Of a stretch of DNA of 64,000 bases, positions 1 to 64,000 are shown in pieces. A program made the position numbers and the translations under genes. The notes below the pieces were generated by a model. That model worked only from the letters and a program-made list of their open reading frames with translations, was not told the origin of the DNA and made no database searches. The stretch covers positions 192,166 to 256,165 of the forward strand of contig JAKLGJ010000004.1 in the NCBI GenBank assembly GCA_022710715.1, written 5' to 3'. Positions within the stretch are counted from its first letter, which is position 1. Every line of letters begins with the position of its first letter. Source of the stretch: Candidatus Omnitrophota bacterium (GTDB taxonomy: Bacteria > Omnitrophota > Gorgyraeia > Gygaellales > Profunditerraquicolaceae).

Positions 1-965
1 GGTATCAGGGGCCGGTATTCATCCAGGCGGATCACGTTCAGGTCAACGCCAAGAAATACGCCGAAGACCCGGACAAGGAGCTTGAAGGTATCAAAGCTTT
101 GATCGCCGACGCGGTCGCGAACCATTTCTATAACATCGACATCGATTCTTCCACCGTCGTGGACCTGTCCAAGTCGGACCTGAAGAAGCAGCAGTTGCAT
201 AATTATAAAGTCTGCGCCAAGCTGACCCAGTTCATCCGTCAGATCCAGCCGCGCGGGATCATGGTTTCGGTGGGCGGCGAGATCGGCGAAGTCGGCCATA
301 AGAATTCCACGCCCGAGGATATGCACGCGTTCATGGCGGGGTATAAAGAGAGCCTGCGCAAAGGGCTGGTGGGTATCAGCAAGATCAGCGTGCAGACCGG
401 CACTTCTCACGGCGGCGTGGTGCTGCCTGACGGCACGATCGCCCAGGTCAAGCTTGATTTCGACACGTTGAAGACGATCTCCGAGATCGCCCGCGCCCAG
501 TACGGCATGTGCGGAGCGGTGCAGCACGGCGCGTCTACGTTGCCCGGGGAAGCATTTAATAAATTCCCCCAGACCGAGACCGGCGAAGTGCATCTGGCCA
601 CCGAGTTCCAGAATATGATTTATGACAGCAAGCATTTTCCGGCAGCGCTTAAAGCCCGGATGTACGAATGGCTCAAGGTGAATGCCGCCGGCGAGAGAAA
701 AGAAGGCGATACCGAAGATCAGTTCTTCTACAAAGCCCGCAAGAAAGCGCTGGGCCAGTTCAAAAAAGATATCATGGGTCTGCCTGCGGATGTGCGCGCC
801 GCCATTGCCGCGGAGATCGAGGCGAAATTCGAGTTCCTTTTCAAACAGCTCAATGTCGGCAATACCAAGCAGTATGTCGATAAATTCGTTCCTTTGAAAC
901 GGGTTATCGTGCGTAAGCGCAAAGAGGGCGAAGCGGTGGTTCACGACGGCGAAGGCGCCGACTAA
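1..965 (+). CDS. Class II (metal-dependent) aldolase family protein, likely fructose-bisphosphate aldolase; 5' end lies outside the window
   Basis: Open frame runs from position 3 with no upstream start in the window. Motifs such as VSVGGEIGEVG and TSHGG resemble class II FBA. Stop TAA at 963-965. Confidence 0.5.
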   Translation, partial: YQGPVFIQADHVQVNAKKYAEDPDKELEGIKALIADAVANHFYNIDIDSSTVVDLSKSDLKKQQLHNYKVCAKLTQFIRQIQPRGIMVSVGGEIGEVGHKNSTPEDMHAFMAGYKESLRKGLVGISKISVQTGTSHGGVVLPDGTIAQVKLDFDTLKTISEIARAQYGMCGAVQHGASTLPGEAFNKFPQTETGEVHLATEFQNMIYDSKHFPAALKARMYEWLKVNAAGERKEGDTEDQFFYKARKKALGQFKKDIMGLPADVRAAIAAEIEAKFEFLFKQLNVGNTKQYVDKFVPLKRVIVRKRKEGEAVVHDGEGAD

Positions 966-1042
966 AAGGGGACGTTCCCCGGGGTACCACCCCTGAACCG
1001 AAAATGAGACGTTAGCTGTTGTTCACTCAAGAGGGAAAGCGT

Positions 1043-2695
1043 ATGCGATCAGATACGATTAAAAAAGGATTGGAACGGGTGCCGCATCGCGCGTTGCTGC
1101 ATGCGACCGGTTTGAGCCGTAAAGATCTGGAGCGTCCGTTTATCGGCGTGGCCAGCTCGTTTACCGATCTGGTGCCGGGTCACGTGGGGATGCGCGATCT
1201 GGAACGATATATCGAGCGCGGTATCTGTTATGCCGGCGCGGTGCCGTTTTTCTTCGGCATCCCGGCTATCTGCGACGGTATTGCCATGGGCCATCTGGGC
1301 ATGTGCTATCCGCTGGCTTCCCGCGAACTGATCGCGGATTCCATCGAGTCGGTTTGCAACGCGCATCAGCTCGACGGCATTGTCTGCCTGACCAACTGCG
1401 ACAAGATCACCCCGGGTATGATCATGGCCGCGGCGCGCCTGAATATCCCGACGCTGATCGTGACTGCCGGCCCGATGCTTTCCGGTCGTTTCCGCAAGCG
1501 CAAGCTGGCGTTCGTGCATGATACCTACGAGGGGCTGGCGCGCGCCAAGAAAGGCGATATTTCGGAGGAGGAACTGACCTGCCTGGAAATGGAAGCCTGT
1601 CCGGGCGCCGGTTCCTGCCAGGGATTGTATACCGCCAATACCATGGCGTGCCTTACCGAAACCATGGGCATGTCTATGCCTGGCTGCGGCACCGCCCTGG
1701 CGGTTTCCGCCAGGAAGCGGCGCATTGCCCAGGCCAGCGGCGAGCGGATTGTGGAGATGGTCAAAAAGAACATCAAGCCGCGGGATATCATTACCGCGGA
1801 ATCGATCGAGAACGCGATCACCGTGGATATGGCGCTGGGCGGTTCCAGCAACACCGTGCTGCATCTGATGGCGATCGCTCATGAAGCCGGCCTGAAGCTG
1901 GAACTCAAGAAATTCGACGAGATCAGCAAACGGGTGCCGCATATCACCAACCTGGAACCTGCCGGGCCGCATTTTATGGAAGACGTGGAATTCTCCGGAG
2001 GGATCCCGGCCGTGCTCAAACGCTTGAAGGCGCAGCTGCACAATACCACCACCGCCAGCGGCAGAAAGATACACGAGATCGCCGATAGCGCGGAAATCGC
2101 GGATGAAGAAGTGATCCGTTCTTTCGGGCGGGCCTACCACAAAGAGGGCGGGATCGCCGTGCTCTACGGTAATCTGGCTCCCAAGGGAGCGGTGGTGAAA
2201 CAGTCCGGCGTGAATCCGCAGATGATGACGTTTACCGGTAAAGCCTGTGTTTTCAACCGGGAAGAGGAGGCCATGCAGGCGATCCTCAACGGCAAGATCA
2301 AGAAGGGCGATTGCGTGGTGATCCGTTACGAAGGGCCTTCGGGCGGCCCGGGCATGCGCGAGATGCTCGCGCCCACCGCCGCGATCGTGGGGTTAGGGCT
2401 GGCTAACGACGTGGCCCTTATTACCGACGGTCGGTTTTCCGGAGGGACCAAAGGACCGTGCATCGGGCATATGTCGCCTGAAGCGGCAGCCGGCGGCCCG
2501 ATTGCTATTTTAAAGAATGGTGATATAATTACCATAGATATTCCCAATCGTACCATTGCGGTGAAACTTACCCGGGCCCAGATACGCAAACGGTTCAAGA
2601 GCTGGAAACCTGTTCCGCCTAAGATCAAAACAGGATATCTCGCCCGTTACTCGCGTATGGTCAGCTCGGCAGATAAAGGAGCGGTTCTTTTCTGA
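1043..2695 (+). CDS. ilvD: Dihydroxy-acid dehydratase
   Basis: Full-length IlvD/EDD-family similarity ([12 protein letters not shown]). ATG at 1043 is preceded by a GAGGGAAAG RBS; the ORF-track start at 1019 is TTG. Confidence 0.9.
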
Positions 2696-2721
2696 AAACG
2701 GTCGAACCGCGCACACAGACT

Positions 2722-4392
2722 ATGTTAATGACAGGTTCGGAAATATTACTGGAGTGTTTGAGACGCGAAGGCGTGGAAGTGATCTTCGGCTATCCCGGCG
2801 GACAGATCCTGCCCACGTTCGATAAGATCTACGACATGGAGATGCGTTTCATTCTCACGCGTCACGAGCAGGCTGCCGCGCACGCCGCGGACGGCTATGC
2901 CCGCGCTACCGGAAAAACGGGGGTGTGTTTGTCGACTTCCGGTCCGGGCGCGACCAATCTGGTCACCGGCATCGCCAACGCTTTTATGGATTCCATTCCC
3001 ATGGTGGCGATCTCCGGGCAGGTCAAGACAACGTTGATCGGCAACGATGCGTTTCAGGAAGCGGATGTAACCGGGATCACCCGGCCGATCACCAAGCATA
3101 ATTATCTGGTCAAAGACGTAAAGGATCTGGCGCAAACCGTGCGCGAAGCTTTTTACATCGCTTCTACCGGCCGGCCCGGTCCGGTGTTGATCGATTTCCC
3201 TTCGGACGTGCAGAACGCCAGGACTGAATTCGTGTGGCCGGAAAAAGTATCCTTGCGCAGCTATAAACCGACGATGTTCGGTCATCCCGGACAGATCAAG
3301 AAAGCGGTCAGGATGATTTGCAGCGCTGAACGTCCGGTGATCTATGCCGGCGGCGGAGTGATCCTGTCCAACGCCAGCGATGAATTGCGTCAGCTGGCGG
3401 AAACGATCAAAGCGCCGGTGACCATGACGCTTATGGGGCTGGGTGCTTTTCCCATCACGCACCCGTTCTGTCTGGGCATGCTCGGTATGCACGGGACGGC
3501 GTACGCCAATCACGCGATCATGGAGTCCGACCTGATCATTGCCGTCGGCGCGCGTTTCGACGACCGGGTTACCGGCAAGCTCGACGCGTTCGCGCCGCAC
3601 GCCAGGATCATCCATATCGATATCGATCCGTCATCGATCAGCAAGAATGTCGGCGTGGATATCCCGATCGTGGGCGACGTGAAGAACGTGCTCGGCCAGT
3701 TGCTCGAAGAATTCAAGAAAACTCCGGACACCGCCGAGTGGTTGAAAGCGGTCGAGGCGTTAAAGAAGAAATTCCCGTTGAAATATACGGATAAAGCGAA
3801 GCTGAGTCCGCAGTATATACTCCAGCAGATAGATGAGGCTACCGGCGGCAACGCCATCATCTGCACGGAAGTAGGCCAGCACCAGATGTGGTCGGCGCAA
3901 TGGTTCAAGTTCAGCCATCCGCGCAGCTTTCTCACTTCCGGGGGGCTGGGCACAATGGGTTTCGGCTTTCCGGCGTCAATGGGCGCCAAGGTCGGCTGCC
4001 CGGACAAAACGGTATTCAACATCGCCGGCGACGGATCGATCCAGATGAACATCCAGGAACTGGCTACCTGTGTCTGTAACAAGATCCCGGTGAAAGTGGC
4101 TATTCTCAACAACGGTTTTCTGGGTATGGTGCGCCAGTGGCAGGAGCTTTTCTATAAGCACCGTTACTCGCATACCACACTCTATAATCCCGATTTTGTC
4201 AAGCTTGCCGAAAGTTACGGAGCGGCGGGGTTGCGCGTGACCAGAAAAGAAGACGTGCGGCCGGCGATCGATAAAGCCATCAAAACGGATAATGTCGTGT
4301 TCATGGATTTTCATATCGAGCCGGAAGAGAACGTGTTTCCGATGGTGCCGGCCGGAGAAGCGCTGAACCGGATGATCGAAGGGCTGGCGTAA
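2722..4392 (+). CDS. ilvB: Acetolactate synthase large subunit (TPP-dependent)
   Basis: N-terminal GYPGG, a GSDG-class thiamine-diphosphate-binding motif (here GDGS) and the FAD domain; 556 aa; ilv operon context. Confidence 0.9.
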   Translation: MLMTGSEILLECLRREGVEVIFGYPGGQILPTFDKIYDMEMRFILTRHEQAAAHAADGYARATGKTGVCLSTSGPGATNLVTGIANAFMDSIPMVAISGQVKTTLIGNDAFQEADVTGITRPITKHNYLVKDVKDLAQTVREAFYIASTGRPGPVLIDFPSDVQNARTEFVWPEKVSLRSYKPTMFGHPGQIKKAVRMICSAERPVIYAGGGVILSNASDELRQLAETIKAPVTMTLMGLGAFPITHPFCLGMLGMHGTAYANHAIMESDLIIAVGARFDDRVTGKLDAFAPHARIIHIDIDPSSISKNVGVDIPIVGDVKNVLGQLLEEFKKTPDTAEWLKAVEALKKKFPLKYTDKAKLSPQYILQQIDEATGGNAIICTEVGQHQMWSAQWFKFSHPRSFLTSGGLGTMGFGFPASMGAKVGCPDKTVFNIAGDGSIQMNIQELATCVCNKIPVKVAILNNGFLGMVRQWQELFYKHRYSHTTLYNPDFVKLAESYGAAGLRVTRKEDVRPAIDKAIKTDNVVFMDFHIEPEENVFPMVPAGEALNRMIEGLA

Positions 4393-4428
4393 TGAGTTAC
4401 GGAGACAGCGCATAATGTCAGGAAAATT

Positions 4429-4902
4429 ATGAGACATACTATATCGGTACTGGTTGAGAACAAGTTCGGCGTGCTGGCGCGCGTGGCGGGATTGTTCAGC
4501 GCCCGCGGGTATAATATCGCTTCGCTGGCGGTCAGCGAAACGCTGACGCCGGACATTTCGTATATGACCATCGTAGTCGAGGCTAAAGACGAGAGGGTGC
4601 TTGAGCAGATCAAGAAGCAGCTCAATAAGCTTATCGACGTGATCTCGGTAACCGATTTCACCAAGAAAGAGCATCTGGACCGGGAGCTGGTGCTGGTCAA
4701 GGTCCGTTACGGCGCAAAAGAGAAAACCAAGCTTGAATCTATCGCCAAGAAATTCTCCGCAACGGTGGTCAAGTGCAAGGCGGATTGCCTGATCATCCAG
4801 GCGGTAGGCGATCAGCTGCAGATAAAAGGTTTATTGGAAGCACTGGGGCATTACACCATCCAGGAATTGATCCGGACCGGCCGTATCGCGCTGACGTATT
4901 AG
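4429..4902 (+). CDS. ilvN: Acetolactate synthase small (regulatory) subunit, ACT domain
   Basis: ACT-domain start (HTISVLVENKFGVLARVAGLFSARGYNI), 157 aa, directly downstream of ilvB. Confidence 0.88.
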   Translation: MRHTISVLVENKFGVLARVAGLFSARGYNIASLAVSETLTPDISYMTIVVEAKDERVLEQIKKQLNKLIDVISVTDFTKKEHLDRELVLVKVRYGAKEKTKLESIAKKFSATVVKCKADCLIIQAVGDQLQIKGLLEALGHYTIQELIRTGRIALTY

Positions 4903-4938
4903 CGACGGGTCCACTAATCGAGAGAAAGGGGTAAGATC

Positions 4939-5931
4939 ATGGCAAAAGTTTACTATGACAAAGACGCGGATTTAGGATTGCTTAAAGACAAGACCGTGGC
5001 TATCATCGGGTACGGTATCCAGGGAAGAGGTCAGTCGTTGTGTTTGCGTGATTCGGGGGTGCGCGTGGTGGTTTCCGAGATGGAAGGCACGCCGAATTTC
5101 CAGAAGGCCAAAGAGGACGGCTTCACTCCGGTTTCCGCGGCGGAAGCAGCCCGGGCGGCTGATATCATCCAGATCCTCACCCAGGATCACGTGCAGGCCA
5201 AAGTATACGTCGATGCGATCAAGCCGAATTTGAAAAAAGGCAAAGCCCTGTGTTTCTCTCACGGGTTCAATATCCATTTCAAGCAGATCAAGCCGCCCAA
5301 GAGCGTGGATGTTTTCATGGTCGCTCCCAAAGGTCCCGGCGCGCTCGTGCGCAAAATGTATGAAGAAGGCAAAGGCGTGCCTTCGCTGGTGGCGGTGTTC
5401 CAGGATGCTTCCGGCGAAGCGCTGAAGATCGCGCTGGCTTACGCCAAGGCGCTCAAAGCCACGACCGCCGGAGTCATCGAGACGACATTCAAGGAAGAGA
5501 CGGAAACGGATCTGTTCGGCGAGCAGGCAGTGCTCTGCGGCGGAGTTTCCGCTCTGATCAAAGCCGGGTTCGAAGTGCTGGTGGAAGCCGGGTATCAGCC
5601 GGAGATCGCTTATTTCGAAGTGCTGCATGAATTGAAACTGATCACGGATATCATCCAGGAAAAAGGCATCAGCGGCATGCGCCGCGGCGTTTCCAACACC
5701 GCCTGCTACGGGGATATTACCCGCGGTCCGCGCATCGTCACTGACAGGACCAAGAAAGAAATGCAAAAGATCCTCAAGGAGATCCAGAAAGGCAAGTTCG
5801 CCAAGGAATGGATCGCCGAGAATGAGCAGGGGCGTCCGAATTTTAACCGCCTGCTTGATGAAGGCGACAAGCACCAGATCGAACAGGTTGGAAAACAATT
5901 GAGAGATATGATGCCATGGATGAAAAAATAA
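4939..5931 (+). CDS. ilvC: Ketol-acid reductoisomerase
   Basis: GYGxQG Rossmann motif; 330 aa class I KARI. Confidence 0.9.
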
Positions 5932-7424
5932 TAATCTTCGATACCACGTTACGCGACGGAGAACAGGCGCCCGGGGCGACCCTCAACCAGAAAGAAAAGA
6001 TGGAGGTTGCCTGCGCGCTGGCCGATCTGGGCGTGGATATCATTGAGGCCGGTTTTCCTGTTTCCTCAAAAGGCGATTTTGAGTCGGTTAAGGAGATCGC
6101 CCGCCGGATCAAGGGGCCGGTGATCGCCGGGCTGGCGCGTTGCGTGAACAAAGACATCGAGGCCGCGGGGCTGGCGTTAAAACCCGCCAAACGGCCGCGC
6201 ATCCATGTTTTCCTGGCTACTTCCAAGATCCACATGAAGTATAAATTGAAGAAAGCCGAGGATGAGATCCTGCGGCTGGCCGTGGAAGGGGTAAAGTACG
6301 CGCGTAAATTCTGCCGCGACGTCGAATTCTCCCCCGAAGACGCTTCGCGTACCGAACGCGATTTTCTCTGCCGCGTGGTCGAAGCGGTTATCGCTGCCGG
6401 CGCTTCGACGGTGAATATTCCCGATACCGTCGGTTACAGCGAGCCCGAGGAATTCGGCAGCGTGATCGATACGGTGGTCAACCGGGTTCCCAATATCGAT
6501 AAAGCGATTATTTCCGTACATTGCCATAACGATCTCGGCCTGGCCGTGGCTAATTCGCTGGCAGCGGTCAAGAACGGCGCCCGTCAGGTGGAATGCACTA
6601 TCAACGGTCTGGGCGAGCGCGCCGGAAACGCTTCTATGGAAGAAGTCGTCATGTCCATCAGGACGCGCAGGGATATCTATCGCGGACTGTCCACCAATAT
6701 CAGGACGGAACAGTTGACCAAGGTTTCCCGGCTGGTAAGCAAGCTGACCGGCTTCGTGGTCGCTCCCAACAAAGCGATCGTCGGCGCGAATGCCTTCAGG
6801 CACGAATCCGGCATCCATCAGGACGGCGTGATCAAAGAACGCAGCACCTACGAGATCATCGATCCCAAAGAAGTCGGGTTCGCCGGCGGCGAAGGGCTGG
6901 TGCTGGGCAAACATTCCGGCCGGCATGCATTTGACCAGCGCCTGCAAGCCCTGGGGTTCCAATTGAAAGAAGAGCCGCTTAACCGCGCTTTCGAACGCTT
7001 CAAGGACCTGGCGGATAAGAAAAAAGATATTTACGATGACGATCTGCGCACGATCGTCGAAGATCAGATTACCGTGATCGAGCCGGTCTGGTCGCTCGAC
7101 AGCTTTGAAGTGTATTCCGGAACCAGCCTGACGCCCAGCGCCATAGTCAAGTTGAAGAAAAAAGGAAAAGTCCTCAACGGCGCCTCGGCCGGCGACGGCC
7201 CGGTAGACGCGTGTTTCAAAGCCATCGATAAGGTCACCAATCTTCAGGCGAAGCTGTCTGATTTTCGCCTTGAGGCGGTAACGTCTGGAAAAGACGCCCT
7301 CGGCCATGTCAGTCTGAAATTGACGGCCAGAGGGGCGACCAAGATCGGCGGCGGCTCAAGCACGGATATCATCGAAGCTGCGATTAAAGCTTATCTGGAC
7401 GCCGTCAATAAGTTCGAAGATTAG
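5916..7424 (+). CDS. leuA: 2-isopropylmalate synthase
   Basis: [10 protein letters not shown] and HxH motifs of the DRE-TIM family plus the C-terminal LeuA dimerisation domain. Overlaps the ilvC 3' end by 16 nt. Confidence 0.88.
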
Positions 7425-7432
7425 TGAGCCCA

Positions 7433-8266
7433 ATGCGCATGTACGGTTTGCTCGGGTGGCCGGTTAAACACAGCTTTTCTCCGGCGATGCATAACGCCGC
7501 TTTCAAGGCATTGGGCATCAATGCCGAGTATAAGCTCTTCCCCGTAGCTCCGGACGACATCGACACCTTCCTCGGGAGCCTCGATCCGCAATCCGTGTCC
7601 GGGCTCAACGTCACTGTCCCCTATAAAGAAAAAGCGCTCGCGTTCGTGACCCTTGATCAGGAATCTTTGTTCCTGAAGCAGATCAAGGCGATCAATACCA
7701 TTGTCAACAGAGATGGCCGCTGGCTGGGATTCAATACCGATATCCCGGGGTTCAGCCGGCACCTCCTGCAACAGCGCAATCCCGCGGGCAAGAATGTCGC
7801 CATCCTTGGCGCCGGAGGCGCTTGTCGGGCTGTAGCGTATGTCCTCGCGCAGTGCCGGGCCCGGCAGATCAGTATCTTCGACATAGACCGGCAAAAAGCG
7901 GACGCGATCGTGGAGATGATCAAAGATATCTTCAGCGGGTTTCCCATCCATTCGGCGGCGCATCTTGAAGAACTGGATATCCCTCATCAGGATATCCTCA
8001 TCAACGCTACGCCGGTGGGATTAAAGGAAACGGATCCGCTTCTGGTCGAGCCTCTGTGGTTGCATCGGGATATGTTTGTTTACGATCTGATCTACAATCC
8101 GGCGCAGACCAGGTTGTTGCGTGCCGCCAGCGAAAACGGTTGTCAAGTCTCCAACGGTCTGGGCATGCTCTTATACCAGGGTATGCTTTCATTCCAGATC
8201 TGGACCGGGGCCGCTGCGCCGGAGGAAGTATTTCGCACCGCTTTAGAGTCGGCGTTAAGGCATTGA
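7433..8266 (+). CDS. aroE: Shikimate dehydrogenase
   Basis: N-terminal YGLLGWPVKHSFSP motif. The GTG at 7424 overlaps the leuA stop; the first ATG is at 7433. Confidence 0.85.
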   Translation: MRMYGLLGWPVKHSFSPAMHNAAFKALGINAEYKLFPVAPDDIDTFLGSLDPQSVSGLNVTVPYKEKALAFVTLDQESLFLKQIKAINTIVNRDGRWLGFNTDIPGFSRHLLQQRNPAGKNVAILGAGGACRAVAYVLAQCRARQISIFDIDRQKADAIVEMIKDIFSGFPIHSAAHLEELDIPHQDILINATPVGLKETDPLLVEPLWLHRDMFVYDLIYNPAQTRLLRAASENGCQVSNGLGMLLYQGMLSFQIWTGAAAPEEVFRTALESALRH

Positions 8267-8324
8267 GTACCCCTTGCGCAGATCGGAATTGCGCAAGGGT
8301 TGTCCCCGTGGACAAGGAGGCCCG

Positions 8325-8870
8325 ATGTTACTGATAATGGTTATTGCCGCGTTCTGCGGATTGCTCGGCGCAGTTCTGTATAACCACCTGGTGCGCGACC
8401 GCATGCTGGTGCGTGAGGCCTGGAGCGGCATCGACGTGCAGCTCAAGCGCCGCCACGATCTTATCCCGAACATCGTGGAATCCGTCAAGGGCTATATGGG
8501 TTTTGAGCAGAAAGTCCTTGAGGATGTTACCCGCCTGCGCTCGCAGCTGGATACCGTTGTCGACCAGAACGACAAGGCCCGGATGGAAAACAGCCTTTCC
8601 CGCGGGTTAAAAAGCATCTTCGCACTCGCCGAGAATTATCCCGATCTTAAAGCTAACAAGAGTTTCCTCGAACTTCAGAATACGCTGATCGCTGTCGAAG
8701 ACGAATTGCAGCTGGCCCGGCGTTATTACAACGGGACCGTGCGCAATTACAACATCATGGTGGAATCTTTTCCCAGCGCGATCGTCGCGATGCTTTTTCA
8801 TTTCCCGCCCGCTGCATTCTTCGAGATAGAATACGCTACAGAACGAAAAACACCCGACGTAAAATTCTAA
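8325..8870 (+). CDS. lemA: LemA family membrane protein
   Basis: N-terminal TM helix followed by the LemA-domain core. GGAGG RBS lies 5 nt upstream of the ATG at 8325. Confidence 0.8.
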   Translation: MLLIMVIAAFCGLLGAVLYNHLVRDRMLVREAWSGIDVQLKRRHDLIPNIVESVKGYMGFEQKVLEDVTRLRSQLDTVVDQNDKARMENSLSRGLKSIFALAENYPDLKANKSFLELQNTLIAVEDELQLARRYYNGTVRNYNIMVESFPSAIVAMLFHFPPAAFFEIEYATERKTPDVKF

Positions 8871-8882
8871 CCAGGAGATCTC

Positions 8883-10841
8883 ATGCGCGCAAGGAACAGT
8901 ATTCGGATCCTGATGCTGGGGATGGTTGCTTTTTTCGCGGGCGCGCTTACGCTGTGCGCCCAGAACACCGCGGAGCGGATCACGTCTTTTTCCAGCTCTA
9001 TCCGCGTTCACGAGGACAGCACCATGACGGTCACCGAGACCATTACCGTGCAGGCTGCCGGAGAGAACATCCGTCACGGCATCTACCGGGATTTTCCCAC
9101 CCGCTATAAGGATTATCTGGGCAATACCTATGTGGTCGATTTCCAGGTCCGGCGGGTCTTCCGCGACGGACTTTCCGAGAACTTCTGGGTGGAGCCGCTT
9201 GCCAACGGGAAGCGCGTGTATATCGGCAGCAAGCATGCGGTTCTTTCGCCCGGCGAGTACACGTATATCCTGGAATATCAGACCAATCGTCAACTGGGTT
9301 TTTTCCGCGATCACGACGAACTCTACTGGAATGTGACCGGCAACGGCTGGGGGTTCGAGATCGAAAAAGCGCAGGCGGTGATCGAGCTGCCGGGCGGCGC
9401 CAGGCAGCAGGTCGGCGCGCTGGAAGCGTTCACCGGTCCGCAGGGGGCCCGGGGCAGGGACTATGTAACGGGCCGCGACGCAATGGATGCTGTTACTTTT
9501 TCGACCTCCCGTCCTTTGCAGCCGGGGGAAGGTCTCACCATCGTCGTAGCCTGGCCCAAAGGTTTTGTTCGCGAGCCGGACCTGCGGCAGAAAGCGGTCT
9601 ATTTCTTCAGGGATAATCTGGGCAGCCTGGTTGGTTTTATCGGTTTGCTGGCGGTGCTGGCCTATTATCTGATCGTCTGGGCCTGGGTCGGCAAGGATCC
9701 CGCCCGGGGGACGATCATTCCGTTGTATAATCCGCCCGCGCCGCTTGATCCGGCGGCAGTGCGTTATATCATGCGCATGGGGTTCGACCAGAAATCATTT
9801 GCCGCGGAGATCATTAATATCGCGGTCAAAGGTTACATTACCATTGATGAGGCGAACGGCGGCTATATGCTCAAGAAGACCGGCCGCGCCGCCGCAGAAC
9901 TGAATGCCGGAGAATCGTTATTGTGTACCACGCTGTTCGGTTCGCGCGCCACACTCATGATCGCGCAGGAAAATCATTCGGAGATCAGCCACGCCATTGC
10001 GCAGTTGAAACAGATACTCAAGAATAATTATGAGAAGTCCTATTTTTTGACCAATATCGGATATTTTGCCGCGGGCGCGGTCATTTCCGCGGTGGTGGTC
10101 GGGATTGCGGCGCTCCTGCAGGCCAGCGAGAAACTGCCCATCGCTCTTTTTATGAGCGTGTGGTTGACCGGCTGGTCGGTGGGCGTGACGGTATTGCTCT
10201 CCCAGGTGGTTACGCAATGGAAGATCGTGTTGCGCGGCGGGAGCGGCCGCTTAGCCGCAACAGGAGGAGCGATTTTTATGAGCCTGTTCGCGTTGCCGTT
10301 CCTGGCGGGAGAGATCTTCGGCCTGGCGACGCTGGTTTACGCTACGTCCGCCACCGTGGTCCTGATCCTTTTTCTGGCCATGGGTATTAATGCGCTTTTT
10401 TATCATCTGCTCAAATCTCCCACGCTGGCCGGCCGGAAAGTCATGGACAAGATCGAAGGTTTCAAAATGTTCCTGGAGGCGGCAGAAAAAGACCGTATGA
10501 AGATCCTGTATCAACCCACAAAAACGCCGGAACTGTTCGAAAAATATTTGCCGTACGCTCTGGCGCTGGATGTGGAACAGGCCTGGGCTGAACAGTTCGC
10601 CGGCGTGCTGGACAAGGCCGCTACCGCGGAAGGCAAACACTATTCGCCGGCCTGGTATGCCGGCGCGCACTGGTCGAATCTGGGCGCCGCAGCTTTTGTT
10701 TCCAGCCTGGGCAGTTCTTTCGCCGGCGCAATATCCGCCGCTTCGCACGCACCCGGGTCGAGCTCGGGTAGCAGCGGTGGAGGGGGTGGCGGCGGTTCTT
10801 CCGGCGGCGGCGGCGGTGGCGGCGGTGGCGGCGGCTGGTAA
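8883..10841 (+). CDS. DUF2207 domain membrane protein with C-terminal Gly/Ser-rich tail
   Basis: Signal peptide, DUF2207-like N-terminal domain, multiple TM helices and a terminal SSGSSGGGGGGGSSGGGGGGGGGGGW tail. Canonical partner of LemA. Confidence 0.75.
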   Translation: MRARNSIRILMLGMVAFFAGALTLCAQNTAERITSFSSSIRVHEDSTMTVTETITVQAAGENIRHGIYRDFPTRYKDYLGNTYVVDFQVRRVFRDGLSENFWVEPLANGKRVYIGSKHAVLSPGEYTYILEYQTNRQLGFFRDHDELYWNVTGNGWGFEIEKAQAVIELPGGARQQVGALEAFTGPQGARGRDYVTGRDAMDAVTFSTSRPLQPGEGLTIVVAWPKGFVREPDLRQKAVYFFRDNLGSLVGFIGLLAVLAYYLIVWAWVGKDPARGTIIPLYNPPAPLDPAAVRYIMRMGFDQKSFAAEIINIAVKGYITIDEANGGYMLKKTGRAAAELNAGESLLCTTLFGSRATLMIAQENHSEISHAIAQLKQILKNNYEKSYFLTNIGYFAAGAVISAVVVGIAALLQASEKLPIALFMSVWLTGWSVGVTVLLSQVVTQWKIVLRGGSGRLAATGGAIFMSLFALPFLAGEIFGLATLVYATSATVVLILFLAMGINALFYHLLKSPTLAGRKVMDKIEGFKMFLEAAEKDRMKILYQPTKTPELFEKYLPYALALDVEQAWAEQFAGVLDKAATAEGKHYSPAWYAGAHWSNLGAAAFVSSLGSSFAGAISAASHAPGSSSGSSGGGGGGGSSGGGGGGGGGGGW

Positions 10842-11120
10842 TTCGCAGGCGCTTTCCCCTGTTGAAATCGTTTTCAGAAGATTTCCTCCCGGGGCTTGAA
10901 AAACGCCGGATAGTCAGGTATATTCTTTACAAGAAGACAGGGATTTCTCTTTTAAGCTTCACAGACATGGGGTCTGTATAAAAAAGAGGATGCATCAACT
11001 GATGGGCAGAGTTGATGGATCGGTTCTTTTTAGACCGCAGTGTCAGTGAAGCATTTTTTTATCGCATGGGTAGGGGTACCCGCACACAAGGAGGATGCAT
11101 GAGCCAAAAGAGGTAATACA

Positions 11121-13970
11121 ATGCACAGCCACGGAGCCCGTAGGTCTTTCCCCGCTACTTTCTTTTCAGCATTCTCGCCGCTATTCTTAACTACTAGGTT
11201 GTTCTTCAGACAAGTACTTATTTTAAGCATGATTGTTGCGGTTATTTTTTCTCCGGCAGCGGGTTATTGTTTTGACTTTTCCGGAACGACCGCAACCCGA
11301 ACGCAGAACCGGCTGGCCACGAGCTTCACGCCGGTGCAGGCAACGACGGCAGCAGCGGCAGCAACGCGGCCGAACTGCGCGGCGAATGCGCTGTCCCATA
11401 TCCTCCAGGGAGTTTCTCCGGAGATGCTTCAGCAGGAGTTGAAGGGTTACACCGCCGGCCGTCAAACCACCATGCTGGGGATGCAGCAGGTAGCGATGAT
11501 CAACGGCACGGACATGCGCGGAGCGGCGTTCAGCTATGACGATCTGCGTCAGGCGCAAGGCGCGGTGATCGCGCATATGGATCTGGGAGAGGATCGAGGT
11601 CATTATGTGGATGTGCTCAAGGCAACCGCGTACGCGGTTACCTATATAGATAATCAGTCGGTGACCACCGTGTCGCGTGACGAATTCGAATCATTGTGGA
11701 CGGGAGCAGTCCTGACCGAGGATACGCAGCGGGGCAGGGATCTCACTGCGACGGAGATGCAGGAAATCAGCGGCGGTTGGGATATCGTGGGGGCGATCGG
11801 AGGTGCCGTCAGCGGCATCGCTTCCGCGGTCACCTCAACCGCCGGCGCAGTGGTCTCTGCGGTACAAACAGGTATCTCCGCCGCAGCTTCAACCGTACAT
11901 TCGATCGGCGCCGGTTTATCGAGTATGGCCAGTTCCGGCGCAGGCAATGCCGCGTCTAACACCTGCGGAAATACCGTCGGCGCCAGCCAGGGTAATACTT
12001 CTGGATCGCTCCCGGGTATCGGCGGCATTCTGACCAAAAGTACTGTCAGTCTGTCCAACAGTACCGGCGGGTCGAATTCTTCCGGTTCAGGCGTTCCCTT
12101 TGCGTATACCCCTTCTAACGGCTCGTTATTGAAAGACCTGATCAGCGCAACGACGGTTTCAGTGCAACCTGCAGCCGCCTCAAAGCAACCTGTTACCACT
12201 TCGGCTTCCGGGTCAGGCGCCTATGTTGATCAGCAGGGCCGAACCGTGCAGGTGACCACTGACGGTTTATCATATGAAGCCAGGGACAGCCGGGGCATGA
12301 TCGTGGCCAGCGGTTCCTGCGGCTCCTGGGGCAACGAGATCTACAGCCAGTCGTTGGAACCGATGGTAACTGCTCCTGCGGGTGTTTCCGGCGCGCCGGA
12401 AGCCGGCCAGCGCCCGGAAGTTCAGGCGCCGACGTCGGTGATCGATCTCGACCGGCAGGACGCGGCCAAGATCAACGCCAGCCAGCTCGCCGACGGACAG
12501 ATCGTTCGTCTGCCCGGCAATGCCCTATTGAAGGATCAATATTTCCAGTGGGATGCCGCCAAGAATGAATTTTATGAGGTTCCCCGTCCTGAAGGCGTCG
12601 AGCCGTCCAGGAACGTCAGCACCGCAGGAATCAATCTGCCTGAATTCAACGGATTGTCCGGGTTGTCGAAGAACAATCGGACAGAGACGGGCGTAAACAA
12701 TGTGATCACGCGCACTGAAGTAGTCAAAGTCAAAGAAACTGTTATTGACGGTGACGGCGGCGATTTGTATCAGGATCCCGACGGCAACATCGTGTCGGTT
12801 TCGCGCAACGGCAGCGCCTATGAAGTAAGGGATAGCCGCGGCAGTATCATTTCCAGCGGATCGGGCGGAAGCTGGAGGCAGGATCCCTATTCCGCGGCGC
12901 TGGTGCCGGTTCAGCGCACGAAGGCTGCATTGAGCAAAGAGATGCTCGACGAGAAGACAATGAATGAGAGCATGGCTGTCTGTTCCGCGGCCATGAGTAA
13001 GGGACAGCTTGAGCAGATGGCGCTGACCCGGGATGATTCTTCGGGTTTTCTGGAAAAGCTGTCAGAACTTTTTATGCCTTCGCCGCAGCAGGCGGTTTCC
13101 CGTCTTCTGGCTAAAGTTGAAGGCGCCGGCACCATTGATGCTAAAAAAGATGCCGCGACGGATATCACGCATCTCTACCGTTCAGCGGATGATCCAGGCG
13201 ATCAAGCCGTCATCAACAATGCGTTGCTCAATTCCGATGCCGGATTGATCAATGAGCGTAACCAGGCTATCTGGGAGAAGCACGGGGTGATCGTTCTGGA
13301 ATTCCAGCGGCAGTTGACGCCGGAAGAAGCCGCGACCATTGATTCCACGCTAAGCGCTTTACCGCAGGATAAAATGCCGGAAGTGATCTCTCTGGAAGCG
13401 GAATCCGCAATACAGGATCGCATTGGCGAATACCAGGCAGACAGCAGGGCTATCGTTATTTTCGCAAATGTCGCTCCCGGTGGAGCATACTGGACTGAAG
13501 ACCAGTACCGCCGCACGCTGGTTCATGAGATCGCGCATTACAATGATTTTGCCCGCAGGAGCGAGCCATTTTCCTTAAAACTTGACGGCGCAATTTCGTA
13601 TGCGTCTGACCCGAAGGTTTATAACTATGCCGAAGCATACGGCCAGAAAAACAAACTGGAAGATTATGCGACTATGCAGGAAGCCTACTTCGAGGATTCC
13701 GAATCCGTATTCTCTCGCGGTGTGGGAAATATGCTCGAGTATGAGGACGATACGTTTTTATCGAAAGTCAGCAATGTCGCTTCTTCGTACCAGCATACCC
13801 GGCAGCTTTCCGACGGTCAGACAGTGAAATGCACGTACACCTACGCTATTGACCCGGAAACCGGTGATGTGACCCGCAGCGAAGTCGCGTTGAAGGATAT
13901 GATCATAGAGGGCGAGTCGTTCCTGCTTCCGGATTTCGGCCAGACCTACGAAACCATCCGCCTTGTTTAG
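11121..13970 (+). CDS. Secreted multidomain protein: N-terminal C39-like (papain-fold) cysteine peptidase domain, Gly/Ser/Ala-rich linkers with internal repeats, C-terminal HEXXH zinc metallopeptidase domain
   Basis: Hydrophobic signal/anchor. NCAANALSH...GHYVDV matches the C39 Cys/His blocks. HEIAH lies at residues 802-806 with downstream Glu residues. AAGAGG RBS 7 nt upstream of the ATG. Confidence 0.6.
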   Translation: MHSHGARRSFPATFFSAFSPLFLTTRLFFRQVLILSMIVAVIFSPAAGYCFDFSGTTATRTQNRLATSFTPVQATTAAAAATRPNCAANALSHILQGVSPEMLQQELKGYTAGRQTTMLGMQQVAMINGTDMRGAAFSYDDLRQAQGAVIAHMDLGEDRGHYVDVLKATAYAVTYIDNQSVTTVSRDEFESLWTGAVLTEDTQRGRDLTATEMQEISGGWDIVGAIGGAVSGIASAVTSTAGAVVSAVQTGISAAASTVHSIGAGLSSMASSGAGNAASNTCGNTVGASQGNTSGSLPGIGGILTKSTVSLSNSTGGSNSSGSGVPFAYTPSNGSLLKDLISATTVSVQPAAASKQPVTTSASGSGAYVDQQGRTVQVTTDGLSYEARDSRGMIVASGSCGSWGNEIYSQSLEPMVTAPAGVSGAPEAGQRPEVQAPTSVIDLDRQDAAKINASQLADGQIVRLPGNALLKDQYFQWDAAKNEFYEVPRPEGVEPSRNVSTAGINLPEFNGLSGLSKNNRTETGVNNVITRTEVVKVKETVIDGDGGDLYQDPDGNIVSVSRNGSAYEVRDSRGSIISSGSGGSWRQDPYSAALVPVQRTKAALSKEMLDEKTMNESMAVCSAAMSKGQLEQMALTRDDSSGFLEKLSELFMPSPQQAVSRLLAKVEGAGTIDAKKDAATDITHLYRSADDPGDQAVINNALLNSDAGLINERNQAIWEKHGVIVLEFQRQLTPEEAATIDSTLSALPQDKMPEVISLEAESAIQDRIGEYQADSRAIVIFANVAPGGAYWTEDQYRRTLVHEIAHYNDFARRSEPFSLKLDGAISYASDPKVYNYAEAYGQKNKLEDYATMQEAYFEDSESVFSRGVGNMLEYEDDTFLSKVSNVASSYQHTRQLSDGQTVKCTYTYAIDPETGDVTRSEVALKDMIIEGESFLLPDFGQTYETIRLV

Positions 13971-14096
13971 CAGACGCTTTCCCTAAACCATGGCGGTCTA
14001 AAGGTTTGCGATAATATTATTCTTGCCTCGATAATTGTCGCGTTAATAATATTTTTGTAATTCGTTGCCAGCCATGAAGATGGGGAAAGCGTCTGC
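13970..14096. repeat. 127 bp TIR-flanked (MITE-like) element, copy A
   Basis: Left end GCAGACGCTTTCCC and right end GATGGGGAAAGCGTCTGC form an 18 bp terminal inverted repeat. Internal AATATTATTC and AATAATATTTTTGTAA blocks are shared with the copy at 62646-62772. The element begins at the G of the TAG stop codon. Confidence 0.6.
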
Positions 14097-14140
14097 GAAT
14101 TGTCTTGAGCCTGAAGGCAAAGCGTGTTACAATTCCCTCT

Positions 14141-14983
14141 ATGCTCGAGCGTATTGTTATTTTTATTTTCGGTTCGATCGTGGGCAGCTTTTTGAATGTC
14201 TGTATCCATCGCCTGCCGTTGAATGAATCCATCGTCTGGCCGGGTTCACATTGCCCCCAATGCAACAAACCCATTCCCTGGTATCTTAATATCCCGCTGG
14301 TCAGTTATCTGGCGTTGCTGGGTAAATGCCGTTACTGCAAGAAGCCCATTGCCTTCAGATATTTCCTGGTCGAACTGCTCACCGCGTTGACTTTCCTGGT
14401 ATTCTTCATGCGTTATGAACTGAAGTTCGAATTCTTTTTCTATAGCTTGTTTGTCTGCGGCTTGATCATTTCCACGTTCGTCGACATTCAACACCGCATT
14501 ATTCCCGACGAAATCTCGGTCGGCGGAATGATCGCGGGGTTTGCTCTGGTTGTCCTCAAAACCGCCTGGAGCGGTTTCCAGACAGCGGGCTTGCGTCCGG
14601 CGCAGTGGGGCTGGTTCCCGGCGTTTGATTCGTTGGCCGGCATCATTGTCGGCGGCGGGGTCATCTACGCCACGGGATTCCTGTTCGACCTGGTTTATTT
14701 CAAGCTGCTCAAGAAACCGCCGATACAGGGGGAGACCGAATCCATGGGCGGGGGAGACGTCAAGCTCCTGGCGATGATCGGAGCGTTCCTGGGCTGGCAG
14801 AATGCGCTGCTCACTTTTTTCCTGGCGCCGTTCTTCGGATTGATCGTCGGCGCAGCCAATATGCTGATCAAGAAAGATCACACTATCCCTTACGGGCCGT
14901 TCCTCTCGCTGGCGGCGGTGATCGTGCTTTTCTGGGGACCGATCATCATCCGACCGTTTATCTACCTGCCCTGTCCGTATTGA
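14141..14983 (+). CDS. pilD: Prepilin peptidase (type IV leader peptidase / N-methyltransferase, A24 family)
   Basis: N-terminal CxxC...CxxC zinc motif (HCPQCN...CRYCK), 6-8 TM helices and GGGDVKL catalytic Asp box. Confidence 0.85.
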   Translation: MLERIVIFIFGSIVGSFLNVCIHRLPLNESIVWPGSHCPQCNKPIPWYLNIPLVSYLALLGKCRYCKKPIAFRYFLVELLTALTFLVFFMRYELKFEFFFYSLFVCGLIISTFVDIQHRIIPDEISVGGMIAGFALVVLKTAWSGFQTAGLRPAQWGWFPAFDSLAGIIVGGGVIYATGFLFDLVYFKLLKKPPIQGETESMGGGDVKLLAMIGAFLGWQNALLTFFLAPFFGLIVGAANMLIKKDHTIPYGPFLSLAAVIVLFWGPIIIRPFIYLPCPY

Positions 14984-14987
14984 TCCT

Positions 14988-15707
14988 ATGGCTGTCCTCC
15001 AAGGTCCTGAATTCTATATTTCCAAACGCGCCGGTCGGGCGATCATCGATCATGCGTTGATCGATGAAGGCGACACTATCCTGGTCGCTCTTTCCGGCGG
15101 CAAAGACAGTCTGACCTTGCTGCAGATCCTGCGCGATCGTCAGAAATTCGTTCCTATCCGCTACCGGCTGGTTGCCGCGCATATCGATTTCGGGTTCCAC
15201 GCCTCGCTCCCCGGGCAATTGTCAAGGCACTGTAAAAAGCTGGGCGTGCCCTTTCACCGGGTGAAACTCGATGTCCTGCGCAAAGCTCCCCGGGAGAAGA
15301 TCAACTGTTTCTGGTGCTCCTGGAACCGGCGCAAAGCGCTGTTTCAACTGGCTGACCGTCTGGGGATACGTAAGATCGCTTTCGGCCATCACAAGGACGA
15401 TATCGCCCAGACCATGCTGATGAACCTTTTCTTCCACGGAGAGATCTCCACCATGTGCCCCCGTCAGGAATTATTCCGGGGAAAGATCGTGATCATCAGA
15501 CCGCTGGCGTATGTCGATGAATCGATGATCCGGACCTTCGCCCGCAGGATGCGATTCTCCGTTCAGACCTGTCGTTGTCCCCGGGGTGATCTGTCTCAAC
15601 GGCATACGGTCGCCGGCATCATCCGCGATCTGGAAAAAATCTGCCCCGAAGTCAAAACCAACCTTACCAAAAGCACCGGCCGCATCAAGCAGGATTATTT
15701 GGGTTAA
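14988..15707 (+). CDS. ttcA: tRNA 2-thiocytidine synthetase TtcA-like PP-loop ATPase
   Basis: SGGKDS PP-loop and CxxC...C Fe-S cysteines (CFWCSW). Confidence 0.75.
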   Translation: MAVLQGPEFYISKRAGRAIIDHALIDEGDTILVALSGGKDSLTLLQILRDRQKFVPIRYRLVAAHIDFGFHASLPGQLSRHCKKLGVPFHRVKLDVLRKAPREKINCFWCSWNRRKALFQLADRLGIRKIAFGHHKDDIAQTMLMNLFFHGEISTMCPRQELFRGKIVIIRPLAYVDESMIRTFARRMRFSVQTCRCPRGDLSQRHTVAGIIRDLEKICPEVKTNLTKSTGRIKQDYLG

Positions 15708-15737
15708 CATCCGCACGATTAGTGATATAATTTGAGT

Positions 15738-15956
15738 ATGAGAATATCTGTCCGGGTTGTTCCCAGGGCCAGCCGCACCGCCGTCAAAGAAGAGAACGGC
15801 GTGTTGAAAGTATATCTGACCCGTCCGGCTCAAGACGGCCAGGCCAATGCCCAGCTCATCGCAGTGCTGGCCGATCATTTTCAGGTTAAAAAATATCAGA
15901 TCGGCATTGTTGCCGGGCAAACCTCCCGTACTAAAATCGTGGATATCCAGCCGTAA
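15738..15956 (+). CDS. yggU: DUF167 (YggU/UPF0235) family protein
   Basis: About 73 aa with the YggU-like motif. Confidence 0.7.
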   Translation: MRISVRVVPRASRTAVKEENGVLKVYLTRPAQDGQANAQLIAVLADHFQVKKYQIGIVAGQTSRTKIVDIQP

Positions 15957-15958
15957 GC

Positions 15959-16711
15959 ATGTCAGAGATCATTTCCGCAGATCAGCAGCACATACAGTTC
16001 AACACCGGATCGTGCGCCGGGCCGGTAGCTGTTTTCAGCCGCAAGCTTGACGGGAATATGTCCCTGCATCATGGCGATACCGGCGCTTCGCTGGAGCACC
16101 GCAAAACGTTTCTTGAGGCGTACGGGATCGATTACCGGCAGCTGGTGTGCGCCCAGCAGGTGCACGCGTCGGGCGTGTACCGGGCGCAGGCGCAGGACCG
16201 GGGCAGGGGGGCGATGGAATACGCGACCGCATGTCCCGCAACCGACAGCTTTATCACCGGCGAAAAAAATATCCCTCTGGCGATCTTCACCGCGGACTGC
16301 CTGCCGGTTTTTCTCTACGCTCCGCAGTATCCGTGTATCGGCCTGGTCCACGCCGGTTGGCGCAGCACTGCCGCCGGGATCGTGGCCAAAACGCTGGCGT
16401 GCATGCGCGAAGCGTTCGGCGTGACGGCGCAACAGGTTTACGCGGGATTCGGCCCGGCGATCCGGCAGTGTTGTTATGAAGTCGGCGCGCAGTTCAGGGA
16501 TACGTTTCCCGGCCAGGTCAGCGAGCGCCAGGGGCGACTGTTTTTCGATCTGGTCGCCGCGAATACCGCTCAATTGCTCGCAGCCGGCGTCCGCCGGGAG
16601 TTCATCAGCGACTGCGGTATCTGCACCGGTTGCCGCTGCCGGGATTATTTCTCGCATCGCCGCCAGCCGCTGCCCGGCGGCAGGATGCTTTCCGTGATGA
16701 TGCTGCGATGA
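15959..16711 (+). CDS. pgeF: YfiH/PgeF (DUF152) family purine nucleoside phosphorylase / peptidoglycan editing factor
   Basis: Conserved His/Cys residues of the YfiH fold (HAGWRS, FTADCLPV). yggU-yfiH adjacency is common. Confidence 0.75.
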   Translation: MSEIISADQQHIQFNTGSCAGPVAVFSRKLDGNMSLHHGDTGASLEHRKTFLEAYGIDYRQLVCAQQVHASGVYRAQAQDRGRGAMEYATACPATDSFITGEKNIPLAIFTADCLPVFLYAPQYPCIGLVHAGWRSTAAGIVAKTLACMREAFGVTAQQVYAGFGPAIRQCCYEVGAQFRDTFPGQVSERQGRLFFDLVAANTAQLLAAGVRREFISDCGICTGCRCRDYFSHRRQPLPGGRMLSVMMLR

Positions 16712-17385
16712 TACTTCCTTTACGAGACGAGAATCCTACCCGGACCGTTCCTTTTATTACGGTCGCCATCATCATCGCCAATGCCCTGGTGTTCTTCTAT
16801 GAGCTGCAACTGGGCGCGTACCTGGAAGGTTTTGTCAAGGTTTTCGGGATGGTGCCGAATAACCTGATGCACCTGCGGGATCCCTCCGCGTTGATCACGC
16901 TGGTTACCTGCATGTTCGTGCATGGAAGTATCGTGCATCTGGTCGGCAACATGCTCTACCTGTGGATATTCGGCAATAATATCGAAGACCGCCTGGGACA
17001 TCTGCGGTTCATCTTTTTCTACCTGCTCTGCGGCCTTGCCGGCTCTCTGGGCCATATCGCTTCCTCGCCGTACTCCACGGTGCCTACGATCGGAGCCAGC
17101 GGAGCGATTTCCGGAATACTGGGAGCCTATCTGGTAGTCTATCCCCGGGCCAAAATACAGACGCTGTTTTTTGTCGTCTTTTTTGTCCGCCTGGTTACCA
17201 TAGACGCGCGGTGGTTCTTGCTGGTATGGATCGCGTTTCAGCTCGTCAGCGGGGTTTCTTCCTATACGCTGGCCGGTTCCGGCGCGCAGGACGGGGTGGC
17301 CTGGTTTGCGCATTGCGCCGGATTCTTTGCCGGGGTGATCGGGGTGTTTTTGCTGGCTCCCCGTCGGCTTCAACGGGAAGAGTGA
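16708..17385 (+). CDS. Rhomboid family intramembrane serine protease
   Basis: Six TM helices, catalytic GASG Ser motif and a His in TM6 (HxxGxxxG). Confidence 0.8.
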   Translation: MILPLRDENPTRTVPFITVAIIIANALVFFYELQLGAYLEGFVKVFGMVPNNLMHLRDPSALITLVTCMFVHGSIVHLVGNMLYLWIFGNNIEDRLGHLRFIFFYLLCGLAGSLGHIASSPYSTVPTIGASGAISGILGAYLVVYPRAKIQTLFFVVFFVRLVTIDARWFLLVWIAFQLVSGVSSYTLAGSGAQDGVAWFAHCAGFFAGVIGVFLLAPRRLQREE

Positions 17386-17392
17386 GAAGCGT

Positions 17393-18238
17393 ATGCTGAA
17401 AAAAAAAGAAAAAGACCTGGTCAAACGCTGTTTTCTCGACGGTAAAGTCGTTTTCCTGACCGGCGCCGGCATTTCGCTGGAATCCGGCATTCCTACTTTC
17501 AGGGGCAAGGGCGGACTGTGGGAACGGTATGATCCGGATACCTACGCTACCATCGAAGGCCTGGCGAGCGTGCTGCGCCGCACGCCGCGGAAATTCGTGC
17601 GTTTTGTCGAGGAATTTTACGAGGCGCTTTTGCAGGCCAAACCCAATCCGGCGCACCTGGCGCTGGCAGCGCTGGAGAAATCCGGGATCATGTCGGGGGT
17701 GATAACCCAGAATATCGATAACCTGCATCAACGCGCCGGCTGCCGTACGGTGGTGGAATTGCACGGCAATGCTTTCCGCGTCCGTTGCCAGCGTTGCGCA
17801 ACGGGGATCCCTCTGGAAGCGCAGCGGATCAGGGAAATGGTCAGCCTGCTGGGTAAGAACGCTCATTCGTATCGCAGCCTGCTTTCCATTTTCGCCCGCT
17901 ATTGCCCGCGCTGCGGTGTTGCCCTGTCGGGCGCTGCCGGGAATTGCGCCGGCAGGTTCCGTATCGACGTGGTTTTTTTCGGCGAGATGCTCCCCGAACA
18001 GGAGGTTGCCCGGGCCTACGCACTGATCGATCGCTGCCGGACGCTGGCGGTTGTCGGCAGTTCTCTGGTGGTGTATCCGGCGGCGTCATTGCCGTTATAT
18101 GCCAAACAGAGGGGGGCGAGGGTCATCGAGATCAATGCCGAACCGTCGGCGCTGTCTGCGCAGATCGACTATTCATTTACGGGTAAAGCCGGCGTCATTC
18201 TGCCGGAAATACTGGATGTGCTCAAGATCGCGGGATAA
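17393..18238 (+). CDS. cobB: NAD-dependent protein deacylase (Sir2 family)
   Basis: GAGISxESGIPTFRG motif, QNIDNLH motif and a CxxC...CxxC zinc ribbon. Confidence 0.85.
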   Translation: MLKKKEKDLVKRCFLDGKVVFLTGAGISLESGIPTFRGKGGLWERYDPDTYATIEGLASVLRRTPRKFVRFVEEFYEALLQAKPNPAHLALAALEKSGIMSGVITQNIDNLHQRAGCRTVVELHGNAFRVRCQRCATGIPLEAQRIREMVSLLGKNAHSYRSLLSIFARYCPRCGVALSGAAGNCAGRFRIDVVFFGEMLPEQEVARAYALIDRCRTLAVVGSSLVVYPAASLPLYAKQRGARVIEINAEPSALSAQIDYSFTGKAGVILPEILDVLKIAG

Positions 18239-18268
18239 TCGTATCCACCCTATGCTCAAGGAGGTCCT

Positions 18269-18745
18269 ATGGCCAGAATACTTATCGTTTACTATTCACG
18301 CAGCGGCAATACCAGGAAAATGGCGGAGTTGATCGCCGAAGGAGCCGAAAAACAGGGGGGAGTCGTGACGGTGAAAGACGTTAAAGCGGTTGCGGCAAAA
18401 GAGCTTATCGAATTCGACGCTTTGATTATCGGTTCCCCGGCGTATTACGGCACCATGGCTGCGCCGCTCAAGCAACTGCTTGATGATTCGGTGAGTTTAC
18501 ACGGCAAGCTCGACGGTAAAATCGGGGGCGCTTTTTGTTCCAGCGCTAATATCGCCGGAGGCAACGAAACCACCATCCTAGATATCTTGAATGCGTTATT
18601 GATTCATGGTATGATACTGCAAGGTGATCCTCAAGGAGATCATTACGGTCCGGTTGCCATCGGCGCGCCGGATCATCGCGCAAGCAAAGAATGTCTGCGT
18701 TTCGGAAGCAGGATTGCCGCGTTAACCATGAAACTGCATGGCTGA
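18269..18745 (+). CDS. Flavodoxin-like fold NAD(P)H-dependent oxidoreductase
   Basis: Flavodoxin-like SRSGNT phosphate-binding loop. Confidence 0.65.
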   Translation: MARILIVYYSRSGNTRKMAELIAEGAEKQGGVVTVKDVKAVAAKELIEFDALIIGSPAYYGTMAAPLKQLLDDSVSLHGKLDGKIGGAFCSSANIAGGNETTILDILNALLIHGMILQGDPQGDHYGPVAIGAPDHRASKECLRFGSRIAALTMKLHG

Positions 18746-19070
18746 AAAAAAGCACGTCATTATTTTCATTACCGTTGCCGGCGTTAAGCAGGCTAACGGG
18801 ATCGCCGAGGCTCTGGTGCGCCAGCGGCTGGCGGCATGCGTGAATATCGTCAAAGGAGTCACCTCGGTATTCCGGTGGCAGGGAAAGATCGACCGGGCGC
18901 AGGAGGTGTTGTTGATCGTAAAGACTACCGCCGCCCGGATGGAACCGCTCATGCGCTGCGTGCGCACCCTGCATAGTTATGAAGTCCCGGAGATCATCGC
19001 GGTCCCGATTGTCGCCGGTCATCAACCTTATCTGGAGTGGATTAATGCATCTGTCGGGAAACCCGCTTGA
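18738..19070 (+). CDS. cutA: Divalent-cation tolerance protein CutA
   Basis: CutA1 fold signature; immediately upstream of a DsbD-type gene as in the E. coli cutA-dsbD operon. Confidence 0.8.
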   Translation: MAEKKHVIIFITVAGVKQANGIAEALVRQRLAACVNIVKGVTSVFRWQGKIDRAQEVLLIVKTTAARMEPLMRCVRTLHSYEVPEIIAVPIVAGHQPYLEWINASVGKPA

Positions 19071-19713
19071 TTACCTGATCGTCTTTCTGGGGGGAATCAC
19101 CTTGAGCTTCACTCCATGCGTCTACCCGTTGATCCCGGTAACCACGGGGTATATCGGCCTTAATGCCGGCGGCTCGAAACTCAAGGCTTTCAGCTTGAGC
19201 TTCGTGTATGTCAGCGGCATAGCCGTCACCTACGCCGCTCTGGGATTGCTGGCTTCTTTGACCGGAAAGCTGTTCGGCCGGATCAGCGCCCATCCGGCGA
19301 CGTTGATCGTGGTAGGCGCGGTGTTCGTTCTTTTCGGCCTTTCGATGCTCGATGTTTTTGCGGTTTATTTCCCCGCGGTCAGCCGTCTGGAGAAGATCAA
19401 AGGTCACGGATATCATTCGATCTTTCTGCTGGGGCTTTTTTCCGGATTGATCGCTTCGCCCTGTGTGGCTCCGGCGCTGGGCGCGATCCTGGTTTTTATC
19501 GCCACCACCAGAAATGTCGTTTATGGCACCAGCTTATTGCTGGTATTCGGTTACGGTATGGGGCTTTTGCTCATTCTGGCTGGGACGTTCAGCACAGTGT
19601 TGCTGCACCTGCCTAGATCAGGGAAATGGATGGTTTATGTGGAGAGGGTCTGTGCCGCAGTGTTGATGGGCACCGGAGCCTTTTTCATCATAACAGGCAT
19701 AGGGAGATTATGA
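19045..19713 (+). CDS. ccdA: Cytochrome c biogenesis protein CcdA / DsbD transmembrane domain
   Basis: Two conserved cysteines in TM helices (FTPCVYPL, SPCVAP). Overlaps the cutA 3' end. Confidence 0.8.
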   Translation: MHLSGNPLDYLIVFLGGITLSFTPCVYPLIPVTTGYIGLNAGGSKLKAFSLSFVYVSGIAVTYAALGLLASLTGKLFGRISAHPATLIVVGAVFVLFGLSMLDVFAVYFPAVSRLEKIKGHGYHSIFLLGLFSGLIASPCVAPALGAILVFIATTRNVVYGTSLLLVFGYGMGLLLILAGTFSTVLLHLPRSGKWMVYVERVCAAVLMGTGAFFIITGIGRL

Positions 19714-20186
19714 AGATGCGTACATTTATCGGATCGCTCGTCGTCGCCGCTTGTGCATTGTCGCTGCTGGCCACCGCTGCTGCTGAAGAGCTCCAGCCGG
19801 CCGTCGATTTCTCGCTCAATGATTTGCAGGGTCAACAGGTGCAGTTGAGTTCTTTCAAAGGGAAACAGTCGGTCCTGCTTTTCTTCTGGACCAGCTGGTG
19901 CCCTTTTTGTTTGAAAGAGATCAAAGCGCTTAATGAGAAACGGCAGGCGTTTGAAGCCAGGAATATCCGGATCCTGGCCATCAATTCCGGAGAATCGAAA
20001 GCAGTGGCGCAGCGCCTGGTGAAAAACTACACGATTTCCCTGCACGTGCTGCTGGATGAGGATGGCCGGGTAAGCGATACGTACCATGTCCTGGGCGTTC
20101 CGACGCTGGTGTTGATCGACAAATCGGGTCTCGTCCGCTTTACCGGTCATGCCGAGCCTAAAGAGGAAATTGAATCGTTGCCATGA
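19710..20186 (+). CDS. tlpA: TlpA/ResA-like periplasmic thioredoxin (thiol-disulfide oxidoreductase)
   Basis: Signal peptide and a WCPFC thioredoxin active site. AGGGAG RBS upstream. Confidence 0.85.
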   Translation: MKMRTFIGSLVVAACALSLLATAAAEELQPAVDFSLNDLQGQQVQLSSFKGKQSVLLFFWTSWCPFCLKEIKALNEKRQAFEARNIRILAINSGESKAVAQRLVKNYTISLHVLLDEDGRVSDTYHVLGVPTLVLIDKSGLVRFTGHAEPKEEIESLP

Positions 20187-21544
20187 AAACAGTTCCTCCC
20201 CGCCATTCTGCCCTGCTGGTCGATCTTTACGAGTTGACCATGGCGCAGTGTTATTTCCGCTATAAACAACACGCCCACGCCACCTTCGATCTGTTTGTCC
20301 GGCAAATGCCCAGGAATCGTTCGTTCCTGATCACGGCGGGGCTCGAAGATATCCTGCAGTACATCCGGCAGTTGCATTTCGGCAGCGACGATATCAAGTA
20401 TCTGCGCAGCCTTAAGTTTTTCTCCGAGGCGTTTCTCGAGTATCTGGCGGATTTCAAATTTCACGGCGACATCTGGGCCATGCCCGAAGGAACGGTTTTC
20501 TTTCCCCAGGAGCCGGTGATCCGGGTGACCGCCCCGATCATGGAAGCCCAGTTGATCGAAGGCTTCCTGCTTAATACCATCAATATCCAGACGATGATCG
20601 CCAGTAAAGCCGTGCGTTGCGTGCTTGCCGCCGGCGGCAAAGGTCTGTTTGATTTTTCGCTGCGCCGGACTCACGGGCAGGACGCCAGCCTGAAAGTTGC
20701 GCGTTCCTCGTACCTGGCGGGTTTTGAGGCGACGTCTCACGTGCAGGCCGGTTATTACTACGGTATCCCCCTGGCCGGCACCATGGCGCATTCGTTCGTA
20801 ATGTCCTTCGCCAGCGAGATCGAGGCTTTTTTTGCCTACAGCAGCACCTTTCCGCAAAAAACGGTGCTGCTGGTGGACACGTACGACGCCAGAAAGGGAA
20901 TACGCAAAGCCGTCAAGATCGGACAGGAACTTGCCAAACGGGGCCATCGGCTTGTCGGTATCCGGCTCGACAGCGGCAATATCGTCGCGCTGGCGCGTTT
21001 TGCCCGCAAGGCGCTGGATGACGCCGGGCTGCAGTATGTAAAAATCATCGCTTCCGGCAACCTGGATGAGTATAAGATCGCCGATATTCTGGGCAAAGGG
21101 GCGGCGGTGGACGGTTTCGGCGTCGGCACGCACATGGGCACCTCCAGCGACGCGCCCGTGCTGGACGTGATCTATAAACTAAGCGAAGTCGGCGACAACA
21201 AACATTCGCTGATGCCGGTGATGAAATTAAGCACGGGTAAAGTTACCTATCCGGGACGCAAACAGGTGTTCAGGATCAATGATCGCAAGGGCGTATTCGT
21301 TAAAGATATACTCGGTCTGGAAAAAGAAACGCCGGATGGTCAGCCGTTGCTGGAAAAAGTGGTTGACCGGGGCAAGGTCCTTTACGTTTGCCCGGCTCTT
21401 GAGCATATCCGCGCGCGCGTCCGGGAAAGTCTGAATGCGCTGCCTGCGGCGATCAAAGAGCTGCGTAAAGTGCAGATGTATGCGGTTGAGATCAGCCCGG
21501 CGCTGCGGGCGTTGACCGTTGACGTGAGCCGGCGGTTGGCGTAG
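20183..21544 (+). CDS. pncB: Nicotinate phosphoribosyltransferase
   Basis: Full-length NAPRTase family similarity (YELTMAQCYF N-terminus). Confidence 0.85.
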   Translation: MKTVPPRHSALLVDLYELTMAQCYFRYKQHAHATFDLFVRQMPRNRSFLITAGLEDILQYIRQLHFGSDDIKYLRSLKFFSEAFLEYLADFKFHGDIWAMPEGTVFFPQEPVIRVTAPIMEAQLIEGFLLNTINIQTMIASKAVRCVLAAGGKGLFDFSLRRTHGQDASLKVARSSYLAGFEATSHVQAGYYYGIPLAGTMAHSFVMSFASEIEAFFAYSSTFPQKTVLLVDTYDARKGIRKAVKIGQELAKRGHRLVGIRLDSGNIVALARFARKALDDAGLQYVKIIASGNLDEYKIADILGKGAAVDGFGVGTHMGTSSDAPVLDVIYKLSEVGDNKHSLMPVMKLSTGKVTYPGRKQVFRINDRKGVFVKDILGLEKETPDGQPLLEKVVDRGKVLYVCPALEHIRARVRESLNALPAAIKELRKVQMYAVEISPALRALTVDVSRRLA

Positions 21545-21552
21545 GTGATCCG

Positions 21553-22125
21553 ATGAAAACAAAAACGGCATTTTTCGACATCGATACCCAGTTCGATTTC
21601 ATGCGCCCGCGGGGCGCGTTGTATGTCAAGGGCGCAAGCGGGATCACCGCGCGGCTGCGCAGGTTGACCCGTCTGGCTGACCGCTGCCGCATTCCCGTGA
21701 TTTCATCCCTCGACCGGCACACGCGCAACGATCCCGAGTTCGCCCGCTTCCCGCCCCATTGCGTACGGGGGAGCCGCGGGCAAAAGAAGATCGCGGAAAC
21801 CATGGCCGGCGTCACCCGGCAGACAGGTATCTCCAAGTGCACGTTGGACGTGTTCGCCAATCCCCGGACCGAGAAGCTCCTTCGTCGTTTCGACCGGGTG
21901 TATGTATACGGGGTGGCGCTGGATTATTGCGTCAAAGCCGCGTGCCTGGGGGCGGTCAAACGGGGGCTGCAGACCTATCTGGTCACTGACGCCACTGTCG
22001 CGGTTTCCCGGCTTGCCGGCCGACAAACGTTGCGGTTATTGCGGCGCAGGAAAGTGATATTCACGACGGTCAACGCGGTGGAAAAGGAATTCCTTTCATG
22101 CAGAAAAACGCTCAAGAGTTCTTAA
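21553..22125 (+). CDS. pncA: Isochorismatase-family hydrolase, likely nicotinamidase
   Basis: Isochorismatase fold with a catalytic Cys (YGVALDYCV), adjacent to pncB. Confidence 0.7.
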   Translation: MKTKTAFFDIDTQFDFMRPRGALYVKGASGITARLRRLTRLADRCRIPVISSLDRHTRNDPEFARFPPHCVRGSRGQKKIAETMAGVTRQTGISKCTLDVFANPRTEKLLRRFDRVYVYGVALDYCVKAACLGAVKRGLQTYLVTDATVAVSRLAGRQTLRLLRRRKVIFTTVNAVEKEFLSCRKTLKSS

Positions 22126-22724
22126 AGAATCTGGCGCGGCGTCAGATCAGCGGGCTCTACTGTGAAACGCGCCAGCAGGCGATCGAGGCTGTCGTGCAGC
22201 GCATACCGGCTTCAGCCACGGTCGCTTTCTCCGGTTCGCTGACGCTGCATCAACTGGGAATAATTTCTTTGCTGGAATCAAAAGGTTTACAGGTGTATAA
22301 TCATACTAAGCCGGGATTGAGCCGGCAGGAAGCCATGCAGCTGCGGCATCAGGGGGTGCAGGCGGATTTTTATCTGACCAGCGCGAATGCTCTTTCCCGT
22401 GACGGTAAGATGGTTTTTTTCAGCGCCTGGGGCCACCGTATCGCTGCAATCGCCGATGCCCGGCAGGTGATCGTTGTTTGCGGTATCAATAAATTGACCG
22501 GCTCTCTGGATGAAGCGCTCAAGCGCGCACGCGAGCTCGTCACTCCGCTTAACTGCAAACGCTTGAACTGGAAAACGCCGTGCTCCGACGGTGGTCTGTG
22601 CCGGCAGGAAGACTGTTTCGCACCGGAATATGCCCGGATGTGCTGTCAGATCCTGGTCGTAGAAGCTGACATGCTGCCGTCGCGGATGACGGTTATCCTG
22701 GTGGGGGAATCCCTGGGATTCTAA
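22098..22724 (+). CDS. LUD-domain (DUF162, lactate utilisation LutB/C-like) protein
   Basis: LUD domain similarity with C-terminal cysteines. Confidence 0.6.
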   Translation: MQKNAQEFLKNLARRQISGLYCETRQQAIEAVVQRIPASATVAFSGSLTLHQLGIISLLESKGLQVYNHTKPGLSRQEAMQLRHQGVQADFYLTSANALSRDGKMVFFSAWGHRIAAIADARQVIVVCGINKLTGSLDEALKRARELVTPLNCKRLNWKTPCSDGGLCRQEDCFAPEYARMCCQILVVEADMLPSRMTVILVGESLGF

Positions 22725-22744
22725 CCGAGAACAGGTGAGAGGCG

Positions 22745-23209
22745 ATGCTTAGAAAAACGGTGGCTGAAGCTTTGAAGAAACGGCATTTTATCAACGTCGC
22801 CAGTTCTGATTTGCACGGAAAACCCAATGGCGTTTCGAAGTTCATTCTCAAGAGCGATACAAGCTATATATACCTGGTGGATTATTCCTTGAGCCGGACG
22901 TATTCCAATATCAAGACCAATCCGCGCGTTTCCCTTTCTTTTTTCGACGTCGAGGCTTTGCTGGGATATCAGATCAACGGTCCGGTCGAAATCATCGAAG
23001 CCGGCAAGGAGTATGATGATATTTCCGCCGAATTGCTCGAACGCGAGATCAGCCTTTCCACCGAGCGGATCATCAAAGGCGTGAGTACGGGGAAAAAACA
23101 CGAGCATTTTGAGGTTGCAAATCCCAAAAAATTTGTTATATTCAAGGTCAAGATGGATGAAATAGCGGAAGTAACCTATAGCGGCGAGATCCGCAGGGAG
23201 AAATCGTAA
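22745..23209 (+). CDS. Pyridoxamine 5'-phosphate oxidase-like FMN-binding split-barrel protein
   Basis: Weak PNPOx-like fold similarity. Confidence 0.45.
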   Translation: MLRKTVAEALKKRHFINVASSDLHGKPNGVSKFILKSDTSYIYLVDYSLSRTYSNIKTNPRVSLSFFDVEALLGYQINGPVEIIEAGKEYDDISAELLEREISLSTERIIKGVSTGKKHEHFEVANPKKFVIFKVKMDEIAEVTYSGEIRREKS

Positions 23210-23228
23210 GCGTTGAAAGGGATCGCGT

Positions 23229-23522
23229 ATGTTCGATAATATCAAAGCTTTGTTCGAGATGCAGAAGAAGATGCAGGAAGTCAAACGTGAACTTGATAAA
23301 ACGACCTTTGCCGTCGCCAGTTCCGACGGACTGGTCAAGATCACCATGAACGGTTCGCAGGAGATACAGCAGGTGGAATTTCCCGCGGGGATGCCCGGCG
23401 GGGATCCCGCGCAATTCGGGCAGACCATCAAAGATACCTTCAATCGTTCTATCAAACGTTCACAGGAAATAGCGGCGCAGAAAATGAAAGAAGTCGCCGG
23501 TTTGAACCTGCCGGGGAAATAA
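23229..23522 (+). CDS. ybaB: Nucleoid-associated protein YbaB/EbfC
   Basis: About 97 aa with the characteristic MQKKMQE...GGDP pattern. Confidence 0.85.
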   Translation: MFDNIKALFEMQKKMQEVKRELDKTTFAVASSDGLVKITMNGSQEIQQVEFPAGMPGGDPAQFGQTIKDTFNRSIKRSQEIAAQKMKEVAGLNLPGK

Positions 23523-23555
23523 AACCGGTGGGGGAGCCGCGGGGGGCGTCGTTCC

Positions 23556-23933
23556 ATGAGCGAACAAAAAAGTTTTTACCAGGTGGTGGAAGAGATCTGC
23601 GAGAAGGATGCGCGCTATAAGCCGGATAGTTACGAATTTGTCCTGCAGGCGCTGCATTTTACCCAGAAGAAGCTCGCCCGGAACGGGCACGTTACCGGGC
23701 AGGAGCTGCTGGAAGGCATTCGCGAACACGCCTTGAAGCAGTTCGGGCCGATGGCGCGGACCGTGCTGAACTACTGGGGGATCACCAAGACCGGCGATTT
23801 CGGCGCTATCGTGTTTATCATGATCGAGCATAAGCTGCTTTCCAGGACAGAGCAGGATACGCTGCAGGATTTTGAGGACGTCTACGATTTCGATAATGCC
23901 TTCAAGCATACGGTAACCGATATCGTCATTTGA
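23556..23933 (+). CDS. Conserved hypothetical protein (possibly Minf_1886-like family)
   Basis: 125 aa with no recognisable catalytic motif. Confidence 0.4.
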   Translation: MSEQKSFYQVVEEICEKDARYKPDSYEFVLQALHFTQKKLARNGHVTGQELLEGIREHALKQFGPMARTVLNYWGITKTGDFGAIVFIMIEHKLLSRTEQDTLQDFEDVYDFDNAFKHTVTDIVI

Positions 23934-23970
23934 GGCTTTTCCCTCCCGTGTACGGCGTGAAAGGAACCCC

Positions 23971-24999
23971 ATGAAATTCACAGGTCTTGCTACCGGCATC
24001 GGCAGCCTGCCCTATACCGATCCCTTTGCGGCGGTGAATCTGATTTCTACCCATCTGCCTGCCGTACCCTTCTGGCCCCAGCTGCCCCGGCGTGATCACC
24101 GGGAAGGTATGGTGGCGCAGTTCGCGGAGCGGCTTCCCTGCATCAAAGTCAGCGATGAGGGGGTTTTCTTTGACGACCGCGAAGCGGACAAAGAGCTGGA
24201 AGCGTTCTATGACCGGATCATCTCCCAGGATGTGGATTATTTCCGGATTTCCCGGGAACACGCGGCGGGATTATACGCTTTCCACGAACAGCTAAGCGAT
24301 ACGAATCTTAGAAATATAGCCTGTATCAAATGCCAGATCACCGGACCGTTCACGTTTGCCGGCAGCATTAACGACGCCCAGGGGAATCCGCTGGTGTTTA
24401 ACGAGATTTTCATGCAGGTGATCGTCAAAGCTTTGATCATGAAGGCTCTCTGGCAGATCAAGCTCTTCCGGCATTTCGGCAAACCCATACTGGTTTTTCT
24501 GGATGAGCCCTATCTGGGCAGCTTCGGTTCAGCCTATACGCCTCTGGATCGGCAGGATGTGATCAGCGTGTTGACTGAATGCACGCAGCCTTTGAAAGCG
24601 CCGGATGTGCTTATCGGGGTCCATTGCTGCGGGAATACCGATTGGTCCATTTTCACCGATGTGCCGTATATCGACGTGATCAATTTCGACGCGTACAGCT
24701 TCCTGGATAAGATCTTGCTGTATGCGGATCCGCTCAAAACGTTCTTCCAGCGCAGCGGCTTGCTTTGCTGGGGGGTAGTGCCGACCCAAGAGTTCAGCGA
24801 TGCGGTTACTCTCGGGGTATTGAAGAATAAGGTGGATCAGGGGATGGAAGCTCTGGCGCGCAAGGGGCTCGATCGCGCTTTGATCGCGGAAAATCTGATG
24901 TTGAGCCCGAGTTGCGGTTTAGGGACACTTAAAGAAACCCAGGCGCAAAAGATACTTAAGTTGTTGTCGGAATTATCGTTACAGTTTAGGGGTAAATAA
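23971..24999 (+). CDS. Cobalamin-independent methionine synthase (MetE C-terminal domain)-like / URO-D-CIMS-like short methyltransferase
   Basis: N-terminal TGIGSLPYTDP resembles the MetE 'TTxGSxPR' motif; His/Cys zinc ligands appear later in the sequence. Confidence 0.5.
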   Translation: MKFTGLATGIGSLPYTDPFAAVNLISTHLPAVPFWPQLPRRDHREGMVAQFAERLPCIKVSDEGVFFDDREADKELEAFYDRIISQDVDYFRISREHAAGLYAFHEQLSDTNLRNIACIKCQITGPFTFAGSINDAQGNPLVFNEIFMQVIVKALIMKALWQIKLFRHFGKPILVFLDEPYLGSFGSAYTPLDRQDVISVLTECTQPLKAPDVLIGVHCCGNTDWSIFTDVPYIDVINFDAYSFLDKILLYADPLKTFFQRSGLLCWGVVPTQEFSDAVTLGVLKNKVDQGMEALARKGLDRALIAENLMLSPSCGLGTLKETQAQKILKLLSELSLQFRGK

Positions 25000-25004
25000 T
25001 CTCC

Positions 25005-25033
25005 TTGACAACGCCTGGTAAAAAGAATAGAAT
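25005..25033 (+). promoter_or_regulatory. Sigma70-like promoter for the por operon
   Basis: TTGACA at 25005-25010, a 17 nt spacer, TAGAAT at 25028-25033, and an AAGGAG RBS before the ATG at 25071. Confidence 0.5.
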
Positions 25034-25070
25034 ACAAAATATTTTCATTTAACCATAAGGAGTCAGTCAA

Positions 25071-25628
25071 ATGAAAGAAATCCGTATTCACGCCCGCGCC
25101 GGGCAGGGGGCGATCACCACCGCAACGCTGTTGGGCAACGCTTATTTCCAGAAAGGAATGTATCCGTACGCATTCCCGCATTTCGGAGCCGCCCGCATGG
25201 GCGCGCCGATGAACGCTTTTGTCCGGGTTGATTCCGTTCCGGTCAGGTTGCGCAGCCAGATCTACGAACCGGATTACCTTATAATTGTGGATGCCACCCT
25301 GATGCGCGGCTTCAATTGTTTTTCCGGCCTGCAAGAGAACGGTATCGCTATTATAAACCATCGGGAAGGGGTTGAAGTGCCGAAAGTCGGCGCCCGCCAG
25401 AAAACCTACGTGGTTCCGGCCAACGATATCGCCATGAAGACCATCGGCAGACCGCTGGGCAATACCGCATTGCTGGGCGCTTTCTGCGCGGCAACCGGTG
25501 ATCTTGATCTAGACAGCCTCAATGTCGCGATCAAAAAGAGATTCGCCGGCAAGGCCCAGGAAGGCAATCTCGAAGCGATCAAGCTGGGATACGCATTTGT
25601 CAACGATCTTAAGAAGTCCACTACCTAA
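25071..25628 (+). CDS. porG: Pyruvate/2-oxoacid:ferredoxin oxidoreductase gamma subunit
   Basis: POR gamma domain; first gene of the four-gene por operon. Confidence 0.85.
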   Translation: MKEIRIHARAGQGAITTATLLGNAYFQKGMYPYAFPHFGAARMGAPMNAFVRVDSVPVRLRSQIYEPDYLIIVDATLMRGFNCFSGLQENGIAIINHREGVEVPKVGARQKTYVVPANDIAMKTIGRPLGNTALLGAFCAATGDLDLDSLNVAIKKRFAGKAQEGNLEAIKLGYAFVNDLKKSTT

Positions 25629-25639
25629 GGAGCAAAACG

Positions 25640-25909
25640 ATGTTCGGCCCATTAAATTGTAAAGCAGGCACAAGCAAAAAGAACAAGACGGGCGCGTGGC
25701 GGGTAGAGTTGCGTCCGAAATACCTGCACCAGAATTGCATCGCCTGCAAGCTCTGCGTGACGGCGTGCCCGGAAGGCTGTATCATTCCCGGCGAGAAGAA
25801 TGCGTTCGAATTCGATGCGGCTTATTGCAAAGGCTGCGGGCTGTGCGCTGCGATCTGTCCTAAAAAAGATATCGCGATGGTCAAAGAAGAAGAGCAGAAA
25901 TCTAAATAA
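25640..25909 (+). CDS. porD: Pyruvate:ferredoxin oxidoreductase delta subunit (2x[4Fe-4S] ferredoxin)
   Basis: Two CxxCxxCxxxCP motifs. Confidence 0.85.
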   Translation: MFGPLNCKAGTSKKNKTGAWRVELRPKYLHQNCIACKLCVTACPEGCIIPGEKNAFEFDAAYCKGCGLCAAICPKKDIAMVKEEEQKSK

Positions 25910-25932
25910 GCATAGAAGAAAGAGGATTACCT

Positions 25933-27114
25933 ATGAAAGAGTTTCTTGAAGGATCGATGGCAGTAGCCAGAACGGTACAATTGTGTAAACCCGGAGTCAT
26001 TTCCGCGTATCCGATCACTCCCCAGACGCATATTGTCGAAGAGCTGGCGCAGATGGTCGCTGACGGCCACCTGAACGCCGAGTTCGTGAACGTGGAATCG
26101 GAACATTCCGCGGCTTCGGTGGTCCTGGGTGCTCTGGCTGCCGGCGTGCGCGCCTATACCGCTACCAGTTCGCAGGGATTGCTGCTTATGAGCGAGGTTA
26201 TTTTCAATATCGCGGGTATGCGTTTGCCTCTGGTTCTCACCGACGCCAACCGCGCGATCTCCGCTCCGATCAACATCTGGAACGATCAGCAGGATACGGT
26301 TTCCCTGCGCGACGCCGGATGGGTGCAGTTGTATGTGGAGAACCTGCAGGAGACCGTCGATTTCCATATCATGGCCTACAAACTCGCCGAAGACAAGAAT
26401 ATCATGCTCCCGGTAATGGTCTGTATGGACGGATTCATCCTTACCCACGGCATCGAATCGGTGGATATGCCGTCACAGGAGCAGGTCGATAAATTCCTCC
26501 CTCCGTATAAAGCTCTCTACAAGCTTGACGTGGACAATCCCATGACCCTGGGCCCGCTGGCTGATCCGGATTATTATACCGAAGCCCGGTATGCCATTCA
26601 GGAAACGCAGAAAAAGGTCCTGGAGGTTATCCCCAGGCTGACCGCTGATTTCGCCAGGGCTTTTGGCCGTACCTACAACGGTCTGATCGAAGAATATCAT
26701 ACGAAGGACGCCGAGCGGGTTATCGTGGCCATGGGATCGGTGTGCGGCTCGATCAAGGACGTCGTCGACGAACTGCGCTCCAAAGGCAAGAAGGTGGGGT
26801 TGCTCAAGATCGTTTCCTACCGTCCGTTCCCGGCCCAGGAGATCTATGATGCTTTGAAGAACGTATCGAAGGTCGGGGTTGTCGACCGGGCCGTTTCTCT
26901 CGGTTCATTCGCCCCGCTGGCTTCGGAGATCAAAGCCACTTTCTTCGGGAAGAAGAAAAAACCCGATACCATCAGCAGCTTTGTGGTCGGGTTGGGCGGT
27001 CGCGACATCACCAAGGATTCGATCAAAGAGATCTTCCGGATGCTGACGCAGAAGGAAAAGACGGGAGAATTTATCGATTTGAAACCTGAACTGTTAAAGG
27101 AGAATTATGAGTAA
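25933..27114 (+). CDS. porA: Pyruvate:ferredoxin oxidoreductase alpha subunit
   Basis: Full-length POR alpha similarity. Confidence 0.88.
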   Translation: MKEFLEGSMAVARTVQLCKPGVISAYPITPQTHIVEELAQMVADGHLNAEFVNVESEHSAASVVLGALAAGVRAYTATSSQGLLLMSEVIFNIAGMRLPLVLTDANRAISAPINIWNDQQDTVSLRDAGWVQLYVENLQETVDFHIMAYKLAEDKNIMLPVMVCMDGFILTHGIESVDMPSQEQVDKFLPPYKALYKLDVDNPMTLGPLADPDYYTEARYAIQETQKKVLEVIPRLTADFARAFGRTYNGLIEEYHTKDAERVIVAMGSVCGSIKDVVDELRSKGKKVGLLKIVSYRPFPAQEIYDALKNVSKVGVVDRAVSLGSFAPLASEIKATFFGKKKKPDTISSFVVGLGGRDITKDSIKEIFRMLTQKEKTGEFIDLKPELLKENYE

Positions 27115-28000
27115 CCATCTGTATGCTCCGGGACACACCGCCTGTTCGGGGTGCGGACAGGCTATGGCGGTGCGCTACGTACTGGATGCCGCCGGCAAAA
27201 ACACCATGGTGGCCAATAACACCGGCTGCCTCGAGGTTTTCTCGACAAAATATCCGGAATCCGCTTTTGAAGTTCCTTTCGTGCATTCCCTGTTCGAGAA
27301 CTGCGCGGCCGTGGCTTCGGGAGTGGAGGCTGCTTTGAAATACCTGGGCAAAAAGGATTCGATCAATGTGATCGCCGAGGCCGGCGACGGCGGCACCGCA
27401 GATATCGGGTTGCAGGCGCTTTCCGGCATGCTCGAAAGAGGCCACGACATCCTCTACGTCTGTTACGACAATGAGGCTTACATGAATACCGGAATTCAAA
27501 GAAGCGGGCTGACGCCGTTCAAGGCCAATACCACCACCAGCCCTAAAGGCGCCAAATCCTTCGGCAACCTCCGGTACAAGAAACCCATGCCGGAAATCGC
27601 CCTGGCGCACGGCATACCGTACATGGCCACCGCTACCGTCGGATACCCGCAGGATCTGCAGCGTAAAGTCAAAAAGGCTTTATCGATCAAAGGGCCGAAA
27701 TATATCCAGGTGCACGTTCCGTGCCCGCTGGGATGGCAGCATCCTTCGAATCAGACGTTCGATGTCGCCAAACTGGCGGTGGAAACCGGCCTGTACCCGC
27801 TGGTGGAATTCGAGAACGGCAAACTCATCGGGGTGCGCAAGATCAAGGCTTTGCCGGTGGAGGAATATCTCAAAGTGCAGGGAAGATTCAAGCATTTGCT
27901 GGGCAATGCCGAGGAAATCAAACTGGTGCAGGATGTCGCTAACGCCAGTATCGCGAAGTATAATTTGAAAATAGAAGCCGATACCGCCCAACCGGCTTAA
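27107..28000 (+). CDS. porB: Pyruvate:ferredoxin oxidoreductase beta subunit (TPP-binding)
   Basis: TPP-binding GDGG motif and N-terminal cysteines for the Fe-S cluster. Confidence 0.88.
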   Translation: MSNHLYAPGHTACSGCGQAMAVRYVLDAAGKNTMVANNTGCLEVFSTKYPESAFEVPFVHSLFENCAAVASGVEAALKYLGKKDSINVIAEAGDGGTADIGLQALSGMLERGHDILYVCYDNEAYMNTGIQRSGLTPFKANTTTSPKGAKSFGNLRYKKPMPEIALAHGIPYMATATVGYPQDLQRKVKKALSIKGPKYIQVHVPCPLGWQHPSNQTFDVAKLAVETGLYPLVEFENGKLIGVRKIKALPVEEYLKVQGRFKHLLGNAEEIKLVQDVANASIAKYNLKIEADTAQPA

Positions 28001-28033
28001 TGGACCGCGCAAGCGGCACGCATGGAGGAAAAA

Positions 28034-28216
28034 ATGGCCAAAGTTACTGTTGATACGGGTACCTGTGTCGGATGCGGTCTCTGCGAACAGATGTGTCCGG
28101 ATGTTTTTAAAGTCGAAGGCGACGGACTGGCGCATGTCAAAGCCCAGGAATGCAAAAGCTGCAACCTGGCCGATGTGGCGGGTCAGTGTCCGGTGAGCGC
28201 GATTAAAGTGAGTTAG
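28034..28216 (+). CDS. Small single-cluster [4Fe-4S]/[3Fe-4S] ferredoxin
   Basis: CxxCxxC...CP pattern in about 60 aa; likely electron acceptor for POR. Confidence 0.75.
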   Translation: MAKVTVDTGTCVGCGLCEQMCPDVFKVEGDGLAHVKAQECKSCNLADVAGQCPVSAIKVS

Positions 28217-28251
28217 ATCGAAGCAGCGGTTCTATGCCTGAACATGCGAAC

Positions 28252-28279
28252 GGGGACGTTTCTTTGAAGAAACGTCCCC
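28252..28279. terminator. Bidirectional hairpin between convergent genes
   Basis: Perfect 13 bp palindrome GGGGACGTTTCTT/AAGAAACGTCCCC between the ferredoxin (+) and ppiD-like (-) genes. Confidence 0.55.
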
Positions 28280-28297
28280 GGTGCATTTACAGAGAGT

Positions 28298-29710
28298 TTA
28301 CCTGCCCAGCGCTTTTGTCTTGATCTCTTTTACGAAGTCGGCAAAGGCCGCTTCTTTCTTGCGCGAGAGGATTTTTTCGCTGAAAGCGGGCTTTTCTTCG
28401 AGAAATTTCTTCTCGTCTACGGGCACGATGGACTGGCGCTTGACGATATAGAAACCGGTAGGCATTTCGATGGGGTCGCTGAATTCGTTATCTTTGAGCT
28501 TGGAAGCGGCGGTGAAAAAAGCGTCTGACGCCCCGATGCCCTGGATATAACTGCCGAATTTGAAAGGATCGGTGACATTCGTCTTCAAGCCGGCGGCCTG
28601 GGCGATCGCGTTCAGATTGATCCCTGCCGCATTGACCGACGCGCTTTCCTTGATGGTTTTAGCCGCTTCCTCGATCCTGGCTTTAGCCAGTTCTTTGGAT
28701 TTTTTCTCGGTGAGGGTTTCCTTGACCAGTTCGCGGATACTCTCGAAGCCGGGGATGGAAGCTTCTTTATGTTCTTTGAGGCGCAGGACGAAATAACTTT
28801 TGTCGACCTGGACCGGAGGGAGTATCTGCCCCGGCTGTAATGCGGGCAGGGTCATGGCGATGTCCTGAACCCATCCGATGCCCGGCACCGGGTCATTCTG
28901 GCTGAACCAGCCGGTTTGCTGGATCTGCGCATTCAATCCCGCAGCGATATCTTCGAGCGATTTTTTCTGTTCGATCAGCGAGCTGGCGCCCACGGCGTGA
29001 GCTTCGTTATCGAGTTTGATGTATTCCATGGCGTACGATTCCGGCTGCTTGAACTCTACCGAATTCTTGGCGTAGTATTCTTTGAGCTCTTCGTCGGTGA
29101 AGGTCAGCCCCGCGATGAAGTCCGACGGTTGCGAGACCAGATAGGCGATGCTCATCTGCTGGTTCTCTTTTTCGTATTCCGCCCGGACGTCCGCATCGGT
29201 GATCGCCACCGCACGGGTTATCTCGTCAAAAAGTTTCTTCAGGACCAGGTTCTGGCGGATCTGCTCTTCGTAAGCGCGCTTGGGCATTTTGAAAGCGAAA
29301 CGCAGGACCTGATCGTAGGTCCCCTGATCAAAGACGCCTTTGCGCTGGAAGATGGGGTTGGAGAGGATGGTGTTTCTGACATCATCGTCGTTGGCGCGGA
29401 TCTTCCGGTTTGCGGCTTCGCGCAGCAGCATGATGCGTTCCAGAGCCAGTCCGTTGAAATCCAGCATTTTTTCGAGCTGGGTGAAATTATCGCCGAATTG
29501 CATCATCATCTGCAATCTGATGGCGGCGAGCGATTGCTGGAGCTCATCCGGGGAGACCGGTTTTCCGAATAACGCGCCTACGGGTTTTGTTTCCTTGCGG
29601 CTGGAGACATAGCTGCCGATGCCCCAGAAGAGAAACGCGGGCATGACGGTGAAAAGCAGCACCAGCCAGACTTTTTTCTGAAAATCCTTATTATACATTC
29701 TTTCCCACAT
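28298..29710 (-). CDS. ppiD: Periplasmic chaperone PpiD/SurA-like protein (N-terminal anchor, SurA_N domain)
   Basis: Only convincing minus-strand gene. N-terminal TM anchor and a PpiD-like architecture. The start is uncertain; alternative ATGs lie at 29698 and upstream. Confidence 0.65.
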   Translation of the reverse strand: MWERMYNKDFQKKVWLVLLFTVMPAFLFWGIGSYVSSRKETKPVGALFGKPVSPDELQQSLAAIRLQMMMQFGDNFTQLEKMLDFNGLALERIMLLREAANRKIRANDDDVRNTILSNPIFQRKGVFDQGTYDQVLRFAFKMPKRAYEEQIRQNLVLKKLFDEITRAVAITDADVRAEYEKENQQMSIAYLVSQPSDFIAGLTFTDEELKEYYAKNSVEFKQPESYAMEYIKLDNEAHAVGASSLIEQKKSLEDIAAGLNAQIQQTGWFSQNDPVPGIGWVQDIAMTLPALQPGQILPPVQVDKSYFVLRLKEHKEASIPGFESIRELVKETLTEKKSKELAKARIEEAAKTIKESASVNAAGINLNAIAQAAGLKTNVTDPFKFGSYIQGIGASDAFFTAASKLKDNEFSDPIEMPTGFYIVKRQSIVPVDEKKFLEEKPAFSEKILSRKKEAAFADFVKEIKTKALGR

Positions 29711-29809
29711 GGTAACCTCATAGTGTGCCGCATTGGGCGGCAGGTGGTTGATGAATGAAGCGCGCAGTAAAACTATTATAATAGAATTTCGCGACAATAC
29801 AATTTTTTC

Positions 29810-29838
29810 TTTACAAAATAAAAGGCCGCCTGTATAAT
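29810..29838 (+). promoter_or_regulatory. Sigma70-like promoter for hisG
   Basis: TTTACA at 29810-29815, a 17 nt spacer and TATAAT at 29833-29838. Confidence 0.5.
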
Positions 29839-29873
29839 AACAAGCTGTGTTCAGTTAAGAAAGGATTGAGGTT

Positions 29874-30758
29874 ATGAATTCCAGGAAGTTGAAACTCGGC
29901 CTGCCTAAAGGAAGCTTGCAAGAGTCGACGTTCAAGATGTTCAAGAAGGCAGGCTTTAACGTTAATGTTTCCTCCACGCGTTCGTATTTCCCGTCTATCG
30001 ACGATCCGGAGATAGAGCCGGTACTTTTGCGCGCCCAGGAAATGTCGCGGTATGTCCAGGACGGCGCTCTCGATTGCGGGATCACCGGCAACGACTGGAT
30101 ACTGGAGAACAAATCCGACGTGGCCAGGATCACCGATCTGATGTACGCCAAGCAGAGCTTGTCTACGATCCGCTGGGTGGTCGCTGTTCCGGAAGCTTCG
30201 GGGATAAAAACCATCAAGCAGCTTCAGCATAAGCGCATCGCCACGGAGCTGGTGGGGGTTACCAAAGAATTCTTCGCCCGGCATAAGGTTAAAGTGGAGG
30301 TGGAATTCAGCTGGGGCGCTACGGAAGTTAAAGTCGCCACCGGTCTGGTCGACGCCATTGTGGACCTGACCGAGACCGGCAGCAGTCTGCGGGCCAACAA
30401 ACTTGTGGAGATCGCCACGGTTTGCGAGTCGACCACGCAGTTCATTGCCAATAAACAGGCCTTTAAAGACCGTTCTAAACGCGCCAAGATGGAGCAGATC
30501 GCGTTGTTGCTGAAAGGGGCGATTGCCGCGGAAGAGAAAGTGGGCGTAAAGATGAACGTCCGCAAGGCAGACCTGGATAACGTGGTAAAATTACTTCCTG
30601 CTTTGAAAGAGCCGACCATTTCCGATCTCTCCGCCGGCGGCTGGTATGCGGTGGAGACGGTGATTGACGAGCGGGTAGTCAGGACCCTTATCCCTGCGTT
30701 GAAAAAAGCCGGGGCTGAGGGGATCATAGAATATCCGTTGAACAAAGTTATTTATTGA
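29874..30758 (+). CDS. hisG: ATP phosphoribosyltransferase (long form with C-terminal regulatory domain)
   Basis: HisG catalytic and C-terminal domains; 294 aa. Confidence 0.88.
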
Positions 30759-30778
30759 TCAAGAAGGAGGCAGTTTCG

Positions 30779-30880
30779 ATGCCGTGCGGCCGTAAAAGGA
30801 AGTTAAAGAAGATCCGGACTCATAAGAGAAAAAAATTACGCCGTCAGCGTCGTCACCTGAAGAAGAGAGACTGGGGTTGA
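30779..30880 (+). CDS. 33 aa highly basic protein, candidate bS22-like (AURKAIP1/COX24-type) small ribosomal protein
   Basis: Not in the ORF track because it is under 60 aa. AGGAGG lies 8 nt upstream of the ATG. The product MPCGRKRKLKKIRTHKRKKLRRQRRHLKKRDWG matches the composition and length of mycobacterial bS22. Confidence 0.45.
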   Translation: MPCGRKRKLKKIRTHKRKKLRRQRRHLKKRDWG

Positions 30881-30927
30881 TCCTCTAGTCGTTAGGCGTC
30901 AGGTGGGGCATTGGCGAGAAATGAATC

Positions 30928-31905
30928 ATGATGTCCAGGGCACTGGTAAAGCTGGGTATTCTGTCTTTATTGGTTTACGTTGCCTTCTTGCTCAAAACGC
31001 AGGTAGATGCGCTTGATAAGAAGACACATTCTGCGCTCACCCATTATATCGTGGCTGCAACGTACGAAAAAATGGGCGATATTGACAAGGCGATCGCAGA
31101 ATATCAGCAAGCTTTAAAGATAGACTATAAGAATCCGGTTATTCATGTAAGCCTCGGGGCAGCGTATCTGAAAAAGCATGAGTTTCCCCGGGCCGTTGAG
31201 GAGCTTAACCTTGCGGTTAAGCTCGACCCCGAATCGGTCGAACCCCACGCTATACTCGCGCTTTTGTATTTTTCCCAAGAAAAGCTCACCGAAGCAGGAA
31301 AAGAATACGAGCTTGCCTTGAAGAAGGCTGCGGCGCTTGAGCCCCAGAATGTGTCCATCTATAAGAGCCTGGCTGCAGTCTACCTCCAGCAAAAAGATTA
31401 TCAGGCGGCGGAAAACACCTATCAATTGATCATTAAGCTTTCTCCGAATGACGCCGAAACCCATTTCTTCCTGGGCAATGTGTATGATCTGCAGCAGAAA
31501 TGGCCGGAGACGCAGCAGGAGCTTCAGAAAGCCATCGCTTTCAAGCCGGATTATCATGAAGCGTTGAATTATCTGGGATACCTGTATGTGGAAAAGGGCT
31601 TGAACCTCAACGATGCCGAACGGCTGATCAAGCGGGCGGTGGAGCTGGAGCCGGAGAACGGCGCGTATATCGACAGTCTGGGATGGTTGTATTATAAACA
31701 GGGAAAGTTCAAAGATGCGGTCAAGGAACTGGAACGAGCCGCTGCCCTGATCGATGATCCGGTGGTTCTGGATCATCTCGGCGATACCTATCTTAAACTC
31801 AAGGATATGAATAAAGCCAGGGCGAGCTGGGAGAAATCGCTGCAGCTTGATCCTGCGCAGGATACGGTCAAGAAAAAGATCGAAGAAACCCGTCTGCACC
31901 AGTAA
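30928..31905 (+). CDS. TPR-repeat lipoprotein/periplasmic protein
   Basis: N-terminal signal/anchor followed by multiple 34-aa TPR repeats. Confidence 0.75.
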   Translation: MMSRALVKLGILSLLVYVAFLLKTQVDALDKKTHSALTHYIVAATYEKMGDIDKAIAEYQQALKIDYKNPVIHVSLGAAYLKKHEFPRAVEELNLAVKLDPESVEPHAILALLYFSQEKLTEAGKEYELALKKAAALEPQNVSIYKSLAAVYLQQKDYQAAENTYQLIIKLSPNDAETHFFLGNVYDLQQKWPETQQELQKAIAFKPDYHEALNYLGYLYVEKGLNLNDAERLIKRAVELEPENGAYIDSLGWLYYKQGKFKDAVKELERAAALIDDPVVLDHLGDTYLKLKDMNKARASWEKSLQLDPAQDTVKKKIEETRLHQ

Positions 31906-31917
31906 GTTTCCGAACAT

Positions 31918-32739
31918 ATGGTCGCTACCGATAAAAACATTGAGGATCTCCGGGGAAAAGCCAGAAACATCCGCAAGCTGATCATCCAGATGCTGGGTAA
32001 AGCTTGTTCGGGCCATCCCGGCGGAAGCCTTTCTTCCGCCGACCTGATTACCGTGTTATATTACGCGGTGCTGCGTCATAATCCGGCTCAACCGCGCTGG
32101 CCGGACCGCGACCGGTTCCATATGTCCAAGGGGCATTGCTGCCCGCTCTGGTATGCGGTGCTGGCGGAAACCGGTTATTTTCCCAAAGAAAAATTATTAA
32201 CTCTGCGTCAACTGGGGTCGATGCTCCAGGGACATCCGGACCGCAGGACTCCGGGGGTTGACGTCGCTTCGGGTTCGCTGGGCCAGGGATTATCGGTGGC
32301 CGTAGGAATGAGCCTGGCTGCCCGCCTGGATACCAAAGACTACCGGGTGTATTGTCTGATGGGAGACGGGGAGACCCAGGAAGGAAATATCTGGGAAGCG
32401 GCCATGGCGGCAAGCCACTACAAATGCGATAATCTCTGCGGGATACTCGACTATAACGGATTCCAGATCGACGGAAAGACCTGCGACGTGATGAATATTG
32501 AGCCGGTAGCGGCAAAGTGGCAGGCATTCGGCTGGCACACGATCGAGATCGACGGGCATGATATACCCCGGATCCTGCAGGCCTACGCAGAGGCGCGCAC
32601 GGTGAAAGGAAAACCGTCGATCATTATTGCGCGCACCACTAAAGGCAAGGGCGTTTCGTTTATGGAGAACGTCTGCAGTTTCCACGGTGTCGCTCCCACC
32701 GCGCCGGAAACGGAAAAAGCCTTGAAGGAGCTGGCGTAG
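31918..32739 (+). CDS. tktA: Transketolase, N-terminal (TPP pyrophosphate-binding) subunit
   Basis: Split-transketolase N-terminal half with GDG...N TPP-binding motifs. Confidence 0.85.
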   Translation: MVATDKNIEDLRGKARNIRKLIIQMLGKACSGHPGGSLSSADLITVLYYAVLRHNPAQPRWPDRDRFHMSKGHCCPLWYAVLAETGYFPKEKLLTLRQLGSMLQGHPDRRTPGVDVASGSLGQGLSVAVGMSLAARLDTKDYRVYCLMGDGETQEGNIWEAAMAASHYKCDNLCGILDYNGFQIDGKTCDVMNIEPVAAKWQAFGWHTIEIDGHDIPRILQAYAEARTVKGKPSIIIARTTKGKGVSFMENVCSFHGVAPTAPETEKALKELA

Positions 32740-32742
32740 CTT

Positions 32743-33678
32743 ATGGCGGAACTACTGTATCAGCGCGATGTATACGGCAAGACCCTGGTAGAACTGGGAA
32801 AACTCAACTGCGATGTCGTGGTAATGGATGCGGATCTGTCCAGTTCCACCCGCACCGGTCTTTTTGCCAAAGAATTCCCGCAGCGTTTTTTCAACGTCGG
32901 GGTGGCGGAACAGAACATGATGGCGATTTCCGTCGGTCTGGCCAGCTGCGGGAAGACCGTGTTCGTTTCCACGTTCGCCATGTTTGCCACCGGACGCGCC
33001 TGGGACCAGGTGCGCAACGGCGTGGCCTACAATAATTTCGACGTCAAAATCGTAGCCACGCATGCGGGGGTCAGCGTGGGGCCGGATGGCGCCAGCCACC
33101 AGGCTCTGGAAGACATTGCGCTCATGCGGGTGATTCCCAACATGACTATCGTCGTTCCCTGCGACGGACCGCAGACCAGGGAAGCGGTTCTGTGCGCGGC
33201 CAGGACCAAAGGGCCGTTTTACATCCGGTTGGGCCGGGCCAAGGTGCCGACCATCGAACAGAAAAAGGAATTTGTCCTGGGTGAAGCCCAGGTTCTCTGC
33301 GAAGGCAATGATGTCGCGATCGTTTCCTGCGGCACCATGGTAGTGGAAGCGCTGGCTGCGGTCGCCGAACTCGCCAAGCAGGGGATCAACGCCCGATTGT
33401 TGAACGTGCATACTATCCGTCCGCTGGATACGCAGGCTATTCGCGACGCGGCGAAATCCACTAAAGGCATCGTGGTTTGCGAAGAGCATTCCACCATAGG
33501 CGGTCTGGCTTCAAGCATCGATGAAGTGGTTTCAGAATCTCATCCCACCACGGTACTGCGCGTCGGTATCAAAAGCAGATTTGGGCAATCCGGAGAGCCG
33601 GAGCAGCTTTTCAAAGAATATCATCTTACCAGCGCGGATATCGTCAAAGCTGCTTTGGCGATCGTCGCACATACCTGA
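32743..33678 (+). CDS. tktB: Transketolase, C-terminal (pyrimidine-binding) subunit
   Basis: Split-transketolase C-terminal half. Confidence 0.85.
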   Translation: MAELLYQRDVYGKTLVELGKLNCDVVVMDADLSSSTRTGLFAKEFPQRFFNVGVAEQNMMAISVGLASCGKTVFVSTFAMFATGRAWDQVRNGVAYNNFDVKIVATHAGVSVGPDGASHQALEDIALMRVIPNMTIVVPCDGPQTREAVLCAARTKGPFYIRLGRAKVPTIEQKKEFVLGEAQVLCEGNDVAIVSCGTMVVEALAAVAELAKQGINARLLNVHTIRPLDTQAIRDAAKSTKGIVVCEEHSTIGGLASSIDEVVSESHPTTVLRVGIKSRFGQSGEPEQLFKEYHLTSADIVKAALAIVAHT

Positions 33679-33702
33679 AAACAGCCAGCAGGGAAGGCAG
33701 AC

Positions 33703-34578
33703 GTGTTCAGTCTGAAAGCTTACGCCAAGGTTAATCTCCATCTGTTTGTGCGCAGCAAGCGTAAGGATGGTTTCCATTCTCTGGACACCCTTTTTGAACG
33801 GATAAGCCTGGCGGATACCGTTTCCTTTTCTTCCCGTAAAGACGGTCGTATAGTATTCACCTGCACCGATTCACGCTTGCCGGTAGATCAAGGCAATCTC
33901 GTTGTCCGCAGCGCTACCCTTCTGAAAGAACGGTTTAAAGTCAAGCAAGGCGCGACTCTGCGTTTGAGCAAGCGCGTTCCTCTGGGCAGCGGCATGGGCG
34001 GCGGTTCCAGCGACGCCGCAGCCACGCTCATGGGGTTGAACCGGCTTTGGAAACTGGGGCTTAGCCGGCATCAGCTTTGTCTTCTGGGAGCGCGCATCGG
34101 CAGCGATGTGCCGTTCTTCCTCTATAATTGCTCTTTTGCCAGGGGAACCGGCCGGGGAGAGCGGATCGCTCCGCTGGCGCTAAAAAGACGTATCTGTTTG
34201 TGGCACATAATCATTGTGCCCAGAATAAATGTTTCGACCCCTCTGATCTACCGGGAATGGGATAAGCAGGGGGCTTTTAGGTTGACAAAGCCCGGTTTTG
34301 ATGCTACTATTATGTGTTTGGCAGTAAAAAAGAACGACCTTGCTGGCATAGAACAATGCCTTTTCAACAGTTTAGAACCGGTAACCAGGAACCTGTATCC
34401 TGAAGTCGGCAGAATCAGAGAAAAGCTCTGTGGTTTAGGGCTGAAATTAATACTGATGTCCGGCAGCGGTCCGGCGGTTTTTGGTTTGACGCGCTCAAAA
34501 AAGGAGGCAGTTGCAGTTCGTAAGCAGCTCATGCTCGAAGAGAAAGCGTGGTGCGTCTTTGTCGCCCGGACGGTTTAA
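33703..34578 (+). CDS. ispE: 4-diphosphocytidyl-2-C-methyl-D-erythritol kinase
   Basis: GHMP kinase motif (PLGSGMGGGSSDAAA) and an AKVNLHL N-terminus. GTG start. Confidence 0.85.
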   Translation: MFSLKAYAKVNLHLFVRSKRKDGFHSLDTLFERISLADTVSFSSRKDGRIVFTCTDSRLPVDQGNLVVRSATLLKERFKVKQGATLRLSKRVPLGSGMGGGSSDAAATLMGLNRLWKLGLSRHQLCLLGARIGSDVPFFLYNCSFARGTGRGERIAPLALKRRICLWHIIIVPRINVSTPLIYREWDKQGAFRLTKPGFDATIMCLAVKKNDLAGIEQCLFNSLEPVTRNLYPEVGRIREKLCGLGLKLILMSGSGPAVFGLTRSKKEAVAVRKQLMLEEKAWCVFVARTV

Positions 34579-34598
34579 ATTCAGCAAGGAGGTTCAAC

Positions 34599-35003
34599 AT
34601 GGAAATTACCGAGGTGAGAGTTTTTTTAAAAGATTCTCCTGACAAAAAACTCAAGGCATATGCCACGGTTACTTTCGACAATGCCTTTGTGGTTAGAAAT
34701 ATTAAAGTCATACAGGGTTCGAACGGCATCTTTATCGCCATGCCTTCGCGTAAAGTCAAGCATCCCTGTCCCAAGTGCGGTTTTAAGAACGAATTGCGTT
34801 CAAAATATTGCAATCAATGCGGCGCTTCACTGCCTGTCCCGTTGCTGCCTGAGCAGGAATCCAATGCGCAGGCTGAACATAAAGACATCGCTCATCCTAT
34901 TACGCAGGCTTTTCGCGAAGTTCTGCAGAAGAAGGTTCTGGAAGCCTTTGAGCATGAAGTGAAGAGAGGGACTCCGCCGGTAGTTTCCGCAGAAGATATG
35001 TAG
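34599..35003 (+). CDS. spoVG: SpoVG family protein with an inserted CxxC...CxxC zinc ribbon
   Basis: Conserved SpoVG N-terminus (MEITEVRV...KLKAYATVTFDNAFVVRNIKV...NGIFIAMPSRK), then an approximately 40 aa insertion (CPKCG...CNQCG) before the conserved DIAHPI block. AAGGAGG RBS upstream. Confidence 0.8.
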   Translation: MEITEVRVFLKDSPDKKLKAYATVTFDNAFVVRNIKVIQGSNGIFIAMPSRKVKHPCPKCGFKNELRSKYCNQCGASLPVPLLPEQESNAQAEHKDIAHPITQAFREVLQKKVLEAFEHEVKRGTPPVVSAEDM

Positions 35004-35014
35004 CACCATTTACC

Positions 35015-35085
35015 TGCCCGGTAGTGTAATGGTAGCACATCAGAATTTGGGTCTGACTGTCAAGGTTCGAATCCTTGCCGGGCAA
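35015..35085 (+). tRNA. tRNA-Gln (anticodon UUG)
   Basis: Hand-folded cloverleaf: acceptor TGCCCGG/CCGGGCA, anticodon stem TCAGA/TCTGA, loop ATTTGGG, T arm CAAGG-TTCGAAT-CCTTG. 71 nt; CCA not encoded. Confidence 0.8.
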
Positions 35086-35124
35086 TAGTGACGTTTGATG
35101 AGCAAGAGCGCCGGGGTGGGAACG

Positions 35125-36081
35125 ATGAAAAAGAACGATATCGCGGCAATTATACTGGCAGCGGGAAAGGGCACCCGGATGAAATCGGAGGTGCCCAAAG
35201 TGCTGCATCAGGTGTGCGGCCGCCCTATGCTGGGATACGTGCTTGATCTGCTCAAAGGTTTGCGTATTCAGCGTTCGGCGGTAGTGCTGGGTCATAAAGC
35301 CGACCAGGTGCGCAGATTTCTTCCCGCCGGGACCAGAAGCGTGCTGCAGAAGAAGCTGATCGGCACCGCGGACGCAGTCAAAGAGGCCGTGCCGGCGCTG
35401 GGCGGTTTTTCCGGGATCACGGTGATTCTTTACGGCGATACGCCTCTGCTTAAGAAAGAAACCATTGCCCGGCTCATTCACCGGCATCGCCAGACCCGCG
35501 CCGCTGCCACCATACTGACCGCAAAACTGGAATCGCCGGCCGGCTATGGCAGGATCCTGCGCGATCATCTGGGCGCTATCTACGGCATCCAGGAAGAAAA
35601 GGACGCTGACGATTTCCAGAAAGATATCAAGGAGATCAATACCGGCTTTATCTGTTTCGATACGCGTTTGCTGAAAACGATGCTGCGCAGGGTGCGGCCC
35701 AACAACCGCAAAAAGGAATATTATCTGACCGACGTTATCGGCCTGCTGTACCGGGGCGGTTATTCCGTGGAAAACGTGCTTCTGGCCGATTTTAACGAAG
35801 CGCTGGGGGTTAATTCCCGGGTCGATCTGGCCCAGGCGCAGGAAGTGATGCAAAAGCGGATACTGCAGCGGTATATGCAGGATGGGATAACCATTATTGA
35901 TCCGGCTTCCACCTGCATCGATTACGGGGTTAAAATCGGCCGGGATTCCACAATATATCCCTTTACAGTTATCGAAAACGATGTTACAATTGGAAAACAG
36001 TGTTGTGTCGGACCCTTTGCCCATATCAAGAGGGGGGCCCGGATCAAAGATCGGATGAGTGTTGGTTTGGATACCGTTTGA
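35125..36081 (+). CDS. glmU: GlmU-like UDP-N-acetylglucosamine pyrophosphorylase with a truncated C-terminal left-handed beta-helix
   Basis: LAAGKGTRM nucleotidyltransferase motif. Only about 70 aa of hexapeptide repeats follow before the stop, and just 116 nt remain before prs, so the canonical acetyltransferase domain is mostly absent. Confidence 0.7.
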   Translation: MKKNDIAAIILAAGKGTRMKSEVPKVLHQVCGRPMLGYVLDLLKGLRIQRSAVVLGHKADQVRRFLPAGTRSVLQKKLIGTADAVKEAVPALGGFSGITVILYGDTPLLKKETIARLIHRHRQTRAAATILTAKLESPAGYGRILRDHLGAIYGIQEEKDADDFQKDIKEINTGFICFDTRLLKTMLRRVRPNNRKKEYYLTDVIGLLYRGGYSVENVLLADFNEALGVNSRVDLAQAQEVMQKRILQRYMQDGITIIDPASTCIDYGVKIGRDSTIYPFTVIENDVTIGKQCCVGPFAHIKRGARIKDRMSVGLDTV

Positions 36082-36197
36082 AGCAGCAGTGTCGTAGCAT
36101 TGTGGTATTCCCGCCCGCATTGTTTACTATAACCAAACTTCCTAATCAGCCCGAACTTTGCGTTTGAACTTTGAGCGCAGGAAAGGCCACCTACACG

Positions 36198-37136
36198 ATG
36201 AATAAATTGAAGATATTCAGCGGCAATGCCAACCTGGAGTTGGCGCAGAGCATTTGCAAGGTACTGGGGGTTACGCTGGGCGACGCGCTGGTAGGCAGAT
36301 TTTCCGAAGGCGAGATCCGGGTGAAGATCAATGATAACGTGCGCGGCAAAGACGTCTTCGTGATTCAGCCGACCTGCCCGCCGACCAACGAGAATCTCAT
36401 GGAATTGCTGGTAATGATGGATGCGTTAAGGCGCGCATCCGCGCAGCGCATTACCGCGGTTGTTCCTTATTTCGGCTATGCCCGGCAGGACCGCAAGGAT
36501 CAGCCGCGCGTGCCGATTACAGCGAAACTGGTGGCCAATCTTCTGACCGTCGCCGGCGCAAGCAGGGTTCTGACCATGGATCTGCACGCCGGACAGATCC
36601 AGGGATTTTTCGATATCCCGGTGGATCATCTGTTCGCGGTGAACGTTTTTATCGATTATTTCAACGAGATCAATACCAAGAACCTGGTTCTGGTCTCGCC
36701 GGATGTCGGCAGCATCAAAATGGCGCGTTCCTACGCCAAGCGTTTCGGCGCGGGGCTGGCGATCATCGACAAGCGGCGCGATTCCCCTGAAAAGACCGAA
36801 GTCATGCATATCATGGGCGAAGTCGAGGGCAAGCACGCCATTATCGTTGACGATCTCATCGCGACGGGCAGTTCGCTGATCGAAGCGGTGGAAGCGCTCA
36901 AGCGGGCGAAATGCAAGTCCGTGCGCGCCGCGATTTCGCACGGCGTATTGTGCGGCCCGGCCATCGAGCGTATCGAAGCGTGCAAAGATCTGGAGGAGTT
37001 GATCATCACCGACAGCATTCCGCTGGATGAGAAGAAGAAACATCCGCGGATCAAGGTATTATCTATCGCCAATCTTCTGGCGGAGGCGATTAACCGGATT
37101 CATAACGAAGAATCGATCAGTTGTTTATTCTATTAA
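36198..37136 (+). CDS. prs: Ribose-phosphate pyrophosphokinase
   Basis: PRPP synthetase motifs (DLHA, the PRPP-binding loop DDLIATGSS). Confidence 0.88.
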   Translation: MNKLKIFSGNANLELAQSICKVLGVTLGDALVGRFSEGEIRVKINDNVRGKDVFVIQPTCPPTNENLMELLVMMDALRRASAQRITAVVPYFGYARQDRKDQPRVPITAKLVANLLTVAGASRVLTMDLHAGQIQGFFDIPVDHLFAVNVFIDYFNEINTKNLVLVSPDVGSIKMARSYAKRFGAGLAIIDKRRDSPEKTEVMHIMGEVEGKHAIIVDDLIATGSSLIEAVEALKRAKCKSVRAAISHGVLCGPAIERIEACKDLEELIITDSIPLDEKKKHPRIKVLSIANLLAEAINRIHNEESISCLFY

Positions 37137-37169
37137 CCAGATGATAAGAAAAGAAACGGAGACAGTGAG

Positions 37170-37877
37170 ATGGAAGAAATAATTCTCGATGCAGAAATCC
37201 GGTCGGATACCGGGAAAAATAAAGCCAATGCTTTGAGGCATAAAGGGATTATCCCGGCAGTGGTCTATGGCGAAGGGAAAGCCGGCCTGGCGATCAGCGT
37301 TTTTCGCGGGCAGTTCCTCAAAACCATTCATCAGCACCACGTTGAGAACGCCATTATTACGCTCAAGATCAAAGATGATAAGAAGAAGGGCTCGCGGGCG
37401 TGCATGATGAGGGAAATTCAGCATGATCCGGTCAAAGGAGAGGTCCTGCATATAGATTTTAACGAGATTTCCCTGACCAAGGCGATCAAGGTCAAGGTTC
37501 CGGTAGAGCCCAAGGGCGAGGCGGTGGGTGTCAAGCAGGACGGCGGCTCCCTGGAACATATCCTCTGGGAAGTCGAGATCGAGTGTCTGCCTACCGAGAT
37601 CCCGCATAAATTCGAGGTGGATGTTTCTCCGCTGAAAATCGGGGATTCCATTCATGTCAAGGATATCGCTTTTCCTTCCACGGTAAAAGTTATCACCGAA
37701 ATGGATGCGATCGTTCTATCGGTTGCCGCTCCGATGAAGGAAGAAGTCGCTCCTGTTGTCGAGGGCGAAGAGAAAGTCGAGCCGGAAGTCCTCAAGGAGA
37801 AGAAACCGGAAGCAGCTGAAGGTGCCGCAGCCGAAGGAAAAGAGAAGGATAAGGAAAAAGATAAGGATAAGAAGTAA
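37170..37877 (+). CDS. rplY: 50S ribosomal protein L25 / general stress protein Ctc with Lys/Glu-rich C-terminal tail
   Basis: L25 N-terminal and Ctc beta-barrel domains plus a terminal KEKDKEKDKDKK tail. Confidence 0.85.
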   Translation: MEEIILDAEIRSDTGKNKANALRHKGIIPAVVYGEGKAGLAISVFRGQFLKTIHQHHVENAIITLKIKDDKKKGSRACMMREIQHDPVKGEVLHIDFNEISLTKAIKVKVPVEPKGEAVGVKQDGGSLEHILWEVEIECLPTEIPHKFEVDVSPLKIGDSIHVKDIAFPSTVKVITEMDAIVLSVAAPMKEEVAPVVEGEEKVEPEVLKEKKPEAAEGAAAEGKEKDKEKDKDKK

Positions 37878-37891
37878 TCTGCTCCGCATCG

Positions 37892-38458
37892 ATGAAGCTG
37901 GTAATCGGTTTAGGGAATCCCGGCAAAGAATACGCATCCACCCGGCACAATATCGGTTCTCTGGTGGTGGCTCAATGCGCCCGCGCGTGCGGCGTTACCC
38001 TGAAAAAGGAACGCTGGATTTCTGCGGTCTGCGGCAAAGCCAGGATCTGCGGCGAAGCAGCGCTCTTTGGTATTCCGTTGACGTATATGAATCTGTCCGG
38101 CCACGCGGTCGGCCCGCTGATCAAACGGTACAAGATTCCGTTGTCCGACCTGCTGGTTGTCTACGACGATCTTGACCTGGAGTTCGGGGCGCTGAAGATA
38201 AAATCCGGCGGCGCGTCCGGCGGCCATAACGGCATGAAATCCATTATCGCGGTTTTAGGCAGCGAGGAGTTCAGCCGGTTGCGTATCGGCATCGGCAGGC
38301 CCGCGCACGCAGGGGCGGATATAGCGGATTTTGTTCTGTCTCAATTCTCCCGCAAAGAGAAGGAGACAGTTGACGAAACGATCCAGACAGCTTGTAACGG
38401 TGTGCAGGCGTGGCTGGAACATGGTGTTGTGAAAAGTATGAATATGTTTAACCGGTGA
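37892..38458 (+). CDS. pth: Peptidyl-tRNA hydrolase
   Basis: GLGNPG and HNG motifs. Confidence 0.9.
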   Translation: MKLVIGLGNPGKEYASTRHNIGSLVVAQCARACGVTLKKERWISAVCGKARICGEAALFGIPLTYMNLSGHAVGPLIKRYKIPLSDLLVVYDDLDLEFGALKIKSGGASGGHNGMKSIIAVLGSEEFSRLRIGIGRPAHAGADIADFVLSQFSRKEKETVDETIQTACNGVQAWLEHGVVKSMNMFNR

Positions 38459-38466
38459 GGGAGAGT

Positions 38467-38757
38467 ATGCATAAGTATGAAGCAATGTTCATTGTGAAAC
38501 CCGATTTGTCGGAAGAGGACCGGAACGCGCTTTTTTCCGTGATCAAGGATACGGTTGCCAAAAACGGCGGAAAAATCGCCTCGGCCGATCTCTGGTCGGA
38601 ACGAAGACGGTTGACGTTCACCATTAAGAAGCAGCAGGAAGGCGTGTATTATCTGGTGCAGTTCAGCGCGCCATCCGAAGCGGTAACCAAATTGAAGTAT
38701 GCTTTCAAATTGAACGAACTCATCCTGCGGGTAATGATCCTGCGGGTTGACGAATAA
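38467..38757 (+). CDS. rpsF: 30S ribosomal protein S6
   Basis: YEAMFIV N-terminus. ATG at 38467 with a GAGGGAG RBS; the ORF-track start at 38455 is GTG. Confidence 0.85.
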   Translation: MHKYEAMFIVKPDLSEEDRNALFSVIKDTVAKNGGKIASADLWSERRRLTFTIKKQQEGVYYLVQFSAPSEAVTKLKYAFKLNELILRVMILRVDE

Positions 38758-38784
38758 GACGTTTCGCAAGACAGGAGGAAGCGC

Positions 38785-39231
38785 ATGGCCAGTTTTAATA
38801 AAGTTTTTCTGATGGGCAACCTGACTCGTGACCCGGAATTGCGCTATACCCCCAACGGGACTGCCGTGGTTAATCTGCGTCTCGCGGTCAACCGTAAATA
38901 TAAGGACAGGAATCAGGAAATGAAAGAGGAAGTCTGCTTCCTGACTGCCGTGGTGTGGAATAAACAGGCGGAAACCTGTAATCAGTACCTGCGCAAAGGC
39001 AGCGGTCTTTTTGTCGAAGGGAGACTTCAGTCCCGTTCGTGGGAAGACGCGGCTACCGGCAAGCAGCGCAGCGTGATCGAAGTCAGAGCGGAACGCGTGC
39101 AGTTTCTGGGCGGAGGGTCTGCGGCAGCAAAGAGCGGCCCCGCCGATATAGCGGAAGAACCATCTCAAGATGCATCGGCTGATGCAGAATGGTTAGAAGA
39201 AAGCGAGGAGAAGGTCCATGAGGATCAATAA
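38785..39231 (+). CDS. ssb: Single-stranded DNA-binding protein
   Basis: OB-fold N-terminus ([21 protein letters not shown]) and an acidic C-terminal tail. Confidence 0.88.
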
Positions 39232-39478
39232 ACCGAGAAGAGGTCCGAGAAAATCGGGCATGTTTATGCAGGCGCGCAGAAAAGTCTGCAAGTTTTGCGT
39301 CGATAAGACTAAAACCATCGACTATAAAGATGCTAAACTGCTTGAGGGTTACATTAAAGAGCGCGGAAGAATCGTGTCTGCGCGTTTTTCGGGTAACTGC
39401 GCCAAGCATCAACGACAACTGACACGGGCGATCAAGAAAGCGCGTTTCATCGCGCTGGTTCCGTACGTCCGTATGTAA
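39218..39478 (+). CDS. rpsR: 30S ribosomal protein S18
   Basis: S18 motif (CKFC...IDYKD...). Part of the rpsF-ssb-rpsR-rplI block. Confidence 0.85.
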
Positions 39479-39487
39479 GGGGGTAGC

Positions 39488-39934
39488 GTGATGGAAGTAA
39501 TCTTAACCCAGGATGTTGAAAATATCGGCAAAGCCGGTCAGATCATCAAAGCCAAAGACGGGTTTGTCCGCAATTACCTTTTTCCCAAGAAGCTCGCCCT
39601 TGCGGCGACCGCGGCAAACCGCAAACGCCTTGAGGATGAGCAGAAGCAGAAGAACCAGCAGTATGAGAAAATAAAGTCCGAAGCGATGGCCCTGAAAGAC
39701 CGGCTGGAAAAATTATCCCTGACCATCCCCGTGCTGGTTCAGGAAAAAGAAAAGCTCTACGGCAGCATCAGCGCGCAGGAGTTGTGCAAAGCTTTGAATG
39801 AAGAAGGATTTCAGATCGAAGAAAAAAGCATCCTGCTCGAGGAACCGATCAAAACGCTGGGCATCTATGAGGTGCCGGTAAAATTGCACGCTGAAGTGTC
39901 TTCCCAGGTGAAGGTCTGGATCGTCAAGAAATAA
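39488..39934 (+). CDS. rplI: 50S ribosomal protein L9
   Basis: L9 N-terminal MEVILTQDVENIGKAG motif. Confidence 0.88.
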   Translation: MMEVILTQDVENIGKAGQIIKAKDGFVRNYLFPKKLALAATAANRKRLEDEQKQKNQQYEKIKSEAMALKDRLEKLSLTIPVLVQEKEKLYGSISAQELCKALNEEGFQIEEKSILLEEPIKTLGIYEVPVKLHAEVSSQVKVWIVKK

Positions 39935-39955
39935 TCCATACGTTTATTCGCCGCG

Positions 39956-41290
39956 ATGGCAACCGCCAATAAAGACTTAGTCCCGCCGCAAAATCTGGAA
40001 GCAGAGATGGCTGTCCTCGGTTCCATGCTTATCGATGACAATGCCATCGGCGTTGCCATTGAGACGCTGGAAAGTCCCGTTTTCTACAAGGACGCCCACC
40101 GCAGGATCTATGAAGTGATCTTGAGCCTGTATAACAACAATAAGGCCGTCGACCTGATCACGCTGACCGACGAATTGAAGCGTCTGGGTTTTCTGGAAGC
40201 GGTCGGCGGCGCGAGTTTTCTCACCGAGCTGGTCAATTCCGTCCCCACCGCGGCAAATATCAACCATTATGTTTCCATCGTCAAAGAGAAGAGCATCCTT
40301 CGCACGCTGATCACCAATTCCACCAGGATCGTTTCTTTGTGCTATGACAGCGACGGTAATATCGTCGATGTCGTCGATGAAGCCGAGCGGTTGATCTTCG
40401 AGATCAGCGAGAACAAGAACAAAGGCAGTTCCGTACATTTGAAGGATATCGTCAAGAGCAGCATCGAGACGATCGACCGTCTCTACCAGAAGAAGGCGCA
40501 CGTTACCGGCGTTCCGACCGGTTTTGTCGATTTCGACATGAAGACCGCCGGGTTGCAGCCATCCGACCTGATCATCATCGCGGGTCGGCCTTCGATGGGC
40601 AAGAGCGCTCTGGCGTTGAGCATGGCGGAGCACGCCGGCGTCACGTCCAAGATCCCGGTTGCGGTTTTCAGCCTGGAAATGTCCAAGGAGCAACTGGTGC
40701 AGAGAATGCTTTGTTCGCACGCGCGGGTTGACGCCAACAAAGTGCGCACCGGTTACCTGGCCGCTTCGGACTGGCCCCGTTTGACCGCCGCCGCAGGCAA
40801 ATTATCCGAGGCGCCGATCTATATCGACGATACTCCGGCTATCTCGGTAATGGAATTACGCGCCAAGGCCCGGCGTCTGAAAGCCAATTACGATATCCAG
40901 CTGATCGTCCTTGATTATCTGCAGCTGATGCGCGGCGCTTCGGGAATGGAGAGCCGGCAGCAGGAAATTTCCGAGATATCCCGGTCGCTCAAGGCGCTGG
41001 CCCGCGAACTGCGGGTGCCGATTATCGGGATCAGCCAGTTGTCCCGCGCGGTGGAATCCCGGACGGACCACAAGCCGCAATTGTCCGACTTACGGGAATC
41101 CGGCGCGATCGAGCAGGACGCCGATGTGGTGGTCCTTATCCTGCGGGAAGAGTATTATAATCCCACTCCCGAAAACAAGGGCATTGCCGAGATCATCATC
41201 GCCAAGCAGCGCAACGGCCCGGTGGGGACCGTGAAACTTACCTTCTTGAGCGAATATACCAGATTCGAAAATCTCACCCAGTCCGAATAA
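39956..41290 (+). CDS. dnaB: Replicative DNA helicase
   Basis: DnaB N-terminal domain plus RecA-like core with Walker A GRPSMGKS. 444 aa, no intein. Confidence 0.9.
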   Translation: MATANKDLVPPQNLEAEMAVLGSMLIDDNAIGVAIETLESPVFYKDAHRRIYEVILSLYNNNKAVDLITLTDELKRLGFLEAVGGASFLTELVNSVPTAANINHYVSIVKEKSILRTLITNSTRIVSLCYDSDGNIVDVVDEAERLIFEISENKNKGSSVHLKDIVKSSIETIDRLYQKKAHVTGVPTGFVDFDMKTAGLQPSDLIIIAGRPSMGKSALALSMAEHAGVTSKIPVAVFSLEMSKEQLVQRMLCSHARVDANKVRTGYLAASDWPRLTAAAGKLSEAPIYIDDTPAISVMELRAKARRLKANYDIQLIVLDYLQLMRGASGMESRQQEISEISRSLKALARELRVPIIGISQLSRAVESRTDHKPQLSDLRESGAIEQDADVVVLILREEYYNPTPENKGIAEIIIAKQRNGPVGTVKLTFLSEYTRFENLTQSE

Positions 41291-41347
41291 ACCCTCCTGT
41301 TCTCAAGAACTTCGCAACGGCCAGCGCATCTGCAGAGAGAAAAGTAA

Positions 41348-41376
41348 TTTACATTTAAAAATAAGTATGTTATACT
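41348..41376 (+). promoter_or_regulatory. Sigma70-like promoter upstream of bamA
   Basis: TTTACA at 41348-41353, a 17 nt spacer and TATACT at 41371-41376. Confidence 0.4.
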
Positions 41377-41434
41377 GATGCAATTAGTTTTTGTATGTTA
41401 ATCATGCCTGCAACTCTCGTGGAAAGAGGATGGG

Positions 41435-43813
41435 ATGAAAAAAACCGCTCTGCTGTTCGCTCTGTTTCTATGCCTCATAAACGCACGGTGTGCGTGGTCT
41501 CAAGAGAGTTCCGCCGCGAATAAAACAGAATCAAAACTTGTTTCAACGATTGAGGTTAGAGGAAATCAGAGCATCAGCACCAATACGATCGTTTCCAAGC
41601 TGCGCACGCAGATAGGCAGTCCGTTCCACGACACGATTATCAGCGATGATATCAAGAATCTCTATAAGCTGGGATTCTTCAGCGATATCAAAGTCGATAC
41701 CGCAGTCCAGGAAGACGGAGTCAAGGTTATCATTACCGTTATAGAACGCCCGATCATCGAAAAAGTCACGTTCTCCGGCAACAAGCAGTTTACCCTGAAA
41801 CAACTCGAGTCCATCGTCAAAGAGGTCCGTAAAGATAAGGCTGAAGTGCTGGTGGAAGTGCCGGAAGACGGCGCTTTCGCTTCCAAGGAAGGGCAATTCC
41901 TCGATCAACTGAATCTTGATGACGATGTGAGAGCGATCACGCGGGCCTACGAGCGCAAAGGCTACAATCAGATCCAGGTCACCCATACCAGCGATGTCGA
42001 TCTGGCGACCAACAAAGCCAGGGTTGTTTTCAAGATCATCGAAGGCAAGAAAAAACGGATAAAGGTTATTTACGTCGAAGGGAATAATACTTTTCCGGAT
42101 AACCGGATTCTCAAGCTGATCAAGACCAAGAAAGCCTGGTTGTTCAATCCGGGCATTCTCAAGGATGACGTGTTCAGCGAGGATATCGATCGCATCAAGT
42201 CTTTCTATCAGCGCGAGGGGTTTACGGATGTGACGGTTGATTCCGAGATGAAAACCGATCCCCGCGGCCGGTTCTGGTACATCTCCCTGAAGATCCAGGA
42301 AGGGAAACGTTATTATGTCGGCACCCTTACCGTCAAGGGGAATGTCGATGTTCCCGAGCAGTTGATCTTGAGCAAAGTGGAGCAATCGCTGCCCGATAAG
42401 ATCTTCAGCGCGGATCGTCTGGATGAGGATATCATGAGCATCCAGAGCGTCTATTTTGACCGCGGGTATATCGCTGCCCGGGTTGATCCCGCCACGTCAT
42501 TGAATCCGGAGACCGGGAAAGTCGATATACAGCTGCAGGTGCAGGAAAACGAGATCGCATACGTCAATAAGATCAACATCCGCGGCAACATTAAGACCAA
42601 GGATCTGGTGATCCGCCGCGAGATGCGCATCAAACCCGGCGAACGGTTTGACGGAGATAAGTTGCGTCGCAGCAAGGAGCGTTTGCAGAATCTGGGTTAT
42701 TTTGAGGAAGTCAGCTACGATACCGAAGACACCGGTGAACCGAACAAGAAAGATCTTATCGTAGACGTCAAAGAGAGTAAGACCGGAGCCTTCAGCTTCG
42801 GCGGCGGTTATTCCAGCGTCGACAATCTGGTCGGGTTCCTTGAGGTCGAACAGAAGAATTTCGACTGGAAGAACTGGCCGTATTTTACCGGAGCCGGTCA
42901 GGATTTGAAAGCGCGCGCGTCTTTCGGTTCCTATTCGCAGGGGTACGAGTTGAGCTTTACCGAACCCTGGATGTTCGATTATCCCGTTTCGTTCGGTTTC
43001 GATCTCTACAAACATAGCCGCGAACGCGAGGAAGATACCGGGTACGGGTATGATGAAGACGTTACCGGAGGCGATCTGCGGCTGGGCAAAGAACTCTCCG
43101 AATATGTCCGGGCGAATCTGACCTATACCTACGATACGATAAAGATTACCAATATTTCAACCGATGCCACCCAGGATCTGAAAGCGGAAGAAGGGACGAA
43201 TCAAGTCAGCAGCATGGAATTCGGATTGTCGTTCGACAACCGCGATAATGTTTTTGATCCCACCCGCGGGGATTTGTTGACCGGCTCGATGCAGGTTGCC
43301 GGCGGACCGTTCGGCGGAGATAAAGAGTTCTGGAAGTTTTTTGGAAGAGAATCTCATTATCTGAAGTTGTTCAAGAGAGCGGTGGTTGAATTCAAGGGCA
43401 GGGTGGGGCTGGCGGATACGTATGAGGATTCCGAACGTATTCCGATCTATGAGCGGTTTTTTGCCGGCGGCGCGTATACTGTCAGGGGATACCGCGAGCG
43501 TAAGGTGGGGCCGGTCGACTCTGTCAGCGGAGATCCGTTAGGCGGCGAGGCGCTTCTGGTCGGCAATATCGAATACCTCTATCCGGTGGTCAACTTCATG
43601 AAGCTGGCTCTTTTTTACGATGTAGGTAATGTCTGGTCCCGCTCCAGCGATCTGGGTTCAGGCGGTTTCAAGTCCTCTTACGGCTTCGGGATGCGTCTGA
43701 AAACCCCGATCGGTCCGGTCATGCTTGATTACGGCATTCCGTTGAATAAAGAATCCGGACGGGATAAGAAGGACAGCGGGCGTTTCCATTTCAGCATGAG
43801 TCATGGTTTTTAA
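41435..43813 (+). CDS. bamA: Outer membrane protein assembly factor BamA (Omp85)
   Basis: Signal peptide, five POTRA-like segments and a C-terminal beta-barrel ending in HFSMSHGF. Confidence 0.88.
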   Translation: MKKTALLFALFLCLINARCAWSQESSAANKTESKLVSTIEVRGNQSISTNTIVSKLRTQIGSPFHDTIISDDIKNLYKLGFFSDIKVDTAVQEDGVKVIITVIERPIIEKVTFSGNKQFTLKQLESIVKEVRKDKAEVLVEVPEDGAFASKEGQFLDQLNLDDDVRAITRAYERKGYNQIQVTHTSDVDLATNKARVVFKIIEGKKKRIKVIYVEGNNTFPDNRILKLIKTKKAWLFNPGILKDDVFSEDIDRIKSFYQREGFTDVTVDSEMKTDPRGRFWYISLKIQEGKRYYVGTLTVKGNVDVPEQLILSKVEQSLPDKIFSADRLDEDIMSIQSVYFDRGYIAARVDPATSLNPETGKVDIQLQVQENEIAYVNKINIRGNIKTKDLVIRREMRIKPGERFDGDKLRRSKERLQNLGYFEEVSYDTEDTGEPNKKDLIVDVKESKTGAFSFGGGYSSVDNLVGFLEVEQKNFDWKNWPYFTGAGQDLKARASFGSYSQGYELSFTEPWMFDYPVSFGFDLYKHSREREEDTGYGYDEDVTGGDLRLGKELSEYVRANLTYTYDTIKITNISTDATQDLKAEEGTNQVSSMEFGLSFDNRDNVFDPTRGDLLTGSMQVAGGPFGGDKEFWKFFGRESHYLKLFKRAVVEFKGRVGLADTYEDSERIPIYERFFAGGAYTVRGYRERKVGPVDSVSGDPLGGEALLVGNIEYLYPVVNFMKLALFYDVGNVWSRSSDLGSGGFKSSYGFGMRLKTPIGPVMLDYGIPLNKESGRDKKDSGRFHFSMSHGF

Positions 43814-43924
43814 AGGATAGCACTATCAACACCACGTCTCTGTTGCGTACAGTCTTGAAGCACTGATACCGTGTTTCGGGAAAAAGGCTTATGCGGTCAG
43901 GGATAAAAAAAGAGGAGAAGTAAG

Positions 43925-44440
43925 ATGAAAAAGCTGCACCTGTTGTTGGGAGTAAGCATGTTGGCATGGTTGATCGGCCTGGGGATCGTCAGCACTGCGC
44001 ACGCAGCGGATAAATTTGCCTATGTTGATCTGACCCGGATTTTCAGCGAATATAGCAAGACCAAGGATTATGATAAGGCTCTGGGGAATAAGCAGGATGC
44101 GTACGAGAAAGAAAGAGACAAGCTGGTCAACGATGTCAAACAATTCCAGGATAAGATGAACCTGTTGAGCGATAAAGAGAAGGAAGCCAAGAAGACCGAG
44201 CTGGAAAACAAGATCAAGAGCCTGCAGGAATTCGATCGTCAGAAGCAGACTGATCTGCGCAAAGAGCAGGATGACAAGATGAAAGAACTGCTCAAGGATA
44301 TCAACGACACCATCAAGCAATTTGCCGAGAAGGAAGGCTACACCATGGTGTTTAATGACCGCGTTCTGGTGTATCAGGATAAGAATCTGGATATCACCGA
44401 TAAAATCATCGAGCTTATTAATAAAGGCTCCAAGAAATAA
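43925..44440 (+). CDS. skp: OmpH/Skp periplasmic chaperone
   Basis: Signal peptide and a coiled-coil Lys/Glu-rich Skp-like domain, between bamA and lpxD. Confidence 0.8.
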
Positions 44441-44445
44441 TCAGT

Positions 44446-45483
44446 ATGCCCAAGACGCTCAAAGAAATTGCCCGTTTAGTGAACGGTGAGATTGTCGGCG
44501 ATGAGAACCTGAAGATCACGGGCGTAGCGGGGATCCAGGAGGCGTCTGAAGGTGATATCACCTTCCTGGCTAACCCCAAATACCTGCCGTTTCTTCCCGT
44601 GACCAGGGCTTCGGCTGTGATCACGGGACGCTCCGTCGAGTCCGGCGGCAAGACGATCCTGCGCGTCGATAATCCTTCGCTCGCTTTTACCGAAGTGGTT
44701 TCTTTCGTTCTGCCGCAGGAGAAGGTCAAACATCCCGCGGGCGTCCATCCGGGGGCGATCATCAGCGCGACGGCCCGGCTGGGAGCGGGGACGGCTGTCG
44801 GCGCCTGCGCGGTGATAGAAGACGGCGCGACTATCGGAGAGAACAGCGTCATCTACCCGGGTTGTTATGTCGGTCGCAACTGCCGCATCGGCAGCGCGAC
44901 GGTGATTTATCCGAATGTTTCTATCCGCGAGGAAGCGGTTATCGGCAGCCGGGTGATCATTCACAGCGGCGCGGTGATCGGCTCCGACGGGTTCGGGTTC
45001 GTCACGGTTGAGGGGCGGCATCGCAAGATTCCCCAGGTCGGGATCGTCGTGGTCGAGGATGACGTCGAGATCGGCGCGGGAGTGACTATCGACCGCGCCC
45101 GTTTTGATAAGACCGTCATCGGCCAGGGGACCAAGATCGATAACCTGGTGCATATCGCGCATAACGTGATCATCGGCAAGAACTGCCTTATTGTCGCCCA
45201 GGTCGGTATTTCAGGCAGCTCCAGCCTCGGTAATAATGTTATACTCGCCGGACAGGTCGGGGTGGTCGGCCATGTCCATATCGGGGATAACTCCGTGGTC
45301 ATGGCTCAATCCGGGGTGAGTAAATCGCTCGCCGAGAATAGCGCGGTCTGGGGAACGCCGGCCAGGCAAATCGACGTCGCCAAGAAGATCAGCGCGTATA
45401 TCTCGAATTTACCCAAGATGGCCGAAACGATCAAAGAATTGAAACAGAGAATCGCCGAACTTGAAAAAAAGCTAACCGCATAA
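44446..45483 (+). CDS. lpxD: UDP-3-O-(3-hydroxyacyl)glucosamine N-acyltransferase
   Basis: LpxD N-terminal domain and hexapeptide repeats. Confidence 0.88.
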
Positions 45484-45495
45484 TACAACTACGCT

Positions 45496-46812
45496 ATGGC
45501 AAAACAGAAAACAATCGCGAAGGAAACAAGCATTCAGGGCGTGGGGCTGCATACCGGCCAGCGCGCGCGCGTAGTCTTCAAGCCTGCCGCTGCCGACAGC
45601 GGTATTCAATTCGTGCGCACGGATTTGCCGGCGCAGCCGGTGATCCGCGTCGGCATGGACGCTCCCATAGAACGTTCGGGCAGCCTGCGCTGCAGTTTCC
45701 TGGGACAGGCGGAGAACCAGATCCAGACGGTAGAGCATCTGCTGGCGGCATTGAACGGTCTGGGTATCGATACCATACGCATCGAGGTCGACGCCAGCGA
45801 GATCCCGGGGATGGACGGCAGCAGCAAAGAGTTCTGCGAGCTCCTGGAGAAAGCGGGTATCCGGGAACTGGAAGCCGATGCCCGGACTATCGCCGTGAAG
45901 GAGCCGATCGTCATTCAGGACAACCGGGCCAGCATCACGGCATTGCCCTATGACGGTTTGAAGATTTCTTACACGTTGAGTTACGATCATCCTTTTCTGC
46001 AGGCCCAGTTCCTCGAAATGGAGATTACGCCTGCGGTATTCAAACAGCACCTGGCCGCCGCCAGGACCTTTTGTCTGGAAGACGAAGTGGAGCATCTGCG
46101 CACCAAAGGGTTCGGTAAAGGCGCCAATTACGACAATACCCTGGTGGTCGGCAAAAAAGGGGTGATCAGGAACAGTTTGCGTTACCCCGATGAATTCGTG
46201 CGCCACAAAATTCTCGACCTGATCGGCGATATTTACAGCCGGGGCGTGGCGGTCAAAGGTCATATTATCGCTTTGCGCAGCGGTCATTCCCTGAACATCC
46301 AGCTGGTCAAGCGGATACTGGCGCAGCAGAGTGCGGCCGTTCCCGCGGTGCCGGAATCCCGGGAAGTCATTCCGGGCTCCGGATTGGATGTCAACCAGAT
46401 CATGAAGATTATCCCGCACCGGGAACCGTTTTTATTCGTGGACCGGATCATTTCGCTGGAACCCGGCAAGAGTATCGTGGGTATCAAGAACGTCACCATC
46501 AACGATTACTTCTTCCGGGGGCATTTCCCGGGCAAACCCGTTATGCCGGGCGTGCTCATTATCGAAGCCATGGCCCAGGTCGGCGGAGTGATGATGCTTT
46601 CCCAGCCGGGCAACCAGGGAAAGATCGCTTTTTTCATGCTTATCAATAACGCTAAATTCAGGAAAGTAGTCGTTCCCGGCGATCAGCTGGTATTCGAGGT
46701 GAGGTCGCTGCGGGTAAAATCAAGGATCGGCCAGCTCTATGGCACGGCATCCGTCGACGGAAAAGTGGTCGCAGAAGCGGAATTGACCTGCGCCCTTGAT
46801 GAATCGTCTTAA
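45496..46812 (+). CDS. lpxC-fabZ: Bifunctional UDP-3-O-acyl-GlcNAc deacetylase / 3-hydroxyacyl-ACP dehydratase (LpxC-FabZ fusion)
   Basis: N-terminal LpxC (zinc ligands HKxLD) fused to a C-terminal FabZ hotdog (GHFPGKPVMPGVLIIEAMAQ). Confidence 0.85.
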   Translation: MAKQKTIAKETSIQGVGLHTGQRARVVFKPAAADSGIQFVRTDLPAQPVIRVGMDAPIERSGSLRCSFLGQAENQIQTVEHLLAALNGLGIDTIRIEVDASEIPGMDGSSKEFCELLEKAGIRELEADARTIAVKEPIVIQDNRASITALPYDGLKISYTLSYDHPFLQAQFLEMEITPAVFKQHLAAARTFCLEDEVEHLRTKGFGKGANYDNTLVVGKKGVIRNSLRYPDEFVRHKILDLIGDIYSRGVAVKGHIIALRSGHSLNIQLVKRILAQQSAAVPAVPESREVIPGSGLDVNQIMKIIPHREPFLFVDRIISLEPGKSIVGIKNVTINDYFFRGHFPGKPVMPGVLIIEAMAQVGGVMMLSQPGNQGKIAFFMLINNAKFRKVVVPGDQLVFEVRSLRVKSRIGQLYGTASVDGKVVAEAELTCALDESS

Positions 46813-46834
46813 CTCGTACAGGGGTTAACTCTCT

Positions 46835-47656
46835 ATGAATATACATCCTACGGCACTCGTTTCCCAGAAAGCGCATCTGGCCGCTGACGTGCAGGTCGGC
46901 CCGTTCGCGATCATCGAAGATAACGTCACTATCGGCAGCGGGACCAAAATCGGCGCGTATTGCCTGGTTACCGGTCACACCACTATCGGCAAGCAGTGCG
47001 AAATCTTTACCGGCGCGATCGTCGGCGCCCGCCCCCAGGACCTGAAATTCAAAGGCGAAAAAAGTTTTCTGGAGATCGGCGATCATAACACTATCCGCGA
47101 ATATTGCACGATCAATCCCGGGACAGGCGAAGGCGGTAAGACCGTTATCGGCAGTCATAATCTCTTTATGGCTAACGCGCATATCGCGCACGATTGCATC
47201 GTGGGCGACCATTGCATCATCGTCAATTGCGGCACGCTGGGAGGGCATGTTTGTGTCGAAGATTATGGTTTCGTCAGCGGATTGACCGCGGTGCATCAGT
47301 TCGTCCGGGTGGGAAAACATTCCATACTCGGCGGTTGTTCCAAGGCGATTCAGGATATCCCGCCATTTTCGACCTGCGATGGACATCCGGCCAGGGTATT
47401 CGGTCTGAACCTGATCGGCCTCAAACGCCACGGCGTTTCGGTTGAATCGATAAAATGTCTCAAACGCGCTTTTCGCGTCCTCTTTAATTCCGGCATCCCG
47501 GCCAAAAAAGCCGCGGATCAGCTCGATCCGGCATTGATGACCAATAAAGATGTTGCCTACCTGGTTGAGTTCATCAAGAATTCTGAACGGGGCGTTGCTC
47601 GCTCCTGCCAGAAGGATGATTACTCTGAAGGGGATGGTCCCGACGTCCGGATTTAA
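46835..47656 (+). CDS. lpxA: Acyl-ACP--UDP-GlcNAc O-acyltransferase
   Basis: LpxA hexapeptide repeats and C-terminal helical domain. Confidence 0.88.
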   Translation: MNIHPTALVSQKAHLAADVQVGPFAIIEDNVTIGSGTKIGAYCLVTGHTTIGKQCEIFTGAIVGARPQDLKFKGEKSFLEIGDHNTIREYCTINPGTGEGGKTVIGSHNLFMANAHIAHDCIVGDHCIIVNCGTLGGHVCVEDYGFVSGLTAVHQFVRVGKHSILGGCSKAIQDIPPFSTCDGHPARVFGLNLIGLKRHGVSVESIKCLKRAFRVLFNSGIPAKKAADQLDPALMTNKDVAYLVEFIKNSERGVARSCQKDDYSEGDGPDVRI

Positions 47657-47699
47657 GCGCTTGCCCTTTTAGGAAACCAATCACAGCGAAGGTAGAGCC

Positions 47700-48524
47700 A
47701 TGGAGAGAATCGGATTAATTGCTGGGAACAGACGTTTTCCGATTGTTTTCGCCCAGGCTGCGCGCAAAGCCCGTCAGCCGGTAGTCGCGATCGCGATCAA
47801 AGGCGAAACCTCCCGGCAATTGGCCAGGCTGGTAGAAAAGGTTTACTGGCTGTCTTTGAAGGATTTCGACCGGCTCTTCGATATTTTCCAGTCCGAAGGG
47901 ATTACCCGGGTGGTGATGGCCGGACAGATCAGCCCTTTCCGACTGTTCAGCCGGGAAGTCAGGGAGAGCCGGAGTTTACAGAAGTTGCTGGCGGCGATGA
48001 AAGACCGCAAAGCCAATACCATCTTCTCATCGATCGCCGGTCAGATGGAAAAAGCCGGGATACAGCTGATCGATTCCACCACGTTCCTGCAGGATCAGAT
48101 TCCCGGCGTCGGGGTGTTGACGCGGCGCCAGCCAACCGCCGAAGAATGGGCGGATGTGCGTTTTGGCTATGAGCTGGCTAAGAAAATCGCCGACCTGGAC
48201 ATCGGACTGACCATCGGGGTAAAGAATAAAGCCGTAGTCGGGGTTGAAGCCCTGGAAGGAACCGATAATCTTATCCGCCGGGCCGGGCGGATCGCCCGGG
48301 GCAACCTGGTGGTGATCAAAGTCGGCCGCACCGGTCAGGATATGCGTTTTGATATTCCGGTAGTCGGTCTGCAGACGGTCAAAACCCTGGTGAAGGCCGG
48401 AGCGAGCTGTCTGGCTATGGAATCCGGAACAACGCTGATTCTCGATCGGCAGGAGGTGATCCGTCTGGCGGATGCCCGCGGTATTGCTCTGGTTGCCGTG
48501 AAGGCGGTTAATAAAAATCCTTGA
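47700..48524 (+). CDS. lpxI: UDP-2,3-diacylglucosamine pyrophosphatase LpxI (DUF1009)
   Basis: DUF1009 family, immediately downstream of lpxA. Confidence 0.75.
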   Translation: MERIGLIAGNRRFPIVFAQAARKARQPVVAIAIKGETSRQLARLVEKVYWLSLKDFDRLFDIFQSEGITRVVMAGQISPFRLFSREVRESRSLQKLLAAMKDRKANTIFSSIAGQMEKAGIQLIDSTTFLQDQIPGVGVLTRRQPTAEEWADVRFGYELAKKIADLDIGLTIGVKNKAVVGVEALEGTDNLIRRAGRIARGNLVVIKVGRTGQDMRFDIPVVGLQTVKTLVKAGASCLAMESGTTLILDRQEVIRLADARGIALVAVKAVNKNP

Positions 48525-48548
48525 CACACTTTGAATATGGTGTATGAT
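48521..48548 (+). promoter_or_regulatory. Sigma70-like promoter for the CBM48-like gene
   Basis: TTGACA at 48521-48526, a 16 nt spacer and TATGAT at 48543-48548. Confidence 0.5.
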
Positions 48549-48574
48549 AACTAATTGTGACAAAGGAGGTTAAC

Positions 48575-48877
48575 ATGCCAAGAACAGGCACAGTGTCAAA
48601 AACAGATTCAAAGCCGAAGGTGGCAAAAGTTACGCAGTTCAAAATAGCCATGCCTAAGGCCAAAAGGGTCAGTGTAGCGGGGACGTTCAATAATTGGGAT
48701 ACAAACAGTCTTCTAGCCAAGAAAGACGTCAAGGGAACCTGGGCAGTTAAGGTTAACCTGACGCCCGGCACATACGAATATAAGTTCTTTGTTGACGGGT
48801 CCTGGCTCAATGATCCTCAATCCCAAGTGGTGTATAACTCTTTTGGGACCCAGAATTCGGTTATCGAAGTAAAATAG
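48575..48877 (+). CDS. Stand-alone glycogen/starch-binding CBM48 (AMPK-beta/isoamylase N-terminal-like) domain protein
   Basis: AGGAGG RBS 8 nt upstream of the ATG at 48575. The KRVSVAGTFNNWD...YEYKFFVDGSWLNDP pattern is typical of CBM48. Confidence 0.7.
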   Translation: MPRTGTVSKTDSKPKVAKVTQFKIAMPKAKRVSVAGTFNNWDTNSLLAKKDVKGTWAVKVNLTPGTYEYKFFVDGSWLNDPQSQVVYNSFGTQNSVIEVK

Positions 48878-48878
48878 G

Positions 48879-48933
48879 ATAATCCCCCACTTTCAAGATG
48901 CCTAAGCAGTTATTTTGAAACGTGGGGGATTAT
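48879..48933 (+). terminator. Long imperfect hairpin terminator after the CBM48-like gene
   Basis: 12 bp stem ATAATCCCCCAC/GTGGGGGATTAT with a structured 31 nt loop, followed by a T-rich tract. Confidence 0.5.
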
Positions 48934-48941
48934 TGTTTATT

Positions 48942-49661
48942 ATGAAAAGCATTTATGGTCCGGTGCAGTCAAGACGGTTAGGTTTCTCGCTGGGCATTTC
49001 GCTGACGCCGCATAAGACCTGCAGTTTTGACTGTGTTTATTGCCAGCTGGGGGCTTCTGCCCGCAGGACCCGGGAACGCAAACCCTACGTTCCCGTTGAA
49101 GATGTTCTGGCAGAATTGCGGGCGTGGCTGGCGGATAACGCGGCTCTGGCCGGAAAGCTCGATTATGTGACTCTTTCGGGTTCCGGCGAGCCGGTATTGC
49201 ACAGCGGTATCGGGCAGATCATTGCCGGGATCAAAGCATTGACGGCGATCCCGGTTTGTTTGATCACCAATTCTTCATTGCTGGTCGATGCTGCGGTAAG
49301 AAAATCGATCCTGGGCGCGGATGTGATCATTCCTTCTCTGGATGCGGCTACGCAGGATATTTTTGAGCGGATAGACCGGCCGATGCCCGGTATCCAGGTG
49401 GAAGATATTATCGCTGCGCTGGTCGCTCTACGCAAAGAATACGCCGGCAGGATCTGGCTGGAAGTGATGCTGGTTAAAGGTATCAATGATAGCCGCGAGC
49501 ATATCAAATTGCTGGCGCAGACGGTGAAACGCATCGGCCCGGATAAATGCCAGCTTACTTCGCCGGTGCGCTGCACCGCGGAAAAGGATATCTTTCCGGT
49601 GGAACGCGGCGCGATGGAATCGTTCTGCGCGCTTATCGGCGGCGTCTGCGAAGTATATTGA
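48942..49661 (+). CDS. Radical SAM protein (small, no SPASM domain; family unassigned)
   Basis: CSFDCVYC CxxxCxxC cluster motif near the N-terminus. ATG at 48942; the ORF-track start at 48915 is TTG, inside the terminator hairpin. Confidence 0.7.
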   Translation: MKSIYGPVQSRRLGFSLGISLTPHKTCSFDCVYCQLGASARRTRERKPYVPVEDVLAELRAWLADNAALAGKLDYVTLSGSGEPVLHSGIGQIIAGIKALTAIPVCLITNSSLLVDAAVRKSILGADVIIPSLDAATQDIFERIDRPMPGIQVEDIIAALVALRKEYAGRIWLEVMLVKGINDSREHIKLLAQTVKRIGPDKCQLTSPVRCTAEKDIFPVERGAMESFCALIGGVCEVY

Positions 49662-49684
49662 CCGGGGAACGTCCCCATAGAAGC

Positions 49685-49838
49685 GGATGATAGCTGCGCC
49701 TGTCCCTGCAGATGTGCTGCGCACATCTATGCGCAGGGACACGGCGCGAAACGGATCATAGCTGCGCCTGCCCCTGCAGATGTGCTGCGCACATCTATGC
49801 GCAGGGACACGGCGCGAAACGGATCATAGCTGCGCCTG
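49685..49838 (+). repeat. Tandem 68 bp direct repeat (2.26 copies) ending in the tRNA-Arg 5' end
   Basis: Units begin at 49685, 49753 and 49821 (period 68). Each carries GGAT(G/C)ATAGCTGCGCCTG, identical to the tRNA-Arg leader plus first 7 nt, then a 39 nt hairpin GTCCCTGCAGATGTGC-TGC-GCACATCT-ATGC-GCAGGGAC (49702-49740 and 49770-49808). The third unit continues into the real tRNA. Confidence 0.8.
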
Positions 49839-49905
49839 TAGCTCAATTGGATAGAGCGCCAGCCTTCGGAGCTGGGCGTTGCAGGTTCAAGTCCTGCCAG
49901 GCGCA
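49832..49905 (+). tRNA. tRNA-Arg (anticodon UCG)
   Basis: Cloverleaf: acceptor GCGCCTG/CAGGCGC, D stem GCTC/GAGC, anticodon stem CCAGC/GCTGG with loop CTTCGGA, T arm GCAGG-TTCAAGT-CCTGC. Confidence 0.8.
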
Positions 49906-49951
49906 TTGAGTTTGAGGAAGCCGGGAGCAGGGAAATTTTGTTGATTTGCTG

Positions 49952-49980
49952 TTGCAAATCCCGCCATTTTACGCTAAAAT
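49952..49980 (+). promoter_or_regulatory. Sigma70-like promoter for tRNA-Lys
   Basis: TTGCAA at 49952-49957 (part of a GATTTGC/GCAAATC hairpin), a 17 nt spacer and TAAAAT at 49975-49980. Confidence 0.4.
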
Positions 49981-49995
49981 AATTAAACTGATTTC

Positions 49996-50068
49996 GGGCC
50001 GCTAGCTCAATTGGTAGAGCAGGACCCTCTTAAGGTCAAGGTTCGTGGTTCGATTCCACGGCGGCTCA
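49996..50068 (+). tRNA. tRNA-Lys (anticodon CUU)
   Basis: Cloverleaf: acceptor GGGCCGC/GCGGCTC (one G-U pair), D stem GCTC/GAGC, anticodon loop CTCTTAA, T arm CGTGG-TTCGATT-CCACG. There is a 27:43 G-A mismatch. Confidence 0.65.
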
Positions 50069-50084
50069 TTTATATTCTTTCCAG

Positions 50085-50513
50085 GTGGATCAGAGCACGT
50101 TCAAGATTATCGAGCATACCGCTGATATCGGTATCGAGGTCATCGGCGCACGCCTGGCGGATCTGTTTATCCATGCGGCTGAAGCGATGTTCTCGCTTAT
50201 CGCATCGCGTAAGACAGGCGTTTCTACGCGACGGACTGCGCGCACAATTCCCATCCACCTGGAGGCGGCAGACAGCGAAGAATTATTCATCGCATGGTTG
50301 AATGAACTCCTGTCTCTATCTGCCGTTAAAAACGTCATATTCTCTGATTTTCGTATAGACACAATCGACGATACTCATCTTAAAGGATCTGTCCGGGGAG
50401 AACCTGTCGCCCGGTATCGGATCACTACCGAGATCAAAGCGGCTACATTTCATGAACTGGCTCTGGAACATAGAGGTTCTTCCTGGAAAGCCAAGGTGAT
50501 TTTTGATGTCTGA
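50085..50513 (+). CDS. Archease (RtcB activator)
   Basis: EHTADIG motif near the N-terminus; about 140 aa. GTG start. Confidence 0.8.
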   Translation: MDQSTFKIIEHTADIGIEVIGARLADLFIHAAEAMFSLIASRKTGVSTRRTARTIPIHLEAADSEELFIAWLNELLSLSAVKNVIFSDFRIDTIDDTHLKGSVRGEPVARYRITTEIKAATFHELALEHRGSSWKAKVIFDV

Positions 50514-50805
50514 AGAGAGTTCCGGCGGCGGGATGGAAAAAAGGCAATTCCCCAGGGTGGAGGTCAACACCGCGGTCAAGTTCTCTGTAGTCATGCCGGC
50601 AGTAGAAGAAGGCATTTCCAAGGACATCAGTCAGGGAGGTTTGTGCCTTCACACCAAAAGAGCCCTGGTGCAAGGAACCATCCTGCATGTGGATTTCGAC
50701 CTGCCGGGAGACCCGCCGGTGCATGTTGAAGCGCTGGGAAAAGTCGTCTGGCAGCGCACCGATCCCGACGGCAGCTTCGCTACCGGGATAAAATTTATCA
50801 GTTAA
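50506..50805 (+). CDS. PilZ domain (c-di-GMP-binding) protein
   Basis: QFPRVEV (RxxxR-like) and DISQGG (DxSxxG) PilZ motifs. The ATG at 50506 overlaps the archease stop; an alternative start is at 50533. Confidence 0.65.
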   Translation: MSEESSGGGMEKRQFPRVEVNTAVKFSVVMPAVEEGISKDISQGGLCLHTKRALVQGTILHVDFDLPGDPPVHVEALGKVVWQRTDPDGSFATGIKFIS

Positions 50806-50816
50806 ATCAGATACAG

Positions 50817-53807
50817 ATGAGCGATCTTTGGCAGGGAACGTTGGAGAAAGTCGACGATTTTCGCTGGCGCATCCCGCCTTCCTATAAGCCCGGCATGCGC
50901 GTGCCGGGCCTTATTTATGCCGACGAGAAGCTCTTAAAAGACATTCTCCGCGACAAAGCCGCGGAGCAGGTCGCCAATGTGGCGTTCCTGCCGGGGATCA
51001 TCAACGCTTCTCTGGCCATGCCGGATATTCACTGGGGCTATGGTTTCCCCATCGGCGGCGTCGCAGCGACGGATATCGAGGCCGGAGGAGTGATCTCGCC
51101 CGGCGGCGTTGGGTTCGATATCAACTGCCTTACCGCTGAATCGCGCGTCTTGCATGCTTTCGGCTATTCTCTGCGTATTGCCGATCTTGAACAGACCTGG
51201 CGGACGAATCGGTTAGCGGTCATGGATTTCCGCCGGGGCAGAAAAGAGGATGCGGCGATCTGCGCGTATATCAAGATGGCGCCGCGAGAAAAGCTCTTTG
51301 AGATAACTACGGTAACGGGGAGGAAAATAAAAGCCACGGCAGATCATCCTTTCTGGACGCAGGACGGCATGGTGCCTCTGAAACGGCTTGCGGCAGGCAA
51401 TCGTGTAGCCCTGTACCCTTTTGAAGGTGTGCCTTTCGAGAAACCGGGCGGGGAGATCATTGTCGACGAAGAAGACGTAGTGCGGTTGCTTGCAGCGCTT
51501 AAAAAGGACTCGGGCGGCAATGCCGGTATCCAGGTTTTGAATCATCTGAAAAAAAGAGGCCTTTTACCGTTGCGCTACGATTCGCCGGCGTTGCCTTATT
51601 TGATCAAGATAGCGGGGTATTGTATCGGCGACGGTAATATCCATTTTGCTAAAAGCCGCGGCAAAGGAGTGACCGGATTCTGGGGGAAGAAAGAAGACCT
51701 GGAGCTCATTCGTAAAGATGTCGCGAAAACCGGGTTCACTTGCTCGCGGGTGTACCGGCGCAACCGCCGGCATGCAATCAACACCCCCTATGATTTGGTT
51801 CAATTCGAGCATCTGGAAGAGTCCTGCAAGGTCGTTTCCAGTTCTTTTTCCGTATTATTGATCTTATTGGGCTGTCCATATGGCAATAAGGCGGAGAAGC
51901 CGTTTTCTGTTCCGCGATGGCTATTCAAAGCTCCGCTTTGGCAGAAGAGATTGTTCCTGGCAGCTTACTTCGGGGCGGAAATGTCATCGCCGAAATCTTT
52001 TCGCGAGCAGGGATATAATCTCTATTGTCCCGTAGTTTCAATGAACAAGAACGGGCTTCTAGCCGACGATGCTATCGCGTTTTTCAAAGATATTTCCACC
52101 CTGTTGACCGAGTTCGGGGTCAGGACGGTCGCGATCAGCGAAAGTCACTCCGGATTTACCAGGAAAGGGACTTTCAACTATCGTATACGGTTGATCCTGG
52201 CCAGCAAAACCGAAGATCTGATAACACTGTACAGCAGGGTAGGATTTGAGTATAATCTTCACCGCAGTTTCCTGGCTAATGCCGCTATTCAGTTCTTGAA
52301 ATACAAACAGCGGATACTCCGGGAACGCGAGGAGAAAAGCGTTCAGGCACAGCGTTTGCATGCCCGGGGCTTCAGTCCCGCCCAGATTACCGAGAGTATC
52401 GGCTCGGAATTCGTGAATCGCCGGTTCATTGAAAGATCTGTTTATGAAGGCAGGAAAACGGGCCCACGCATAAGTTCCGCGGCGTTGAATTTCGTCAGCT
52501 TTATGGATGAGAATACCGCGGGATTAGAGATGTCCGGCATGCTCTGGGACGCGATCGAGACGATCGAAGAATCGGCGTCTCCGGAGTATGTATACGATTT
52601 TACTGTAGGGCATCGGGATCATAATTTTGTTGCCGACACTTTCGTGGTTTCTAACTGCGGGGTCAGGTTGTTGACCACCAACCTGCGCTACGATGACGTC
52701 AAAGACAGGATCAAAGATTTAACCTGCCGGCTCTTTAACGCTATTCCCACCGGCGTCGGATCGAAAGGCGATATCCGGATCAGCGAGAAGGAAGAGCGCA
52801 AGCTCCTGGTCGAAGGAGCGGGTTGGGCGGTCAAACAGGGTTTCGGGGTCCAGGAAGATCTGGAGTGCACTGAAGAATCCGGCGCGATCCAGGGCGCGGA
52901 TCCCGCGGCAGTTTCCGAACGCGCCTATGAGCGCGGCAAGGCCCAATCGGGCACGCTGGGTTCAGGCAACCATTTCCTGGAAGTGCAGGTGATCGACCAG
53001 TTGTATAACCGCGACGCCTGCGATGCCCTTAATCTTGACCAGGGACAGATCACCCTCATGATCCATTCCGGCTCGCGCGGTCTGGGGTATCAGATCTGCG
53101 ACGATTACGTCCGGTCGATGGTGCGTTGTCTGGACAAGTATAAGATCGAAGTGCCGGACCGCCAGCTGGCCTGCGCGCCGGTAACCTCGCCGGAAGGGAA
53201 AGCTTATCTGGCCGCGATGCGCTGCGCGGCCAACTATGCCTGGGCCAACCGGCAATGCCTGATGCATCTGGCGCGGTTGACGTTCCAGGAGTTCTTCGGG
53301 ACTCCCTGGCAGAAGATGCAGATGCGCCTGGTGTATGATGTGGCGCATAACATCGCCAAGATCGAAAAACACACGGTGAACGGGCAGCTCAAGAATGTCT
53401 GCGTGCATCGCAAAGGGGCGACCCGCGCGTTCGGCCCCGGGCATCCGGAACTGCCGCAGCGGTATCGTCAGATGGGCCAGCCGGTGATCATCCCCGGCGA
53501 TATGGGGCGCAATTCTTACTTATTGGTCGGCACGCAGCAAGCGATGGAAGAAACATTCGGCAGCACCTGCCACGGCGCGGGCCGGGTGATGTCGCGCAGC
53601 GCCGCGACCCGGTCCATCGACAGCCGGCAGTTGCTTAAAGATCTGGAATCGAAAGGTATTACGGTGATGGCTGCCGGCAGAGGCACGCTGGTGGAAGAGG
53701 CGCCGGAAGTTTACAAGAACGTCAATGACGTGGTTGATGTAGTGCACAAGGCCGGGCTGTCCACCCGGGTGTGCAGGATGAGACCCCTGGGAGTGATTAA
53801 AGGATAA
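50817..53807 (+). CDS. rtcB: RNA-splicing ligase RtcB interrupted by a large intein
   Basis: Exteins carry GFDIN|[14 protein letters not shown] and GSTCHGAGR RtcB motifs. 996 aa versus about 480 for canonical RtcB. Confidence 0.9.
51126..52655 (+). mobile_element. RtcB intein (510 aa) with LAGLIDADG homing-endonuclease domain
   Basis: Starts with Cys (CLTAESRVL) and block B TADHPF. LAGLIDADG-like [14 protein letters not shown] and [10 protein letters not shown]. Block [16 protein letters not shown] and block G TFVVSN followed by +1 Cys. The penultimate residue is Ser rather than His. Confidence 0.85.
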
Positions 53808-53833
53808 GAGCAGCAGCGATAAGGAGCAGTCCC

Positions 53834-55102
53834 ATGCTGGATATGCGATTCATACGCGAGAACGCGGATCTGGTCAAAACGGCTTTGCAGAAGCGTAATT
53901 CCAAATTCGACCTGGACAGTGTCCTGCGGGTCGACGACGACCGGCGCAAAGTGCTGGGCGAAGTGGAAGCTTTACGCGCCCGGCAGAATAAAGCCAACGA
54001 CGAGATCAGCGCATTGTTGAAAGCCAAACAGGATCCCAAAGAAACGATCGCTTCGATGAAAGAGATCTCCCGCCAGATCAACGAACTGGAAGGCCAGTTA
54101 GCGCTCAAGGAAGCGGATCTGAACAAACTTCTTCTGACCATCCCGAACGTGCCGCATGAGTCGGTTCCCGTCGGCGCGCCGGATAAAGCGGTGATCGTCC
54201 GCAACTGGGGTACGCCCCGGCAGTTCGATTTCAAACCGCAGAGTCACGTCGAGCTGTGCGAGAATCTGGATATCGTGGATTTTGCCCGCGCCACCAAGAT
54301 CAGCGGTTCGAATTTCCTGCTTTTCAAAGGATGGGGCGCCAAGCTTGAGCGGGCGTTGTTCAACTTCATGCTCGATCTGCATACTTCCAGGCACGGATAT
54401 ACCGAGATCTTTCCGCCGTATCTGGTCAATCGTAAAACCATGACCGGGACCGGGCAGCTGCCCAAGATGGAAGAGGACATGTACCGGCTTAAAGATGAAG
54501 ACATGTTCCTGATCCCGACCGCAGAAGTGCCGGTGACCAATATCTACGGAGACGAGATCCTTAACGAGGATGATCTGCCCCGGTACCTGACCGCCTATAC
54601 CGCCTGTTTTAGAAGAGAAGCGGGTTCTTACGGCAAGGACACGCGCGGGATGATGCGCGTTCATCAGTTCGACAAGGTGGAGATGGTGAAGTTCGTCAAA
54701 CCGGAAAACTCATACGCGGAACTGGAAACGCTGGTCAATAACGCGGAGACCGTATTGCAGCTGCTGGGTTTGCCTTACCGGGTGGTGGCGTTGTCTTCGC
54801 AGGATATCAGCTTTGCCGCCGCCAAATGTTACGATCTGGAAGCCTGGGCGCCGGGCACGGATAAATGGCTGGAAGTGTCGAGCTGTTCGAATTTCGAAGG
54901 GTTTCAGGCGCGGCGGGCGAATATCCGTTTCCGCCGGAAAGATACGAAGAAAGTCGAATTCGTGCATACCCTGAACGGGTCAGGGGTAGCGCTGGCGCGC
55001 ACGGTGATCGCCATCCTGGAAAATTATCAGCAAAAGGACGGTTCCATCATCATACCCGAAGTCTTAAGGAGATACCTCGATGGCAAAGAAACCATTTCCT
55101 AG
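53834..55102 (+). CDS. serS: Seryl-tRNA synthetase
   Basis: N-terminal coiled coil and class II aaRS motifs 2/3 (FRRE, GSGxA). Confidence 0.9.
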
Positions 55103-55811
55103 GGATTTTGACGCGGGCCCGCAGGGGCAGGACGCACCTGATTTCAGTCAGCTTGATCCGGGACTCGATTCCGGCGGCGACATAAAGTCGAAAGGGAGGA
55201 TGTTCGCCGAGAAAGTCGCCAGCGTGATCAAATTCGTGCTGGGATTGATCCTGCTGGTGGTGGTTTATGCCGGCACGCGGGCGTTCCTGGATGAATTCAA
55301 TACCCTGGATAAAATGATCAAGTCGTATTTCTGGTGGGGGGTGTTGAGTTTCGTGCTTTTTCATTTCTTCGTTTTTGAGCCGGCGATCGTCTATCAAAAG
55401 GGACAGAAGCTGCTGGCGTTTGTCTTTAAATTCTTTGCGCCGCTGGTGAAAGTCGCGCCGTTCGTCCTGCCCATCTACGCCCTTGTGTTATTGTGCGTGT
55501 ATCCTTTGTTGATGCTTTTGAATTCAACGCGCCAGGATATGGTCACGCTGTATTGCGTGTTCACTCTGGGATTGACCATGGCTCTGCATATTGTTTTCAG
55601 CGCCAAGACATTGCGTTCCCGCCAGGGCGACTTTTTGAAGGCGAATTATCTGTTCGGTTTTTCGCTGGTATATGTGATCAACCTGTTTATACTGGGATTC
55701 GCTTTGAATCTGTTGTTCGCGGAGTTCTCCTTCCTGGATTTCTTCACCGGGATGTCCAGGATCGCCCACGGCATCTATTACGCGGTGGTCAAGCAGGTGT
55801 TCGCACTGTGA
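55080..55811 (+). CDS. Polytopic membrane protein of unknown function
   Basis: About 6 predicted TM helices and no known motif. Overlaps the serS 3' end. Confidence 0.5.
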
Positions 55812-55932
55812 GTCTTGTATCCCGGCTCAAGGGTGCGGTTAATCTGTCCAGCTCGTAAACGCTCAGAATTTCCTTCGGAAATTCCATCGCACTCGCTGGA
55901 CGTCACATCTGAATAAAACCTTAAGGAGTTCC

Positions 55933-55953
55933 GGTGGGGTGGCAGAGCGGTTG
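55933..55953 (+). repeat. Orphan copy of the first 21 nt of tRNA-Ser
   Basis: GGTGGGGTGGCAGAGCGGTTG is identical to 56044-56064. No anticodon or T arm follows, so this is not a tRNA. Confidence 0.8.
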
Positions 55954-56043
55954 CGACTGAGCGAAGCGCAGGAGTCCCGTGAACGCAGTGAACGGGAAAT
56001 GCGCTTGCGCATCGTCAGGCGATGCCAATGGCGGAATCTTTCT

Positions 56044-56130
56044 GGTGGGGTGGCAGAGCGGTTGAATGCGGCAGTCTTGAAAACTGTTAAGGGCGCAAGT
56101 CCTTCGAGAGTTCGAATCTCTCCCCCACCG
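56044..56130 (+). tRNA. tRNA-Ser (anticodon UGA)
   Basis: Class II tRNA: acceptor GGTGGGG/CCCCACC, 3 bp D stem with an 11 nt loop, anticodon loop CTTGAAA, 18 nt variable arm, T arm GAGAG-TTCGAAT-CTCTC. Confidence 0.8.
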
Positions 56131-56341
56131 TTTATTTTCAACGGGTTACACCATGATGTTATTGGTAAACAATTCGACGGTGTCCCCGGCAGTATGCCTG
56201 CCTCGGTTCTTTCCGGAATGTGCTTAAAAAGCGGTTCTTTCCTCCGGGCGAAGTGACGGTCGGGGCGGCAATAGTGCAGTTAAGCCTAATGCTGACAATA
56301 ACTAATATCTTTTTTTCGCATCGGGATCTTTAAACTATCTC

Positions 56342-56369
56342 TTGACAATTTTTGAAATTCTGGTATAAA
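56342..56369 (+). promoter_or_regulatory. Sigma70-like promoter upstream of the cheW-mcp genes
   Basis: TTGACA at 56342-56347, a 16 nt spacer and TATAAA at 56364-56369. Confidence 0.45.
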
Positions 56370-56500
56370 AGTGTTAATGATGAATGCTGATTATCCGGGG
56401 GTAATTGGCGTTACAAAGAAGCATTTTTTGTCTACCACCTAGCGAAGAGGTCGGTTCTTTTTCGTGGGGTGGTTTTTTTGTTCTCTAACCGGGATGATAC

Positions 56501-56986
56501 ATGGCTGAAGAGAAAGCGAAAGAGTATCAACTTGTGGTTTTTGCCGTTGGCAATGAAGAGTTTGGCGTGGATATCAGCCAGGTGCGTGAAATCGTGAGGC
56601 TCATGCAGATAGTCAGTCTTCCCAAAGCCTCCGCGTTCATTGAGGGGGTGGTTAACTTACGCGGACAGGTACTGGCGGTTATCGATTTGGCGAAGAAACT
56701 GGGCCTGACGATAAATAAGCGGGGGGATCATTCCAGGATTATCATCGTAGAGGTGGGCGGACATACGGTAGGCATGATCGTGGATTCGGTATCCGAGGTC
56801 TTGAGGCTTTCCGCAAACTGCGCTGAAGATGTCCCGAATCTGGTCAATACCGAAGTGCCGGAGCATTATATCAAAGGTATCGGCAAACTCAAGGATCGCC
56901 TGTTGGTTCTGCTTGATCTTAATAATATAATTACTCCAGAAGAGTTCAAGAACGTTGAACGTCATCTGAAAGCGGTGCCGGCTTAA
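56501..56986 (+). CDS. cheW: Chemotaxis coupling protein CheW
   Basis: CheW-like domain, 161 aa. Confidence 0.85.
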   Translation: MAEEKAKEYQLVVFAVGNEEFGVDISQVREIVRLMQIVSLPKASAFIEGVVNLRGQVLAVIDLAKKLGLTINKRGDHSRIIIVEVGGHTVGMIVDSVSEVLRLSANCAEDVPNLVNTEVPEHYIKGIGKLKDRLLVLLDLNNIITPEEFKNVERHLKAVPA

Positions 56987-57015
56987 GTCAGAAAAAACAA
57001 TAAGGAGGGTGGTAC

Positions 57016-59157
57016 ATGCTTAAAGATATCAAGCTTGGATGGAAAATAGGGGGAGGATTTGTTGCGATTCTCGGGTTATTGATGCTGGTAGGCAGCATCA
57101 CCATGTTCAATTTGAGCAAGGTTAAAATCATCTCCGGCGGGTTGGCAAATGAGAATCTGCCCAGCGTGACTATCGCCAATAAGATCGAGCGTATTACTTC
57201 CAATACCTATACATTAACGCAGGCGTATCTTGTTTCGGGTGACAAAAAGCAGGTTGTCGCGATCAAAAAAGACCTGGATGACCTTAAGAAAACCCTGGGA
57301 GAAGCCCAGACGTTGAGCGAGAAATCCGCGAAGCTCAAACAATTGCAGGACGCCGTCAGAGAGATCGACGATAAGATCAAACAATATGAGCGGGGCTTGA
57401 ATCTGATCGTCGATTTGAACAACGCGCTCAATAATGAGCGACGCAGATCCAACGACGCGGTGCGCGTGTATCTGGATGCAGCGGCGAGTTTCTTGAAGGT
57501 GCAGATCGGAGAAATGGGCGGTGAAATCGCCATCGGGGTCAAAGCCGATAAACTTGCGGACCGGTTGAATAAGATCAAACTGTGTAAAGAGCTTAATGAT
57601 CTGGGATTCAAACTGGAAAAGGTCGGGTTACGTGCCCAGGTCTCCAGGGATCCCAAGACCATCAATGATGCCAATATTCTGTTCGACAACGTTAATTCGG
57701 AGATCGACGCGTTACGCCGTATCACCAAGCATAAATCGCTGCGCAAAATGCTGGATGAATGCGAGAAGGCGGCGAACGAAACGAAAAACGCATACGGTCA
57801 GTTTGCTTTGAAATGGACGCAGAAAGAGAATGAAGTAAAGAAGATCAGCGATCTGTCGGTCCAGATCGTGGCCCTGGTCAAGGAAGCGTCGGAGATGAGC
57901 CTTAAGGATATCTCGGTGGCTTCGAATAAATCCATCAATTCCCTGTCCGGAACAGCGGCTATCCTGATCATCGGTTTCGCACTGGCGGTATTACTGGGCA
58001 TCGCGATCTCGTTCTTGCTGGTCGCATCCATCAATAAGCCCGTGAAGGCGTTGATCGACGCCAGTTTGCCGATCAGTAACGGCGATTTAACCCAGCAGGT
58101 CGCTATCAAAAGCGAGGATGAACTGGGGCTCATGGCGCGGGCTTTCAACGAAATTGTGAAATCGATGCATAAGATCGTTTCACAGGTGCGTTCGAGCGCG
58201 GATAAAGTGGCCAATTCCGCGCAGGAAATGTCCTCTTCTTCGGAAGAGATGAACGCCACTACCCAGGAAGTGTCGAGCGCGATCACCAAAGTCAGTAAGG
58301 GCGCGGACACGCAAGCCAAGCGTATCGATGAGACCTTTGCCACCATGGAGAAAACCTCCAACAGCATAAAGCAGATGGTGGAGAACGCCCAGGCGGCGAG
58401 TAAGACGGTAAAAGACGCCAGCACTACGGCTCTGCAGGGCAAAGAAGCCGCGGATACTGCTGTGGGCAAGATCGAGCAGCTGACCAATACCGTTACCGAG
58501 ACGGCGCAAGTCATCCAGAAACTGGGTCAGATGTCGCAGCAGATCGGGGAAATTACCGAGACCATTACTTCCATCGCCGACCAGACCAATTTGCTGGCCT
58601 TGAACGCGGCCATAGAAGCGGCGCGCGCGGGTGAGGCGGGACGCGGGTTCGCGGTCGTAGCCGAGGAAGTCCGTAAGCTGGCCGAAGGATCCGCTGAAGC
58701 TGTGCGTAAGATCGGCGGGTTGATCAGGTCCATACAGAGCGAGACCAATCACGCGGTCGATTCCATAGAAGTCAGCTCCAAAGAAGTTCAGGACGGCAAA
58801 ACGCAGGTCCTTAAAATATCCGAAGTGTTAAATGCAATTACGATTGCGGCGCAGAGCGCTTCAGGAGTGACCAATGAGATCGTTTCATTCGGCCAGGGGA
58901 TCATCGTCGAGGTTGAACACGTGGTCAAGAGCCTCAACGAGGTCGTATCGATCGCCCGGGAATCTGCCGCGACTGCGCAGCAGGTGACCTCCAGCACTGA
59001 AGAGCAAACGGCGTCGATGGAAGAAATGTCTGCTTCCGCGCAGGAGCTTGCGAGGCTTTCCACGGATCTGCTGGATGTGGTGAGCAAATTCAAGCTGGAT
59101 GCTTCTGCGGATATTAAGAAAACTCAACACGGAGGTGAGAAGATAAAAACTGCTTAG
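57016..59157 (+). CDS. mcp: Methyl-accepting chemotaxis protein (N-terminal helical sensor, HAMP, MA signalling domain)
   Basis: Two TM segments, a HAMP domain and the highly conserved MA-domain core ([30 protein letters not shown]). Confidence 0.88.
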
Positions 59158-59219
59158 GGGGGAGAAGTAATTGTCGTGTAGAAATATGTAGTGTAGCGTT
59201 TAACAAAGGAGAGGAACAA

Positions 59220-59711
59220 ATGAGAAGCTGGTATGGAGTAGTGATCGCGTTAGTCGTGGCAAGTCTGATGGTTGTGAGCAATGTGAGCGGGCTTCATGCG
59301 CAGGATCTGCAGGGAAAAGTCAAGACAGCTATGAAGATGCTTCAGGAAAAAACGAACTCTTTGGGTCAGCCCAAGCTTGACGGCGGCACATTGATGTTCG
59401 GAGAAGATGAAATGAACGGAAATTACGATCTGGTCGATGAAGTCGCCGATAATAACGGCTGCACCGCCACTATCTTCGCGGCGTCAGGCGATGGATTCAA
59501 GCGTATTTCTACGAACGTCATCAAGGATGGCAATAGAGCCGTCGGGACCATGCTTGACCCCAACGGAGCCGCCATCAAGAAGATCAAGAACGGCGAATCG
59601 TTCTACGGCGAAGCGGATATCCTGGGCGAGAAATATGAAACCGGATACGAGCCTATCAAAGACGCTTCCGGCCAGCCTATCGGTATCTGGTATGTAGGCT
59701 ACAAGAAATAA
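59220..59711 (+). CDS. Secreted Cache-type (Cache_3/Cache_2 fusion-like) sensor-domain protein
   Basis: Signal peptide and a single Cache-like ligand-binding domain with no output domain. Confidence 0.5.
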   Translation: MRSWYGVVIALVVASLMVVSNVSGLHAQDLQGKVKTAMKMLQEKTNSLGQPKLDGGTLMFGEDEMNGNYDLVDEVADNNGCTATIFAASGDGFKRISTNVIKDGNRAVGTMLDPNGAAIKKIKNGESFYGEADILGEKYETGYEPIKDASGQPIGIWYVGYKK

Positions 59712-59776
59712 GAGCGTAAAAGACTTTTCTTCACTCGGGCATACGCAGTCGGCCCGGATGAAAGAAAATACGCAGA

Positions 59777-59816
59777 TAGCCCTGATCGGGTAACCCGATC
59801 AGGGCTATTCTGTTTT
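59777..59816 (+). terminator. Rho-independent terminator
   Basis: 14 bp stem TAGCCCTGATCGGG/CCCGATCAGGGCTA with loop TAA, followed by TTCTGTTTT. Confidence 0.7.
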
Positions 59817-59833
59817 AAGAGGCCGGATTATGC

Positions 59834-59862
59834 TTGAAGAATACATTCGAATCAAGTATAAT
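59834..59862 (+). promoter_or_regulatory. Sigma70-like promoter for thyX
   Basis: TTGAAG at 59834-59839, a 17 nt spacer and TATAAT at 59857-59862. Confidence 0.5.
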
Positions 59863-59899
59863 ATACAACTGTTCTGTGGGTAACGCATGAAAATGACCG

Positions 59900-61705
59900 A
59901 TGCGTGTTTTGATAAGGAGCAGAGAACCGGTGTCGCAAACACAACTTGACGTCAAATTGCTGGAAGTCACCGATAACGCCCTGGCGATCATTTACGCCGC
60001 CTGCCGGCAGTGCTATTCCGATAAATTTGCCGGCGATATCTTTGACGACGGCAGCGCCGATCCCGGCAAAGCCGGGGAGTTCATCCGTAAAGTGGTCGCT
60101 TCCGGCCATGAAAGCCCGCTCGAGCATGCTAAATTCACCTTTGCTATCCAGGGCGTGTCGCGGGCGCTGACCCATCAGCTGGTGCGTCACCGGATCGCTT
60201 CTTTCTGTTTAACGGGAGATACGATAATCAAGGGAGCACGGAATGACAGTGCTCGGTCGTATAAAAAGTATACCTTGAAATCGTTGTATGAGAGAATGCT
60301 GACCCCGCACGGCAGGTCTCGTTTAAAACTGATCAGGTTGAATGCTTACGATGAGCAGGGGAAGGTATTTGATCGGGGGAAGATCAAAACAATTCTGTAC
60401 ACCGGCAGGCAAATGGTATGGCGGGTGAAGTTGACTAACGGCCAGAGCATAAAAGCCACGATTAATCATCGGTTTTTAACGCGAGATGGCTGGTTGCCTT
60501 TGGAAGATATTATACGCGTCAGACCTCAACTGGGCGTTAACGGTATTGCTTGCCGGCATCCGAGTTTTGCTGTGCTTAGAAACAGGCAATGGCTGGAGGA
60601 GCAATATAGTCTCAAGAATCTGAAGCAAGAAACTATTGCGAAGCTGATTGGATGCTCCGGTCATACGGTGAGAAGCTGGGTATTCAAGCATGGTTTACAG
60701 AAAGAAATCGGCGGTTTGCATGGGCATCCTCCCAATCGTGGATATCATTGGAAGCTTAATCGCAATCGCACCCTTGAGGAGAAAAAGGCGATTTCCGAGA
60801 GGATGAAAGGCCCGCGCAATCCTATGTGGAAGGGGGGAGTTACGCGGTTGGACGTTACCTTGCGCAAAATGGTATCTCCCGAAGTCCGTAAGGACATTTA
60901 TAGGCGAGATGGTTTTCAATGTCGCCTGTGCAAGCAGGTTGGAGGCCGTTTGACGCTGCATCATCGGGTGCCGCTCTATGTCAATCCGGTCGACCCGGCG
61001 GATACAGATAATTTAGTGACTCTTTGCAGGAAATGCCATTTTAAAGTGAACAATCATGAAATGGAATATATGAATATTTTCGGAATTGACCCTATACCCT
61101 ATCATGCCAGGTCAAGCGGTTGTTTTCGAGTCATAAAATGGGTAGAGATAGCCAGTATTGAGTGTGCAGGGATCGAAGACACGTACGATATAGAGATGCA
61201 GGCTCCGCACCATAATTTTGTAGCCAACGGTTTTGTCGTTCATAATTCACAGCAGTCGCAACGCTATGTCAAGGAGTCCCAGTTCGATTACATCATCCCG
61301 CCTTCCATCGAGAAGGATCCGCGCAAGAAAGAGGTTTTTCTCCAGACCATGAAGGAGATACAGGAACAGTACAATAAACTGCTCGCGTTGTACAAAGAAG
61401 GCGGACAGCAGGGGGAAGTCGCCAACCAGGACGCGCGTTTTGTCCTGCCGCAGGCCGCCGAGACCAAAATCGTGGTAAGCATGAACTGCCGGGAATTGCT
61501 GCATTTTTTCAAGCACCGCTGCTGCGTGCGGGCCCAGTGGGAGATCCGGGCTTTAGCCGGCCGCATGCTGGCCATGGCCAGGGAGAAACTGCCCGAAATC
61601 TTCGGCGCCGCCGGCGCGAAGTGCGAATCGCTTGGGTATTGTCCGGAAGGGGAGAAATTCAGCTGCGGTAAATATCCCTCCAAAGATAAAGTCCTGAAAG
61701 TGTAA
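59900..61705 (+). CDS. thyX: Flavin-dependent thymidylate synthase ThyX interrupted by an intein
   Basis: The ThyX signature RHRIASF|SQQSQRY is split by the insert. Remaining exteins total about 254 aa. Confidence 0.88.
   Translation: MRVLIRSREPVSQTQLDVKLLEVTDNALAIIYAACRQCYSDKFAGDIFDDGSADPGKAGEFIRKVVASGHESPLEHAKFTFAIQGVSRALTHQLVRHRIASFCLTGDTIIKGARNDSARSYKKYTLKSLYERMLTPHGRSRLKLIRLNAYDEQGKVFDRGKIKTILYTGRQMVWRVKLTNGQSIKATINHRFLTRDGWLPLEDIIRVRPQLGVNGIACRHPSFAVLRNRQWLEEQYSLKNLKQETIAKLIGCSGHTVRSWVFKHGLQKEIGGLHGHPPNRGYHWKLNRNRTLEEKKAISERMKGPRNPMWKGGVTRLDVTLRKMVSPEVRKDIYRRDGFQCRLCKQVGGRLTLHHRVPLYVNPVDPADTDNLVTLCRKCHFKVNNHEMEYMNIFGIDPIPYHARSSGCFRVIKWVEIASIECAGIEDTYDIEMQAPHHNFVANGFVVHNSQQSQRYVKESQFDYIIPPSIEKDPRKKEVFLQTMKEIQEQYNKLLALYKEGGQQGEVANQDARFVLPQAAETKIVVSMNCRELLHFFKHRCCVRAQWEIRALAGRMLAMAREKLPEIFGAAGAKCESLGYCPEGEKFSCGKYPSKDKVLKV
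60206..61246 (+). mobile_element. ThyX intein (347 aa) with HNH homing-endonuclease domain
   Basis: Starts with Cys (CLTGDTII), block B-like KATINHRF, an HNH module (CRLC...HHRVP...N...CRKCH), block F YDIEMQAPHHNFVA and block G GFVVHN followed by +1 Ser. Confidence 0.85.
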
Positions 61706-61731
61706 TCTCCGTTTGATGCTCTTGGCTCCCT

Positions 61732-62646
61732 ATGAAAGAACTCTACTACAAATTTTCCGACTATTTCCGAAAACAGGGATTTAAAGGGCGGGTGCATAAA
61801 GTAACGGTCGATGCGGGATTTTCCTGTCCCAACCGCGACGGCACGCGTTCCCGCGGAGGCTGTATCTATTGCAGCAATGAAGGATTCAGCGTGCACACCC
61901 GCGCGCCCGGTCTGGCCATCGAGCAGCAGATCGCCCAGGGCATGCAAGCTTTGAGAAAACGGTTCAAGGCGGAAAAGTTCATCGTTTACTTCCAGGCTTA
62001 TTCCAATACTTACGCTTCCGTGGATCAACTTAAGCGGGCGTATGATACCATAAAACAATTCCCCGATGTCGCGGGGCTGGCGATTGCCACCCGGCCCGAC
62101 TGTATCGACGAGCAGATCCTCGCGTTGATCGATTCCTATACCGCCAAATACGATGTCTGGATTGAATATGGGCTGCAGAGTATCCACAACCGCACGCTGG
62201 TATACATTAACCGCGGCCATTTATACGAGGATTTTCTCGATGCCGTGTATAAGACCCGGAAATTCAAGCGCATCAAAATATGCGCGCATGCGATCGTTGG
62301 CCTGCCGTTCGAAACGGAGGCGATGATTCTGGATACCGCCCGGGCAATCGGACAGCTCAAGCTGGACGGTGTCAAGATCCATCCGTTGCATGTGATCAAA
62401 GGAACGGCCCTGGAGACATTGTATCGCCGGGGAGAGTTCAAGCCGATGACGCGCGATGAATATGTCGACCTGGCGGCGAAGTTCCTGGAATACCTCTGGC
62501 CGCAAACAGTGATCCAGCGATTGACCGCGGATTGCCCGCCGGATCTGCTGGTTGCGCCGTTGTGGCTGCTGGAAAAGCAGCGCGTCCTGTCTGAAATCGA
62601 ACGCCACCTCGCGGCGCAACATACTTTTCAAGGCCGCCGCTTTTAG
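61732..62646 (+). CDS. TIGR01212-family radical SAM protein
   Basis: CPNRDGTRSRGGCIYC cluster motif and overall YhcC/TIGR01212-like sequence. Confidence 0.7.
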   Translation: MKELYYKFSDYFRKQGFKGRVHKVTVDAGFSCPNRDGTRSRGGCIYCSNEGFSVHTRAPGLAIEQQIAQGMQALRKRFKAEKFIVYFQAYSNTYASVDQLKRAYDTIKQFPDVAGLAIATRPDCIDEQILALIDSYTAKYDVWIEYGLQSIHNRTLVYINRGHLYEDFLDAVYKTRKFKRIKICAHAIVGLPFETEAMILDTARAIGQLKLDGVKIHPLHVIKGTALETLYRRGEFKPMTRDEYVDLAAKFLEYLWPQTVIQRLTADCPPDLLVAPLWLLEKQRVLSEIERHLAAQHTFQGRRF

Positions 62647-62772
62647 CAGACGCTTTCCCCATCTTTATGTGTAGCATGTAGTTACAACAATATTATTCCT
62701 GATCATTGAATTGGTTCATAAATAATATTTTTGTAAGTCGATGATCCGTCTGCGGATGGGGAAAGCGTCTGC
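62646..62772. repeat. 127 bp TIR-flanked (MITE-like) element, copy B
   Basis: Perfect 18 bp TIRs GCAGACGCTTTCCCCATC at 62646-62663 and GATGGGGAAAGCGTCTGC at 62755-62772. Begins at the G of the TAG stop. Shares internal motifs with the copy at 13970-14096. Confidence 0.65.
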
Positions 62773-62801
62773 GGTTGATTAGGAAGGGGAGATGTGATAT
62801 A

Positions 62802-63920
62802 ATGGCTACTACTATGGATATGACCCCGCAACGAGAAACTCCGCTCATCGCTGAACATCGCACATTGCAGGCAAAGCTGGCGCCGTTCGGCGGCTGGCTG
62901 ATGCCGATCCAATACGAAGGCATTCTGGCAGAACATCACTGGACGCGCAATAATGTCTGCGTGTTCGATATCTGCCACATGGGCGAGTTCCAGGTCCAGG
63001 GCGATCTGGCTTCCAGCAATCTCGACCACGTGGTAACCATCAACCTCACCGGCATGGCAACCGGGCAGTGCCGTTACGGCTTTATGCTCAATCAGGCCGG
63101 CGGGGTCATTGACGATCTGGTCGTGTACCGGCTCGGGGAAAAGGAATGGATGCTGGTCGTCAATGCCGCGACCGAGGAGAACGACGAACATCACCTTCTG
63201 CGCAATCTTTCCCGCGACATCACTTTCAAGAATATCTCCGGCCAGACCGGAAAACTCGACGTGCAGGGACCGCTGTCCGGTGTCATTCTCAAGGATCTCG
63301 TCGGCGCGGATGTCGCAAAATTAGCGTACTATACGTTCGCTAAATTCAAACTGCTCGGCGAAGACGTGATCGTCAGCCGTACCGGTTATACCGGCGAACT
63401 GGGATACGAAATTTATATTTCCAGCGCGAAAGTGGTTGAATTATGGCGGCTTCTGCTTAAGAACAGCCGGGTTAAACCCGCCGGCCTGGGCGCGCGCGAT
63501 ACGCTGCGTCTGGAAATGGGCTATCCGCTCTACGGTCAGGATCTGGATACCCAGACTACCCCGGTAGAAGCGGGGCTTTCCGGCTTTGTAGATTTCTCCA
63601 AGGATTTCATCGGGAAATTATCCCTGGTGGCCCAGAAAGACGGGGGGCCGAGTCGGCGCTTGCGCTGTTTCCAGAGCGATTCACGCCGCGCGCCCCGGCA
63701 TAATTACAAAATTTACCTTAAGGACAAGGAGATCGGCGCAGTTACCAGCGGTTCATTCTCTCCCACTCTTGGCTGCGGCATTGCCATGGGGTATGTCAGC
63801 TGCGAGCTCAAAACCGGCGAGCAGGTTAATCTTAAGGAAAATCAGATCGATATCCCCGCGCGGGTCGTGACCCGGCCATTTTACAAGCAGGGGACAGCCA
63901 AGTCGGAGGAAATCAGATGA
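62802..63920 (+). CDS. gcvT: Glycine cleavage system T protein (aminomethyltransferase)
   Basis: GcvT N-terminus ([25 protein letters not shown]). ATG at 62802; the ORF-track start at 62775 is TTG inside the repeat element. Confidence 0.88.
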
Positions 63921-64000
63921 ACGTACCGCAGCAGCTTTTCTATACCAAAGAACACGAGTGGGTCAAGATCGACGGAAAAACCGCGACATTCGGCATCACC
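63917..64000 (+). CDS. gcvH: Glycine cleavage system H protein, 5' fragment running off the window
   Basis: [28 protein letters not shown] matches the GcvH N-terminus. The ATG overlaps the gcvT TGA. Confidence 0.75.

Follow-up and report, generated by a model that had tools for sequence, protein, structure and literature searches.

A 127-nt non-coding element bounded by terminal inverted repeats occurs twice in the genome of an uncultured Candidatus Omnitrophota bacterium, and with a little better than even confidence we favor its interpretation as a small, non-autonomous, MITE-like element of mobile origin. It looks like a relic of an already known kind, an old and low-copy miniature transposon, rather than a new type of system. 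This reading draws on repeats that exceed chance, on homology that reaches the repeat tips and no further in either of two unrelated contexts, on the lack of coding capacity, and on a stable fold. Omnitrophota are known almost only from metagenomes; if this is a MITE-like family, it may be the first on record for the group, full-text literature searches having found none. It would also mean that such elements can settle inside a stop codon while the protein stays unchanged and the next gene remains joined to its promoter.

Both copies, designated A and B, lie within the analyzed stretch of 64,000 nt (the window), 48.7 kb apart. The sequence-only reading had described two elements of equal length with a shared terminal repeat and shared internal blocks, and its coordinates and the 127-nt length proved exact for both copies (Table 1). 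In both, the terminal inverted repeat is GC-rich and 18 to 20 nt long. The sequence GCAGACGCTTTCCCCATC is perfect at 14079-14096 (-) and at both ends of copy B, while the left end of copy A carries three mismatches, so that the reported erosion on that side was also correct. These four matches compare with 0.08 expected, and 0/100 shuffles gave four. We found no internal complementarity in GCAGACGCTTTCCCCATC; its partner is the opposite end only. The internal blocks AATATTATTC and AATAATATTTTTGTAA were both present as described, and they are mutual reverse complements. The entire element is a single long imperfect palindrome, with arms of 57 nt each that are 75% complementary in copy B. Each arm consists of the terminal repeat, about 18 variable nucleotides, and a 16-nt AT-rich inner repeat (TTRCRAnAATATTATT), and a 23-nt center sits between the two arms.

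Copy A is identical to copy B at 82/127 positions and to its reverse complement at 84/127. Because the element is palindromic and the identity is nearly equal both ways, the relative orientation of the copies is undecidable. Overall identity is about 65%; the 16-nt core is perfect, as are three of the four terminal repeats, amid a remainder that is about 55% identical, a pattern consistent with selection on those parts that are required in cis. The spacing of the blocks is the same in both copies, and all four arms are equal in length although their variable parts show saturated divergence. The copy-to-copy homology stops exactly at the repeat tips, since the alignments of the flanks were nonsignificant (right, p=0.11; left, p=0.93). 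An encoded peptide was rejected, as the ORFs inside the element span only 3 to 10 codons and are not conserved.

Table 1. Positions of the two elements, their parts, and neighboring features in the window.
Feature	Position	Strand	Score or basis
Copy A, a long, imperfectly palindromic element separating the C39-peptidase-like gene from pilD	13970..14096	+	covariance model 133 bits
Copy A left terminal repeat; first 14 nt intact, positions 15-18 eroded (TAAA for CATC)	13970..13987	+	
Copy A right terminal repeat; all 20 nt complementary to the left end of copy B	14077..14096	-	
Copy A inner-stem left arm TTGCGATAATATTATT; two G-U pairs with the right arm on the + strand	14006..14021	+	
Copy A inner-stem right arm AATAATATTTTTGTAA; matches copy B at 16/16 positions	14045..14060	+	
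TAG stop of the Peptidase_C39-domain protein (949 aa; 913 aa as called); its G is copy A base 1	13968..13970	+	
Sigma-70-like promoter TTGAGC-17-TACAAT with upstream TG, 8 nt past copy A, outside the element	14105..14133	+	consensus match only
Copy B, a long, imperfectly palindromic element separating the TIGR01212 radical SAM gene from gcvT	62646..62772	+	covariance model 149 bits
Copy B left terminal repeat, perfect	62646..62663	+	
Copy B right terminal repeat, perfect	62755..62772	-	
Copy B inner-stem left arm TTACAACAATATTATT	62682..62697	+	
Copy B inner-stem right arm AATAATATTTTTGTAA	62721..62736	+	
TAG stop closing the TIGR01212 radical SAM gene; copy B starts with its G	62644..62646	+	
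Sigma-70-like promoter TTGATT-17-TATAAT with upstream TG, 2 nt past copy B, upstream of gcvT, outside the element	62775..62803	+	consensus match only
Possible solo terminal-repeat relic GCAGGCGCTTTCCCC (14/15), 3 nt past the TAA stop of a DUF2207 gene	10845..10859	+	weak

The element begins in both copies with the G of the TAG stop codon that terminates the upstream gene (Peptidase_C39 ORF, 11121..13970; TIGR01212 radical SAM ORF, 61732..62646), the two being unrelated housekeeping genes. The next start follows shortly, as had been noted from the sequence: the pilD ATG at 14141 lies 44 nt past the end of copy A, and two called gcvT starts, 62802 and 62814, lie 29 or 41 nt past copy B. The flanks read TTTA/GAAT for copy A and TTTA/GGTT for copy B, and the insertion context is thus the same, TTTA on the left and G(A/G) on the right. 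This shared context also argues for the mobile-element reading, given that TAG accounts for only 11/62 stops and that each pre-insertion spacer offered about 40 possible positions. Because the base following the element is G in both copies, excision of 127 nt regenerates TTTAG at both sites. Neither copy is flanked by a target-site duplication; at most a G or GC could be duplicated, which is inseparable from the repeat itself.

Each element fills the stretch that begins at the stop codon and stops shortly before a -35 box. The -10 box of the pilD promoter ends 7 nt ahead of the ATG, and the gcvT promoter is unchanged in a lineage that is 96.7% identical. A promoter carried by the element itself was rejected, given the nonsignificant similarity of the right flanks, and an integron attC site was likewise rejected, as the ends lack GTTRRRY/RYYYAAC cores. 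The gene pairs flanking copies A and B are unrelated and have no function in common.

A strong structure that starts inside UAG in both copies could in principle serve recoding, as a hairpin favoring either read-through of the stop codon or its decoding in the manner of pyrrolysine. This is highly improbable. The C terminus of the radical SAM protein coincides with that of its homologues, which indicates that the stop is native and that the element neither truncates nor extends the protein. Moreover, the read-through tails would be unrelated (20 and 31 residues), TAG is an ordinary stop here (11/62), and no Pyl machinery was seen in 107 kb.

The lineage with 96.7% identity holds copy B at the same site; because its only contig at the copy A locus begins at pilD, the comparison covers copy B. 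In this lineage 0/38 terminal-repeat positions have changed, against 8.3% at fourfold sites (P ~0.04), which we count in favor of mobile origin. The interior of copy B differs at 9/89 positions, about the neutral rate. Five of these changes fall in the inner stem, and all five keep or create pairing: three are A-U/G-U exchanges, one is a further one-sided change, and one turns a mismatch into a U-A pair. No double-sided covariation was found among the three sequences, for which a shuffle control was uninformative. We found no empty site in any assembly; both sites are filled, that of copy B also in the 96.7% lineage. Both insertions are judged old, being fixed in every assembly including that lineage and only 65% identical to each other, and in this host the family has probably become inactive or is present in few copies.

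Outside this lineage, the closest radical SAM homologues reach just 64% identity, with no conserved synteny. In a related Omnitrophota genome, whose radical SAM protein is 63% identical, the 590-nt spacer after that gene contains several palindromes that are unrelated to the element but likewise have inverted repeats at their ends; two of these are nested. Thus, this relative carries elements of such a kind as well, which we also count for the mobile-element reading.

Next to their shared sequence, the copies share a very stable predicted fold. The RNA hairpins of the three sequences, including that of the 96.7% lineage, range from -55 to -59 kcal/mol (z -8.5 to -9.4). Because of G-U pairs, RNA from the + strand is in each of the three more stable by 7-17 kcal/mol than RNA from the - strand, with -57.2 kcal/mol (z -9.0) versus -43.6 for copy A and -55.2 kcal/mol (z -8.5) versus -47.9 for copy B. 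With DNA parameters, the two strands fold about equally well. The strand advantage and the pairing-preserving substitutions lend some support to an alternative already raised by the sequence-only reading, a structured RNA or regulatory cassette. The element would then be a non-mobile, possibly exapted cis module of the host, an RNA hairpin or protein-bound DNA palindrome at operon boundaries. A ribosome terminating at UAG would melt its base, and the module would terminate or insulate transcription or stabilize the 3' end of the upstream mRNA before the next promoter.

We regard such a host module as possible but doubtful. It would be consistent with the unchanged terminal stem, with the conserved block spacing, and with the occupation of the same functional place twice, and a constrained functional structure would more typically show the equal length of copies and arms seen here despite saturated divergence. 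The sequence 3' of the copy A stem, GAATTGTCTT, has T at 5/8 positions from offset 2, whereas that of copy B, GGTTGATT, has T at 4/8 and falls below the U-tract criterion. With a loop limit of 3-8 nt in the terminator scan, neither hairpin was scorable. Similarly to intrinsic terminators and the SPRITE of Streptococcus pneumoniae (PMC3184786), the element places a GC-rich stem after a stop at an operon boundary, followed by some U; it differs from them by its 127-nt hairpin, its large internal loops, and its marginal U-tract. Further points stand against a host module. The three sequences offer no double-sided covariation, the interior evolves near the neutral rate, the variable segments of copy B are unpaired in the fold, and the two flanking gene pairs lack a common function. 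In a search of Rfam only tRNAs reached the gathering score, so that no family covers the element, and the best permissive matches were plant/animal miRNA and LINE models far under threshold. Finally, a sharp, repeat-bounded segment of 127 nt at two distant sites still requires an insertion mechanism.

A narrower version of the host module, which we hold to be rather improbable, couples the structure to the stop codon. Here, the hairpin must start inside UAG, and the terminating ribosome would open the basal stem of 14-19 bp, thereby linking the end of upstream translation to 3'-end formation or stability, or to the promoter 2-8 nt beyond. Such coupling would explain why both copies lie flush with a TAG stop, why their 127-nt geometry is fixed, why the terminal stems have stayed intact, and why the G-U pairing is specific to the + strand. 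Unless it proves functional, the element opens no new mechanism.

Mobility may also have taken another form. A single-stranded DNA hairpin could have been moved by an HUH/tyrosine transposase (an IS200/IS605-type PATE or a REPIN/RAYT-like element) and inserted 3' of TTTA or TTTAG without duplication. We consider this unlikely, even though the lack of a target-site duplication, the conservation of sequence on one flank only (TTTA), and the regeneration of the target by precise removal all agree with it. The whole element can also form a hairpin on either DNA strand (-24 to -31 kcal/mol, z -5.4 to -10). However, once both sites are taken to be TAG stops, the additional TT shared by the left flanks (n=2) would arise by chance in 1 of 16 cases. 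Palindrome-associated elements derived from IS200/IS605 carry similar, same-orientation subterminal hairpins at each end and have no terminal inverted repeats. The present element may be like them in being inserted immediately 3' of a short conserved target that is left unduplicated and in depending on DNA hairpins, but its 18-20 nt ends are true inverted repeats, nonpalindromic and without local hairpins.

REPINs are REP doublets, described as two inverted REPs plus a spacer, which form hairpins and are mobilized by RAYT transposases (PMC3337134). They share with our element the inverted terminal units that form a long hairpin with their spacer, the intergenic location, and the absence of a target-site duplication. 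In contrast, the terminal unit of our element is not a palindromic REP, a conserved AT-rich inner palindrome is present, and we saw two copies instead of the tens to hundreds usual for REPINs. Neither a Y1 transposase nor a RAYT domain was found among the called genes of 107 kb.

Also among the closest known systems are MITEs of the ERIC, Correia, and Nezha type. These measure about 100-170 bp (ERIC also about 127 bp) and consist of terminal inverted repeats enclosing a non-coding core with a very stable predicted hairpin; they occupy intergenic DNA at 3' gene ends, where co-transcription lets them change the stability of the mRNA (PMC3184786). Of the features by which MITEs are recognized there, we found terminal inverted repeats, a small size without a transposase gene, and a stable predicted structure; we did not find flanking direct repeats or a contrast between filled and empty sites among close relatives. 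Our element further differs from these families in that it has no sequence similarity to them, lacks a TA or any other target-site duplication, was seen twice only, has no partner insertion sequence, and is inserted exactly inside a TAG stop codon. Membership in ERIC itself was not supported, as a blastn search of 5,426 genomes of E. coli, a known carrier of ERIC, gave no match and the right flank lacks TA.

The host is represented by a MAG, and the contiguous genome that we examined, the window plus a 43-kb extension, comprises 106,996 nt. Fuzzy terminal-repeat, core-motif, and covariance-model searches of these 106,996 nt found no copies beyond A and B. No transposase Pfam domain was detected in the scanned ORFs of at least 100 aa, either in the window, where its absence had been noted from the sequence, or in the surrounding 107 kb. 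Exact terminal-repeat scans gave 35 matches in GTDB representative genomes, 34 in JGI metagenome contigs, and 1 in IMG/VR, all of them singletons in unrelated taxa, with about 17 expected by chance for 596 Gb. None of these loci had a partner repeat within 3 kb (<=4 mismatches) or a covariance-model match. Thus, the three collections yielded neither an insertion sequence nor a relative in which this terminal repeat recurs; their returns did not include the source organism; the scans also missed the known copy B contigs Ga0116241_10000002 and Ga0209310_1002688 and are uninformative on copy number in the source genome. In IMG/VR, a gapped pattern of paired repeats had 0 matches, and the single match to an inner-palindrome pattern was an AT-rich tandem repeat unrelated to the element. 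Searches of Rfam, plasmids, phages, E. coli genomes, and papers likewise found no related sequence.

Taken together, the proposal of a MITE with a preferred insertion context held in part. The discrete non-coding segment, its sharp ends, its stable fold, and the shared TTTA before G stood, and such features characterize a small non-autonomous element that prefers certain sites. A target-site duplication, an empty site, a transposase domain or matching insertion sequence, and extra copies in the 107 kb were not found, and we count these points against the mobile-element reading. Under that reading, a transposase acting in trans would have recognized the terminal repeats and placed the copies between A and G of TTTAG, coinciding with the stop codon at two operon boundaries, while insertions at the many out-of-frame TTTAG sites within genes would have been lost. 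Situated between the upstream stop and the downstream gene's own promoter, each copy would most likely be transcribed together with the upstream gene and form the 3' end of its mRNA. The 127-nt hairpin could there protect the 3' end, terminate weakly, or insulate; such a position and co-transcription, together with similar size, terminal inverted repeats, and stable fold, are known from published MITEs (PMC3184786).

Two shorter matches in the window were also considered. The possible relic at 10845 was rejected as a third copy because it spans 15 nt only and its wider alignment score is within the null distribution of the window; neither a partner repeat nor the inner core lies near it. A 14-mer with one mismatch at 1033-1046, which overlaps the ilvD ribosome-binding site and ATG, was taken as chance. 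Separately, spurious ORFs on the - strand traverse the element. The practical bearing of the element thus lies in annotation, where such ORFs arise, and in the reading of operon boundaries in Omnitrophota genomes.

We found that the two copies described by the sequence-only reading are indeed of equal length (127 nt each) and that the window has four matches to their 18-nt terminal repeat, GCAGACGCTTTCCCCATC, at ≤3 mismatches, against 0.08 expected by chance; four were never reached in shuffles. The right end of copy A is complementary to the left end of copy B over 20 nt. Alignment of the copies also bore out the shared internal blocks; these two blocks are reverse complements of one another, and the whole element is a single long imperfect palindrome. 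In copy B, arms of 57 nt that are 75% complementary are separated by 13 nt. Each arm consists of the GC-rich terminal repeat (18-20 nt), a weakly conserved stretch of ~18 nt, and an AT-rich inner repeat of 16 nt, TTRCRAnAATATTATT, with 23 nt forming the center of the element. Copy A matches copy B at 82/127 positions and the reverse complement of copy B at 84/127, so their relative orientation is undecidable. The similarity ends at the repeat tips, and local alignments of the flanks were no better than those of shuffled sequence (right, p=0.11; left, p=0.93). Outside the repeats the copies are only ~55% identical, while the 16-nt core and three of the four terminal repeats show no mismatch. 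These parts may have been kept in place, or the copies may come from already diverged sources that needed them.

Both elements begin at the G of a TAG stop, as first read: the upstream ORFs, 11121..13970 (a Peptidase_C39-domain protein) and 61732..62646 (a TIGR01212 radical SAM protein), each end with a G that is element base 1. The downstream genes are likewise the prepilin peptidase gene pilD (copy A) and gcvT (copy B). The base 3' of each element is also a G; thus, excision of the 127 nt alone would rejoin the flanks as TTTAG and keep the stop codon. The TAG before copy B is a native stop, because the radical SAM protein ends where its homologues end, and we consider a recoding signal very unlikely. 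In a crude gene set TAG terminates 11 of 62 ORFs, and each pre-insertion spacer offers ~40 possible positions; because of this scarcity and choice, two insertions inside TAG are improbable by chance (~1/40 x 0.18, a post hoc estimate). This exact placement within two TAG stop codons is the only unusual feature of the element. No target-site duplication was present at either site (flanks TTTA|GAAT for copy A and TTTA|GGTT for copy B). Single-strand transposition dependent on the hairpin would account for both the absent duplication and the one-sided target, but it fits poorly with true inverted repeats, and we regard it as improbable.

Just past each element lies a predicted sigma-70-like promoter whose -10 box is TG-extended, identified by consensus match only: TTGAGC-17-TACAAT, beginning 8 nt past copy A, and TTGATT-17-TATAAT, beginning 2 nt past copy B. 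Thus, the elements fill the slot from the upstream stop codon to the next gene's own predicted promoter. Past the stem, T makes up 5/8 nt (from offset 2) for copy A and 4/8 for copy B, so a U-tract is marginal. The predicted -10 boxes lie close to the ATG (see table), and no Shine-Dalgarno sequence is present between the -10 box and the ATG of pilD, which suggests from sequence that the pilD and gcvT mRNAs could be leaderless or nearly so.

Predicted RNA folds reached -57.2 (+ strand) and -43.6 kcal/mol (- strand) for copy A, -55.2 and -47.9 for copy B, and -59.3 and -42.4 for the copy B of a divergent lineage, GCA_025490955.1, with + strand z-scores of -8.5 to -9.4. G-U pairing within the inner stem causes the gap between strands; under DNA parameters both strands were about equal (-24 to -31 kcal/mol). 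Copy B is identical in five loci retrieved by its upstream gene from JGI, Logan, and NCBI assemblies, and copy A in every assembly retrieved for it. The divergent lineage, 96.7% identical over 2.2 kb, carries copy B at the same site. There, 8.3% of fourfold-degenerate sites in the flanking genes have changed, as have 9/127 positions of the element, compared with 0/38 in the terminal repeats (P about 0.04) and 0/41 in the adjoining promoter-holding spacer. Of the nine substitutions, the inner stem has five, and pairing survives all of them: three swap A-U with G-U, and the other two, on opposite sides, convert a C-U mismatch to U-A. A formal covariation test on three sequences has no power. Two inner-stem changes recreate the TTGCGA of copy A; therefore, these changes could also reflect gene conversion by a different member of the family rather than selection on structure. 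The main rival explanation is a hairpin module selected by the host at operon boundaries, which may be an exapted element; the asymmetry of the predicted RNA folds between strands, the pairing-preserving substitutions, and the fixed geometry speak for it, and we consider it possible though unlikely.

The contiguous source genome could be assembled over 106,996 nt (contig positions 195,363-302,358). Within it, we found no third copy by terminal repeat (≤4 mismatches in 18), by inner core (≤3 mismatches), or by a covariance model derived from both copies and divergent B. The reported lack of a transposase in the window held across this span, where no called gene had a transposase domain; the gene content of the window is housekeeping throughout. 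Exact-repeat scans returned only singletons from unrelated taxa (35 in GTDB representative genomes, 34 in metagenome contigs, and 1 in IMG/VR), none with a partner repeat or covariance-model match. These scans missed contigs bearing copy B and give no copy count for the source organism; by these scans, no other sequenced lineage in the collections has the terminal repeat in common with it. The element had no match in plasmids, phages, or E. coli genomes, in Rfam, or in the papers searched.

The most economical reading, plausible but unproven, is that the element is MITE-like (a miniature non-autonomous mobile element) and of mobile origin, which on balance we think probable. The earlier MITE proposal is supported by a discrete non-coding segment with sharp repeat edges and conserved cis-required parts, found at the same short target in two settings unrelated to each other, but not by target-site duplication, by copy number (two seen in 106,996 nt), or by any empty site seen. 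Because these three features and a partner insertion sequence belong to the definition of a MITE, we use "MITE-like" rather than claim a demonstrated MITE. What is published on bacterial MITEs (PMC3184786) agrees with the element in its size, repeats, and fold, in its location at 3' gene ends, and in co-transcription, the last predicted here.

The window sequence is part of the 1.62-Mb contig Ga0116241_10000002 (JGI metagenome 3300010429), and its proteins are also encoded by MAGs in NCBI under the name Candidatus Omnitrophota bacterium. Among other radical SAM proteins, the nearest reach only 64% identity (69% in a partial match), and in these relatives the radical SAM gene is not followed by gcvT. 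In one Omnitrophota relative, whose radical SAM protein is 63% identical, the 590-nt spacer after the orthologous TIGR01212 gene holds several unrelated, inverted-repeat-bounded palindromes; their arms are 24-35 nt long, and two of the palindromes are nested. Thus, elements of this general kind exist there too. Between the two assemblies from which this spacer was retrieved (L080 and L081), one inner hairpin shows compensatory changes, and the genes after the spacer differ.

Coordinates of the element's repeats and of neighboring features (window positions unless a retrieved locus, L-number, is named)
Feature	Position	Strand	Remark
GCAGACGCTTTCCCCATC, copy A left end	13970-13987		eroded, first 14 nt intact
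GCAGACGCTTTCCCCATC, copy A right end	14079-14096	-	perfect
GCAGACGCTTTCCCCATC, copy B left end	62646-62663	+	perfect
GCAGACGCTTTCCCCATC, copy B right end	62755-62772	-	perfect
Predicted pilD -10 box to ATG	14128-14143		box ends 7 nt before ATG
Predicted gcvT -10 box to ATG	62798-62816		box ends ≤10 nt before ATG
Spacer hairpins	L080 8426-9016		arms 30, 24, 35 nt
Spacer hairpin	L081 8362-8931		different 34-nt pair, 94% complementary
GGGGACGTTCCCC	968-980		stop ends 965
GGGGACGTTCCCC	49664-49676		stop ends 49661
AAGAGGGAAAGCGTATGC	1029-1046		ilvD ribosome-binding region, start codon included
68-nt tandem unit	49680-49839		2.4 repeats, 95% identity
tRNA-Arg(TCG)	49831-49906
RtcB with intein	50817-53807
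ATAGCCCTGATCGGGT/ACCCGATCAGGGCTAT	59776-59808		perfect 16-bp palindrome
ThyX with intein	59900-61705		intein with HNH endonuclease
43-nt tandem unit CGGGGGCTACACTTGCGCATATTCCGATTGCGCAAGGTGTAAA	L077 2643-2968		~4.3 kb upstream of window start
LAGLIDADG endonuclease gene	L089 10464-11252		free-standing, just past the window
Phage- or mobile-element-type cluster	L089 13163-20281		~11-18 kb past window end

Other repeats were also observed. The 13-mer GGGGACGTTCCCC, which is a small hairpin, is present in two exact copies, one per strand, each 2 nt past a stop codon (~0.002 exact matches expected); it could represent another small repeat or a terminator motif. The ilvD region AAGAGGGAAAGCGTATGC matches the terminal repeat at 13/14 core positions, probably by chance or through a common Shine-Dalgarno-like motif. 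Every 68-nt unit contains the palindrome CCCTGCAGATGTGCTGCGCACATCTATGCGCAGGG, and the array overlaps the 5' end of the tRNA-Arg gene. The CGGGGGCTACACTTGCGCATATTCCGATTGCGCAAGGTGTAAA array, between metK and ahcY, has five units in the JGI contig, and four plus a longer terminal variant in GCA_035390565.1 (L078); every unit holds a hairpin and a promoter-like TTGCGC-17-TACACT. The 188-nt spacer before thyX contains the palindrome ATAGCCCTGATCGGGT/ACCCGATCAGGGCTAT. The RtcB and ThyX inteins are only weakly similar. The cluster past the window, preceded by 1.9 kb without a called gene, encodes an SNF2 helicase, a Prim-Pol/D5_N primase, Pam3_Gp34, DUF7307, and several family-less ORFs.

Follow-up and report, generated by a model that had tools for sequence, protein, structure and literature searches.

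The locus described here is best read, with a probability of about 0.6, as the known archease-RtcB operon in an Omnitrophota form, in which a stand-alone PilZ protein is encoded as a co-expressed passenger with another target. It is a lineage-specific variant of a known operon, and as such of modest interest. In the analysed stretch of 64,000 nucleotides (the window), the order on the + strand is radical SAM, 68-bp repeat, tRNA-Arg(TCG), tRNA-Lys(CTT), archease, PilZ and RtcB, each element lying where the first-pass annotation had placed it between 48942 and 53807.

The archease gene (50085..50513, + strand, GTG start) codes for a protein of 142 aa with a full-length match to PF01951 (E=1.6e-35), the family of RtcB activators, and its C-terminus reads ...KVIFDV before the stop, as in all relatives. 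The RtcB gene (50817..53807, +) codes for a precursor of 996 aa matched by PF01139 (E=2.8e-172), PF14890 and NF038162, and both earlier assignments were upheld by the PF01951 and PF01139 matches. Over their whole length, the exteins of RtcB align with P. horikoshii RtcB (1uc2, E=1.2e-162), with conservation of the residues N202/H203, H234, H329 and H404. The PilZ gene (50506..50805, +, ATG start) codes for 99 aa with a PF07238 domain (E=1.4e-12) and passed the HMM test with 48.3 bits for a cut-off of 22.5. Its c-di-GMP motifs RxxxR (R13-R17) and DxSxxG (D40-G45) show no variation among 23 homologues and are present in the PilZ of every locus examined, so that by sequence the protein would be a bona fide c-di-GMP receptor, with binding predicted from these motifs. 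Its AF2 model (pLDDT 76) has PilZ domains, those of MotI/DgrA, BcsA and Alg44, among its best structural matches.

The RtcB reading frame is about twice the normal length because residues 104-613 form an intein of 510 aa that contains an endonuclease insert of the LAGLIDADG type (51126..52655, +; PF14890, NF038162), missed by the first-pass annotation, between an N-extein (50817-51125) and a C-extein (52656-53807). The score against NF038162, 'intein-containing RtcB family protein', was 1222.6 bits (cut-off 1150). The intein boundaries are DIN/CLTAES...FVVSN/CGVRL, block B reads ATADHPF, and the insertion lies directly before the metal-binding cysteine of RtcB (P. horikoshii Cys98, here the +1 Cys614). 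The motif FLAAYFGAE and a second motif are conserved in six intein alleles, and the intein weakly resembles the DnaB mini-intein 1mi8. The intein is sporadic among close relatives, RtcB of L011 and L049 being without it, and a second insertion site near the RtcB C-terminus was found in L023 and L030. RtcB inteins as such are already known, 27 bacterial and 10 archaeal ones having been counted (Novikova et al. 2016, PMC4760082). The 996-aa precursor would have to excise this homing-endonuclease intein, regenerating the DINC-G metal site; archease would then promote GTP-dependent guanylylation of RtcB, and the guanylylated enzyme would seal 3'-P or 2',3'-cyclic-P to 5'-OH RNA ends. This guanylylation and ligation chemistry is established for the family.

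The cluster of radical SAM, tRNA-Arg, tRNA-Lys, archease, RtcB, SerRS, membrane protein and tRNA-Ser genes is conserved phylum-wide, and the tRNA and radical SAM genes, to which attention had been drawn as standing beside an RNA-repair module, are its constant neighbours. The tRNA-Arg (TCG) gene (49831..49906, +; ARAGORN; Rfam RF00005, 70.1 bits) occupies the same place in 28 of 31 scanned loci, the exceptions being L009, L016 and L113. The tRNA-Lys (CTT) gene (49996..50068, +; ARAGORN, Rfam) ends 16 nt before the archease start; this gap is about 10-50 nt in most scanned loci with both genes and wider, about 180-900 nt, in L010, L017 and L106. A sigma-70-like match, TTGCAA-17-TAAAAT (49952..49980, +; consensus scan, 9/12 matches), precedes tRNA-Lys and is possibly the operon promoter. 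The + strand scan showed no terminator-like hairpin in the intergenic spacers from this match to tRNA-Ser; three weak ones lie inside rtcB and mem243 (total not above shuffled controls), and one follows tRNA-Ser at 56188-56202. Seryl-tRNA synthetase (SerRS; 53834..55102, +; PF02403, PF00587) comes after RtcB, or after PilZ where RtcB is deleted, in the Omnitrophota, Atribacterota and Dadabacteria loci. Its 3' end overlaps by 23 nt the gene of a conserved 243-aa membrane protein (mem243; 55080..55811, +), which has no match in Pfam or NCBIfam; almost every Omnitrophota locus has a homologue of it 3' of SerRS. The tRNA-Ser (TGA) gene (56043..56131, +; ARAGORN, Rfam) is probably the cluster end. 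In the 8 kb or so to either side, the called genes code for BamA, OmpH, LpxD, LpxC-FabZ, LpxA, LpxI and CBM48 upstream and for SerRS, mem243, CheW and MCP downstream; neither rtcA nor rtcR is among them, in agreement with the earlier reading.

The radical SAM protein (48942..49661, +, 239 aa, ATG start) is a COG0731/TYW1-like core only, with PF04055 (E=9.5e-15) as sole Pfam match. The NCBIfam check left the protein without an assigned function, no model reaching its cut-off (best MoaA, 48.8 bits vs 284; TYW1, 31 vs 318). Among 8000 candidates scored, 5918 homologues were found at E<=1e-10, and the named ones in the best 120 of these are called 'radical SAM protein' (NCBI, Omnitrophota) or COG0731 'wyosine synthetase' (JGI). 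Foldseek matched the AF2 model (pLDDT 88.5) best to P. horikoshii TYW1 (2yx0, E=1e-10), then to NifB, PFL-AE and viperin. The gene lies directly 5' of tRNA-Arg in the Omnitrophota loci with a long enough flank. In the window, the two are separated by a tandem repeat of 2.4 copies of a 68-bp unit (49680..49839, +; TRF score 299; repeat families D1/D2), each unit combining a long hairpin (repeat RNA fold z=-5.4) with the leader of tRNA-Arg and 8 nt from the start of the tRNA. The hairpin core occurs twice in the window, both times here. The copy number differs among samples, the conspecific contigs L002, L003 and L005 having exactly one unit fewer. All 8 other species checked have no room for the repeat, the radical SAM gene ending 3-12 nt from tRNA-Arg.

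The overlap of the PilZ ATG with the archease stop was confirmed and measures 8 nt, ATGTCTGA, with the PilZ Shine-Dalgarno AAGGTGAT inside the last archease codons. No Shine-Dalgarno can be recognised before RtcB, which starts 11 nt past the PilZ stop. In 80 archease loci scanned in species-representative genomes, RtcB mostly follows archease directly, and among 32 junctions that were read out, most use GATGTCTGA both to end archease and to begin rtcB (M-S-D/E-x-W-Q-G). PilZ was found between the two genes in 7 of the 80, all Omnitrophota, and its start in archease-PilZ-RtcB loci is the same ATGTCTGA (MSD/E). The phylum-wide default in Omnitrophota is archease-RtcB with the ATGTCTGA overlap, and this overlap is the ancestral coupling site of archease and RtcB, not one evolved for PilZ. 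In the ancestral state, the rtcB start over the archease stop would have coupled the two genes translationally; in one Omnitrophota group a stand-alone PilZ gene would have been inserted right behind this start, and PilZ would now use this start together with the Shine-Dalgarno at the end of the archease coding sequence. The spacing from PilZ stop to rtcB start is 11-15 nt in most loci and up to 46 nt, again without Shine-Dalgarno, and we infer that rtcB is probably translated by re-initiation after PilZ. The site is permissive, since other lineages have unrelated genes inserted at the same junction: GIY-YIG (L035), DUF4139 (L016) and DUF2007 (L042, L050). In L022, an unrelated PilZ stands between the two tRNA genes.

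The archease-PilZ-RtcB order was found again in some 23 distinct loci of Omnitrophota. With the PilZ profile also passed, neither a failed HMM match nor a synteny absent from relatives, on either of which the first-pass annotation would have given up its proposal, was observed. At least seven distinct loci (L012, L103, L108, L109/L114, L110, L111, and L104, where the contig ends just past PilZ) have lost both archease and RtcB but not PilZ, which remains intact between tRNA-Lys and SerRS. Where the contig continues past PilZ, SerRS and mem243 follow directly after a 21-205 nt spacer, with tRNA-Lys upstream. Six of these loci retain archease remnants, with decaying C-terminal codons for ...KVIFDV, ...EVISDV or ...QVNLDV before a stop; L012 has an in-frame N- and C-terminal remnant, KKYFRFIEHTAD...SWKAEAIFDV and stop, and two RtcB remnants, one of which is LLFADEKLIKDI. 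The deletions are those seen at this locus; both genes may sit elsewhere in the PilZ-only genomes. On the SerRS and PilZ trees, the PilZ-only loci occupy at least three separate places. In the clade L103/L109/L111, which is without archease and RtcB at the locus, PilZ dN/dS is 0.05-0.10, equal to that of archease-PilZ-RtcB pairs. The selective value of PilZ is independent of archease or RtcB; since it is under selection in relatives without both neighbours, it is probably an independent passenger, not an RNA-repair switch, and would most likely signal to another target.

The PilZ family comprises some 30 distinct sequences in two subfamilies, about 45% identical, and every member found lies at the archease-RtcB junction or its deleted derivative, with tandem PilZ-PilZ pairs in L113 and L123/L124. 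The distant PilZ of L117-L120 (28-41% identical, same scan) lack all of these neighbours. In the SerRS tree, L121/L122, which are loci of subfamily 2, cluster with the PilZ-less L053/L054, so that PilZ was gained more than once at the junction or lost many times; a single PilZ clade has 0/100 bootstrap support. Against a passenger, such long-term fidelity to the junction would also be expected from a functional partnership, repeated gain, if it occurred, would hint at selection for position, and rtcB expression now appears to depend on PilZ translation.

That the PilZ frame, short and overlapping the archease end, could be spurious or decaying in the archease-rtcB spacer was refuted by the conservation pattern, and its probability is negligible: the Pfam score exceeds the gathering threshold, some 30 distinct orthologues share 45-74% identity and have invariant ligand-binding motifs, most pairs have a dN/dS of 0.04-0.10 and none exceeds 0.29, and a perfect Shine-Dalgarno is kept even after archease deletion. 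The c-di-GMP-responsive RNA-repair unit proposed at first pass needs more weighing. Here PilZ would modulate the archease-RtcB ligase in a c-di-GMP-dependent manner (it might sequester archease, for instance, or gate the GTP-dependent guanylylation) and would have been kept after archease/RtcB loss for a second target. This would fit the exclusive placement of two divergent subfamilies between archease and RtcB, the single translational unit made by the overlap and the short rtcB spacing, the invariant motifs, and the presence at the same junction of DUF2007, itself annotated as a putative small signalling protein. RtcB uses GTP, from which c-di-GMP is also made. In P. aeruginosa, rtcB deletion raises c-di-GMP (PMC8619066), so that RtcB and c-di-GMP are physiologically linked in some way in this bacterium at least. 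Yet PilZ keeps its dN/dS of 0.05-0.10 through at least three independent deletions of archease and rtcB at the locus, archease-RtcB operons overwhelmingly work without PilZ, as do most of those in Omnitrophota, the overlap was inherited from archease-rtcB coupling, and the site tolerates GIY-YIG and DUF4139. A literature search found no paper linking archease and PilZ, leaving the proposal without precedent, and we consider it unsupported and unlikely.

Alternatively, PilZ might belong to the constant part of the cluster and target SerRS, mem243 or tRNA maturation instead of RtcB. Its persistence between tRNA-Lys and SerRS/mem243 in PilZ-only loci and the overlap and phylum-wide conservation of SerRS and mem243 speak for this; however, position alone is weak evidence, as unmoved genes stay put, most Omnitrophota have SerRS and mem243 without PilZ, mem243 matches no family, and we know of no interaction between a PilZ protein and an aminoacyl-tRNA synthetase. 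We hold this to be quite improbable, and a co-expressed passenger in a variant operon is the preferred reading.

The archease-RtcB operon and its mechanism have been described (Desai et al. 2014, PMC3973293; Desai et al. 2015, PMC4604427). Compared with this 'tRNA splicing operon' of archaea and bacteria, the locus has the same two families, order, strand and tight coupling, with all RtcB catalytic residues conserved, but PilZ is inserted between them and holds the coupled start of rtcB, tRNA-Lys and SerRS flank the operon, and nothing here implies tRNA introns or a splicing endonuclease. With the E. coli RtcR-RtcA-RtcB operon it shares an RtcB-family 3'-P/5'-OH RNA ligase, whereas the sigma-54 activator RtcR and the cyclase RtcA are not nearby here and archease, absent from E. 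coli, is present; RtcB scored 169.6 with the E. coli-type model NF007153 (cut-off 407) and is of the archaeal/Thermus type. The intein resembles that of P. horikoshii PH1602 in being class 1, with Cys1, terminal Asn and +1 Cys, and in lying directly before the residue aligned with Cys98; its host phylum, Omnitrophota, is absent from those listed by Novikova et al. (2016, PMC4760082). Like the stand-alone PilZ adaptors and domains (P. aeruginosa PA4608-type, B. subtilis MotI/DgrA, Alg44 and BcsA), the PilZ protein has PF07238, RxxxR and DxSxxG and a predicted beta-barrel best matched by PilZ domains. It differs from them as a minimal domain of about 85 residues with a variable acidic N-terminal tail, in a family restricted to a single genomic locus of a single group of bacteria.

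All elements of the locus lie on the forward strand. LpxI (47700-48524) and a CBM48 protein (48557-48877) are followed by a radical SAM protein of 239 aa with an ATG start (48942-49661), a 68-bp tandem repeat (49680-49839), tRNA-Arg(TCG) (49831-49906), tRNA-Lys(CTT) (49996-50068), archease with a GTG start (50085-50513), PilZ (50506-50805), RtcB (50817-53807), SerRS (53834-55102), a 243-aa membrane protein, mem243 (55080-55811), and tRNA-Ser(TGA) (56043-56131). Archease matched PF01951 with 122.8 bits against a cut-off of 25 (E=1.6e-35), its residues 6-142 covering positions 1-136 of the 136-position profile, and RtcB matched PF01139 with 574 bits (E=2.8e-172). The rtcB gene starts 304 nt 3' of archease on the same strand with PilZ as the sole gene between them, and between the archease stop and the PilZ ATG there is an overlap of 8 nt (ATGTCTGA). 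Neither rtcA nor rtcR was present among the genes called in the roughly 8 kb to each side of the locus. The elements, the HMM matches, the overlap and the missing rtcA and rtcR all agree with the gene order and assignments of the first-pass annotation, whose observation is therefore confirmed.

A candidate promoter-like site was found 5' of tRNA-Lys (49952-49980) and a terminator-like hairpin 3' of tRNA-Ser (56188-56202). Between them, on the same strand, three weak terminator-like hairpins lie inside rtcB and mem243 and none in a spacer, in total no more than in shuffled controls. This arrangement would be compatible with a single transcript running from tRNA-Lys to tRNA-Ser. A weak Rfam match to the sX4 sRNA over tRNA-Ser (56030-56174) was rejected, as its 38 bits fall short of the gathering score of 70 and it is probably a chance match driven by the tRNA. 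The gene for the multi-pass mem243 and the 3' end of the SerRS gene overlap by 23 nt, and the protein showed no Pfam or NCBIfam match; a homologue lies 3' of SerRS in nearly all the Omnitrophota loci examined. Directly upstream of the locus, a lipid A cluster of LpxD, LpxC-FabZ, LpxA and LpxI, kept in relatives, includes an LpxC-FabZ fusion ORF of 438 aa (45496-46812).

The radical SAM gene is kept beside tRNA-Arg. The check proposed for it, against the TIGRFAMs, gave no assignment: no NCBIfam equivalog exceeded its cut-off (MoaA 48.8 against 284, TYW1 31.1 against 318, about tenfold short), and the protein had no sequence match in the PDB. Its homologues are named 'radical SAM protein' by NCBI and 'wyosine synthetase' (COG0731) by JGI; we consider the latter label a carry-over from COG0731. 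The AF2 model (pLDDT 88.5) retrieved TYW1 (2yx0, E=1e-10) with Foldseek, then NifB, PFL-AE and viperin; judged on this predicted structure, the TYW1 match covers the generic radical SAM core only. Each unit of the 68-bp repeat duplicates the leader of tRNA-Arg along with 8 nt from the start of the tRNA, followed by a long, very stable hairpin (fold z=-5.4), the core of which occurs at only two places in the window, both within the repeat. There are 2.4 units in the window and 1.4, one fewer, in three conspecific loci (L002, at 285-400, L003 and L005). In eight of eight other species checked, just 3-12 nt separate the radical SAM gene from tRNA-Arg, which leaves no room for the repeat. Owing to this single site, the absence of any Rfam family match and the lack of room in the other species, a mobile or regulatory element was rejected; the repeat is a local, strain-variable duplication.

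RtcB is 996 aa long because residues 104-613 form an intein, which the first-pass annotation had overlooked. Over their full length the exteins align with RtcB of P. horikoshii (PDB 1uc2, E=1.2e-162), and all the metal/GMP-binding residues checked (D95, C98, N202, H203, H234, H329 and H404 in P. horikoshii numbering) are conserved with respect to that structure, the STCHGAGR motif included. From the intein junctions, DIN/C...VVSN/CGVRL, the +1 Cys is the metal-binding Cys98. The class-1 signature is present (C104, block B ATADH, terminal VVSN613 and +1 C614). The intein scored 56.6 bits against PF14890 (cut-off 35.8) and also exceeded the cut-offs of TIGR01445 and TIGR01443, and the whole ORF scored 1222.6 bits against NF038162, 'intein-containing RtcB family protein' (cut-off 1150). 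Six Omnitrophota intein alleles have in common a block B ATxDHPF and two LAGLIDADG-like motifs, KIxGYCxGDG and FLAxxFGAE, the second of which reads FLAAYFGAE in the window. The Pfam LAGLIDADG models gave no match to the intein, so the putative endonuclease call relies on these conserved motifs. The rtcB genes of close relatives are intein-free and code for 486 aa. Two other Omnitrophota rtcB genes, at L023:5410-8097 (895 aa) and L030:5533-8223 (896 aa), have no insert at the Cys98 site and one of about 400 aa close to the C-terminus, which probably marks a second site of RtcB intein insertion (compare NCBIfam NF052663, 'RtcB_rel_intein2').

PilZ is a genuine gene and is conserved. The ORF matched PF07238 with 48.3 bits against a gathering score of 22.5 (E=1.4e-12), and a search of 5.8 billion proteins returned only 23 homologues, all of about 100 aa and 57-74% identical; those carrying a source name are all from Omnitrophota. 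The ligand motifs RxxxR and (D/N)xSxxG are present as RQFPR (residues 13-17) and DISQGG (residues 40-45), with R13, R17, D40, S42 and G45 invariant in the 23 homologues and both motifs found in 45 of 45 locus copies examined. By these motifs the protein is a putative c-di-GMP receptor. The PilZ domains of MotI/DgrA, BcsA and Alg44 were among the best structural matches of the AF2 model (pLDDT 76), with weak E-values of 0.13-0.3 as expected for so small a domain, and a PDB profile search with the PilZ alignment gave one marginal match only, 8u0i (E=0.13). The 64-kb window contains no GGDEF motif.

Look-ups of genomic context, together with a scan of metagenomes by the PilZ alignment, showed that the archease-PilZ-RtcB order is conserved at many distinct loci of related genomes (L007, L009, L011, L017, L018, L034, L047, L049, L096, L097, L099, L102, L105-L107 and L112), with the same 8-nt overlap in nearly all; both the synteny and the PilZ call of the first-pass annotation thus hold. 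A second PilZ subfamily, with about 45% identity to the first, takes up the position between archease and RtcB in L091 and L121. It also comes after archease in L125 and L127, where the next gene, in the place of RtcB, is an unannotated ORF, and in L123 it constitutes the second PilZ copy. Tandem PilZ-PilZ pairs occupy the archease/rtcB junction at L113:560-1168, L123:5647-6288 and in L124. The two L123 copies define both branches of subfamily 2, a pattern suggestive of a duplication after which copies were lost differentially. More distant PilZ proteins recovered in the same scan (L117-L120, 28-41% identical) are without these neighbours.

When an archease alignment was scanned against species-representative genomes and the best 80 loci were kept, rtcB directly followed archease in most of them, the default arrangement, and PilZ lay between the two in only 7 of the 80. 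Where the flanks are long enough, the Omnitrophota cluster reads CBM48, radical SAM, tRNA-Arg(TCG), a variable cargo slot, tRNA-Lys(CTT), archease, RtcB, SerRS, membrane protein and tRNA-Ser(TGA). The archease-RtcB-SerRS adjacency reaches beyond this phylum, being observed in Atribacterota (L063, L074, L075 and L081) and Dadabacteria (L090). In most of the 32 junctions read, GATGTCTGA contains both the archease stop and the rtcB start (M-S-D/E-x-W-Q-G). Where PilZ is present it starts at the same ATGTCTGA and thus begins MSD/E, and in most loci rtcB restarts 11-15 nt past the PilZ stop, the spacing reaching 46 nt at most; no Shine-Dalgarno sequence precedes rtcB in the PilZ-bearing loci. Since PilZ starts at the old rtcB start site, the overlap that the first-pass annotation took as a sign of translational coupling of PilZ to archease is an inherited archease-rtcB coupling site captured by the insertion.

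A first SerRS tree suggested a single PilZ clade. This single origin was rejected once the subfamily-2 loci were added, as the clade then received 0/100 bootstrap support and subfamily-2 L121 and L122 grouped with the PilZ-less L053 and L054; PilZ was thus either gained repeatedly at the junction or lost many times. The archease tree is too short to resolve a single from a multiple origin, so that one insertion event is not claimed. In PilZ-less lineages of Omnitrophota the same junction holds a GIY-YIG gene (L035:5488-5823), a DUF4139 gene of 470 aa (L016:631-2043) or a DUF2007 gene (L042:2721-2990 and L050:5374-5631), the last annotated 'putative prokaryotic signal transducing protein'. Insertion at the archease/rtcB junction does not by itself imply function. 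The cargo slot between tRNA-Arg and tRNA-Lys measures 0.1-2.8 kb (L012, L015, L020, L022, L030, L035, L059, L103, L109 and L110) and contains, depending on the lineage, a DsbA-like thioredoxin, a methyltransferase, a response regulator, membrane proteins or another PilZ, the latter in L022 and unrelated to the family studied here. L009 has, directly upstream of archease (1-5473), a group of HTH genes together with genes for an integrase, a ThsB-like TIR protein and a D12 methyltransferase; the conspecific L010 does not have this group, which is probably an integrative defence island at tRNA-Lys.

In seven distinct loci (L012, L103, L104, L108, L109, which is the same as L114, L110 and L111), PilZ follows tRNA-Lys with no archease, and in all but L104, whose contig ends just after PilZ, SerRS comes directly after PilZ and RtcB is missing too; absence here was scored at the locus itself. 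The ATG(T/A)xTGA start is kept in all seven, and the last archease codons are recognisable in six (for instance KAKVIFDV, TEVISDV and GQVNLDV, each before the stop), with the PilZ Shine-Dalgarno sequence lying therein. L012 retains an in-frame remnant of the archease N- and C-termini, KKYFRFIEHTAD-ELKLAREMSSWKAEAIFDV followed by a stop, together with N- and C-terminal RtcB fragments, the N-terminal one being LLFADEKLIKDI. From the kept start, the archease codons and the L012 remnants, the PilZ-only loci are deletions and not the ancestral state. They occupy at least three separate places on the SerRS and PilZ trees, so archease and rtcB were lost together repeatedly while PilZ was kept; such co-loss is expected of an obligate pair. 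Both ligand motifs are kept in every PilZ-only locus, and the PilZ dN/dS within the archease/RtcB-less clade L103/L109/L111 (0.05-0.10) is indistinguishable from that of archease-PilZ-RtcB pairs (0.08-0.09). PilZ is therefore not kept only in the company of archease and RtcB, since at least seven loci keep it under purifying selection with the pair deleted at the locus.

We favour, with a probability of about 0.6, the reading in which PilZ works as a c-di-GMP receptor, expressed alongside the RNA ligase pair and not dependent on that pair. The first-pass annotation had raised the idea of a c-di-GMP-responsive RNA-repair unit. In its strongest form, this idea is that a dedicated PilZ family, confined to the archease/rtcB interval and translated together with both genes, makes the GTP-dependent RtcB respond to c-di-GMP levels in a group of Omnitrophota. 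The family was indeed seen nowhere but at this junction or its deleted derivative, and repeated gain at the junction, which together with many losses is one of the two histories compatible with the 0/100 support for a single clade, would suggest selection for that position; the rtcB translation, furthermore, now seems dependent on that of PilZ, and DUF2007, which takes the same position elsewhere, is itself annotated as a putative signalling protein. In P. aeruginosa, deletion of rtcB leads to higher c-di-GMP (PMC8619066). However, PilZ survives where the ligase has been lost from the locus, so that an additional target would be needed, most archease-RtcB operons are without PilZ, and the junction is permissive, holding unrelated genes in other lineages. 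Survival after ligase loss at the locus and the many operons without PilZ speak against the repair unit as proposed, and we regard c-di-GMP gating of RtcB as unlikely.

We found no paper mentioning archease together with PilZ. Gating, if true, would place RNA or tRNA repair under second-messenger control for the first time and provide the first link of c-di-GMP to RNA ligation, and a PilZ acting on archease or RtcB would help to show what purpose RtcB serves in bacteria. With PilZ read as a receptor independent of the ligase, the value of the locus as it stands is mainly evolutionary. It offers a clean, sequence-resolved case of a gene that, inserted in a translationally coupled pair, hijacks the start of the downstream gene, of repeated joint loss of the functionally linked archease and rtcB with retention of the inserted gene, and of an intein sitting at a catalytic cysteine. 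For the little-studied Omnitrophota it further records a tRNA/RtcB/SerRS cluster that is shared across the phylum. In contrast to the E. coli-type RtcR/RtcA/RtcB system, the RtcA cyclase and the sigma-54 activator RtcR are not beside this rtcB. RtcB inteins are already known, 27 from bacteria and 10 from archaea (Novikova et al., PMC4760082), as is the archease-RtcB operon (PMC3973293, PMC4604427), of which the present locus is a lineage-specific variant with an intein-bearing RtcB and an inserted PilZ.

Follow-up and report, generated by a model that had tools for sequence, protein, structure and literature searches.

The tRNA-Arg(UCG) gene of this metagenome-assembled Candidatus Omnitrophota genome is preceded by a real array of two tandem 68-nt units, each of which joins a copy of the tRNA leader and of the first seven nucleotides of the tRNA to a very stable hairpin. 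Assemblies of the same organism differ in the number of units, the core of the hairpin resembles a palindrome that is dispersed in the genome, and modules made of a tRNA 5' fragment plus a hairpin recur upstream of tRNA genes across the phylum. The array is akin both to REP-like repeats and to tRNA-operon repeats with a tRNA end fragment, and what is unusual about it is its 5' polarity and its recurrence across the Omnitrophota loci sampled. By a slight balance of probability, we favour a reading in which a REP-like palindrome in the tRNA-Arg leader, together with direct repeats of ~23 nt, makes up the 68-nt unit, which is multiplied or removed by slippage or unequal crossing-over. Positions given without a locus handle are those of the window, i.e. 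the whole stretch of 64,000 nt that was analysed.

Anatomy, context and number of the tandem units

As the sequence-only reading had claimed, units of 68 bp lie in tandem directly upstream of tRNA-Arg (Table 1). Tandem Repeats Finder reports a period of 68 over 49680-49839 (2.4 copies, 95% matches, score 299), the third and incomplete copy passing into tRNA-Arg itself, and a repeat search of the window returned two 68-nt copies of 96% identity, as well as three copies, spaced by 68, of a 24-nt leader plus GCGCCTG. The 64 kb window has exactly two copies of the 39-nt hairpin, where 0 would be expected. Each unit consists of a 16-nt leader, GAA(G/A)CGGAT(G/C)ATAGCT, of GCGCCTG (tRNA positions 1-7) followed by T or C, of a nested palindrome and of a 3'-terminal CACGGCGC. 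The likeness to the leader, noticed before, is present but spans 16 nt and not 11-12 nt; copy 1 of the leader reads GAAGCGGATGATAGCT, the other two GAAACGGATCATAGCT. The stems named in the earlier reading are correct, and so is the hairpin into which the unit was said to diverge; what had been missed is that CACGGCGC pairs back on GCGCCTG in the fold (closing pair GCGCC/GGCGC), and therefore each unit, from -1/+1 onwards, is one hairpin of ~53 nt. Folding of the units, which had been proposed as a check, yielded very stable hairpins of -39.3 kcal/mol for unit 1 (z -7.5) and -34.2 kcal/mol for unit 2 (z -6.0), the latter being weaker because the C at position 8 makes a stem mismatch. With these values the units are imperfect palindromes forming stable hairpins, as REP and BIME elements are. 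The inner stem AGATGTGC/GCACATCT has the look of a loop turned palindromic. A CRISPR array was considered and rejected, since the repetition extends over all 68 nt of the unit and leaves no room for unique spacers. We saw no evidence that the units are independent genes, and searching Rfam with window regions and with nine loci (threshold E<=10 or gathering) returned tRNAs only.

Table 1. Features of the window and inserts or fragments at other Omnitrophota tRNA loci
Feature	Position	Strand	Basis and remarks
Canonical palindrome, CCCTTGCGC AGATCGGAATT GCGCAAGGG	8271..8299	+	covariance-model match, regex census, fold z -2.8; intergenic, shikimate dehydrogenase/LemA (names from L046 annotation)
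Radical SAM gene	48942..49661	+	ORF list, Pfam Radical_SAM; stop codon 49659-49661; directly upstream of array
Small hairpin GGGGAACGTCCCC	49664..49676	+	just after radical SAM stop; paired in fold of 49660-49915
Leader copy 1, GAAGCGGATGATAGCT	49680..49695	+	14/16 positions identical to genuine leader
Palindrome 1	49696..49747	+	GCGCCTG, T, CCCTGC AGATGTGC TGC GCACATCT ATGC GCAGGG A, CACGGCGC; single long hairpin; core aligns to dispersed palindrome family
Leader copy 2, GAAACGGATCATAGCT	49748..49763	+	identical to genuine leader
Palindrome 2	49764..49815	+	differs from palindrome 1 by C for T at tRNA-like position 8, one mismatch
Genuine 5' leader of tRNA-Arg (leader copy 3)	49816..49831	+	sequence
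tRNA-Arg(UCG)	49832..49905	+	Rfam tRNA 70.1 bits; ARAGORN; CCA not encoded
tRNA-Lys(CUU)	49996..50068	+	own promoter-like site TTGCAA-17-TAAAAT at 49952-49980; no 5' fragment upstream
tRNA-Ser(UGA) upstream copy	55929..56039	+	25 nt at 55929-55953 (leader + first 21 nt of tRNA), then 86-nt structured insert
tRNA-Ser(UGA)	56044..56130	+	Rfam 58.3 bits
L003 tRNA-Arg insert			4.2 tandem 46-nt units
L005 tRNA-Arg insert			2.4 tandem 163-nt units
L020 tRNA-Arg insert			two 46-nt units, 17-nt tRNA fragment, ~100-nt module
L018 and L009 tRNA-Arg inserts			12-nt fragment + 80 nt (L018), 170 nt (L009)
L006 tRNA-Arg insert			36-nt fragment; acceptor strand unlike functional tRNA
L012 tRNA-Arg insert			three ~48-nt units
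L017 tRNA-Arg insert			one 46-nt-type unit
Upstream tRNA-Lys fragments			two in L017; one, diverged, in L014; three in L024

The array stands in the gene order lpxD, lpxC-fabZ, lpxA, lpxI, CBM48, radical SAM, array, tRNA-Arg, tRNA-Lys, archease, PilZ, RtcB with intein, serS, membrane protein, tRNA-Ser. A scan of 49660-49830 returned neither promoter nor terminator consensus. A promoter inside the units was rejected for want of a consensus match, with no convincing site found by eye at the other loci; an intrinsic terminator was likewise rejected, the hairpins being followed by GAAAC and not by a T run. The stretch from the radical SAM stop to the tRNA has no promoter- or terminator-like site, so that the array is probably transcribed with the radical SAM gene.

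Two units without any N are present in the 1.62-Mb JGI contig Ga0116241_10000002, which is identical to the window, and the NCBI scaffold DAOOTZ010000001.1 carries the same two units with 100 N inserted between window positions 49826 and 49827. A single unit, palindrome 2 being absent, is found in ERZ795054/GCA_035453765.1, JGI 3300009776, JGI 3300025715 and SRR5007146, all from the same organism and at least 99.8% identical. The unit number is either polymorphic or collapsed in short-read assemblies. In the junction of unit 2, leader type 2 is followed by the C variant. No genome with a single unit could provide this junction, and at least one population must therefore have two units. The insertion site was compared among same-species assemblies, the closest relatives by radical SAM protein being only ~60% identical. 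Contig edges of four assemblies of this organism fall at ~49395-49410, within the radical SAM gene, some 290 nt before the array: two contigs end at 49398/49399 (L001, L002), while others start at 49395 (L032) and 49410 (L033).

A dispersed palindrome and tRNA 5' copies in other Omnitrophota

The sequence-only reading had also called for a search for the hairpin elsewhere. No exact copies of the 39-nt hairpin or of its stems were found elsewhere in the window, in 20 loci or in the flanks, but a family of related palindromes was. The canonical form reads CCCTTGCGC-AGATCGGAATT-GCGCAAGGG, with fold z of -2.8 to -3.1 for canonical copies, and the family, with the tRNA-Arg units as probable members, occupies four intergenic loci in ~80 kb of this genome. 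Besides the copy at 8271 and the tRNA-Arg units, these are a tandem palindrome array between metK and ahcY (43 nt x 5.6 copies, L046 2646-2884, on the same contig ~4.5 kb before the window start) and a copy in the tRNA-Ser(CGA) leader, where a good promoter precedes it (L047 19544-19585, 7.3 kb past the window end). The metK-ahcY palindrome, ACACTTGCGCA-TATTCCGAT-TGCGCAAGGTGT, is oriented opposite to transcription, and in the last copy of that array (2872-2948) the loop contains two nested GC-rich hairpins. In further Omnitrophota the same palindrome precedes tRNA-Arg (L003, with 4.2 tandem copies, L005, L020 and L017) or tRNA-Lys (L024). The L024 copy follows a 6-nt tRNA-Lys fragment; its stem has changed in a compensatory way (GCCA/TGGC), and its loop, ATCGGA(A)T, is unchanged. 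The 46-nt hairpin that we call module A, ACC(C)TTGCGC - loop with (C)GGAAT - GCGCAAGGT, is therefore not specific to tRNA-Arg. In six genomes the canonical palindrome lies 9-16 nt upstream of a tRNA or tRNA-like start, always in the same orientation, and within the sequence available it is enriched beside tRNA 5' ends. Judged by its distribution, the palindrome behaves like a REP-type dispersed element conserved across genera.

The core of the window units aligns with this palindrome as TGCGCACATC----TATGCGCAGGG against TGCGCA-ATCGGAATATGCGCAAG. Written out, the unit core is TGCGCA-CATCTA-TGCGCAGGG, with CCCT.GC.AGAT before it, and it aligns with canonical TGCGCA-ATCGGAATA-TGCGCAAG and with CCCTTGCGCAGAT. 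The link of the units to the family rests on this local alignment of ~22 nt between GC-rich palindromes, which scores 20-23 (shuffle P 0.011 and <0.0005); for most unrelated inserts and for the E. coli spacer the score is 10-16, a few reach 18-20, and two other tRNA-leader inserts with REP-like arms score equally high. The covariance model of the canonical palindromes (R1) detects the canonical copies and gives neither of the window units a score at E<=10, for which reason we rate family membership as probable: the unit palindrome is probably a diverged member of a dispersed Omnitrophota repeat family that often sits at the 5' edge of tRNA genes. An earlier proposal had been a REP-like insertion that replaced tRNA bodies; its first part gains support from the alignment of the core, but nothing tRNA-like, the acceptor strands excepted, is left in the units to show a replacement.

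Using a 38-nt tRNA stretch against genome and metagenome collections, plus protein look-ups, we collected ~15 distinct tRNA-Arg(TCG) loci, nearly all of them downstream of the same radical SAM gene; wherever the retrieved sequence reaches far enough upstream, this gene pair is conserved. Six loci (L004, L007, L008, the L010/L011 species, L014 and L024) have no insert, and their tRNA begins 2-20 nt after the radical SAM stop, a spacing consistent with co-transcription. The remaining loci carry inserts that are mostly non-homologous to one another, each preceded by a copy of the tRNA start (Table 1). Within the window, tRNA-Ser(UGA) has such a copy as well, 24/25 identical at a spacing of 111 and the same in four independent assemblies.

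To assess polarity, we masked full-length tRNAs in 25 non-redundant Omnitrophota tRNA loci and ran a Smith-Waterman scan. An upstream copy of the tRNA 5' part is present at 11 loci (10 checked by eye, tRNA-Lys of L009 by scan alone) and a downstream copy at one (a scan call alone), while none of the 25 has a copy of the 3' part, be it upstream or downstream. In E. coli K-12, 0 of 20 tRNAs have their 5' part copied upstream, and the serV-argVYZQ spacers carry 19-nt 3' fragments. Most of the Omnitrophota inserts are far more structured than shuffles, with z between -2.2 and -7.5 in 8 of 11 units. That an insert always closes with the complement of the tRNA fragment was tried as a general rule and rejected. 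Closing-helix P values are 0.052 for the window units, 0.04 for module B, 0.012 for L024 fragment 2 and 0.024 for module A, where the fragment is a trivial 4 nt; the closing helix is absent in the remaining units, so there is no general rule.

The apical loop of the tRNA-Ser insert, GAACGCAGTGAAC (55981-55993), is also the loop of an L017 insert upstream of tRNA-Lys (296-308), the surrounding stems being unrelated and both fully paired. A hairpin base AATGAGG...CCGAATT (helix with tandem G-A pairs) carries wholly different, compensating upper stems in L017 (277-484, minus strand) and L024 (966-1018); two such hairpins lie upstream of tRNA-Lys in L017 and one in the bamA-skp spacer of L024, and the element is not in Rfam. 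A hammerhead ribozyme was rejected for the L017 AAUGAGG...CCGAAUU hairpins, G5 and C3 of the core being missing and Rfam giving no match. Further repeats lie just 3' of tRNA-Arg in L003, L004, L005, L020, L010/L011 and L009. Among them are a long inverted repeat in L003 and L020, GGGGACAC.ATACTTAATTAT...ATAATTAAGTATCG..TCCCC, a direct repeat of TACATTCCGGGATTGT in L010/L011, and 3.4 copies of CGGTGTA in L009.

Origin and possible fate of the array

In the reading that we favour, the base state would be the arrangement seen in four assemblies, [16-nt leader + GCGCCTG(T)] - palindrome - [16-nt leader] - tRNA. With its palindrome flanked by two direct repeats of ~23 nt, this arrangement would be open to slipped-strand mispairing or unequal crossing-over, and whole 68-nt units would be gained or lost in this way, leaving one in some assemblies and two in others. 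Transcribed with the radical SAM gene, the array would form a long pre-tRNA leader from which RNase P would free the tRNA by cutting at 49831/49832. The look-alike sites 49695/49696 and 49763/49764, at which U occupies -1 and a helix starts from +1 with G paired to C, may be cut by RNase P as well. Co-transcription followed by removal through RNase P is probable, and the hairpin then left at the 3' end of the upstream RNA could block 3' exonucleases, as REP hairpins do in enterobacteria. The same anatomy (U at -1, G at +1, helix from +1) makes a decoy or processing-site array, another suggestion of the sequence-only reading, plausible. One locus runs against the favoured reading. In L006 (~1640-1775) the upstream fragment has GCGCTCG, and the functional tRNA 140 nt downstream has GCCCCTG/CAGGGGT; the fragment sits right after the radical SAM stop, which is the position of the gene in insert-free relatives. 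This suggests that a foreign or paralogous copy replaced the gene, rather than a local duplication, and the acceptor mismatch argues for recombination with foreign DNA, at least there.

It is unlikely that the units are decayed tandem tRNA-Arg genes, a scenario in which gene and leader were duplicated two or three times, the acceptor strands were kept and the body collapsed to a hairpin. The unit does retain GCGCCTG, and CA(C)GGCGC equals the 3' acceptor strand with one inserted C; the second tRNA-Lys unit of L017 ends in GTTCTTCACGGCT, like its T-arm plus 3' acceptor, and partial tRNA copies do occur in the spacers of E. coli tRNA clusters. However, nothing tRNA-like lies between the acceptor strands of the unit, and neither Rfam tRNA (RF00005), even at E<=10, nor ARAGORN finds a tRNA in the units, only 49832-49905 scoring; the remnant of tandem tRNA gene copies envisaged earlier thus finds no support from either program. 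The 3' acceptor-like strand of the unit is indistinguishable from a plain complement of the 5' strand, and the closing strand of module B (L005, L020), TTGAGCTACAG, is complementary to tRNA positions 5-15 and does not correspond to a tRNA 3' end. The likeness to a palindrome that occurs away from tRNAs would also be left unexplained.

The units might instead be a selected pre-tRNA leader RNA, acting as an RNase P-released minihelix, as a brake on maturation or as a 3' guard for the radical SAM mRNA. This is compatible with the favoured reading and, as the main explanation, improbable. It would fit the very stable folds, the exact repetition of an RNase P-like context, the placement of the palindrome, in one orientation, shortly before tRNA or tRNA-like starts in six genomes, and the sense-strand G-U pairs in four cells of the module-A stem. 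On the other hand, covariation in the module-A stem, which we looked for, is no better than in shuffles, about half of the orthologous loci have no insert, the inserts are non-homologous between lineages, the metK-ahcY array faces against transcription, and unit 2 has a stem mismatch. A wider proposal, to which we give little weight at present, is that small palindromic elements of at least one family specifically colonise tRNA 5' edges in Omnitrophota, with the tRNA-Arg units as an active, copy-number-variable case. They would do so either through a 5'-polar, integrase-free entry that regenerates the gene, or as a selected, conserved pre-tRNA leader motif that controls RNase P processing or the fate of the upstream mRNA.

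Attachment scars, left by site-specific integration at the 5' part of the tRNA of an island since deleted or of a tiny cis-mobilisable element, are a very improbable origin. The direct repeats of leader and tRNA 5' end do bracket the insert as att sites would, the tDNA fragment has the same orientation as a regenerated gene and is on the correct side, as displaced tRNA fragments of islands are, and the L014 insert carries a promoter. Islands with a 5' fragment are also known, 159 of the 3919 in Islander, against 3760 with a 3' fragment (96% displace the 3' part; PMC4383910), which agrees with the earlier remark that integrative elements mostly duplicate 3' ends. Islander islands, however, measure at least 2 kb and carry an integrase (PMC4383910), unlike the Omnitrophota inserts of merely 45-190 nt (45 nt between the repeats at the window locus). 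We found no island or integrase between fragment and tRNA, at 0 of ~15 tRNA-Arg loci and 0 of 7 tRNA-Lys loci, and the neighbouring genes in the window are housekeeping genes. Identity between tandem copies, their inserts included, is 96-98% and speaks for local duplication. An exact scan of viral contigs found neither hairpin nor tRNA, and BLAST against phage and plasmid collections gave no match. The array is not the footprint of an integrative island.

We give almost no credence to a DNA operator, in which the perfect 8-3-8 inverted repeat AGATGTGC-TGC-GCACATCT, present twice at 68 bp, would be the site of a dimeric regulator of the tRNA operon: there is no predicted promoter nearby, the inner palindrome is not conserved at any other locus, and it forms part of a longer hairpin of the kind seen in repeat elements. 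An assembly artefact, with a second unit created from a single true one, is hardly credible despite the four one-unit assemblies and the 100-N gap in the array of one scaffold, as the junction of unit 2 (C at position 8 after leader type 2) is not derivable from one unit at k>=21 and is carried by the 1.62-Mb contig, which has no gap, as well as by the scaffold's left contig, and the phenomenon persists even with one unit.

Comparison with known systems and wider implications

REP and BIME elements of enterobacteria and pseudomonads are short imperfect palindromes, strictly intergenic, both dispersed and in tandem clusters, and conserved within lineages. In transcribed spacers a REP hairpin can protect the upstream mRNA, and REPs are known join-points of tandem duplications. 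The units resemble them as short intergenic palindromes with stable hairpins, and the family to which they probably belong has copies at several intergenic loci (four in ~80 kb, the units included) and in tandem clusters; unlike in BIMEs, where orientation alternates, the clustered copies are direct repeats, and they have no sequence likeness to known REPs. We know of no description of REPs associated with the 5' edge of tRNAs with a co-duplicated tRNA start.

E. coli has tRNA-operon repeats that carry a tRNA 3'-end fragment, such as the 178-bp repeats of tyrT with rtT RNA; no Rfam match to RtT RNA was obtained at E<=10 in 49000-50600. In E. coli K-12 (L030, 2817784-2818645), argV and argZ are each followed by a spacer that contains a 3' fragment of tRNA-Arg 19 nt long, AATCCTCCCGGATGCACCA. 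The fragment AAUCCUCCCGGAUGCACCA pairs with an upstream complement and encloses three small hairpins (z -6.8), and the spacer is not an Rfam family. Like these serV-argVYZQ spacers, the window array is a structured unit in a tRNA operon that bears the terminal fragment of the adjacent tRNA, and the architecture of the arg spacer is that of module B and of L024 fragment 2. The polarity is mirrored, with a 3' fragment downstream in E. coli and a 5' fragment upstream in Omnitrophota, and there is no relation in sequence or in Rfam. ARAGORN reports a spurious antisense tRNA in the serV-argVYZQ spacers.

RNase P also accepts hairpin substrates, among them the 4.5S RNA precursor and acceptor/T-stem minihelices. 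In their sequence context alone, the units are similar to these minihelix substrates, with a single-stranded leader that ends in U (-1), a helix whose first pair, at +1, is G-C, and a 3' tail left unpaired; they differ by having no CCA, which is likewise not encoded in the real tRNA-Arg. The plastid trnF pseudogene arrays of Brassicaceae and Solanaceae lie upstream of the functional trnF and have been attributed to slipped-strand mispairing or unequal recombination (PMC3786074). Here too, tandem partial tRNA copies precede a functional gene, in a number that is variable among close relatives. Recognisable tRNA domains are retained in the plastid units, whereas the Omnitrophota units have only 7-8 nt of tRNA plus a palindrome of a dispersed family.

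Partial tRNA copies in bacteria are usually read as island footprints and are nearly always 3' fragments; the sampled Omnitrophota present the opposite. Their inserts are tiny, structured and without integrase, and at least one insert type is a palindrome that is also found away from tRNAs. If confirmed genome-wide, this would amount to a new behaviour of REP-like repeats or to a new leader motif, and it would account for short-read assemblies that break or collapse at tRNA loci in these genomes. It would also caution annotators that such fragments are not att sites. Natural populations with one and with two units would offer a simple test system for the effect of leader hairpins on RNase P processing and on the stability of the upstream mRNA.

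Inteins interrupt RtcB (beside archease and a PilZ protein; 50817-53807) and ThyX (59900-61705; intein with an HNH domain), and the two share a 57-nt stretch of 70% identity (51327-51383 and 60449-60505). A LAGLIDADG ORF lies 8.9 kb past the window end (L047 20187-), and a run of 11 copies of the trinucleotide CGG is found in a coding region at 10802-10835.

Follow-up and report, generated by a model that had tools for sequence, protein, structure and literature searches.

Introduction

Among the closest described counterparts of the locus analysed here is the RtcB intein of P. horikoshii (PH1602), in whose host protein "Cys98 is the splice junction" (PMC4150793). The two inteins share the host protein and the insertion point, between an Asn and the metal-bridging Cys98, a likeness that we judge on host and site; P. 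horikoshii is an archaeal host whereas ours is a bacterium. In the P. horikoshii enzyme, Cys98 is the bridge between two Mn ions and its mutation kills every step, and His404 is the guanylylated nucleophile (PMC9745838). For an intein at this site, the +1 Cys that follows it therefore serves the enzyme as an essential metal ligand and not as the covalent catalyst.

Novikova et al. counted 27 bacterial and 10 archaeal RtcB inteins and also list thymidylate synthase (COG1351) among the bacterial intein hosts (PMC4760082). For the 'intein-containing RtcB family protein' (RtcB_rel_intein), a curated model of the 'exception' type exists in NCBIfam as NF038162. Large inteins with a LAGLIDADG domain are represented by PI-PfuI (1DQ3), PI-PkoII (2CW7/2CW8), TliVMA (7QSS) and PI-SceI (1LWS), which share just 9-18% sequence identity with the intein described below and whose hosts are RNR, DNA polymerase and V-ATPase, not RtcB.

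In this study, we analysed a stretch of 64,000 nucleotides (the window) in which a first-pass annotation had noted an RtcB RNA ligase interrupted by an intein. Its anatomy, folds, conservation, presence/absence polymorphism, incongruence and selection are observed, its splicing and DNA cleavage inferred, and the element is very probably a canonical class-1 "large" LAGLIDADG homing intein, hosted by the RtcB protein of an uncultured, Candidatus Omnitrophota-like bacterium.

Results

The host gene and its joined extein

The rtcB precursor is encoded on the plus strand at 50817-53807 (996 aa plus the stop codon), with a reading frame unbroken across 2,988 nt. It scores 1222.6 bits against NF038162, for which the cutoff is 1150, aligning over residues 9-996 to model positions 2-961. 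The intein falls in the same model segment (95-578), and there is no substantive difference, ours being about 26 aa longer than that segment. The junctions and coordinates proposed at first pass, a 510 aa insert splitting GFDIN and CGVRLL, agree with ours: GFDIN|C occupies aa 99-104, and VVSN|CGVRL occupies aa 610-618, with CGVRLL running from Cys614 onward. The N-extein (50817-51125, plus strand, aa 1-103, ending in GFDIN) holds Asp101, equivalent to the Mn2 ligand Asp95 of P. horikoshii (PMC9745838). The C-extein (52656-53804, plus strand, aa 614-996) begins with the +1 residue Cys614, which corresponds to Cys98, the bridge between Mn1 and Mn2.

Removal of the insert in silico leaves a product of 486 aa that aligns end-to-end with the Pfam RtcB model (PF01139, positions 1-426 of 426, E = 5.5e-178), and a contiguous GxDxN-CGxR is present in 69 intein-less homologues, such that excision restores the conserved host protein. 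The joined extein matches the solved RtcB structures 1UC2, 4DWR and 7LFQ at E = 1e-171; residues 5-481 are aligned to P. horikoshii RtcB (1UC2). The full active site is kept: Asp101, Cys614, His719, His750, His844 and His919 correspond to Asp95, Cys98, His203, His234, His329 and His404 of P. horikoshii, with His719, His750 and His844 being metal ligands in the C-extein and His919 the guanylylation nucleophile (roles from PMC9745838). The insertion had been described as lying at the catalytic Cys; the site is indeed that of an essential Cys, but as a metal ligand and not a covalent catalyst (PMC9745838).

Seven contigs carry the identical 996 aa protein, and the genes around it are the same in each. 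They stem from independent public assemblies, among them a JGI contig of 1.62 Mb and an NCBI MAG. The rtcB intein is therefore a true genomic feature and no assembly artefact, and an assembly chimera was rejected on the same grounds. The examined region of the window showed no further rtcB ORF.

Splicing domain and junctions

The intein extends from Cys1 to the terminal Asn over aa 104-613 (510 aa; 51126-52655, plus strand), starting with CLTAES at Cys104, and its GC content of 0.51 compares with 0.59-0.60 in the exteins. Its N-terminal Hint lobe (intein aa 1-113; 51126-51464, plus strand) contains block A with Cys1 and block B as T71-A-D-H74, i.e., T174/H177 in full-length numbering. The C-terminal lobe (intein aa 470-510; 52533-52655, plus strand) contains block F, YD491FTVGHRDH499N, and block G, FVVS509N510. 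These are the blocks that the first-pass annotation had recognised, and they are borne out by profile searches: Pfam Intein_splicing (PF14890) covers insert residues 13-510 (E = 4.8e-16), and the two ends are matched by NCBIfam intein_Nterm (TIGR01445) and intein_Cterm (TIGR01443). Both the Pfam match and the NF038162 score lie well outside what chance would give. A profile built from 18 homologous inserts matches dozens of solved inteins via segments 1-98 and 466-510, best of all Ssp DnaB (6e-16), and an AlphaFold2 model computed from the same alignment has a pLDDT of 93.3 and a pTM of 0.92. C1, H74, G168-D169-G170, A284-E285, D491, H499-N500 and S509-N510 are invariant in all 18 inteins, and block B Thr71 is conserved in at least 90% of them; the +1 Cys is likewise invariant in the family. 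The element thus has the sequence and fold features of a class-1 intein, namely a Hint fold built from the N- and C-terminal segments, a Cys at position 1, Thr-x-x-His in block B, and the terminal N613 followed by C614.

The exception is the penultimate position (block G position 6). In class-1 inteins, the penultimate His is strongly conserved yet dispensable. Here, in alignments with the DnaB and DnaX inteins, Ser612 falls on their penultimate His, and the first-pass annotation was right to call it non-canonical; its suggestion that splicing may be affected is not supported. Among 43 homologues with a readable C-terminal junction, 41 end in Ser-Asn, with one His-Asn and one Tyr-Asn, and the Ser-Asn end recurs in 8 of 9 additional genomic copies, which makes it a lineage trait of these inteins; a reading of the Ser as the sign of a defective intein was rejected on the 41 homologues. 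Npu DnaE, in wide use for efficient trans-splicing, terminates in GFIASN|CFN, the same Ser-Asn|Cys junction, which shows that splicing can be efficient with Ser in the penultimate position (PMC5092047), although Npu DnaE differs in being a natural split mini-intein without an endonuclease and in having DnaE as its host. Several other inteins splice without the penultimate His, according to Chen, Benner & Perler (2000) and to the Ssp DnaE structure as both are cited in PMC4031507. By analogy, the Ser would give no reason to expect weakened splicing chemistry.

The class-1 pathway is established as an N-S acyl shift, trans-thioesterification, Asn cyclisation and an S-N shift, and it can be mapped onto the precursor. 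The 996 aa protein would be inactive as a ligase because the Mn-site ligands Asp101 and Cys614 stand 510 residues apart. Cys104 (intein Cys1) would undergo the N-S shift, aided by Thr174 and His177 of block B, and the resulting thioester would be attacked by Cys614. Cyclisation of Asn613 would then release the intein, and the S-N shift would yield the 486 aa RtcB with its GFDINCGVRL motif rejoined.

The nested LAGLIDADG domain

Between the Hint lobes, the AlphaFold2 model places tandem alpha-beta-beta-alpha-beta-beta-alpha units. Half-domain 1 (intein aa 156-247; 51591-51866, plus strand) carries the invariant G168-D169-G170 (51627-51635), and half-domain 2 (intein aa 264-372; 51915-52241, plus strand) the invariant A284-E285 (51975-51980). 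Both motifs are helix ends in the model (H156-169 and H271-285, reading GYCIGD169G and YFGAE285), and both are invariant across 18 inteins that are otherwise merely 38-63% identical. The two LAGLIDADG-like helices recognised at first pass are therefore real. An HMM search had been proposed as a check of the insert, and it returned the intein splicing models; the Pfam LAGLIDADG models gave no match at E ≤ 1 on either the window protein or the isolated intein, whereas LAGLIDADG_3 (PF14528) recognises 9 family members among the 18 in the alignment, at best with E = 3.2e-05. Likewise, the 18-intein profile searched against PDB sequences reached the Hint halves only, not the central domain. Since the Pfam scan of the window copy gave nothing, the assignment rests on fold searches and family-wide scanning, according to which the nested domain is a monomeric, two-motif LAGLIDADG endonuclease with predicted cleavage activity.

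An additional helical module follows (intein aa 378-463; 52257-52514, plus strand), consisting of a 36-residue helix and then an HTH-like pair (SPAQITES / NRRFIERSV) with an invariant R433-F434. It is a putative accessory DNA-binding region, C-terminal in position, for which the stirrup or DRR of known large inteins is no established equivalent. Once freed, the 510 aa intein would act as a monomeric endonuclease, with Asp272 and Glu388 (full-length numbering) as catalytic residues and the HTH-like module attached, and its predicted target is the conserved sequence coding for GGVGFDIN|CGVRL in rtcB alleles that lack the intein, where a cut would lead to its own copying by homing.

Distribution, mobility and selection

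Homologous RtcB inteins are found in bacteria (Omnitrophota, Chloroflexi, Poribacteria, Armatimonadota, Atribacteria, Endomicrobia, Planctomycetota, Clostridia and CPR) and in archaea (Thermoplasmata, Halobacteria, Methanomassiliicoccales and Woesearchaeota). The earlier view that RtcB inteins are mainly archaeal was rejected on these bacterial homologues and on the 27 to 10 count (PMC4760082).

The closest genomes to the window are Candidatus Omnitrophota MAGs, and the first-pass suggestion to look for intein-less alleles in related genomes was answered there. The gene order LpxI - radical SAM - archease - PilZ - RtcB - SerRS - orf243 is the same whether a locus carries the intein (L001, L004) or lacks it (L016, L022, L015), and the intein is absent from the syntenic Omnitrophota loci L013-L030, whose extein identity to the window reaches 78%. 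With identities to the window extein of up to 78%, intein-less orthologues come as near to it as does L001 (75%), which bears the intein. In L001, the intein and extein are 74.1% and 74.9% identical to those of the window, respectively. In L004, by comparison, the extein is 75% identical and the intein 40%, while the inteins of Clostridia and Atribacteria hosts are 50-52% identical to that of the window (Clostridia 52%). Such a mismatch indicates that one site was invaded repeatedly and independently. Judged from these comparisons, orthologous loci with and without the element, together with the incongruence, fit a mobile homing intein, although in the lineage of L001 and the window, given the equal divergence (74% and 75%), the intein may have been vertically inherited for long and not recently homed. 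In all 10 hosts compared (loci L001-L011 and the window), intein GC lies 3-17 points under that of its own extein at any host GC, with inteins spanning 31-65%. The 48 bp that surround empty sites show high conservation at codon positions 1 and 2, as expected of a homing target within an active-site motif.

Against L001, the intein has a pN of 0.15 over its whole length, the endonuclease domain being no exception, with pS at 0.73-0.75 and saturated, and the exteins have a pN of 0.10-0.18 against a pS of about 0.7. Because pS of at least 0.75 is saturated against the nearest relative, dN/dS is unobtainable for the endonuclease domain and pN versus pS is quoted instead. On this substitution pattern, the whole element, endonuclease included, is under purifying selection.

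It is unlikely, though worth serious thought, that splicing is intact and the LAGLIDADG nuclease inactive, the intein being fixed and vertically inherited with a nuclease that is a relic or is kept for Hint-fold support or DNA binding alone. The homing-cycle model predicts that fixation is followed by loss of nuclease activity, and both the equal divergence of intein and extein from L001, which fits long vertical co-inheritance, and a window copy that falls under Pfam LAGLIDADG detection are consistent with such a course. On the other hand, the metal-binding D169 and E285 and their flanking Gly/Ala would not be expected to stay invariant in 18 inteins as diverged as these, nor the endonuclease domain to hold its pN at 0.15 against saturated pS, and many orthologous empty sites exist within the same phylum, with the incongruence of intein and extein implying repeated invasion.

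Inteins also occur at other positions in RtcB. In two proteins (P0041 and P0076), homologues of the window intein with about 38% identity sit at two other sites. One, GYGF|C…VSN|CIGGVAA, is some 25 residues upstream and has a +1 Cys in place of the usual Pro; the other, …VMIH|C…, comes right after the His aligned to the metal ligand His234 of P. horikoshii, in the MIHSGSRG motif. Three RtcB genes of ~990 aa in Omnitrophota MAGs (L006, L007 and L012) also keep an intact GxDINCGVRL, and their inserts must therefore sit elsewhere. This suggests that one intein lineage has spread ectopically among the active-site motifs of RtcB.

Gene neighbourhood and the second intein

An archease gene (50085-50513, plus strand; PF01951, E = 1.6e-35) lies two genes upstream of rtcB, and archease adjoins RtcB in 64 of 80 related loci. 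The gene between them (50503-50805), overlapping the end of the archease gene, encodes a PilZ-domain protein of 100 aa with apparent c-di-GMP-binding motifs (RQFPR as RxxxR, DISQGG as DxSxxG), and its placement is kept in several Omnitrophota loci (L001, L004, L015 and L016). From sequence alone, a PilZ gene in the archease-RtcB operon hints at a possible c-di-GMP input to RNA repair. Directly after rtcB comes serS, whose end is overlapped by a 243 aa ORF (orf243; 55080-55811) with no Pfam match; orf243 is kept downstream of serS in 21 related loci at 23-51% identity, and the plus-strand AT skew of its region is strongly negative (-0.3). In the window, tRNA genes are found at 49831-49906 and 49996-50068, i.e., tRNA-Arg(TCG) and tRNA-Lys(CTT) immediately upstream of archease, and at 56043-56131, i.e., tRNA-Ser(TGA) downstream of serS and orf243, so that the RtcB operon sits within a cluster of tRNA-related genes. 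Farther upstream, an LpxC/FabZ fusion encoded by a single 438 aa ORF (45496-46812) belongs to a BamA-Skp-LpxD-LpxC/FabZ-LpxA-LpxI cluster, which marks the host as a diderm (Gram-negative-type) bacterium.

The second intein, previously placed about 7 kb away, is located in the gene for ThyX, the flavin-dependent thymidylate synthase (59900-61705; intein DNA 60209-61246). It lies 7.5 kb downstream of the RtcB intein, giving two intein types within 10 kb. It comprises 346 aa (aa 104-449) and splits the RHRIASF|SQQSQRY motif. Its nuclease domain is of the HNH type, and its end is the canonical His-Asn, followed by Ser at +1. The ThyX (HNH) and RtcB (LAGLIDADG) inteins are unrelated in nuclease type; both begin at precursor residue 104, by coincidence.

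Discussion

The RtcB intein is an already known kind of mobile element at a classic allelic site, ordinary and curated. The observation of the first-pass annotation and its core interpretation are supported, and the traits that it offered as unusual are ordinary.

A regulatory role for the intein was also considered. In such a conditional switch, splicing and so the activation of RtcB would be gated by redox or metal via Cys1 and the +1 Cys, and the intein would be kept for post-translational control of RNA repair, which we regard as improbable. Conditional splicing is known for other inteins (reviewed in PMC4031507, PMC7765530), and here cysteines occupy both junction nucleophile positions, the intein and the extein are under equally strong purifying selection, and Cys98 of the P. 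horikoshii enzyme is oxidation-prone, with the enzyme modulated by metals (PMC9745838). However, a Cys1/Cys+1 pair is the commonest among inteins, no sequence feature specific to regulation is present, and close Omnitrophota relatives function without the intein. Extended to the whole lineage, the idea becomes that the intein persists beyond selfishness as a redox- or metal-gated switch that holds RtcB inactive until the +1 Cys, an oxidation-sensitive Mn-bridging ligand, is available. We think of this as a long shot, raised because of the spread over many bacterial and archaeal phyla, the conserved Ser-Asn|Cys junction and purifying selection matching that on RtcB. If it were true, selection for control points, and not only for conserved homing targets, would lie behind the related inteins of P0041 and P0076 at two other active-site positions of RtcB.

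A dead insertion with a pseudogene, or a metagenome assembly artefact, is hardly credible. Nothing speaks for it beyond a penultimate residue that departs from the consensus and an insert poorer in GC, and against it stand an intact frame, conservation of every splicing residue, exteins under purifying selection, one protein recovered identically from seven contigs, and no second rtcB ORF in the window region examined.

With the element taken as a homing intein, the proper annotation of the gene is rtcB with an intein, its mature product being a ligase of 486 aa, and neither a fusion of 996 aa nor an odd RtcB. It adds one Candidatus Omnitrophota example to a curated family and leaves existing knowledge of inteins and RtcB unchanged. 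The family-wide Ser-Asn|Cys junction, for its part, could interest intein engineers, to whom the family would offer a naturally occurring set of cis-splicing inteins that lack the penultimate His.
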